From Escherichia coli (GTDB taxonomy: Bacteria > Pseudomonadota > Gammaproteobacteria > Enterobacterales > Enterobacteriaceae), in the NCBI RefSeq assembly GCF_003334355.1, contig NZ_QOWP01000080.1: a stretch of 1,800 bases of DNA; one strand, written 5' to 3'. Below are positions 1-1,800 of the stretch, one piece after another. The notes under the pieces were generated by a model. The model saw nothing but the letters and a program-made list of their open reading frames with translations, ran no database searches and was not told the DNA's origin. How positions within the stretch are numbered: the stretch's first letter is position 1; each line of letters begins with the position of its first letter. The position numbers and the translations under genes were made by a program.

Positions 1-1800
1 GTCAGCCTGCCGTGACGGTCATACCGGTAAAGATAGTGCGCGTCACGGGCGATACGGTTATCCGGCCACATGCTGAGGGTGCTGTCCGGGTGCAGCTCCG
101 GGTCGGGCAGGCGGTTGCCCGCCGGGTCCGTGGCATACGGGATGCGGATATCCAGATTCGCTGCGGTGGTGTGAACGCCGGTCAGCCTGCCGGTGGTGCT
201 GTAGCTGTAACTCCGGGTCTGGCGCGGGCTGCTGATGCGGATGAGTTCGCCGTTGTCGTTCCAGGTGTAATCGCGGTCATACTGCAGGCTGTTCAGGTGC
301 TGACGCTGTAACTGCCCGGCAGGGGTGTAAGCGGTGGTGAGTTCATAACGACCGAAGCTGCGCAGCGTTTCCCGGTGCAGGCGGTCGCGGGTGAAATCCA
401 CCAGCGGTGTGTCGCCGAGCTTCATGCCTGCCAGCCAGCCGCTGCCGTAGGTCAGCCATTCCACGGCGGGCAGGCTGTCCGGTATACAGCGGTTCGCCAG
501 CCCCTGCGCGTTGTACGCATGTCTGGTCTCATGCTGCCAGAGCAGTGCTTCCGTCTCCGGGTGATGCACCGTCTGGCGCTCACCGGTCAGGCGGCCTTTC
601 TCATCATACCTGTAATGCACCGCCACCCGGTGCCCTTCGCTGATATGGCTGATGTCTGTCAGCCAGCCACGTTCGTCATACTGCCACCGCTCTGCGGTTT
701 CACCCTTCACGGTGCGGTGCGTGAGGCGGTCTGCTTCGTCATAGTGCCAGTGGGTGACCAGACCCTCATCCTCGCTGCGGATAAGTTTGCCGGTCAGGTC
801 GTGGTGATAACGCTGTGTGCGGCCGTCAAAGCCGGTTTCCTGTATCAGCCGGTCAAGTACATCGTAACGGAAGGTGGTGTGGCTGCCGTTTTCACTGGTC
901 AGGCGGATGACCCGTCCGGCAGCATCGTATTCCATACTGCGCGTCAGCCCGCCCTGCGTGGTACGGACGGCCTTTCCCCACGCATCGTACTGTGTCCCGT
1001 TTCTGCTGCCGTCCGGGGCAATGACGGCGGTCAGGTCACCGGCGATGTTGTATTCATACCGCGTTTCATGGCCCTGCGTGTCTTTCACGGCAATTAACTG
1101 TCCACGGCTGTCGTATGCGCGGTACTGACTCAGCCCTTCCTCGCGGTGCACCGCCGTCATCTGCCCGAAGCGGTCATGGTCATAACGGGTTACATAACCG
1201 GAACAGTCGGTGAAGCTCAGCAACTGACCGTAACGGCTCCACGTCATGGTTTTCCGGCTGCCGGTGGCATCTTCCGTTGCGCAGGGTAAGTCACTGTGTG
1301 GATTATCATAACGGTAGCGGGTGATATCGCCGTCAGGGGCAGTTTCCTGAATCAGACGGCCCAATTCATCATATTCCCGGCGCAATTCCAGCCCGTCAGG
1401 CCCGGTGGCTGACGTTAACTGGTTGTGGTGGTTATAGTAAAACGCCGATGCCCTGCCATCCGGCGTGGTTATGCGCGTGATGAGGCCCGTCACCACATCC
1501 GGGCTGTATTCTGTTGTCCGGCCTGCGGCATCCGTCTGTGTCCTGAGCCTGCCCACGGCGTCAAACTGACTCTGCGTGACGCTGCCGTCCGCGTGTTCCT
1601 TTTTCACCACCCGCTTCAGCCCGGCTTCGCCCTGCGTGTGCAGCACTTCACGGCGGTCCAGGCTGTCGGTGATGGTGATGTGGTCTTTCTCATACTGATA
1701 CGTGTAGCTTAAGCCTGCCGGGTTAAGCTGTTCTGTCACCCGCCCGTCGCTGTCGTAACGGTAACGGATTTCCGGCCGGCCCGTGTGACGGTGCGCCACC
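1..1800 (-). CDS. Rhs-family YD-repeat core protein (RhsA-D-like polymorphic toxin scaffold), internal fragment, partial at both ends; N-terminus beyond coordinate 1800, C-terminus beyond coordinate 1
   Basis: Seen in sequence: the reverse-complement frame whose first full codon is 1799..1797 (GTG) runs 599 codons to 5..3 with no stop; coordinates 2..1 are the start of the next codon. Translation begins [74 protein letters not shown] and ends [21 protein letters not shown]. It carries many YD-repeat motifs, e.g. [127 protein letters not shown]. Composition is GC-rich (35/60 and 40/60 G+C in two hand-counted lines). Established knowledge: this motif pattern and periodicity define Rhs/YD-repeat shell proteins. 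Paralog and species cannot be assigned without a database search. Confidence 0.92.

Follow-up and report, generated by a model that had tools for sequence, protein, structure and literature searches.

A window-spanning Rhs frame absent from the ORF list of 1,800 nt of Escherichia coli DNA

In the 1,800-nt stretch of E. coli DNA analysed here (the window), an open reading frame (ORF) listing at the default cut-off of 60 aa returns exactly five ORFs, all of them on the plus strand. The question raised by this locus is whether any of these ORFs is a gene, or whether the gene lies on the minus strand where the list shows nothing. An earlier note, made from the letters of the window alone, had argued for the latter, i.e. 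that on the minus strand a frame of 599 codons, beginning at base 1799, is open throughout, encodes a textbook Rhs/YD-repeat sequence and is missing from the list, and that the five ORFs on the plus strand are spurious.

An open minus-strand frame with an Rhs translation

Translation of the reverse complement of the window gave 599 codons and no stop in the frame that starts at base 1799. The complete codons run from base 1799 down to base 3, and the codons at base 1800 and at bases 2-1 are incomplete; the window thus holds an ORF fragment (3..1799, minus strand) that is open at both window ends. Each of the remaining five reading frames contains 6-33 stops. When the bases of the window were shuffled 2000 times, the longest open run had a mean of 171 codons and a maximum of 409 codons, and the probability of 599 open codons, as calculated from base composition, is ~1e-8. 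The GC content of the window is 0.612 and that of the minus frame is 0.63, 0.48 and 0.73 at codon positions 1, 2 and 3, respectively. The listing tool excludes ORFs that overrun either end of the window, and the Rhs frame is missing from its output because the gene extends past both ends. Both the uninterrupted frame and its absence from the list are therefore as the earlier note had described them.

The minus frame had a dN/dS of 0.195 in comparison with rhsD and of 0.29 in comparison with rhsC. Moreover, the differences between the window and rhsD are distributed 95/79/226 over codon positions 1/2/3 of this frame. We conclude that the minus frame is under purifying selection.

The translation matched the NCBIfam profile RHS_core (NF041261) with 1223 bits, and aa 2-599 were aligned to positions 356-959 of the 1261 positions of the profile. 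The curated cut-off of this profile, 2000 bits, is set for whole proteins; the fragment holds only 48% of the model and scores under the cut-off because the other 52% falls outside the window. The full-length proteins of the closest relatives, which are 99.1-99.5% identical across the window, score 2642-2648 bits. In addition, Pfam RHS_repeat (PF05593) was matched 12 times at i-E < 0.01 over aa 15-546, and the YD-repeat profile TIGR01643 was matched in four stretches (E 2.3e-38; 129 bits versus a cut-off of 15.8). Judging by solved homologues, this run of YD/RHS repeats (162..1757, minus strand) would form the middle of a beta-sheet shell. The tandem repeat matches that had been predicted are thus present, and the alignment to RHS_core over aa 2-599 bears out the description of the translation as Rhs/YD-repeat sequence.

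Part of this repetition is visible in the DNA. An exact 12-nt direct repeat, GTCAGCCTGCCG, is located at 1-12 and at 181-192; its coding-strand sequence, CGGCAGGCTGAC, specifies the G-R-L-T peptide motif that recurs in YD repeats. Otherwise, the window contains only short, imperfect repeat copies of 12-24 nt, which mirror repeated GRLTG / YxYD-type peptide motifs, and no tandem DNA array. A scan of the window against Rfam at a permissive threshold gave nothing credible; its sole match, to the archaeal C/D-box snoRNA sR32 (563-611, minus strand), reached 19.3 bits (E 0.022), the gathering score being 40, and was rejected as a chance match.

Position in the gene and relation to the E. coli rhs genes

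The window could be aligned to nt 1038-2837 of E. coli rhs genes with no gaps, and the DNA identity was 95.9-99.5%. The highest identity, 99.5%, was to an annotated RHS core gene of E. coli J3, which is the kind of high-identity enterobacterial Rhs core that the earlier note had expected to be found; it was followed by rhsB of BL21 (99.1%), rhsA and rhsB of K-12 (both 98.7%) and rhsC of K-12 (95.9%). The window is like E. coli RhsA, RhsB and RhsC (rhsABCF, clade I) in its GC-rich core, its YD-repeat content and its ungapped alignment. RhsD and RhsE (rhsDE) have the same architecture and repeat register, and 599/599 codons align with rhsD at 76.5% amino acid identity; however, nucleotide identity to rhsD is only 77%, in a gapped alignment, and therefore the window does not belong to the rhsDE subfamily. 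The rhsE remnant is 79% identical over its retained part only. The window thus shows what distinguishes clade I, i.e. near-identity to rhsA/B/C versus a divergence of ~22% for rhsD/E. In E. coli, the cores of clade I have expanded recently and hardly vary in sequence (Jackson et al. 2009, PMC2935791).

At least 80% of the window is present in 3896/5426 complete E. coli genomes, with a median of five places per genome. Among the 5426 complete RefSeq genomes of E. coli, no copy is 100% identical to the window and 73 records are at least 99% identical; the best match, at 99.5%, is annotated as 'RHS element core protein' or rhsB. The closest gene, that of J3, is flanked by ybfA/kdp and ybfC at the rhsC locus, and the closest copies occupy the classical rhsC (ybfA/kdp) and rhsB (nikR/yhhJ) loci.

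In an RhsA/B/C-type gene of ~1400 codons, the window corresponds to codons 347-945 (nt 1039-2835), and it lies entirely inside the YD-repeat shell. The start, the stop, the cleavage motif, the toxin and the immunity gene are all outside the window, as are the N-terminal and cleavage domains. In the full-length J3 protein, DUF6531 is found at aa 46-123 and PF03527 at ~aa 1143-1179; Rhs_assc_core (TIGR03696) is found at aa 1170-1247 in J3 as well as in BL21 rhsB, and the window stops at codon 945. The N-terminus of the J3 protein gave a weak, partial PAAR match (i-E 0.18), and its tip of ~150 aa gave no Pfam match. By the classical criterion, an rhs core has a GC content of ~62% in a genome of ~51% GC and is joined to an AT-rich tip. 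The relatives of the window have a GC content of 0.62 in the core and of 0.37-0.43 in the tip, and the GC content of the window agrees with that of the core. In the closest full-length relatives, a small ORF is located downstream of the rhs gene, and the gene that follows rhs in the relatives is ybfC, yhhH, yibA or ybfB. The annotation of the two closest relatives shows no gene for VgrG, PAAR or a chaperone at a distance of up to 8 kb.

Neither end of the gene is visible in the window, and K-12 carries remnants of this kind, i.e. the rhsE pseudogene of 2049 nt and the ybfO pseudogene of 1434 nt, the latter downstream of rhsC. The segment could in principle come from a similar remnant, i.e. an Rhs core that is truncated or orphaned. 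We consider this origin unlikely: the frame is uninterrupted for all 1797 nt, and the annotation of the listed full-length matches describes complete RHS core proteins. Moreover, only the last 652 nt of the window, read on the coding strand (1149-1800 of the reverse complement), have a counterpart in rhsE, and the window extends ~1150 nt further in the 5' direction than this remnant. In total, we conclude that the minus strand of the window almost certainly carries an internal segment of an RHS core gene of the E. coli RhsA/B/C type (clade I).

Of the nine positions that differ from the J3 gene, a mismatch map placed eight in a patch of 129 nt (303..431). In 655 E. coli records, the 166 nt at 285-450 have an identity of 99% or more, and in the 15 records listed the identity is 100%; the genes carrying the patch allele are annotated as rhsB, rhsC or RHS core protein, i.e. 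this allele is frequent among other Rhs paralogues. The window thereby differs from RhsA, RhsB and RhsC in being a mosaic, which is mostly J3-like and has another common allele at 303-431. A mosaic of known core alleles is consistent with gene conversion between paralogues, and at 99.5% identity, with most of the differences in an allele that is itself common in E. coli, the variation is within-species. An exact scan of the GTDB species representatives for the 166-nt patch allele gave no match. The patch contains one match to the Chi octamer, GCTGGTGG (398..405, minus strand), at positions that are without mismatch in 5/5 close paralogues. At least one Chi octamer was present in 22/200 shuffles (11%), which is not significant alone, and the Chi site was dropped as an explanation of the patch.

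In a separate exact scan of the GTDB species representatives, a conserved 80-mer was found only in two tiny contigs carrying the Rhs core alone. BMUD01000166.1 (544 bp), which is assigned to Streptomyces griseoloalbus JCM 4480, is 98.3% identical to the window; JAETOQ010000140.1 (2726 bp), from an Oscillospiraceae metagenome-assembled genome, is 97.6% identical to the window and 98.6% identical to K-12 rhsB. Both of these foreign contigs most likely represent E. coli contamination or mis-binning in public assemblies, and at these identities neither is the source of the window. An origin of the window outside Escherichia/Shigella, in an organism that had acquired the element or in a contaminant contig of a foreign assembly, is very unlikely and would leave the identity of the gene as it is.

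The plus-strand ORFs

Three of the five listed ORFs lie in the in-register antisense frame, i.e. those of 99 aa (12..311), 240 aa (375..1097) and 95 aa (1425..1712), and they end at the reverse complements of the sense TTA codons at 311-309, 1097-1095 and 1712-1710, respectively. The remaining two, of 78 aa in plus frame 2 (407..643) and of 84 aa in plus frame 1 (874..1128), are chance ORFs. Antisense stops arise only from the sense codons TTA, CTA and TCA, which make up six of the 599 codons of the window and 12-14 per 1230 codons in Rhs cores; because these codons are scarce, long open antisense stretches are expected in Rhs cores.

An NCBIfam scan of the five ORFs gave no family match, the sole weak match being that of 375-1097 (E 0.086), and the inspected records carry no plus-strand annotation; in the 25 records listed, RefSeq has no gene other than Rhs across the match. 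The ORFs also vary between paralogues. The start codon of 12-311 is lost in BL21 rhsB and in rhsD, and that of 1425-1712 is absent in rhsD; in rhsD, 407-643 has lost its start codon and contains an internal stop, and 874-1128 has lost its start codon and contains two internal stops. Finally, the in-register antisense frame had a dN/dS of 1.49 versus rhsD, whereas the sense frame had the value of 0.195 given above; versus rhsC, the antisense value was 1.04, and 375-1097 read as a gene had a dN/dS of 0.83. The five plus-strand ORFs are by-products of the GC3-rich coding frame and, as the earlier note maintained, spurious. That one of them is a real overlapping antisense gene inside Rhs cores is highly improbable even for the most plausible candidate, 375-1097, which is long and whose stretch, in K-12 rhsB as well as in rhsD (77% nucleotide identity), also begins with GTG and runs uninterrupted to a stop at the same position, but which is broken by an internal stop in 4/5 close paralogues, lacks a family match and plus-strand annotation in the listed records, has antisense dN/dS values against it, and is of a length that the rarity of the three sense codons leads one to expect.

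A putative toxin-enclosing shell and the meaning of this copy

In a sequence search, the fragment matched Tse5 (8cp6) over aa 2-570 with an E of 9e-68, and further matches to solved Rhs proteins were 7q97, 8qja-d, Tse15 (8uxt) and Tre23 (7pq5), the E values ranging from 9e-68 to 6e-25. The type VI Rhs effectors Tse5, 7q97, Tse15, Tre23 and 8qja-d (Salmonella bongori, Advenella) have the homologous YD-repeat shell region in common with the window. They are distant relatives by sequence and are linked to PAAR or VgrG; by contrast, the closest E. coli relatives of the window have the weak, partial PAAR match (i-E 0.18) and no vgrG within 8 kb. The teneurin-like structures 9ifo and 9pt5 likewise share YD repeats with the window (E ~4e-19). 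Teneurins and TcB/TcC, which are cell-surface proteins of eukaryotes and insect toxins of several subunits, respectively, differ from Rhs in context, delivery and domain set. The YD shell of teneurins and the cocoon of the insecticidal ABC toxin TcB/TcC follow the same enclosing-shell principle as Rhs.

On the model of the solved homologues, the YD repeats of the window would form the middle wall of a large beta-sheet shell that is hollow and that, in the complete protein, would enclose the variable C-terminal toxin domain. The aspartyl autoprotease of the Rhs-associated core domain, whose motif lies at the core-tip junction, would cut the toxin free, and a small immunity protein encoded just downstream would neutralise the toxin in the producer. 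Autoproteolytic release, toxin activity and immunity are known from the Rhs family, and the elements concerned are located outside the window. Type VI delivery into neighbouring bacteria is established for other Rhs proteins; for this subfamily, it may be proposed by analogy. The Rhs shell has been described as a container for the toxin (bioRxiv 10.1101/2024.02.26.582050). The near-identical GC-rich cores of 3.7 kb, at a median of five places per genome, also serve as substrates for homologous recombination, and the patch at 303-431 fits such a role. The name 'rearrangement hot spot' derives from the recombination of multiple near-identical cores (PMC2935791).

The gene family is already known, in the best-known host lineage, and the window is part of an ordinary copy. 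This copy leaves the understanding of Rhs proteins unchanged, and the window, which includes neither the toxin tip nor the neighbourhood, has no bearing on the delivery question of K-12-type RhsA/B/C. The value of the result is mainly that of a quality check on the ORF track rather than of biology: ORF lists that require a stop inside the window miss any gene that spans it, and in GC3-rich genes they propose long antisense ORFs instead.

Follow-up and report, generated by a model that had tools for sequence, protein, structure and literature searches.

An internal segment of a clade I Rhs gene from Escherichia coli and the locus architecture of its nearest relatives

Encapsulation, autoproteolysis and immunity have been established for Rhs proteins other than the one considered here (PMC3150448, PMC8636562), and in solved Rhs and Tc-toxin structures the shell encloses the protein's own C-terminal toxin (PMC8636562). 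Cleavage takes place after the second of two DPLGL motifs that are separated by 17 residues, with the catalytic aspartate located in the second motif (Jurenas et al. 2021, PMC8636562), and a DPXGL-(18)-DPXGL protease site was likewise described for Tse5 (PMC9637101). For E. coli, Jackson et al. 2009 (PMC2935791) found that the cores are almost identical and are told apart mainly by non-homologous tips that are able to change loci; total tip diversity was very large, tips were exchanged between loci, and recombination of clade I cores between different loci was judged infrequent. The VgrG carrier of RhsA-C, if any, was stated to be unclear (PMC7216683).

Here, we analyzed an 1800-nt stretch of E. 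coli DNA (hereafter, the window) together with its copies in complete genomes and the flanks of its nine nearest loci. The window very likely lies within a clade I (RhsA/RhsB/RhsC-type) Rhs gene of E. coli or Shigella that is encoded on the minus strand, and by homology the region to its left should be organized as in its nearest relatives. Both the family and this locus architecture are textbook knowledge, and the window itself holds nothing new.

Extent and family of the window gene

The window is read through by one minus-strand frame (599 codons at 3-1799, zero stops), and the remaining five frames hold 6-33 stops each. Shuffling the window 500 times gave longest open frames of 170 codons on average and never more than 369, so the 599-codon frame is not a product of chance. 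The frame reaches both window edges without a stop, and the gene therefore extends beyond the window on either side, with its 3′ end to the left. The sequence-only reading, which was made before any database search, had described a minus-strand gene that leaves the window on the left while still inside YD repeats, and this description holds: the last nine residues of the frame are YRYDRHGRL (3-29, minus strand). It had also stated that the DPxGL core-end motif is not visible, and a motif scan of all 599 translated residues indeed found neither DPxGL nor even D..GL. The two features of the gene are:

1..1800 (codons 3-1799), minus strand: Rhs core gene, internal fragment (open reading frame, RHS_core and RHS_repeat matches, nucleotide identity)
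1..120 (codons 3-122), minus strand: the flagged segment, i.e., the last 40 codons of the window frame, ordinary YD-repeat core with no boundary motif

Residues 2-599 aligned to positions 356-959 of the 1261 positions of the NCBIfam profile RHS_core (NF041261; E=0, 1223 bits, where the curated cut-off of 2000 bits applies to the whole protein and the score of the 599-residue fragment is proportionate per position), which leaves ~300 profile positions to the left of the window. Pfam RHS_repeat (PF05593) matched the frame 12 times (10 at E<=0.001), and the NCBIfam model TIGR01643 (YD_repeat_2x) matched at E=2e-38. In RhsA/B/C-type proteins of ~1400 residues the frame covers residues 347-945, which lie in the YD-repeat shell, and it resembles E. 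coli K-12-type RhsA/RhsB/RhsC (clade I) in frame, repeat pattern and profile register. The closest solved Rhs shells were those of P. aeruginosa Tse5 (8cp6, E=9e-68, query residues 2-570) and P. laumondii Rhs1 (7q97, 4e-44), followed by 8qja (7e-42) and teneurin-like proteins (3e-19); the YD-repeat shells of Tse5 and Rhs1/Tre23 (7q97, 7pq5) are homologous to that of the window. Judged by these alignments, the window is predicted to encode approximately the middle 600 residues of a YD-repeat beta-shell.

A plus-strand open reading frame of 240 residues at 375-1097 (261 codons open), antisense to the Rhs gene, was dismissed as most likely the shadow frame of a GC-rich, codon-biased gene. No RNA families were found in the window with Rfam.

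Core copies and haplotypes in E. coli

Over all 1800 nt, the window DNA was 99.1-99.5% identical to genes annotated as 'RHS element core protein' or rhsB. In megablast searches, copies that span 80% or more of the window were present in 3,896 of the 5,426 complete E. coli genomes, the median number of places per genome being 5. No 100% copy was found in these 5,426 genomes (best 99.5%), and the same was true when only the sub-window 280-720 (441 nt) was searched against complete E. coli genomes (best 99.5%). Exact window patterns of 100-120 nt gave no match in species-representative genomes, JGI metagenomes or IMG/VR. The best identities to the window were 98.2% in the plasmid collection and 97.9% in the phage collection; these matches look like misfiled chromosomal E. 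coli DNA. The plasmid matches (among H68-H79) include E. coli records of up to 4.8 Mb, and the phage matches are unannotated sequences of 1.6-3.3 kb. When the 599-residue translation was searched against proteins, the matches were mainly partial Rhs proteins encoded on short draft contigs, and none was identical. Dozens of E. coli draft contigs, 1.6-2.2 kb long, contain nothing but this stretch of Rhs core and encode partial proteins of 540-760 residues (P0009-P0046 and others), which implies that short-read assemblies routinely break or collapse at the Rhs core.

For a closer comparison, nine loci (L001-L009) were used, which differ from the window at 9-35 of 1800 nt (98.1-99.5% identity); the sample is biased in that each locus represents only its genome's best match to the window. 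They occupy three chromosomal positions:

RhsC position, ybfA-rhs-ybfC beside kdp: L001, L003, L006, L007
RhsB position, nikR-rhsB-yhhH: L002, L005
RhsA position, yibF-rhs-yibA/yibG: L004, L008, L009

The nine-locus SNP table contains 70 variable sites, and the window has a private allele at none of them. Its alleles are those of the L002/L003/L008 haplotype at 1-431 and those of the L001/L005-7 haplotype from 501 on, with a single switch between 431 and 501 and an exception at position 1725, where L001, L005 and L007 differ from the window. When set against the RhsA/RhsB/RhsC genes of complete genomes, the SNP pattern of the window is that of a recombinant of two known haplotypes. The stretch in which it departs from one of them is:

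303..431, minus strand: patch of eight SNPs at which the window has the alleles of the L002/L003/L008 haplotype instead of those of L001/L005-7/L009 (SNP tables)

This patch is the trace either of an exchange between Rhs paralogues, by recombination or gene conversion, or of a chimeric assembly. Assigning the window to a locus by its SNPs failed, because haplotype and locus do not go together and because L001-L004, which span RhsA, RhsB and RhsC positions, are identical at 1-300, the part nearest to the tip. Across the full 1800 nt, L005 (RhsB), L006 and L007 (RhsC) and L009 (RhsA) differ by only 1-5 nt, and L003 and L006, both at the RhsC locus, are 47 nt apart. That haplotypes cut across chromosomal positions points to gene conversion between paralogues, unlike the infrequent exchange between loci that was reported for clade I cores (PMC2935791). 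The core sequence identifies neither the chromosomal locus nor the tip, the latter because near-identical cores at three loci carry four different tips.

Core end, tips and immunity genes of the nearest loci

The core frame continues leftward in eight of the nine loci (L001-L007, L009), and its DPIGL ends at exactly 838 nt from window position 1. The core end had been expected several hundred bp to about 1 kb to the left, and by homology with these loci the estimate was well placed. The sequence at the core end of this subfamily is YDPLQGRYITQDPIGL, and the boundary reads RYITQDPIGL. Of the strict PxxxxDPxGL pattern named in the sequence-only reading, the DPxGL part is therefore present and the leading proline absent. 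The landmark to look for is DPxGL-(17)-D(P/S)xGL, with cleavage expected past the second motif. This second motif (DPLGL, DPQGL or DSMGL) is spaced exactly 17 residues from DPIGL in each of the four tip types, and the NCBIfam core profile reaches through it. A DPxGL-(17)-DxxGL signature is common to the window's relatives, the T6SS Rhs effectors Tse5 and Rhs1/Tre23, and TcC (the last cited from PMC8636562, not matched in our searches). The tip types diverge after DPIGLKGGWN, i.e., inside the protease signature (L001-L007, L009; 838-904 nt left of position 1), so each cassette carries its own second motif. In the YbfC-linked tip this motif is DSMGL and lacks the proline. By analogy with the cleavage sites described previously (PMC8636562, PMC9637101), the released toxin probably starts 22 residues further on, ~904 nt left of the window.

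Pairwise comparison of L001 with L002 gave 97-100% identity up to 838 nt left of the window and random similarity thereafter. The variable part after the core measures 152-186 residues in L001-L007 and L009, and the stop codon of the intact relatives lies ~1.30-1.40 kb left of the window. The drop in G+C content that the sequence-only reading anticipated after the motif is present in the relatives, with values of 0.60-0.61 for the rest of the core, 0.38-0.43 for the tip and ~0.35 past the tip (0.42 for the IS1-disrupted L003). The order it gave for the family, with a variable tip, an immunity gene and then H-repeat elements or orphan pairs, was likewise recovered in the nearest relatives: a small immunity gene (ybfC, yhhH, yibA or yibG) is located downstream, and further on there are ISAs1/ISEc1 transposases (H-repeat), a HEAT-repeat fragment, orphan 'RHS repeat-associated core' fragments and an Imm57 pseudogene. 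The following immunity genes were inspected:

L001:6072-6641, minus strand
L002:6247-6630, minus strand
L004:5856-6317, minus strand
L009:2841-3683, minus strand

The N-termini of YbfC, YhhH and YibG are hydrophobic and signal-peptide-like, and that of the HEAT-repeat protein YibA is not. Taken at face value, these N-termini would suggest periplasmic targets for three of the tips and a cytoplasmic one for the Ntox34 tip.

The prevalence of each tip among the 5,426 complete E. coli genomes was estimated with a junction query (150 nt of core plus 300 nt of tip, coverage of at least 80%):

YbfC-linked tip: 3,537 of 5,426 genomes
YhhH-linked tip (DUF4329): 2,645 of 5,426 genomes
YibG-linked tip: 3,471 of 5,426 genomes
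YibA-linked tip (Ntox34): 1,763 of 5,426 genomes

Together, the four common tips account for ~58% of core-end places (~11,400 junction-bearing genomes vs. ~19,700 places), a rough ratio, because its numerator counts genomes and its denominator places, and because tips sitting on orphan core fragments are counted too; at the remaining ~40% of clade I core ends, complete genomes have different tips. Two of the four are named in Pfam (Ntox34 and DUF4329). A search of NCBIfam assigned neither the toxin parts of the four tips nor YbfC and YhhH to a family; of the remaining immunity proteins, YibG has a weak sub-threshold match and YibA corresponds to PRK09687 ('putative lyase'). Most of the tips are without known activity. 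Since all nine nearest cores bear one of these four very common tips, the unseen tip of the window is most likely of the YbfC-linked, the YhhH-linked DUF4329, the YibA-linked Ntox34 or the YibG-linked type.

Expected mechanism, competing readings and significance

If the window's gene shares the architecture of its relatives, as their homology suggests, it would continue leftward with 838 bp more of core, DPIGL, 17 residues and D(P/S)xGL, the two motifs forming a putative aspartyl autoprotease site. A low-G+C toxin of ~130-165 residues, the stop codon, the cognate immunity gene and ISAs1/H-repeat elements or orphan cassettes would follow. Its product would then act as a polymorphic-toxin carrier, in which the beta-shell encloses the C-terminal toxin, aspartyl autoproteolysis frees it and the downstream immunity protein protects the producer. 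The relatives differ from the structurally characterized effectors in their N-termini and gene neighborhood. Tse5 and Rhs1/Tre23 have PAAR or prePAAR N-termini and their genes adjoin vgrG/eagR, whereas the window's relatives are 'orphan' and carry DUF6531 with a marginal PAAR fragment (in residues 1-400 of the nearest relative, L001, DUF6531 matched at E=3e-17 and PAAR only over 19 residues at E=0.18). No vgrG or other T6SS genes were found beside the nearest loci, which are flanked by ybfA/kdp, nikR/nik and yibF/selA; the combination of PAAR/prePAAR and vgrG/eagR linkage that characterizes T6SS-delivered PAAR-Rhs effectors is thus not seen in the nearest relatives.

Two readings would leave the window with a different left flank, and both are unlikely. 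One is that near-identical Rhs paralogues were collapsed or joined into a chimera during assembly, in which case there would be no single true left flank and the contig might stop inside the repeat. Such an origin would explain why the window is an exact mosaic of two haplotypes with zero private alleles and one switch (431-501), and why a 100% copy was found in no complete genome, even over 441 nt; the many E. coli draft contigs made only of Rhs core also fit it. However, natural gene conversion between paralogues gives the same pattern, finished genomes show near-identical haplotypes at the A, B and C loci, and the window itself contains no signal of misassembly, so that we consider this origin improbable. 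Slightly less probable again is a pseudogene or remnant, in which a frameshift, premature stop or IS element just left of the window would prevent the expression of a functional tip. A truncated remnant was the alternative that the sequence-only reading had itself named, and such loci are real: L008 (RhsA locus, strain 2017.06.04CC) differs from the window by only 15 nt, carries a frameshift annotation and runs into a stop 79 codons beyond the left edge, and L003 has IS1 and ISAs1 insertions and a truncated ybfC. They are nevertheless a minority, as the other eight of the nine nearest loci are intact through to the tip, and the 599 codons of the window are free of stops and frameshifts.

The most novel outcome is also the least probable, namely that ~0.9 kb to the left there is a new toxin/immunity pair, absent from the catalogue of E. 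coli Rhs cassettes, which would have reached an ordinary clade I core through the recombination between paralogues that also produced the mosaic. Tips other than the four common ones at ~40% of clade I core ends would leave room for it, as would the large tip diversity and the exchange between loci (Jackson et al. 2009, PMC2935791), but all nine nearest cores are linked to very common tips, an unseen tip is unlikely a priori in the most heavily sequenced species, and nothing in the window speaks in favor of one. The prospect of a new tip raised by the sequence-only reading thus found no support. An internal piece of an ordinary clade I gene, with the leftward organization of its relatives, remains the reading that we favor with high confidence.

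The tendency of short-read assemblies to break or collapse at the Rhs core matters for any attempt to extend such contigs. The practical lesson is that an Rhs core segment taken alone identifies neither locus nor tip, and homology cannot replace the true flank. A new tip, if there were one, would enlarge the already large pool of known cassettes by one without founding a new type of system.

Follow-up and report, generated by a model that had tools for sequence, protein, structure and literature searches.

Among described Rhs systems, Tse5 of Pseudomonas aeruginosa (PA2684; structures 8cp6/9i9y) provides the closest account of a short N-terminal head. Its N-terminal fragment (Tse5-NT, M1-K47) is PAAR-like, is cleaved between K47 and P48, is anchored by the DUF6531 plug and is needed for VgrG1c-dependent secretion; the cryo-EM structure covers the plug and the shell, with residues 1-29 not resolved (PMC10684867). 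Another group has named the same N-terminus a 'cryptic PAAR-like domain' (PMC7376260). The canonical PAAR-Rhs proteins (P. protegens RhsA, 7q97; P0107, P0110, P0062) have three PAAR motifs, with a prefix of ~61 residues, and P. protegens RhsA additionally has a prePAAR motif, transmembrane helices and an Eag chaperone. In E. coli, the RhsA/B/C/F cores (NF041261) correspond to the neighbourless Rhs (Rhs-Nb) of Ma et al. 2017, which are related to the Rhs proteins of the T6SS2 cluster according to a review summarising that work (PMC6730261). The rhsA/B/C clade is orphan in strain EDL933, and it is described as unclear which VgrG, if any, moves this orphan clade; a further Rhs, encoded in the T6SS-2 island of O157:H7 (ECs_0237/z0268, 'paar'), belongs to another, RhsD/E-like clade (PMC7216683).

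The DNA analysed here, hereafter the window, is a stretch of 1,800 nucleotides from an E. coli contig (NZ_QOWP01000080.1). A minus-strand frame starting at window base 1799 spans all of it as 599 codons with zero stops, and a six-frame check found 6-33 stops in each of the remaining five frames; such an open frame arose in 0 of 2000 shuffles of the window sequence. The G+C content is 61% overall and 73.5% at third codon positions. The translated fragment aligns end to end and unbroken with positions 356-959 of the 1261 positions of the NCBIfam profile RHS_core (NF041261), where it scores 1223 bits against a cut-off of 2000 bits with only 599 of the ~1250 core residues present; a full-length relative, 99.5% identical, reaches 2642 bits on the same profile. 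The YD repeats within the fragment score 129 bits on TIGR01643 (YD_repeat_2x; cut-off 15.8), which identifies it as a YD-repeat core.

The original prediction held that the gene continues past the right edge of the window and that the first in-window codons already lie inside the repeat shell. Both statements hold (Table 1): the frame remains open up to the edge, where the single remaining base completes a codon of the relatives, a YD repeat occurs within the first codons, and the corresponding stretch of a relative falls on residues 253-333 of the Tse5 shell chain 8cp6_B. The C-terminal Rhs-associated core domain of the full-length relative (TIGR03696, 80.5 bits, residues 1170-1247) falls off the left edge. 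Considering the evidence set out below together, the window is likely to represent the central part of a full-length polymorphic-toxin gene of the E. coli/Shigella Rhs type, belonging to the RhsA/B/C/F ('neighbourless', Rhs-Nb) subfamily; its product would have a one-motif head and would be loaded in trans onto a T6SS-2-type VgrG. Opposite the rhs frame lie two antisense ORFs, at window positions 375-1097 (+, 240 aa) and 1425-1712 (+, 95 aa); such shadow ORFs are common opposite G+C-rich genes with a GC3 bias, and these two have no support as genes.

Table 1. Features at the right edge of the window, and genes upstream of the orphan-type rhs sites in relatives.
Feature	Window position	Strand	Upstream gene(s)	Basis or remark
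Internal Rhs core fragment, RhsA/B/C/F-type	1..1799	-		Residues 347-945 by the numbering of ~1400-aa relatives; open at both window edges
First 40 in-window codons, already beta-cocoon shell	1680..1799	-		Translation; alignment of a relative to Tse5 shell chain 8cp6_B
First in-window YD repeat core, RYRYDSDG	1743..1763	-		Motif scan; TIGR01643 matches
Final base (G) of codon 346, which is ATG (M346) in relatives	1800	-		Window aligned with the rhsC-site gene of J3 and rhsB of VG1046
rhsC (J3, E. albertii)			kdp-ybfA	
rhsB			nikR	
rhsA			yibF	
Fourth site, with 'dsORF-f3' (classical RhsF)			priA-rpmE	

By megablast the window was found in 3,900 of 5,426 complete E. coli genomes, at a median of five places per genome, and 3,872 of the 5,426 carry it at 95-99.5% nucleotide identity over its whole length. 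The best identities belong to the rhsC-site gene of strain J3 (99.5%) and to rhsB of VG1046 (99.4%), followed by rhsB of B-lineage laboratory strains (99.1%). Exact matches to the window were absent from the 5,426 complete E. coli genomes; scans of species-representative genomes, viral contigs and metagenome contigs for two 136-nt stretches of the window (300-435 and 426-561) gave zero exact matches, and identities in the plasmid and phage collections reached at most 97.7%. The fragment shares the profile register of the RhsA/B/C/F cores, and alignment with the two best matches revealed how it differs from any one of them: it carries rhsC-type polymorphisms at reverse-complement positions 77-1369 and rhsB-type polymorphisms at 1301-1800, every variable site agrees with one type or the other, and there are no private substitutions. 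Judged from these sites, the window is a gene-conversion mosaic of paralogous Rhs cores, and because it combines rhsB and rhsC types its locus cannot be assigned. The feature itself is ordinary, being already described or readable from annotated genomes as RhsA/B/C/F or 'neighbourless Rhs'.

What lies to the right of base 1800 was deduced from close relatives (99.1-99.5% identity across the window) together with the K-12 and E. albertii paralogs. In J3 rhsC, VG1046 rhsB, K-12 rhsA, the rhsF-site copy and E. albertii, the start codon lies 1037-1038 nt past the position of the window edge. By the numbering of these relatives the first in-window residue is V347 (junction YRGRM/VAHRH) and 346 residues are missing, a length that is identical across all full-length copies examined. 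The 'few hundred codons' that had been anticipated beyond base 1800 would accordingly number 346 if the window copy resembles its near-identical relatives.

We are confident, from this close kinship, that the anatomy of the missing N-terminus is the one seen in the relatives. There, residues 1-29 form a head (MSGKPAARQGDMTQYGGSIVQGSAGVRIG) equivalent to only the third of three PAAR repeats, residues 30-47 form a conserved GVACSVCPGG linker ending at H/N47-P48, and the DUF6531 plug (PF20148) occupies residues 48-123 (profile match 46-123, E 3.5e-17). The stretch from residue ~125 to 346, about 220 residues, comprises the first turns of the cocoon and was aligned to the Tse5 shell. Plug and shell together make up ~300 of the 346 residues, and only residues 1-47 precede the plug; most of the missing region would be plug and shell rather than a separate targeting domain. 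The two cysteines of GVACSVCPGG are invariant.

The alternative that this copy is 5'-truncated or interrupted just past the window, by an IS element, a frameshift or as an orphan core fragment, and so has no functional N-terminus, appears very unlikely. Rhs loci do carry ISAs1/IS1 elements and partial rhs fragments, some genomes annotate N-terminal pieces alone ('DUF6531' or 'DUF8616 domain-containing protein') at standard loci, and the allele combination of the window is without an exact counterpart in complete genomes. However, the 599 codons are open without a defect and each of the best 30 megablast matches has an RHS core or rhsB annotation. Moreover, the downstream orphan fragments examined are much shorter and consist of the 3' end of the core only (ECs_0242, 1761 nt), whereas the window spans core positions 356-959. 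The N-terminal-only annotations, for example NZ_OZ547614.1:318277-319313 and NZ_CP074033.1, imply truncated or frameshifted copies in those genomes.

Whether a protein carries a PAAR domain was decided by the presence of a complete cone-forming domain with three motifs and a score above the PF05488/NF033420 thresholds. No complete three-motif PAAR domain was found in the N-termini of the relatives, and all scores fell below the family thresholds: the head aligned with positions 68-94 of the 94 in NF033420 at 13.6 bits against a cut-off of 124, and with positions 51-69 of the 70 in PF05488 at E 0.2. In profile and structure alignments, head residues 2-29 (SGKPAARQGDMTQYGGSIVQGSAGVRIG) match the last PAAR motif and nothing else, and on PAAR proteins of known structure they register with 67-93 of 93 residues in 4jiv_D and with 71-98 of 99 in 9rce_c. 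The single motif of the relatives' head, residues 8-16 (L001:10985-11011), reads AARQGDMTQYGG. At the position of the typical PAAR histidine (AARMGDTTSHGG in 9rce_c) the orphan copies have tyrosine and the O157 island copy has lysine.

The relatives likewise fall outside the prePAAR/TMD-Eag class. Their head sequence AARQGDMTQY is without the histidine of AARxxDxxxH, and inspection for transmembrane content found no hydrophobic segment between head and plug; an Eag chaperone is therefore not expected. What the relatives do have is the layout of the Tse5-like short-head class, namely a head of ~47 residues with one PAAR-like motif, followed by P-V-N-P-x-L-G and the plug, with cleavage predicted. 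When residues 1-130 were searched against 1.84 billion representative proteins, query residue 1 corresponded to protein residue 1-4 in most full-length matches. These short-head matches extend down to ~48% identity; a minority of the matches carry a 61-residue prefix instead. These prefixed relatives (~50% identity) display three motifs, RPAARKGD...GLPAARMGD...GKPAARVTD, and the short heads begin exactly at motif 3. The head is near-invariant between the orphan and the vgrG-linked copies, even where overall identity falls to 70-85%, which argues that it is still under selection.

The likeness to Tse5 extends over the whole N-terminal layout: a PAAR-like fragment of ~47 residues, a cleavage site (predicted in the relatives) before P-V-N-P-x-L-G-x-K, a DUF6531 plug and a YD shell. 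Residues 48-424 of a relative match Tse5 with E 3e-37, and chain 8cp6_B begins at the residue aligned to P48; the H/N47-P48 junction is homologous to the N-terminal autocleavage site of Tse5. The two systems differ in that the tse5 gene adjoins the spike gene vgrG1c whereas the E. coli copies are orphans, in having K47 rather than H47, and in their low overall identity. With the canonical PAAR-Rhs proteins the E. coli family shares the third PAAR motif, the ACSxCPG linker, the PVNPxLGAKVL cleavage and plug region, and the shell; unlike them, it starts at motif 3 and is without the histidine of that motif.

The layout of head, plug and shell recurs in the Rhs of the O157:H7 T6SS-2 island. This protein is 70% identical both to the window and to the missing N-terminus, and its gene (ECs_0237) lies inside the T6SS-2 cluster, 75 nt downstream of vgrG, with vgrG and hcp upstream. 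Pseudocitrobacter faecalis provides a second case: its gene order is priA-rpmE-vgrG-rhs, the vgrG is intact (TIGR03361, 595 bits), and the Rhs encoded after it has an 80%-identical N-terminus. The syntenic site in E. coli, priA-rpmE-rhsF, is without vgrG (L006:7329-10001 versus L014:8643-9015). On this synteny, vgrG has been lost or gained at one chromosomal site between E. coli RhsF and Pseudocitrobacter. The VgrG of P. faecalis is 67% identical to that of the O157 island over its full length and bears no extra C-terminal adaptor domain.

A third case, from Citrobacter amalonaticus, was considered as an example of a pseudogenised vgrG and was downgraded, an assembly error being likely. On contig JARDVN010000001.1 of this species three rhs ORFs (L007, L008 and L009) all stop after ~780-830 codons, L008 has in-frame stops in its 5' part, and upstream of L007 the vgrG is in two pieces. 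Such a pattern suggests assembly indel errors rather than real pseudogenes.

At the five orphan-type loci examined, the upstream neighbours were all housekeeping genes, and no vgrG, PAAR or EagR gene was found there. To count such arrangements across the 5,426 complete genomes, junction probes were used alongside a subfamily-specific probe taken just outside the right edge of the window; the rhsA, rhsC and rhsF junction probes carried 300 nt of locus-specific flank, and the nikR-rhsB flank is unrelated to the others. The yibF-rhsA junction was present in 3,731 genomes, nikR-rhsB in 2,112, ybfA-rhsC in 3,685 and rpmE-rhsF in 2,177. These sum to 11,705, or ~97% of the 12,055 subfamily-specific N-terminal places, an approximate share, since genomes were counted on one side and places on the other and a few weak partial matches enter the probe count; ~3% of subfamily copies fall outside the four orphan junctions. 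The subfamily is absent from 1,542 of the 5,426 genomes. Among carriers the rhsA and rhsC sites are near-universally filled; for rhsB and for rhsF the share is a little over half in each case.

Two other probe designs were discarded. Junction counts with 150-nt flanks were invalid for rhsA and rhsC owing to a common leader of ~118 nt. A chimeric probe joining the Sakai vgrG to an RhsA/B/C-type N-terminus was non-discriminating, as megablast ran on through the Sakai-type rhs N-terminus, and its top match, UTME-7, is a frameshift-ridden assembly of an O157-type T6SS-2 island.

The shared leader lies directly 5' of the start codon (L001:10846-10963, L003:7066-7183), and the rhsA and rhsC sequences are 93% identical across a 148-nt stretch that takes in the first 30 coding nt. 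The rhsB and rpmE-site copies share only its last ~17 nt (AAAAGGATTTTACG-ATG). The leader may serve as a promoter or 5'UTR that travels with the element.

These counts bear on the possibility that the source-genome copy is itself vgrG-linked, with vgrG (with or without hcp and T6SS core genes) directly to the right of the missing 5' end and loading encoded in cis. The same head architecture does adjoin vgrG in the O157 island, in Pseudocitrobacter and possibly at Citrobacter L007, and the ~3% of E. coli copies beyond the four junctions leave some room for it. However, the vgrG-linked Rhs of E. coli has only 70% protein identity to the window, against at least 99% DNA identity for the orphan type; all five orphan-type loci have a housekeeping gene upstream, as do the copies at the four junctions; and neither the rhsA/rhsC leader nor the rpmE-rhsF spacer contained a detectable vgrG 3' remnant. 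We therefore regard linkage to vgrG in this genome as exceedingly unlikely, the chance of a vgrG directly upstream of a subfamily copy being bounded, approximately and from these genome surveys, at a few per cent. The gene upstream of the window copy is most likely yibF, nikR, ybfA or rpmE, rather than a vgrG, PAAR or EagR gene. An extension of the contig would be expected beforehand to add 346 codons with a one-motif PAAR-like head and a DUF6531 plug, and then a housekeeping neighbour.

According to the favoured model, the short head would attach the cocoon to a VgrG spike of the T6SS-2 type whose gene lies elsewhere in the genome. Such a VgrG, acting in trans, is suggested because Rhs proteins with the same head adjoin vgrG in the O157 island and in Pseudocitrobacter, and because the head is near-invariant. 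The review of Ma et al. 2017 (PMC6730261) reports that Rhs-CT5 (Z5014, rhsA locus of EHEC) is antibacterial and mediates interbacterial inhibition, and that killing by Rhs-CT3 is lost in a ClpV2 mutant. Taking these published genetics on family members with the sequence comparisons, we lean somewhat towards trans-loading onto a T6SS-2-type VgrG. Delivery of the toxin would then depend on a host T6SS-2 and a compatible VgrG encoded elsewhere, and in hosts that have no T6SS (K-12, B) the Rhs protein would not be exportable by the VgrG route.

That last group of hosts raises the alternative that orphan Rhs proteins are not T6SS cargo in their host, and that they act inside the producer like a toxin-antitoxin system or form a silent recombination reservoir, the head being a relic. 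E. coli K-12 and B are without a T6SS (PMC6730261), yet strains of both keep intact copies, and many of the closest hosts of the window (BL21, the K-12 lineage) are among them. The one-motif head also fails PAAR models, and Salmonella Rhs elements are reported to act as type II TA modules (PMC7043789). A relic is nevertheless difficult to reconcile with a head that is almost invariant between orphan and vgrG-linked copies, which points to continued selection, or with the interbacterial killing mediated by Rhs-CT5 and by the ClpV2-dependent Rhs-CT3. We consider this alternative unlikely, and trans-loading remains the preferred reading.

The way in which one third of a PAAR cone would engage a trimeric spike is a question for the class as a whole rather than for this window. 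This Rhs family, the most widespread one in E. coli, resembles Tse5 in having a single repeat out of the three that make up such a cone. We know of no single PAAR repeat that caps a VgrG trimer. It is conceivable, though quite unlikely, that the head loads VgrG non-canonically; for example, three heads (from three cocoons) may rebuild the cap, or a single strand may dock next to a separate PAAR protein or take its place. If so, the fact that the head hardly varies among orphan copies would reflect selection for trans-loading onto any T6SS-2 spike.

Finally, several database records outside E. coli chromosomes contain closely similar sequence. A 5.2-kb 'Klebsiella oxytoca plasmid' (NZ_CP069926.1) is largely Rhs core, as are unannotated 'Escherichia phage' records of 1.6-3.3 kb (OR845342.1 and others); at 96.6-98.2% identity to the window, these are likely chromosomal fragments and not real replicons or phages. 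E. coli-like Rhs N-termini also occur on short contigs filed under an Oscillospiraceae MAG (97%), a Lentisphaerae MAG (80%) and Rheinheimera sp. A13L (99%), which probably represent contamination or misbinning.

Follow-up and report, generated by a model that had tools for sequence, protein, structure and literature searches.

The window, the whole stretch of 1,800 nucleotides of Escherichia coli DNA analysed here, is filled by part of one gene read on the minus strand. From position 1799 to position 3 this strand holds the sole stop-free frame, 599 codons long and open past both window ends, whereas each of the other five frames contains 6-33 stops. Residue i of the translation occupies window positions 1802-3i to 1800-3i on the minus strand, so that residues 143-405 are exactly window 588-1373, the region in which the earlier note had described a repeat of about 21 codons. 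The plus strand also has frames of up to 240 codons (for example, 375-1097), and one could suppose that such a frame is the true coding feature and the minus-strand periodicity incidental. However, long antisense frames are expected because the G+C content is 61%, the plus frames taken whole are interrupted whereas the minus strand is open for 599 codons, and all database matches are to the minus-strand product. We regard a plus-strand gene as vanishingly improbable.

The best match in a complete genome is 99.5% identical, with none at 100%, and is annotated as 'RHS element core protein' in a ybfA-rhs-ybfC locus of strain J3. There are nine differences from this match, eight of them clustered in window 303-431, a patch that agrees with other paralogues. 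Annotated rhsB and rhsC genes are likewise among the matches, and cores at 95-99% identity occur in 3,799 further records. The fragment corresponds to residues 347-945 (offset 346) of a 1399-residue homologue, and the window holds only ∼43% of the protein. Residues 2-599 align collinearly with positions 356-959 of the NCBIfam profile NF041261 (RHS_core) at 1223 bits, a score proportionate to the length of the fragment; the curated cut-off of 2000 bits applies to the whole protein and is out of reach for 599 residues by themselves. The full-length homologue, a 99% identical protein, scores 2642 bits against that cut-off. Whereas the G+C content of E. coli averages ∼51%, it is 61.2% in the window and 73.5% at third codon positions. 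The Rhs core was described as G+C rich by Jackson et al., and the window shares this property of clade-I Rhs.

The repeat array and its surroundings are laid out as follows.

3-1799, minus strand: interior part of an open reading frame for an Rhs core (sole open frame; homology to annotated RHS cores)
558-1769, minus strand: regular YD array of 19 consecutive units, 20-24 codons each, residues 11-414 (register table and AlphaFold2)
588-1373, minus strand: region of the earlier note, residues 143-405, with 12 canonical YD motifs and one degenerate unit (motifs, autocorrelation, HMM)
1257-1322, minus strand: irregular unit with a long loop instead of the tight DxxGR turn (model: coil at 164-173, 10 residues)
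1191-1256, minus strand: degenerate unit lacking Y-D-x-x-G, anchored at W186 (register; Pfam RHS_repeat match at residues 188-222)
3-557, minus strand: less regular C-terminal part, residues 415-599, beta-rich with irregular spacing (model and autocorrelation)

The 19 units have the following bounds on the minus strand, from high to low coordinate.

Units 1-7: 1769-1707, 1706-1641, 1640-1578, 1577-1512, 1511-1449, 1448-1386, 1385-1323
Units 8-13: 1322-1257, 1256-1191, 1190-1128, 1127-1065, 1064-1002, 1001-942
Units 14-19: 941-879, 878-816, 815-756, 755-693, 692-621, 620-558

Each of the motif positions listed in the earlier note was checked against the translation, and all carry the aromatic-Asp/Asn motif.

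Residues 143, 164, 206/208 and 229: REYDELGRL, YRYDNPHSD, RYDHDRFGQ and RAYDSRGQL
Residues 250, 271, 291 and 312: YEYNIAGDL, TQYDAWGKA, MEYDAAGRV and FRYDVLDRL
Residues 333, 353, 374 and 398: YHHDLTGKL, WHYDEADRL, WQYDERGWL and YRYDEKGRL

The periodicity of ∼21 codons is real. Within the region, the BLOSUM62 autocorrelation peaks at lag 21 with z = 8.5 (in 1000 shuffles, the maximum z has a 95th percentile of 3.6), and harmonics appear at 42, 62, 83, 104 and 125. Gly-Gly spacing peaks at the same lag (z = 6) and again at 11, half the period (z = 4). Profile searches agree: 12 Pfam RHS_repeat matches were obtained, 10 with E ≤ 0.001 and two at E = 0.0024, TIGR01643 (YD_repeat_2x) reaches 129 bits (cut-off 15.8), and a 12-unit HMM tiles residues 140-413 gaplessly except for one degenerate unit. 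Self-BLASTP of the whole fragment returned the identity alignment alone; segment-against-segment BLASTP gave significant matches, with E = 1e-5 to 5e-7, at shifts close to whole multiples of the 21-residue unit, namely 2.0, 2.95, 3.95, 6.1, 7.05, 9.1, 10.05, 11.1 and 13.1 units. The regularity of the spacing thus stands, but the range of 20-23 codons first given for it has to be widened to 20-24, as the step from 374 to 398 is 24. In the same list, 164 is followed by 206, a step of 42 residues, because the degenerate unit sits between these two motifs.

The same register runs upstream to the edge of the window, with anchors at 15, 36, 58, 79, 101 and 122, so the array comprises 19 units and is larger than the region of the earlier note. 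These 19 tandem units, related to YDxxGRL(I/T), give the window the many tandem YD repeats that mark the clade-I Rhs core. In residues 415-599 only isolated YD-like motifs remain, at 429, 513 and 593, and autocorrelation over residues 406-599 shows no significant lag-21 signal. Taken with the profile and G+C results, the array points to an E. coli clade-I Rhs core protein of the RhsA/B/C type, encoded on the minus strand, as its source, and this assignment belongs to an overall explanation that we hold with high confidence.

The earlier note had expected structure prediction to give a beta-rich shell, and the AlphaFold2 model is in line with this: residues 11-418 are 55% strand and 1.5% helix, with 38 strands over 19 units, or exactly 2.0 per unit. 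In the model, strand 1 of a unit ends at the YD aromatic, and a turn of five residues, D-x-x-G-R, leads into strand 2, which consists of L-(I/T)-x-x-x. The degenerate unit has the usual strand-turn-strand arrangement (182-187 and 193-197), and the second strand of the irregular unit at 1257-1322 is just three residues long (174-176). The pLDDT is ∼85-95 for residues 10-420 and 35-85 in residues 415-599; the underlying alignment is shallow (13 sequences), and the modelled shell, with a pTM of 0.60, is a partial one.

Sequence homology places residues 2-570 on the shell of Pseudomonas aeruginosa Tse5 (8cp6; E = 9e-68), and the fragment can be aligned to two teneurin-like proteins and to six Rhs cocoon proteins besides Tse5. 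Tse5 is also the best Foldseek match to the model (E = 3.9e-40, TM-score 0.67 on the query), followed by other T6SS Rhs cores and then by teneurins and TcB/TcC. For the part of the shell that the window covers, the model has the form of a beta-hairpin spiral. Tse5 has 40 hairpins with DXXGR at the turn, and these have been compared with the E. coli YDXXGRL[I/T] consensus (PMC10684867); the YD motif has been described as the transition from a strand to a sharp turn, with the toxin enclosed by the container (bioRxiv 10.1101/2024.02.26.582050). Older literature tied YD repeats to carbohydrate binding and a role at the cell surface (PMC2935791), from which one would picture an extended, surface-exposed, ligand-binding fibre rather than a closed shell. 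Every solved homologue of the fragment is, however, a closed cocoon, the modelled sheet curves into a spiral that resembles Tse5, and the pre-structure view has been superseded in later structural papers (PMC10684867; bioRxiv 10.1101/2024.02.26.582050). A fibre is accordingly a very improbable form for this array. On the homology to Tse5, the predicted strands, the Foldseek matches and the published structures, the reading of the repeats as hairpins of a closed shell is supported and belongs to textbook knowledge. The YD hairpin has been shown to be the unit of a toxin-enclosing cocoon in a dozen solved structures.

We propose that each unit of ∼21 residues, with the pattern x-x-x-[R/x]-[Y/aromatic]-D-x-x-G-[R/x]-L-[I/T]-x-x-x-x-x-[D/x]-G-x-x, would form two short beta-strands. 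The first strand would close on the aromatic residue, D-x-x-G-R would make the tight hairpin turn, L-(I/T) would open the return strand, and a second, Gly-containing turn would lead into the next unit. Neighbouring hairpins would join side by side in a single continuous antiparallel sheet, and the spiralling of this sheet would build the wall of a closed cocoon. By analogy with homologues, the cocoon would hold a variable C-terminal toxin tip, autoproteolysis at the conserved end of the core would set this tip free, a small immunity gene downstream would shield the producer, and the toxin would serve in inter-bacterial competition. At the DNA level, only in-register microhomologies of 8-11 nt are left, through which whole hairpins are occasionally lost in frame. 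We are strongly confident of this explanation as a whole, in which the repeats are the YD array of a clade-I Rhs core that forms a hairpin cocoon.

Several of these elements lie outside the window. In the full-length homologue, DUF6531 (46-123) is followed by RHS repeats (318-981), an RHS/Rhs_assc_core domain (1143-1247; PF03527 at 1143-1179 and TIGR03696 at 1170-1247) and a 150-residue tip, and the small gene ybfC overlaps the rhs gene downstream. Where the expected DPxG-(18)-DPxG motif has its second DPxG, this protein has DSMG. Judging from the 99%-identical homologue, the shell would close beyond the window ends, where the cleavage motif, toxin tip and immunity gene would also be found. 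Pfam identified no PAAR domain in the closest full-length protein, whose N-terminus shows DUF6531 only, and no vgrG or hcp gene occurs in the 13.8 kb around its locus. As both PAAR and adjacent vgrG/hcp are absent there, export of this clade by a T6SS is only a possibility suggested by its relatives.

The earlier note had also suggested that the related DNA of successive units is a possible substrate for intragenic recombination. The extreme form of this idea is that the 63-bp periodicity is a DNA tandem repeat on which RecA-dependent recombination acts, or a contingency locus whose repeat number varies appreciably. A DNA-level signal does exist. Nucleotide identity at lag 63 is 37% (z = 5.2 against codon shuffles), and short exact repeats are enriched, in register as well as overall: 47 direct repeats of at least 8 nt were observed against 18.4 ± 4.2 in shuffles, and 18 in-register repeats of at least 8 nt against 3.8 ± 1.8. 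None of 300 shuffles matched the observed total or in-register count, and the enrichment in microhomology is overall 2.5-5 times. The units themselves are far from alike, however, with a mean unit-to-unit DNA identity of 39% (range 25-57%). Exact runs in register reach at most 9 nt, and no exact direct repeat in the window is longer than 12 nt, which is shuffle-like (codon-shuffled controls: mean 11.1, 95th percentile 13). Tandem Repeats Finder reported no 63-bp array in the window, and no head-to-tail DNA copies alignable over tens of bp of identity are present. Efficient RecA-dependent exchange in E. coli requires roughly 23-27 bp of perfect identity, more than any unit pair offers. The units are thus too diverged to be a substrate for homologous recombination. 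The DNA periodicity is statistical only, and the repeat is a protein-level constraint. The recombination behind the name rhs takes place between whole paralogous cores (PMC2935791).

What part of the suggestion survives concerns two natural deletions of whole units, whose junctions lie on microhomologies of the array.

1071-1080, minus strand: upstream copy of the 10-nt microhomology CACGCAGGGC (gene strand), T-Q-G codons in the distal turn of unit 229; left junction of the 120-bp deletion
951-960, minus strand: downstream copy of CACGCAGGGC, T-Q-G codons of unit 271; right junction of the 120-bp deletion
735-743, minus strand: upstream copy of the 9-nt microhomology TATGACGAA, Y-D-E codons of unit 353; left junction of the 63-bp deletion
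672-680, minus strand: downstream copy of TATGACGAA, Y-D-E codons of unit 374; right junction of the 63-bp deletion

The 120-bp deletion, the junction of which was mapped on contig L002, removes 40 codons in frame, equivalent to two hairpins or four strands. Its junction was sought with a 44-mer having 17-nt flanks, a probe for which intact alleles cannot seed a match, and was found at 88 places in 82 of 5,426 complete E. coli genomes, at three rhs loci and with several toxin tips. The junction is identical across these 82 genomes, which come from many hosts and countries. One carrier is an intact 4116-nt rhsB gene in strain ET881 (nikR-rhsB-yhhH locus type), and the deletion is also present in the independent draft assemblies P0062, P0072, P0077 and P0101. 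The 63-bp deletion removes exactly one unit, residues 356-376 with two strands; if the flanks are included, the TATGACGAA match covers 15 nt with a single mismatch, and its copies are spaced by 63. This allele occurs in one complete genome, NZ_AP027479.1, in the rhsC gene of strain LR-17-1, which retains an intact 1377-residue frame. This and other predicted junctions were sought with a multi-junction probe whose mismatching spacers leave no 28-mer in common with the window; 28-nt matches at 100% that contained no junction (query 337-364, 18-45 and 382-409) were discarded. The complete E. coli genomes gave no match to any of the six duplication junctions that had been predicted.

Such alleles might instead be artefacts of assembly or sequencing that reflect no true rearrangement of the array. 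Only one assembly carries the 63-bp deletion, and the close homologues include a precedent: an apparent 72-residue duplication in P0050 lies on a 1.9-kb contig, the paralogue signatures of its two copies differ (AIC versus AVR), and it would add seven strands, an odd number, so that it is most simply an assembly chimera. An identical 120-bp junction in 82 independent complete genomes and at three chromosomal loci is, in contrast, hard to obtain by error, the same deletion recurs in independent drafts, and the reading frames are intact. An artefact is therefore very unlikely for the 120-bp allele and possible for the 63-bp allele, and as an account of the deletions in general we consider it improbable.

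We take the deletions as natural and now weigh them against the tandem-repeat reading, for which they are one argument. They account for just 88 + 1 of ∼20,400 core copies, none of the predicted duplications was recovered, and repeat number is unchanged in distant relatives: at 37-62% identity, no indel of five residues or more occurs over window residues 1-483. Repeat number, judged on six collinear relatives from the representative search, is otherwise strongly conserved; most other representative matches are giant YD-repeat proteins that align only repeat to repeat, and these were left out. The best 120 close homologues are near-identical E. coli fragments only and served as a source of indel variants, not of diversity. 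With these observations added to the low identity between units, the reading as a DNA tandem repeat open to homologous recombination is largely refuted, and we rate a recombining repeat or contingency locus as highly unlikely. The in-register excess of short repeats, together with natural junctions on those same repeats, does mark the array as a hotspot for microhomology deletion. Because the units are too diverged and the junctions fall on microhomologies, the deletions appear to be rare microhomology-mediated events and not the result of crossing-over between repeats. It is conceivable, though we put it forward only tentatively, that shells lacking one or two hairpins arose by microhomology deletion in the array and that the 120-bp allele, seemingly, moved between paralogous cores through gene conversion.

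The periodicity itself is already known, and its detection here is a rediscovery of a long-known feature of E. coli Rhs, on whose proteins the YDxxGRL(I/T) repeat was defined decades ago. The main value of the present case is as a clean positive control, in which a reading of sequence only placed the motifs to the residue. A modest addition is the excess of in-register microhomologies and the existence of strains that lack one or two hairpins at such sites; a literature search found no relevant description of variation in Rhs repeat number or of in-frame deletions. Distant relatives hold the repeat count fixed, in contrast to the E. coli deletion alleles. Should these alleles prove functional, the cocoon can bear a quantised loss of wall hairpins, and for the engineering of Rhs/Tc shells as protein containers they would be natural examples of hairpins that can perhaps be removed. 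They also bear on concerted evolution among the rhs paralogues.

Of the known systems, RhsA, RhsB and RhsC of E. coli K-12 (clade I, Jackson et al. 2009; NF041261) are the nearest, at 95-99.5% nucleotide identity to the fragment. They have the same YDxxGRL(I/T) repeats, a motif first defined on E. coli Rhs proteins (PMC4436062; PMC10684867), and a core with the same 61% G+C as the window. The K-12 locus types are also alike (ybfA-rhsC-ybfC and nikR-rhsB-yhhH), and nothing of substance is different. The closest solved structure is that of Tse5 (8cp6), a T6SS Rhs effector with 32% identity by fold comparison. Tse5 differs in having a PAAR-like N-terminus and proven T6SS export, whereas the E. 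coli homologue has DUF6531 only, without a PAAR match, and the C-terminal toxins of the two are unlike.

More distant likenesses are found in TcB-TcC and in the teneurins. TcB-TcC (4igl, 4o9x) shares the hairpin-spiral cocoon, the RHS repeats and the enclosed toxin, with Foldseek E ∼1e-18, but identity is 13-14%, TM-scores are 0.28-0.38, and its shell is larger, split over two proteins, with a TcB beta-propeller gate, and docks to the TcA injection pore. Sequence searches with the fragment yield Rhs proteins rather than members of the TcB/TcC family, to which the fragment does not belong and which it resembles at the level of the fold only. The YD-shell of teneurins (6fb3 and others; PF25023, TEN_YD-shell, which is precomputed on close homologues of the fragment) is a shell of bacterial ancestry that matches the model with Foldseek E = 1e-20 to 1e-24. 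Teneurins are, in contrast, eukaryotic adhesion receptors with ∼14% identity to the fragment, extra domains and no toxin delivery.

A single one of the six frames of the window is open, on the minus strand from 1799 to 3 (599 codons without a stop); the remaining five contain 6-33 stops each. Residue i of this translation lies at window 1802-3i to 1800-3i, and residues 143-405, where the earlier note had placed a ~21-codon YD repeat, map exactly to window 588-1373. The G+C content is 61% (73.5% at third codon positions), which fits the known G+C-rich composition of the Rhs core (Jackson et al. 2009, PMC2935791). Plus-strand frames (375-1097 (+) and others, up to 240 codons) were rejected as antisense shadows, expected at 61% G+C, and there is no database support for plus-strand frames opposite rhs.

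Among complete E. coli genomes, the window DNA matches 20,427 places in 3,904 records (median five per genome), all of them annotated as RHS element core protein, rhsB, rhsC or rhsA. The top match (99.5% identity) is in strain J3, where the gene sits between ybfA and ybfC, the rhsC locus, and encodes 1399 residues, of which the window corresponds to 347-945. The J3 protein scores 2642 bits with the NCBIfam equivalog RHS_core (cut-off 2000), and the 599-residue fragment matches that profile collinearly over profile positions 356-959.

Pfam architecture of the full-length homologue
Residues 46-123: DUF6531
Residues 318-981: RHS repeats
Residues 1143-1247: RHS / Rhs-associated core domain
C-terminal ~150 residues: tip, without Pfam assignment

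The fragment is a member of the E. coli clade-I Rhs core family: all features of that family testable within the window are present, and those beyond it are found in the 99%-identical full-length gene, except for PAAR/VgrG linkage. At residues 1221-1247 of the J3 gene (L001:4638-8837), the expected core-end DPxG-(18)-DPxG reads DPIG-(18)-DSMG, lacking the second Asp-Pro. The locus also carries the ISAs1-family transposase pseudogenes ybfD and ybfQ, downstream of rhs and ybfC.

The ~21-codon period reported in the earlier note is real. An aromatic residue followed by Asp or Asn and then x-x-G/D-[R/K/x]-L is present at every motif position it had named, and BLOSUM62 autocorrelation within that region has its maximum at lag 21 (z = 8.5; the 95th percentile of maximum z in shuffled controls is 3.6), with harmonics at lags 42, 62, 83, 104 and 125. 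Glycine-to-glycine distances show peaks at 21 (z = 6) and at half that period, 11 (z = 4), in agreement with the G residues every 9-11 residues remarked on by Jackson et al. (2009, PMC2935791). Pfam RHS_repeat matches the fragment 12 times at E < 0.01, an HMM made from 12 units covers residues 140-413 end to end, and non-overlapping segments match one another in BLASTP (E = 1e-5 to 5e-7) with shifts no more than 0.15 from whole unit numbers. The proposed spacing of 20-23 codons needs widening to 20-24, and the 42-residue step from 164 to 206 hides one degenerate unit. The register runs on upstream to the window edge, giving an array of 19 units (residues 11-414, window 558-1769); by autocorrelation, regularity falls off downstream of residue 414. 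In the unit at window 1257-1322 (residues 160-181) the motif is missing its G-R-L half, and the model gives this unit a 10-residue loop.

Each repeat had been proposed to form a β-hairpin of the Rhs shell, and both homology and modelling bear this out. The fragment aligns to the solved shell of Tse5 (8cp6) with E = 9e-68 over residues 2-570, and also to P. protegens RhsA (7q97), Advenella VgrG-Rhs (8qja), Tse15, RhsP, a Salmonella bongori Rhs core, Photorhabdus Tre23 Rhs (7pq5) and two teneurin-like proteins. An AlphaFold2 model built from an input alignment of 13 sequences has a mean pLDDT of 81 (about 85-95 across residues 10-420), and its array is 55% strand and 1.5% helix, with 38 strands over the 19 units (exactly two to a unit). 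The same layout recurs in nearly all units: the first strand terminates on the aromatic of YD, D-x-x-G-R forms a five-residue turn, and L-(I/T)-x-x-x is the return strand. Two one-turn helices (residues 58-61 and 220-222) break the all-β array. In a Foldseek search of the PDB, Tse5 comes top (E = 3.9e-40, TM-score 0.67 on the query), followed by other T6SS Rhs cores, then teneurins, then TcB/TcC. The Tse5 barrel has 40 hairpins with the consensus YDXXGRLV, in which DXXGR is the turn and Tyr faces the cavity, and its repeats were likened to the E. coli YDXXGRL[I/T] repeats in the same paper (PMC10684867).

The suggestion that the related DNA is a recombination substrate holds in part. Units share 23% identity in protein and 39% in DNA (range 25-57%), with a longest exact run in register of 9 nt. 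Across the whole window, exact direct repeats reach at most 12 nt, no more than in codon shuffles (mean 11.1, 95th percentile 13), the best repeat from a repeat search of the window is 45 nt at 76% identity, and Tandem Repeats Finder detects no 63-bp array in the window. RecA-dependent exchange in E. coli requires ~23-27 bp of perfect identity, which rules the array out as a substrate for homologous recombination. It does, however, hold an excess of in-register microhomology. At lag 63, nucleotides are identical more often than in codon shuffles (37%, z = 5.2), and there are 47 exact direct repeats of at least 8 nt against 18.4 ± 4.2 in the shuffles, 33 of them in frame (shuffles, 11.3) and 18 spaced no more than 9 nt away from a multiple of 63 (shuffles, 3.8 ± 1.8); none of 300 shuffles reached 47, 33 or 18.

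Natural deletions are also found. Window residues 241-280 are absent from four E. coli close-homologue clusters (P0062, P0072, P0077 and P0101), and in the P0072 contig this loss is a 120-bp in-frame deletion whose junction is a 10-nt repeat, CACGCAGGGC (window 1071-1080 and 951-960), spanning T-Q-G codons of the distal turn in each of two units. A junction-spanning 44-mer that cannot be seeded by intact alleles has 88 matches, in 82 of the 5,426 complete genomes.

Locations of the 120-bp deletion allele
rhsB: intact 4116-nt gene, strain ET881
rhsA (L004:1815-7274): gene interrupted by IS150 near the 5' end, strain 14EC007
Third locus, between rpmE and yiiX: intact 4065-nt gene

The 14EC007 rhsA locus also has orphan fragments of core and tip after yibA. 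The four sequenced deletion cores have flanking variants in common (alignment columns 331, 378, 416, 418, 859, 862 and 946) and are otherwise mosaic, a pattern that fits, short of proof, one origin of the allele and later gene conversion between paralogues. The deletion takes out four model strands, or two hairpins, and leaves a 22-residue hybrid unit, a length that other units also have. In a model of the shortened fragment, which is weak evidence, the strands go on alternating across the junction, and confidence dips only locally, to a pLDDT of ~66.

The six closest in-frame microhomology pairs were also searched, each as deletion and as duplication, with the twelve predicted junctions in one query separated by mismatching spacers. 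The positive control, the 120-bp deletion, was recovered, together with one additional junction, a 63-bp deletion in rhsC of strain LR-17-1 between two copies of TATGACGAA (Y-D-E; window 735-743 and 672-680). This gene keeps an intact 1377-residue frame minus exactly residues 356-376, which is one unit and two strands. No duplication junction was found among the six pairs. Both alleles are rare, at ~0.4% (120 bp) and ~0.005% (63 bp) of ~20,400 core copies. Over window residues 1-483, no indel of 5 residues or more occurs in six collinear relatives (37-62% identity); the full repeat count is therefore ancestral and strongly conserved. Known rhs recombination is of a different kind from deletions inside the array: the name comes from recA-dependent unequal crossover between the rhsA and rhsB cores (PMC2935791), and toxin-tip displacement works through core-core homology (PMC2935791; PMC4436062).

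Other variants were seen in the core. Nine nucleotides differ from the J3 rhsC-locus core, and eight of them cluster in window 303-431 (129 nt; residue changes at 457-499). There the window is identical to rhsB-/rhsA-type cores (L002-L004), as if the patch were a tract of gene conversion between paralogues. The homologue P0048 (26.6-kb contig) has a 352-residue insertion after window residue ~543, a second, diverged copy of the segment at about residues 270-540, which could be explained by a large duplication within the gene, by a chimera formed from two core lineages, or by misassembly. P0117 (1.7-kb contig) has a junction after residue 403 on a repeated L-T (GRLTG versus EWLTYG), and P0085 has a variant site after residue 487. 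In P0050 (1.9-kb contig), residues 252-323 (72 residues) seem to be duplicated in tandem, which would bring in an odd number of strands, seven. One copy has the paralogue signature KAICTT and the other KAVRTT, so that two rhs genes were probably joined into a chimera during assembly.

Both the YD periodicity and what it means for the structure were known before. What bears out the recombination idea, in its qualified form, is a small, apparently unreported polymorphism; that shells in nature tolerate the loss of hairpins in quantised steps is a tentative proposal, and rather doubtful. Whereas the repeat, its period, the hairpins of the model and the homology to solved shells are observed directly, the homologues and the flanks of the 99%-identical gene suggest that the protein would form a closed shell, release its tip by autoproteolysis, be countered by an immunity protein from the downstream gene and be exported. 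The export route is the weakest step: the closest full-length homologue has no PAAR domain at its N-terminus (DUF6531 alone, by Pfam) and no vgrG or hcp lies near rhs in the surrounding 13.8 kb; the route used by this clade is not evident from that gene context. The fragment's protein would work like Tse5 and other Rhs cocoons. It is also like TcB/TcC and the teneurin YD shell at the level of the fold, but is a member of neither group.

Follow-up and report, generated by a model that had tools for sequence, protein, structure and literature searches.

The excess GC of the Escherichia coli Rhs core is already known and is a textbook case. Since the 1990s, a core of about 62% GC has been described in a host of about 51% and next to a toxin tip of about 40%. 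The gradual amelioration of compositionally atypical acquired DNA is described by the model of Lawrence and Ochman. The arrangement of a G+C-rich core followed by an A+T-rich extension was described by Hill's group and restated by Jackson et al. 2009 (PMC2935791), in whose view rhs is an ancient family of the enterobacteria that has been passed on mainly by vertical descent. The same authors note that rhs genes sharing a clade vary in base composition from one genome to another, and they present the C-terminal displacement model (PMC2935791). In the encoded proteins, a shell of YD repeats encloses a variable C-terminal toxin, and solved Rhs structures indicate that this cocoon releases the toxin autoproteolytically (PMC8636562).

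The window analysed here is the whole 1,800-nt stretch of E. coli DNA (positions 1–1800), and the described systems closest to it are RhsA, RhsB, and RhsC of E. coli K-12 (the RhsA-B-C-F subfamily of Hill and co-workers, or clade I of Jackson et al. 2009). It has the same GC content, third-position GC content (GC3), reading frame, and YD-repeat content as these genes, but it is a mosaic of known core variants, and it is identical to no sequence in 5426 complete E. coli genomes. The K-12 RhsD protein (RhsD-E subfamily) also has a homologous GC-rich core, but the nucleotide identity of its gene to the window is only 77.8%, which therefore places RhsD in a different subfamily. Among proteins of solved structure, the relatives of the encoded fragment are the Rhs shells of type VI secretion systems (T6SS), namely Pseudomonas aeruginosa Tse5 (8cp6, E = 9e-68), Photorhabdus Tre23 (7pq5), and the Salmonella bongori Rhs core (8qjd), with E values ranging from 9e-68 to 6e-25. 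The homology extends across the YD-repeat shell, and by analogy the window fragment presumably shares the toxin-releasing cocoon architecture of these proteins. They are, however, distant from the window in sequence, and their base composition follows that of the host.

Identity of the window

Only one of the six reading frames of the window is free of stop codons, and it accounts for nearly every nucleotide of the minus strand.

Positions 1–1799, minus strand: internal fragment of an Rhs core ORF of the RhsA/B/C/F subfamily, open at both ends (sole stop-free frame, 599 codons)

The translation corresponds to residues ~347–945 of an Rhs protein of ~1400 amino acids. It lies within the central YD-repeat shell and represents the middle 48% of the Rhs core. 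The NCBIfam model RHS_core (NF041261) matches with an E value of 0 and 1223 bits, and residues 2–599 are collinear with model positions 356–959 of 1261; the curated whole-protein cut-off of 2000 bits is unattainable for a fragment spanning 48% of the model. The TIGR01643 model (YD_repeat_2x), whose cut-off is 15.8, reaches 129 bits, and the Pfam RHS_repeat model (PF05593) yields 12 matches in the translation, 10 of them with E ≤ 0.001. At the DNA level, the window is 98.7% identical to both rhsA and rhsB of K-12 over all 1800 nt, which settles its membership among Rhs cores; the corresponding values are 95.9% for rhsC and 77.8% for rhsD. Judged by these alignments, the window is part of the conserved core of an ordinary E. 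coli Rhs polymorphic-toxin gene.

A word-indexed protein search returned only E. coli, Shigella, and Klebsiella-plasmid fragments among its best 120 matches. Close relatives in E. coli carry the RHS-associated core domain (PF03527) together with assorted toxin domains, and more distant homologues adjoin vgrG or T6SS genes. The window itself covers neither the N-terminal region that interacts with PAAR/VgrG nor the C-terminal toxin domain nor a cognate immunity gene. The window also includes plus-strand ORFs, such as one at positions 375–1097 (240 amino acids, GTG start). They are most readily taken for antisense shadows cast by a gene of high GC3. A scan of the window against Rfam gave no match. 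Internal DNA repeats consist only of two-copy matches of 14–30 nt, both direct and inverted, of which none is notable; diverged YD repeats, or chance, would be expected to give such matches.

Base composition relative to the E. coli background

The window contains 1102 G and C nucleotides among 1800 (61.2%; A 270, C 542, G 560, T 428), and the GC content of 200-nt windows ranges from 56 to 66.5% without an internal break. The initial annotation had put the G+C content at roughly 60% or more on the basis of two 60-nt lines counted by hand, with 35 and 40 G+C nucleotides. The exact value agrees with this estimate. Exact counts for 60-nt lines span 29–44, and the hand counts are plausible since 35 and 40 are each seen several times among them. 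The same annotation described the third codon positions of the Rhs frame as G/C-rich, which is borne out by values of 62.6, 47.6, and 73.5% for GC1, GC2, and GC3 in the minus-strand frame.

The host background was inferred from near-identical E. coli loci. It comprises 168 kb of E. coli J3 (three samples of 50 kb each and the sequence flanking the Rhs locus) with a GC content of 52.2%. Background windows of 1800 nt (n = 533) have a mean of 52.3%, a standard deviation of 3.6, and a maximum of 59.3%; none of the 533 reaches the 61.2% of the window under study, which exceeds the mean background window by 8.9 points. Likewise, long background ORFs (n = 70) have a GC3 of 59.4 ± 6.4 with a maximum of 70.0, compared to 73.5 in the window, a difference of about 14 points. 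Synonymous codon usage also deviates, with a scaled chi-square of 0.302 for the window versus a mean of 0.105 and a maximum of 0.235 for 15 background chunks of equal size. The assertion that the Rhs core lies markedly above its host in GC content is thus confirmed against the J3 background, by about 9 points in GC and about 14 points in GC3.

It had also been proposed that GC and GC3 be compared with neighbouring genes, and that a window equal in GC to the surrounding genome would speak against the claim. At the closest locus, which is that of J3, the flanks have 52.9% GC overall and the adjoining chromosomal genes range from 49 to 58%, so the window stands apart from its surroundings there as well. 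The cores of K-12 rhsA, rhsB, and rhsC are similar to the window, with 61.8–62.0% GC and a GC3 of 72–73%, and the rhsD core has 63.8% GC and a GC3 of 76.3%.

The core/tip junction

A fall in GC content had been anticipated to the left of the window, where the core should give way to the tip. Looking left is correct for a minus-strand gene, whose 3ˊ end lies in that direction. In J3, the nearest relative, the drop falls outside the window, 838 nt to the left of its first position. The J3 core ends at the sequence DPIGL (residues 1221–1225), and its GC content of 61.9% (GC3 72.9) compares with 43.0% (GC3 35.4) in the 525-nt tip. Further downstream are ybfC at 36.7% GC and ISAs1-family remnants at 38–41%. 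The same drop is present in K-12 rhsA–D and in the gene from E. albertii, where the cores have 60.6–63.8% GC and the tips 36–40%. In K-12 RhsD, for example, the DPxGL motif is followed by an AT-rich tip of 36.3% GC.

Amino-acid and synonymous contributions to the GC excess

When the protein encoded by the window is recoded with the synonymous codon usage of the background, the resulting sequence has 56.1% GC and a GC3 of 58.1%, compared to the observed 61.2% and 73.5%. The mean background gene has 53.5% GC, and the window lies about 7.7 points above it; protein composition gives about 2.6 of these points and synonymous choice about 5. In other words, roughly one third of the GC excess is due to amino-acid composition and two thirds to synonymous codons. 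The protein is rich in Arg (10.7% versus 5.3% in the background), Thr, Asp, Tyr, His, and Gly, and GC2 is 47.6% compared to 41.8% in the background.

Some codon preferences of the window remain enterobacterial, with GAA used for 72% of Glu and CGT for 28% of Arg. Their persistence suggests that the donor may have been an enterobacterium of moderately higher GC content, or that the signature has been partly ameliorated. Two further features of codon usage were observed. The 33 Ser codons comprise 24 AGC, six AGT, and only three TCN, compared to a TCN share of 57% in the background, and this bias goes beyond GC content alone because TCC and TCG also end in G or C. All 26 Gln codons in the window are CAG.

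Rhs cores in other hosts

Homologous cores from other hosts were sampled as representatives of 50%-identity clusters together with seven contigs. Flanking sequence was usable at three of these loci (L011, L013, and L015); the other contigs are only ~4–6 kb long and include little or no flank because Rhs repeats break assemblies. The core GC3 is close to that of the flanks at L011 (60.7 versus 61.6) and L015 (63.4 versus 65.1), and at L013 it is 84.0 compared to 75.0. A further homologous core, at L014, has only 36.2% GC and a GC3 of 24.8. GC richness is therefore not general to Rhs cores, and the Escherichia cores are outliers. The composition of the window had been called typical of Rhs cores, a description that holds for the cores of Escherichia but not for Rhs cores in general, whose homologues match their flanks.

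The GC-rich relatives of the window are the E. albertii core (60.6% GC, GC3 71.0), K-12 rhsD (63.8%, 76.3), and a Buttiauxella core (64.4%, 78.0), all with flanks of 53–55% GC. In Buttiauxella brennerae, the ORF immediately upstream of Rhs (L004, positions 6819–8927) has a GC3 of 74.5%, compared to 58–64% further upstream, and the GC-rich block of this organism seems to extend past the Rhs core, possibly into a vgrG-like gene. The native flanks of L013 have 62.7% GC and a GC3 of 75.0. By comparison with these flanks, a GC3 of 73–76% is the level of native genes in a host whose coding GC content is near 62%.

No donor was found in a protein scan of the genome collection, which returned six loci that occur only in Escherichia, Buttiauxella, and contaminant contigs. 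Four of the six are in assemblies of unrelated organisms. Three of these are short contigs in species-representative assemblies: positions 1–433 of Frankia tisae NZ_JANEZT010000833.1, which are 100% identical to K-12 and belong to a contig with a coverage of 0.8 in its name; positions 1–544 of Streptomyces griseoloalbus BMUD01000166.1; and positions 1–2726 of the Oscillospiraceae metagenome-assembled genome (MAG) contig JAETOQ010000140.1. The Streptomyces and Oscillospiraceae contigs carry an Rhs core with 98–100% identity to K-12 rhsA/rhsB. All three were rejected as donors, being contigs of 433–2726 nt that equal K-12 rhsA/rhsB at 98–100%, and they are almost certainly E. coli contamination or misbinning. 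The fourth is a 3.6-kb contig from an Akkermansia muciniphila MAG (SFDX01000073.1, positions 764–3574) whose Rhs core has a GC3 of 76.6%. Its protein is 67% identical to that of the window and its DNA is 75% identical to rhsD; this contig is probably a misbinned enterobacterial one. Core fragments thus contaminate assemblies of unrelated organisms, even those of high GC content, where they could pass for donors.

Copies in E. coli and a mosaic patch

A megablast search with the window against 5426 complete E. coli genomes found matches in 3900 of them, with a median of five places per genome and a maximum of 12. Nearly all of the matching places (20421 of 20427) are on E. coli chromosomes. There is no exact copy among these 5426 genomes, and the best identity is 99.5%. 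This best match is the Rhs gene at the rhsC position of E. coli J3, where the gene order is kdp-ybfA-Rhs-ybfC. The two sequences differ by nine mismatches, at window positions 303, 305, 338, 351, 394, 396, 420, 431, and 1725, and their distribution defines a patch that includes a Chi sequence.

Positions 303–431, no strand assigned: mosaic patch of 129 nt with eight of the nine mismatches to the best-matching J3 locus (only position 1725 lies outside)
Positions 398–405, minus strand: Chi sequence GCTGGTGG, a single match, inside the mosaic patch at 303–431

The region at positions 280–450 matches exactly in other genes annotated as rhsB or rhsC from many E. coli genomes. Because the patch at 303–431 is 100% identical in other E. 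coli Rhs cores, exchange between core copies is indicated, and the window is a mosaic of known core variants, as expected of repeats that exchange sequence. The GCTGGTGG element in the patch may be relevant to recombination between cores or may be mere chance; at least one Chi sequence occurs in 22 of 200 shuffles of the sequence. The patch that bears it could mark a conversion tract.

Age of the core and direction of base change

The type strain of E. albertii and E. coli J3 share one collinear block of 13.1 kb with 90.3% identity. It extends from kdpE, by way of kdpA and ybfA, as far as the end of the Rhs core, and it breaks off at the core/tip junction. Within the block, the core is 91.8% identical between the two species, compared to 90.6–94.2% for the kdp genes. 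Given that the same kdp-ybfA site is used in E. albertii and that the core has diverged to the same degree as its flanks, any acquisition must be old and predate the split between E. coli and E. albertii. A recent arrival of the core was considered and is rejected, since the orthologous site is occupied in this sister species. On the simplest reading of the alignment, the core would already have been present at the kdp-ybfA site in the common ancestor of the two species. The simplest reading is also that the core is old and that tips have been exchanged independently of it, as in the C-terminal displacement model. The vertical inheritance favoured by Jackson et al. 2009 (PMC2935791) fits such an old residence and weakens a simple import story.

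Fixed differences were polarised by parsimony against rhsD as outgroup, and polymorphic sites in a set of four E. coli cores against E. albertii. The ratio of GC→AT to AT→GC changes is 36:24 on the E. coli branch, which is not significant (p = 0.16) and was obtained with a GC-rich outgroup. The ratio on the E. albertii branch is 83:18 (p = 4e-11), again with the GC-rich outgroup rhsD, and among the E. coli copies it is 78:31 (p = 8e-6). These ratios, all of which come from Rhs cores alone, should be read with the caveat that parsimony with a GC-rich outgroup (rhsD) can inflate the number of inferred GC→AT changes. In addition, bacterial mutations are generally AT-biased, and polymorphisms in native bacterial genes are likewise biased from GC to AT. 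At third positions, the ratios are 26:14 on the E. coli branch, 46:11 on the E. albertii branch, and 50:18 among the E. coli copies. They are close to the range of 1.9–2.2 that is predicted if GC3 simply relaxes from 0.73 to a host value of 0.55–0.59. The core appears to be losing GC slowly toward the composition of its host, at about the pace that amelioration would predict.

The loss of GC appears much stronger on the E. albertii branch when the J3 core (L001, positions 11163–14837) is compared with the E. albertii core (L005). The weaker loss in E. coli may have to do with copy number and with conversion between copies. It is conceivable, albeit doubtful, that conversion between copies, perhaps GC-biased and aided by Chi, makes the foreign GC signature fade measurably more slowly. 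If true, multi-copy Rhs cores would keep an 'alien' composition far longer than acquired genes present in a single copy.

Origin of the GC richness

Composition, its division into amino-acid and synonymous shares, synteny with E. albertii, and the direction of substitution were observed directly, and from them we infer the foreign origin of the core and the GC content of its donor. The explanation that best unites these results, and that we consider likely to be correct, is a foreign and GC-rich ancestry for the core combined with an old entry, fixed sites, homogenisation of copies, and slow amelioration. The smaller share of the GC excess would be forced by a protein rich in Arg, Thr, Tyr, Asp, His, and Gly, whereas the larger, synonymous share would be the signature of a GC-richer ancestral genome with a coding GC content near 60%. 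Presumably, the core passed from that genome into the Escherichia lineage at a time before the separation of E. coli and E. albertii. Thereafter, it would have been passed on at fixed positions in the chromosome and copied to several places in each genome, with homogenisation among them, and its composition would be drifting slowly down toward that of the host. The AT-rich toxin tip and the downstream immunity gene would have a separate history.

The Rhs core resembles ameliorating acquired DNA in its GC content, GC3, codon deviation, abrupt boundary at the junction, and apparent net drift from GC to AT. Unlike a recent island, it is syntenic, has diverged to the same degree as its flanks, and is present in multiple copies that are homogenised between sites. 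The initial annotation took the GC richness as evidence of acquisition from a high-GC donor. This reading is supported, with the qualifications that about one third of the excess is due to amino-acid composition and that the acquisition was not recent. The refinements obtained here, namely that the signature is mainly synonymous, specific to the Escherichia cores as opposed to Rhs cores in general, older than the species split, and apparently eroding, caution against reading it as a sign of recent transfer. Beyond the correct annotation of the Rhs core, their significance is modest.

A foreign origin would be superfluous if the GC richness were intrinsic to a YD-repeat protein whose composition and repeats force G/C-rich codons. 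This proposal agrees with the enrichment of Arg, Thr, Asp, His, Tyr, and Gly, with the raised GC2, and with the recoded protein, which still has 56.1% GC versus 53.5% in the mean background gene. The L011 core points the same way, as it is 3.9 points higher in GC than its own flanks at equal GC3. However, protein composition covers only about 2.6 of the roughly 7.7 points, and GC3 is 15 points over the amino-acid-corrected expectation, an excess that largely refutes the protein as the sole cause. Furthermore, the existence of homologous cores with host-like GC3 and of one with 36% GC indicates that the fold tolerates any composition, and we therefore judge an intrinsic cause unlikely. An explanation far less credible still is that high expression of the gene has led to translational selection for preferred codons. 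Although the preference for C-ending two-fold codons (AAC 87%, CAC 77%, ATC 71%, GAC 68%) and the use of CAG for 26 of 26 Gln residues are compatible with such selection, AGG, CGG, GGG, and ATA occur at 10.0, 23.4, 18.4, and 5.0 per 1000 codons in the window versus 0.8, 6.0, 12.0, and 3.0 in the background, and GGT and CGT are under-used. Selection of this kind is rejected because the window is enriched in codons that E. coli genes with high expression avoid.

High GC3 might instead have been made or maintained within Escherichia by GC-biased gene conversion among recombining 3.7-kb cores. The median of five places per genome, the Chi-bearing patch at 303–431 that is identical to other copies, and the apparently slower loss of GC along the E. 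coli branch, with its many copies (36:24), than along that of E. albertii (83:18) are all in keeping with this mechanism. As a dominant force, however, it would give the opposite of the net change from GC to AT that is seen on every branch and among copies (78:31). Moreover, GC richness is just as high in the single syntenic copy of E. albertii and in the divergent cores of rhsD and Buttiauxella, and the recombination effects reported for E. coli are far below a GC3 shift of 14–15 points. These considerations make biased conversion an improbable origin for the signature. There would be no anomaly at all if the window came from a GC-rich genome or plasmid in which 61% is the local norm. That none of the 5426 complete E. 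coli genomes has a 100% match (the best being 99.5%) and that assemblies bearing the labels Streptomyces, Frankia, and Oscillospiraceae contain close copies could be cited in its favour. Yet the contigs so labelled are E. coli contamination, and 20421 of the 20427 matching places are on E. coli chromosomes. Outside a single patch, whose sequence is found unchanged in other E. coli copies, only one site distinguishes the window from J3. A GC-rich source replicon is accordingly very hard to credit, and foreign ancestry with an old entry and slow amelioration is the explanation we retain.

Sequences downstream of the core at the rhsC site

At the rhsC site, remnants of ISAs1-family transposases (ybfD, ybfQ, and ybfL) are located on the 3ˊ side of the Rhs gene in both J3 (L001, positions 7441–9846) and K-12 (L020, positions 9446–10962). 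In J3, the Rhs gene is followed directly by ybfC, whereas in K-12 rhsC and ybfC are separated by ybfB and a core fragment, ybfO. This difference suggests that the tip/immunity module has been swapped or deleted between the two strains.

Follow-up and report, generated by a model that had tools for sequence, protein, structure and literature searches.

The 1,800-nt stretch of Escherichia coli DNA analysed here (the window) encodes, on its minus strand, core sequence of an E. coli Rhs YD-repeat protein of the RhsB/RhsC type. The minus-strand frame that starts at position 1799 is open throughout the window (599 codons), all other reading frames are closed, and the translated protein consists of successive YD repeats. 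The host gene is represented as follows:

1–1799, minus strand: internal fragment of an Rhs element core protein gene, 599 codons, recognised by its open reading frame and by its match to positions 356–959 of the profile NF041261.

Among 5,426 complete E. coli genomes, 3,900 contained matches to the window, at 20,427 places in all. No exact copy was present among these 5,426 genomes; the top matches were 99.1–99.5% identical and were annotated as rhsB, rhsC or 'RHS element core protein'. The best match (99.5%) was the rhsC locus of strain J3 (ybfA-rhs-ybfC, adjoining kdp), in which the rhsC gene has 1,399 codons and the window corresponds to positions 5001–6800 of the extracted locus. The window looks mosaic: the stretch at about 290–420 has the SNPs of rhsB from strain OSUCMP42NDM and not those of J3. 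One Chi site (GCTGGTGG) is located at 398–405 on the minus, i.e. coding, strand, which is unremarkable, as 22 of 200 shuffles contained at least one.

Against the NCBIfam profile NF041261 (RHS_core, an equivalog with a curated whole-protein cut-off of 2,000 bits), the window scored 1,223 bits over profile positions 356–959 of 1,261, which is below the cut-off because the window holds a fragment only; the full-length J3 relative reached 2,642 bits over positions 1–1261 and passes. The window protein further contains three stretches of TIGR01643 (YD_repeat, 129 bits, cut-off 15.8). The Rhs-associated core domain TIGR03696 was detected in relatives, outside the window, with 80–82 bits, and PF05593 (RHS_repeat) and PF25023 (TEN_YD-shell) are recorded for the relatives. 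Identity and profile are shared with the RhsA/RhsB/RhsC/RhsF group of E. coli (NF041261), from which the window differs in nothing essential. The C-termini of the relatives part ways after ...DPIGLKGGWN, outside the window, and the small genes downstream of their rhs genes are ybfC, yhhH (Imm-NTF2-2) and dsORF-f3; the arrangement of an Rhs polymorphic toxin, with a core that ends in the PxxxxDPxGL motif, a variable C-terminal toxin tip and a small downstream (immunity) gene, is thus present in the relatives, outside the window. No T6SS genes neighbour rhs at the J3 rhsC, OSUCMP42NDM rhsB and strain 15A rhsF loci examined. The nearest solved structures are the T6SS Rhs cocoons Tse5 (8cp6), RhsA (7q97), Tse15 and Tre23.

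At one end of the window lies a short direct repeat, which the original prediction had described as exact over 12 nt and as encoding, in both copies, the GRLT end of a YD repeat (HGRLT and TGRLT):

1–12, minus strand: repeat copy 1, lying downstream of copy 2 in the gene; GTCAGCCTGCCG on the plus strand, CGGCAGGCTGAC on the coding strand; encodes (H)GRL(T).
181–192, minus strand: repeat copy 2, lying upstream of copy 1 in the gene; identical 12 nt; encodes (T)GRLT.
13–180, minus strand: the 168 nt separating the copies, which together with one copy make up a 180-nt (60-codon) unit.

Both descriptions were confirmed. The plus-strand sequence occurs at 1–12 and 181–192 with 0 mismatches and a start-to-start distance of 180 nt, i.e. 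60 codons, and in the coding frame the copies read C-GGC-AGG-CTG-AC, from the third base of the H/T codon through the first two bases of the Thr codon. On the right, identity ends at 12 nt (T at position 13, G at position 193). A repeat running past the window edge was considered and rejected, since the base on the left, as read in the J3 relative, is T before copy 1 and G before copy 2, which leaves exactly 12 nt. The window contains no longer exact direct repeat than this pair. Counted by eye and not computed, positions 13–180 appear to hold about three degenerate YD units, the first of which begins GRLTGV. The Arg codon AGG is rare in the window (6 of 64 Arg codons), and is used in 3 of the 5 GRL motifs of the window: those of the two copies (3–11 and 183–191) and one near residue 83 of the window protein. 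The 12-nt identity is possible because the GRL motifs share this codon choice, which may reflect common descent of the repeat units.

An exact repeat of at least 12 nt was obtained in 14% of trials when the window was shuffled by mononucleotides. By that measure the repeat goes mildly beyond chance. This is the wrong null for a repeat protein, and a protein-preserving permutation of synonymous codons is to be preferred, which gave an exact direct repeat of at least 12 nt in 61% of trials and an in-frame repeat of that length within 300 nt in 6%. Given the protein, the 12-nt repeat is therefore no more than chance provides. The window has ten exact repeats that reach 10 nt, and nine of them have a spacing divisible by three. 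This spacing, taken with the codon shuffles, indicates that the short repeats reflect recurring peptide motifs, which supports the earlier suggestion that the protein repeats gave rise to the 12-nt repeat as a by-product. Real as it is, the repeat is of a kind expected in a YD-repeat coding sequence.

It had also been predicted that in-frame deletions or duplications of 180 nt could arise through the repeat, and that such length variants should be looked for among rhs homologues across strains. We ran this check on 5,426 complete E. coli genomes with 42-nt junction probes, composed of 15 nt of flank, the 12-mer and 15 nt of flank, to which a wild-type gene matches over at most 27 nt. The wild-type junction was found at 14,127 places in 3,881 genomes and the deletion junction in two of the 5,426 genomes, at two loci, whereas the duplication junction had 0 matches in the same genomes (blastn mode); the prediction thus held, with deletions found and no duplication. 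The two alleles (sequence records CP087578 and CP077477) are:

Deletion allele 1: rhsB of strain OSUCMP42NDM (assembly GCF_020985225.1), between nikR and yhhH, with a 180-nt gap.
Deletion allele 2: rhsF-type gene of O111:H21 strain 15A (assembly GCF_049570225.1), flanked by rpmE and dsORF-f3, with a 180-nt gap.

In the alignment, both alleles show a clean gap of 180 nt (60 residues) with a single CGGCAGGCTGAC left, so that in each the endpoints lie at the direct repeat and one copy is kept, as expected of slipped misalignment. Their open reading frames are intact, without internal stops (1,351 and 1,334 aa), because the spacing is a multiple of three, which says nothing on the function of the shortened protein. 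The deletion product joins YSYSTT to GRLTEK, and the two proteins score 2,483 and 2,471 bits against NF041261, each in two stretches split at the gap and each above the cut-off of 2,000.

The same screen was extended to the whole Rhs core. Deletion and duplication probes were made for every distinct direct-repeat pair (31 in all) with repeats of 10 nt or longer and a separation of no more than 1 kb, and were searched by megablast, with a second megablast screen that left out the commonest junction; the screen needs a near-exact match to three core backgrounds, and all counts are lower bounds. Natural deletion alleles were recovered at at least 10 of the 31 pairs, and duplication junctions of the 31 pairs had 0 matches in complete E. 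coli genomes (megablast). The deletions measure 51, 111, 120, 120, 180, 204, 312, 418, 510 and 558 nt and are spread over the rhsA, rhsB, rhsC and rhsF loci. Besides the 180-nt deletion, the following were found:

951–960 and 1071–1080, minus strand: second microhomology pair, 10-nt GCCCTGCGTG, 120 nt apart, at CDS positions 1758/1878 of the J3 gene; 120-nt deletion.
1071–1081 and 1629–1639: 558-nt deletion, rhsC of strain YZ_2_1.
585–594 and 897–906: 312-nt deletion, IS21-truncated rhs fragment of strain E203449.
Core outside the window: 510-nt deletion, in rhsF of GE3 and also in strain TUM1887.
Core outside the window: 51-nt deletion, rhsF of strain 789.
Core outside the window: 204-nt deletion, rhsB of ATCC 8739 (record CP043852).
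Core outside the window: 120-nt deletion of a second type, rhsC of ZY22049.
Core outside the window: 111-nt deletion, rhsA of CEC13002.
Core outside the window: 418-nt out-of-frame deletion, rhsB of AUSMDU00014361, with a 39-nt exact junction match and a 'frameshifted' annotation.

All of these appear in the alignment as gaps bounded by repeats, except for the 418-nt deletion, which the global alignment did not resolve. The repeats that bound the nine further deletions are only 10–12 nt long, and nine of the ten deletion types occur in one or two genomes only. The remaining type, the in-frame 120-nt (40-aa) deletion at 951–1080, was present in about 82 complete E. coli genomes (93 records less 11), mostly in rhsB, and some genomes carry it in two or three rhs copies; the alleles of strains 63-2 and Z1323CEC0013 are both open (1,371 aa) and differ in their flanking SNPs. 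In all three core backgrounds (3.75-kb core) no in-frame direct repeat with copies up to 1 kb apart exceeds the 12-nt pair in length, and as the longest closely spaced in-frame repeat of the core it can serve as a slippage substrate. It is not special, being one of ten deletion sites in the E. coli Rhs core.

Deletion alleles were found at 10 of the 22 pairs spaced by up to 600 nt and at 0 of the 9 pairs spaced more widely. Pairs with a deletion are closer together than those without (Mann-Whitney p = 0.008; with the threshold chosen post hoc, Fisher p = 0.03), in a comparison that is one of allele counts in genomes and not of rates. By allele counts, deletion frequency falls with repeat distance, and this proximity dependence among repeat pairs is as expected of slippage. 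Selection for in-frame deletions was considered and rejected, as the in-frame share of the deletions (9 of 10) is in line with that of the candidate pairs (24 of 31).

We regard it as unlikely that both 180-nt alleles are sequencing or assembly artefacts and that the repeat never caused a real deletion. Each allele is a singleton, and an exact-protein look-up returned only its own assembly, although this is a weak test that needs an exact match of about 1,300 aa; Rhs cores are multi-copy, near-identical, present at 5–7 places per genome and hard to assemble, and most of the further repeat-bounded deletions are singletons too. A repeat of 12 nt is, however, far below assembler k-mers and read lengths, which makes a collapse implausible, and two unrelated projects, at two loci, yielded junctions that coincide with the repeat to the base. 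The 120-nt sister deletion, in about 82 genomes from many laboratories, moreover demonstrates that repeat-bounded core deletions exist.

A search was made with 1,242 nt around each deletion junction as query. In the deletion allele's own genome, each query was matched in two pieces, at 100% identity and over a span of 1,422 nt, and the full-length paralogues so matched are rhsA in OSUCMP42NDM and rhsC in 15A. Over core columns of about 170–3470 (about 3.3 kb), each deletion allele equals the full-length paralogue of its own genome except for the 180-nt gap, and many core SNPs, to the left and to the right of the junction, distinguish the two alleles from each other. The single mismatch to the deletion probe changes the Thr codon ACA to ACG beside the repeat, and ACG is also found in full-length paralogues. 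Identity with the own-genome paralogue and the SNPs between the alleles make two independent, recent deletions the simplest account, and from their sequences the alleles look like two such events on two different core backgrounds. A single ancestral deletion that gene conversion or horizontal transfer then carried to other loci and strains would explain why both alleles have the same junction, including the adjacent ACG codon; rhs paralogues clearly exchange cores, as their 3.3-kb identity within one genome attests, and the 120-nt deletion reaches three copies per genome. We consider such a spread quite unlikely, because it would require conversion of both flanks up to the gap with the gap itself spared, so as to leave each allele equal to its own full-length paralogue over about 3.3 kb and different from the other allele by many SNPs on either side of the junction, and because the shared ACG variant occurs in full-length paralogues as well.

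Rhs cores at different loci of the same genome are identical over about 3.3 kb (rhsB and rhsA in OSUCMP42NDM, rhsF and rhsC in 15A), and the same loci differ between strains. This identity of paralogues within a genome points to ongoing gene conversion or to homogenisation by short-read polishing.

Taken as sequence evidence, the 12-nt repeat is very probably an incidental microhomology that occasionally causes deletion by slipped misalignment; it is without a function of its own. The Rhs core is a series of degenerate YD repeats with a consensus of roughly GxxxRYxYDxxGRL(I/T), in which two units 60 residues apart happen to share the codons GGC AGG CTG AC- for G-R-L-T. In the proposed mechanism, the resulting 12-nt pair would permit slipped misalignment or template switching, independent of RecA, when the DNA is replicated: the nascent strand would pair with the other copy and 180 nt, one repeat copy included, would be lost. 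The YSYSTT-GRLTEK fusion re-creates a normal-looking YD unit with the frame kept, in a product 60 residues shorter that lacks, as counted by eye, about three degenerate YD units. Repeat-bounded endpoints, the retention of one copy, the lack of reciprocal duplications and the preference for close pairs are hallmarks of slippage, from which we infer that slippage, and not another end-joining route, was the probable molecular path; RecA independence of the 180-nt deletions is likewise presumed. A hairpin joining the repeat copies was considered and rejected: no DNA fold that brings the copies together was found on either strand of 1–192, which folds no better than shuffles (z = 0.21 and −0.78), and with no stable structure only length and proximity mark the 12-nt pair.

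Rhs genes are named for RecA-dependent unequal crossing-over between whole cores, and the two units are paralogous repeat units; both points would favour RecA-dependent unequal homologous recombination between diverged YD units over slippage at 12 nt. Efficient RecA-dependent exchange in E. coli, however, needs roughly 20–30 nt of identity, of which 12 nt falls short. As the likeness between the two units ends at 12 nt and repeats of only 10–12 nt likewise bound the remaining nine deletions, we hold a RecA-dependent origin to be highly improbable. That selection keeps the repeat as a built-in site for changes in Rhs shell size is scarcely credible. In its favour, both copies use the rare AGG codon, the repeat is conserved in thousands of cores and the deletions take out whole repeat units in frame. 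Against it, the protein-preserving null produces such repeats in 61% of trials, only 2 deletion alleles occur in about 14,000, an extreme rarity, the deletions match the candidate pairs in their in-frame share, and conservation of the 12-mer follows from the 95–99% identity of whole cores.

Slipped misalignment at an incidental repeat has precedents. E. coli K-12 is known to delete sequence between short direct repeats independently of RecA (PMC5426353, PMC7145654), and the features of this process are shared here: endpoints at the repeat, one copy kept, deletions without duplications and a preference for close pairs. The evidence there comes from genetic assays, whereas here it consists of natural alleles in genome sequences, with rates, like RecA independence, inferred. 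Bacterial genomes are also known to contain small segments that vary between strains and have short repeats at their ends (PMC2884548), and these share with the Rhs alleles that they are short within-species indels, often bounded by short direct repeats; the Rhs indels differ in that they lie inside a repeat-protein gene, come in multiples of three and remove whole YD units. Within a narrow literature check, the main comparative rhs paper (PMC2935791) makes no mention of intragenic in-frame core deletions, and a full-text search of narrow scope returned nothing specific on length variants of the Rhs core.

The underlying biology is long established, as the E. coli Rhs core is known and short-repeat deletion is a textbook mutation, and the overall significance is little, the gene being well known and the repeat a by-product of its YD repeats. 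What is gained is that predicted length variants were found, in the form of two natural and apparently independent 180-nt deletions, and that ten repeat pairs with the same signature constitute a small natural catalogue of mostly in-frame truncations of the Rhs shell. This catalogue could help to establish how many YD hairpins are dispensable for a cocoon that still encapsulates and delivers its toxin. A further reading may be put forward, which we think very unlikely: YD-repeat coding sequence would provide built-in break points for the in-frame loss of units, and some of the shorter shells would be functional and favoured. One such shortened allele, with the 120-nt deletion at 951–1080, occurs in about 82 genomes and in up to three rhs copies per genome. 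If this reading were true, cocoon size could evolve, and about ten sites, the 180-nt site among them, would be places at which it could change.
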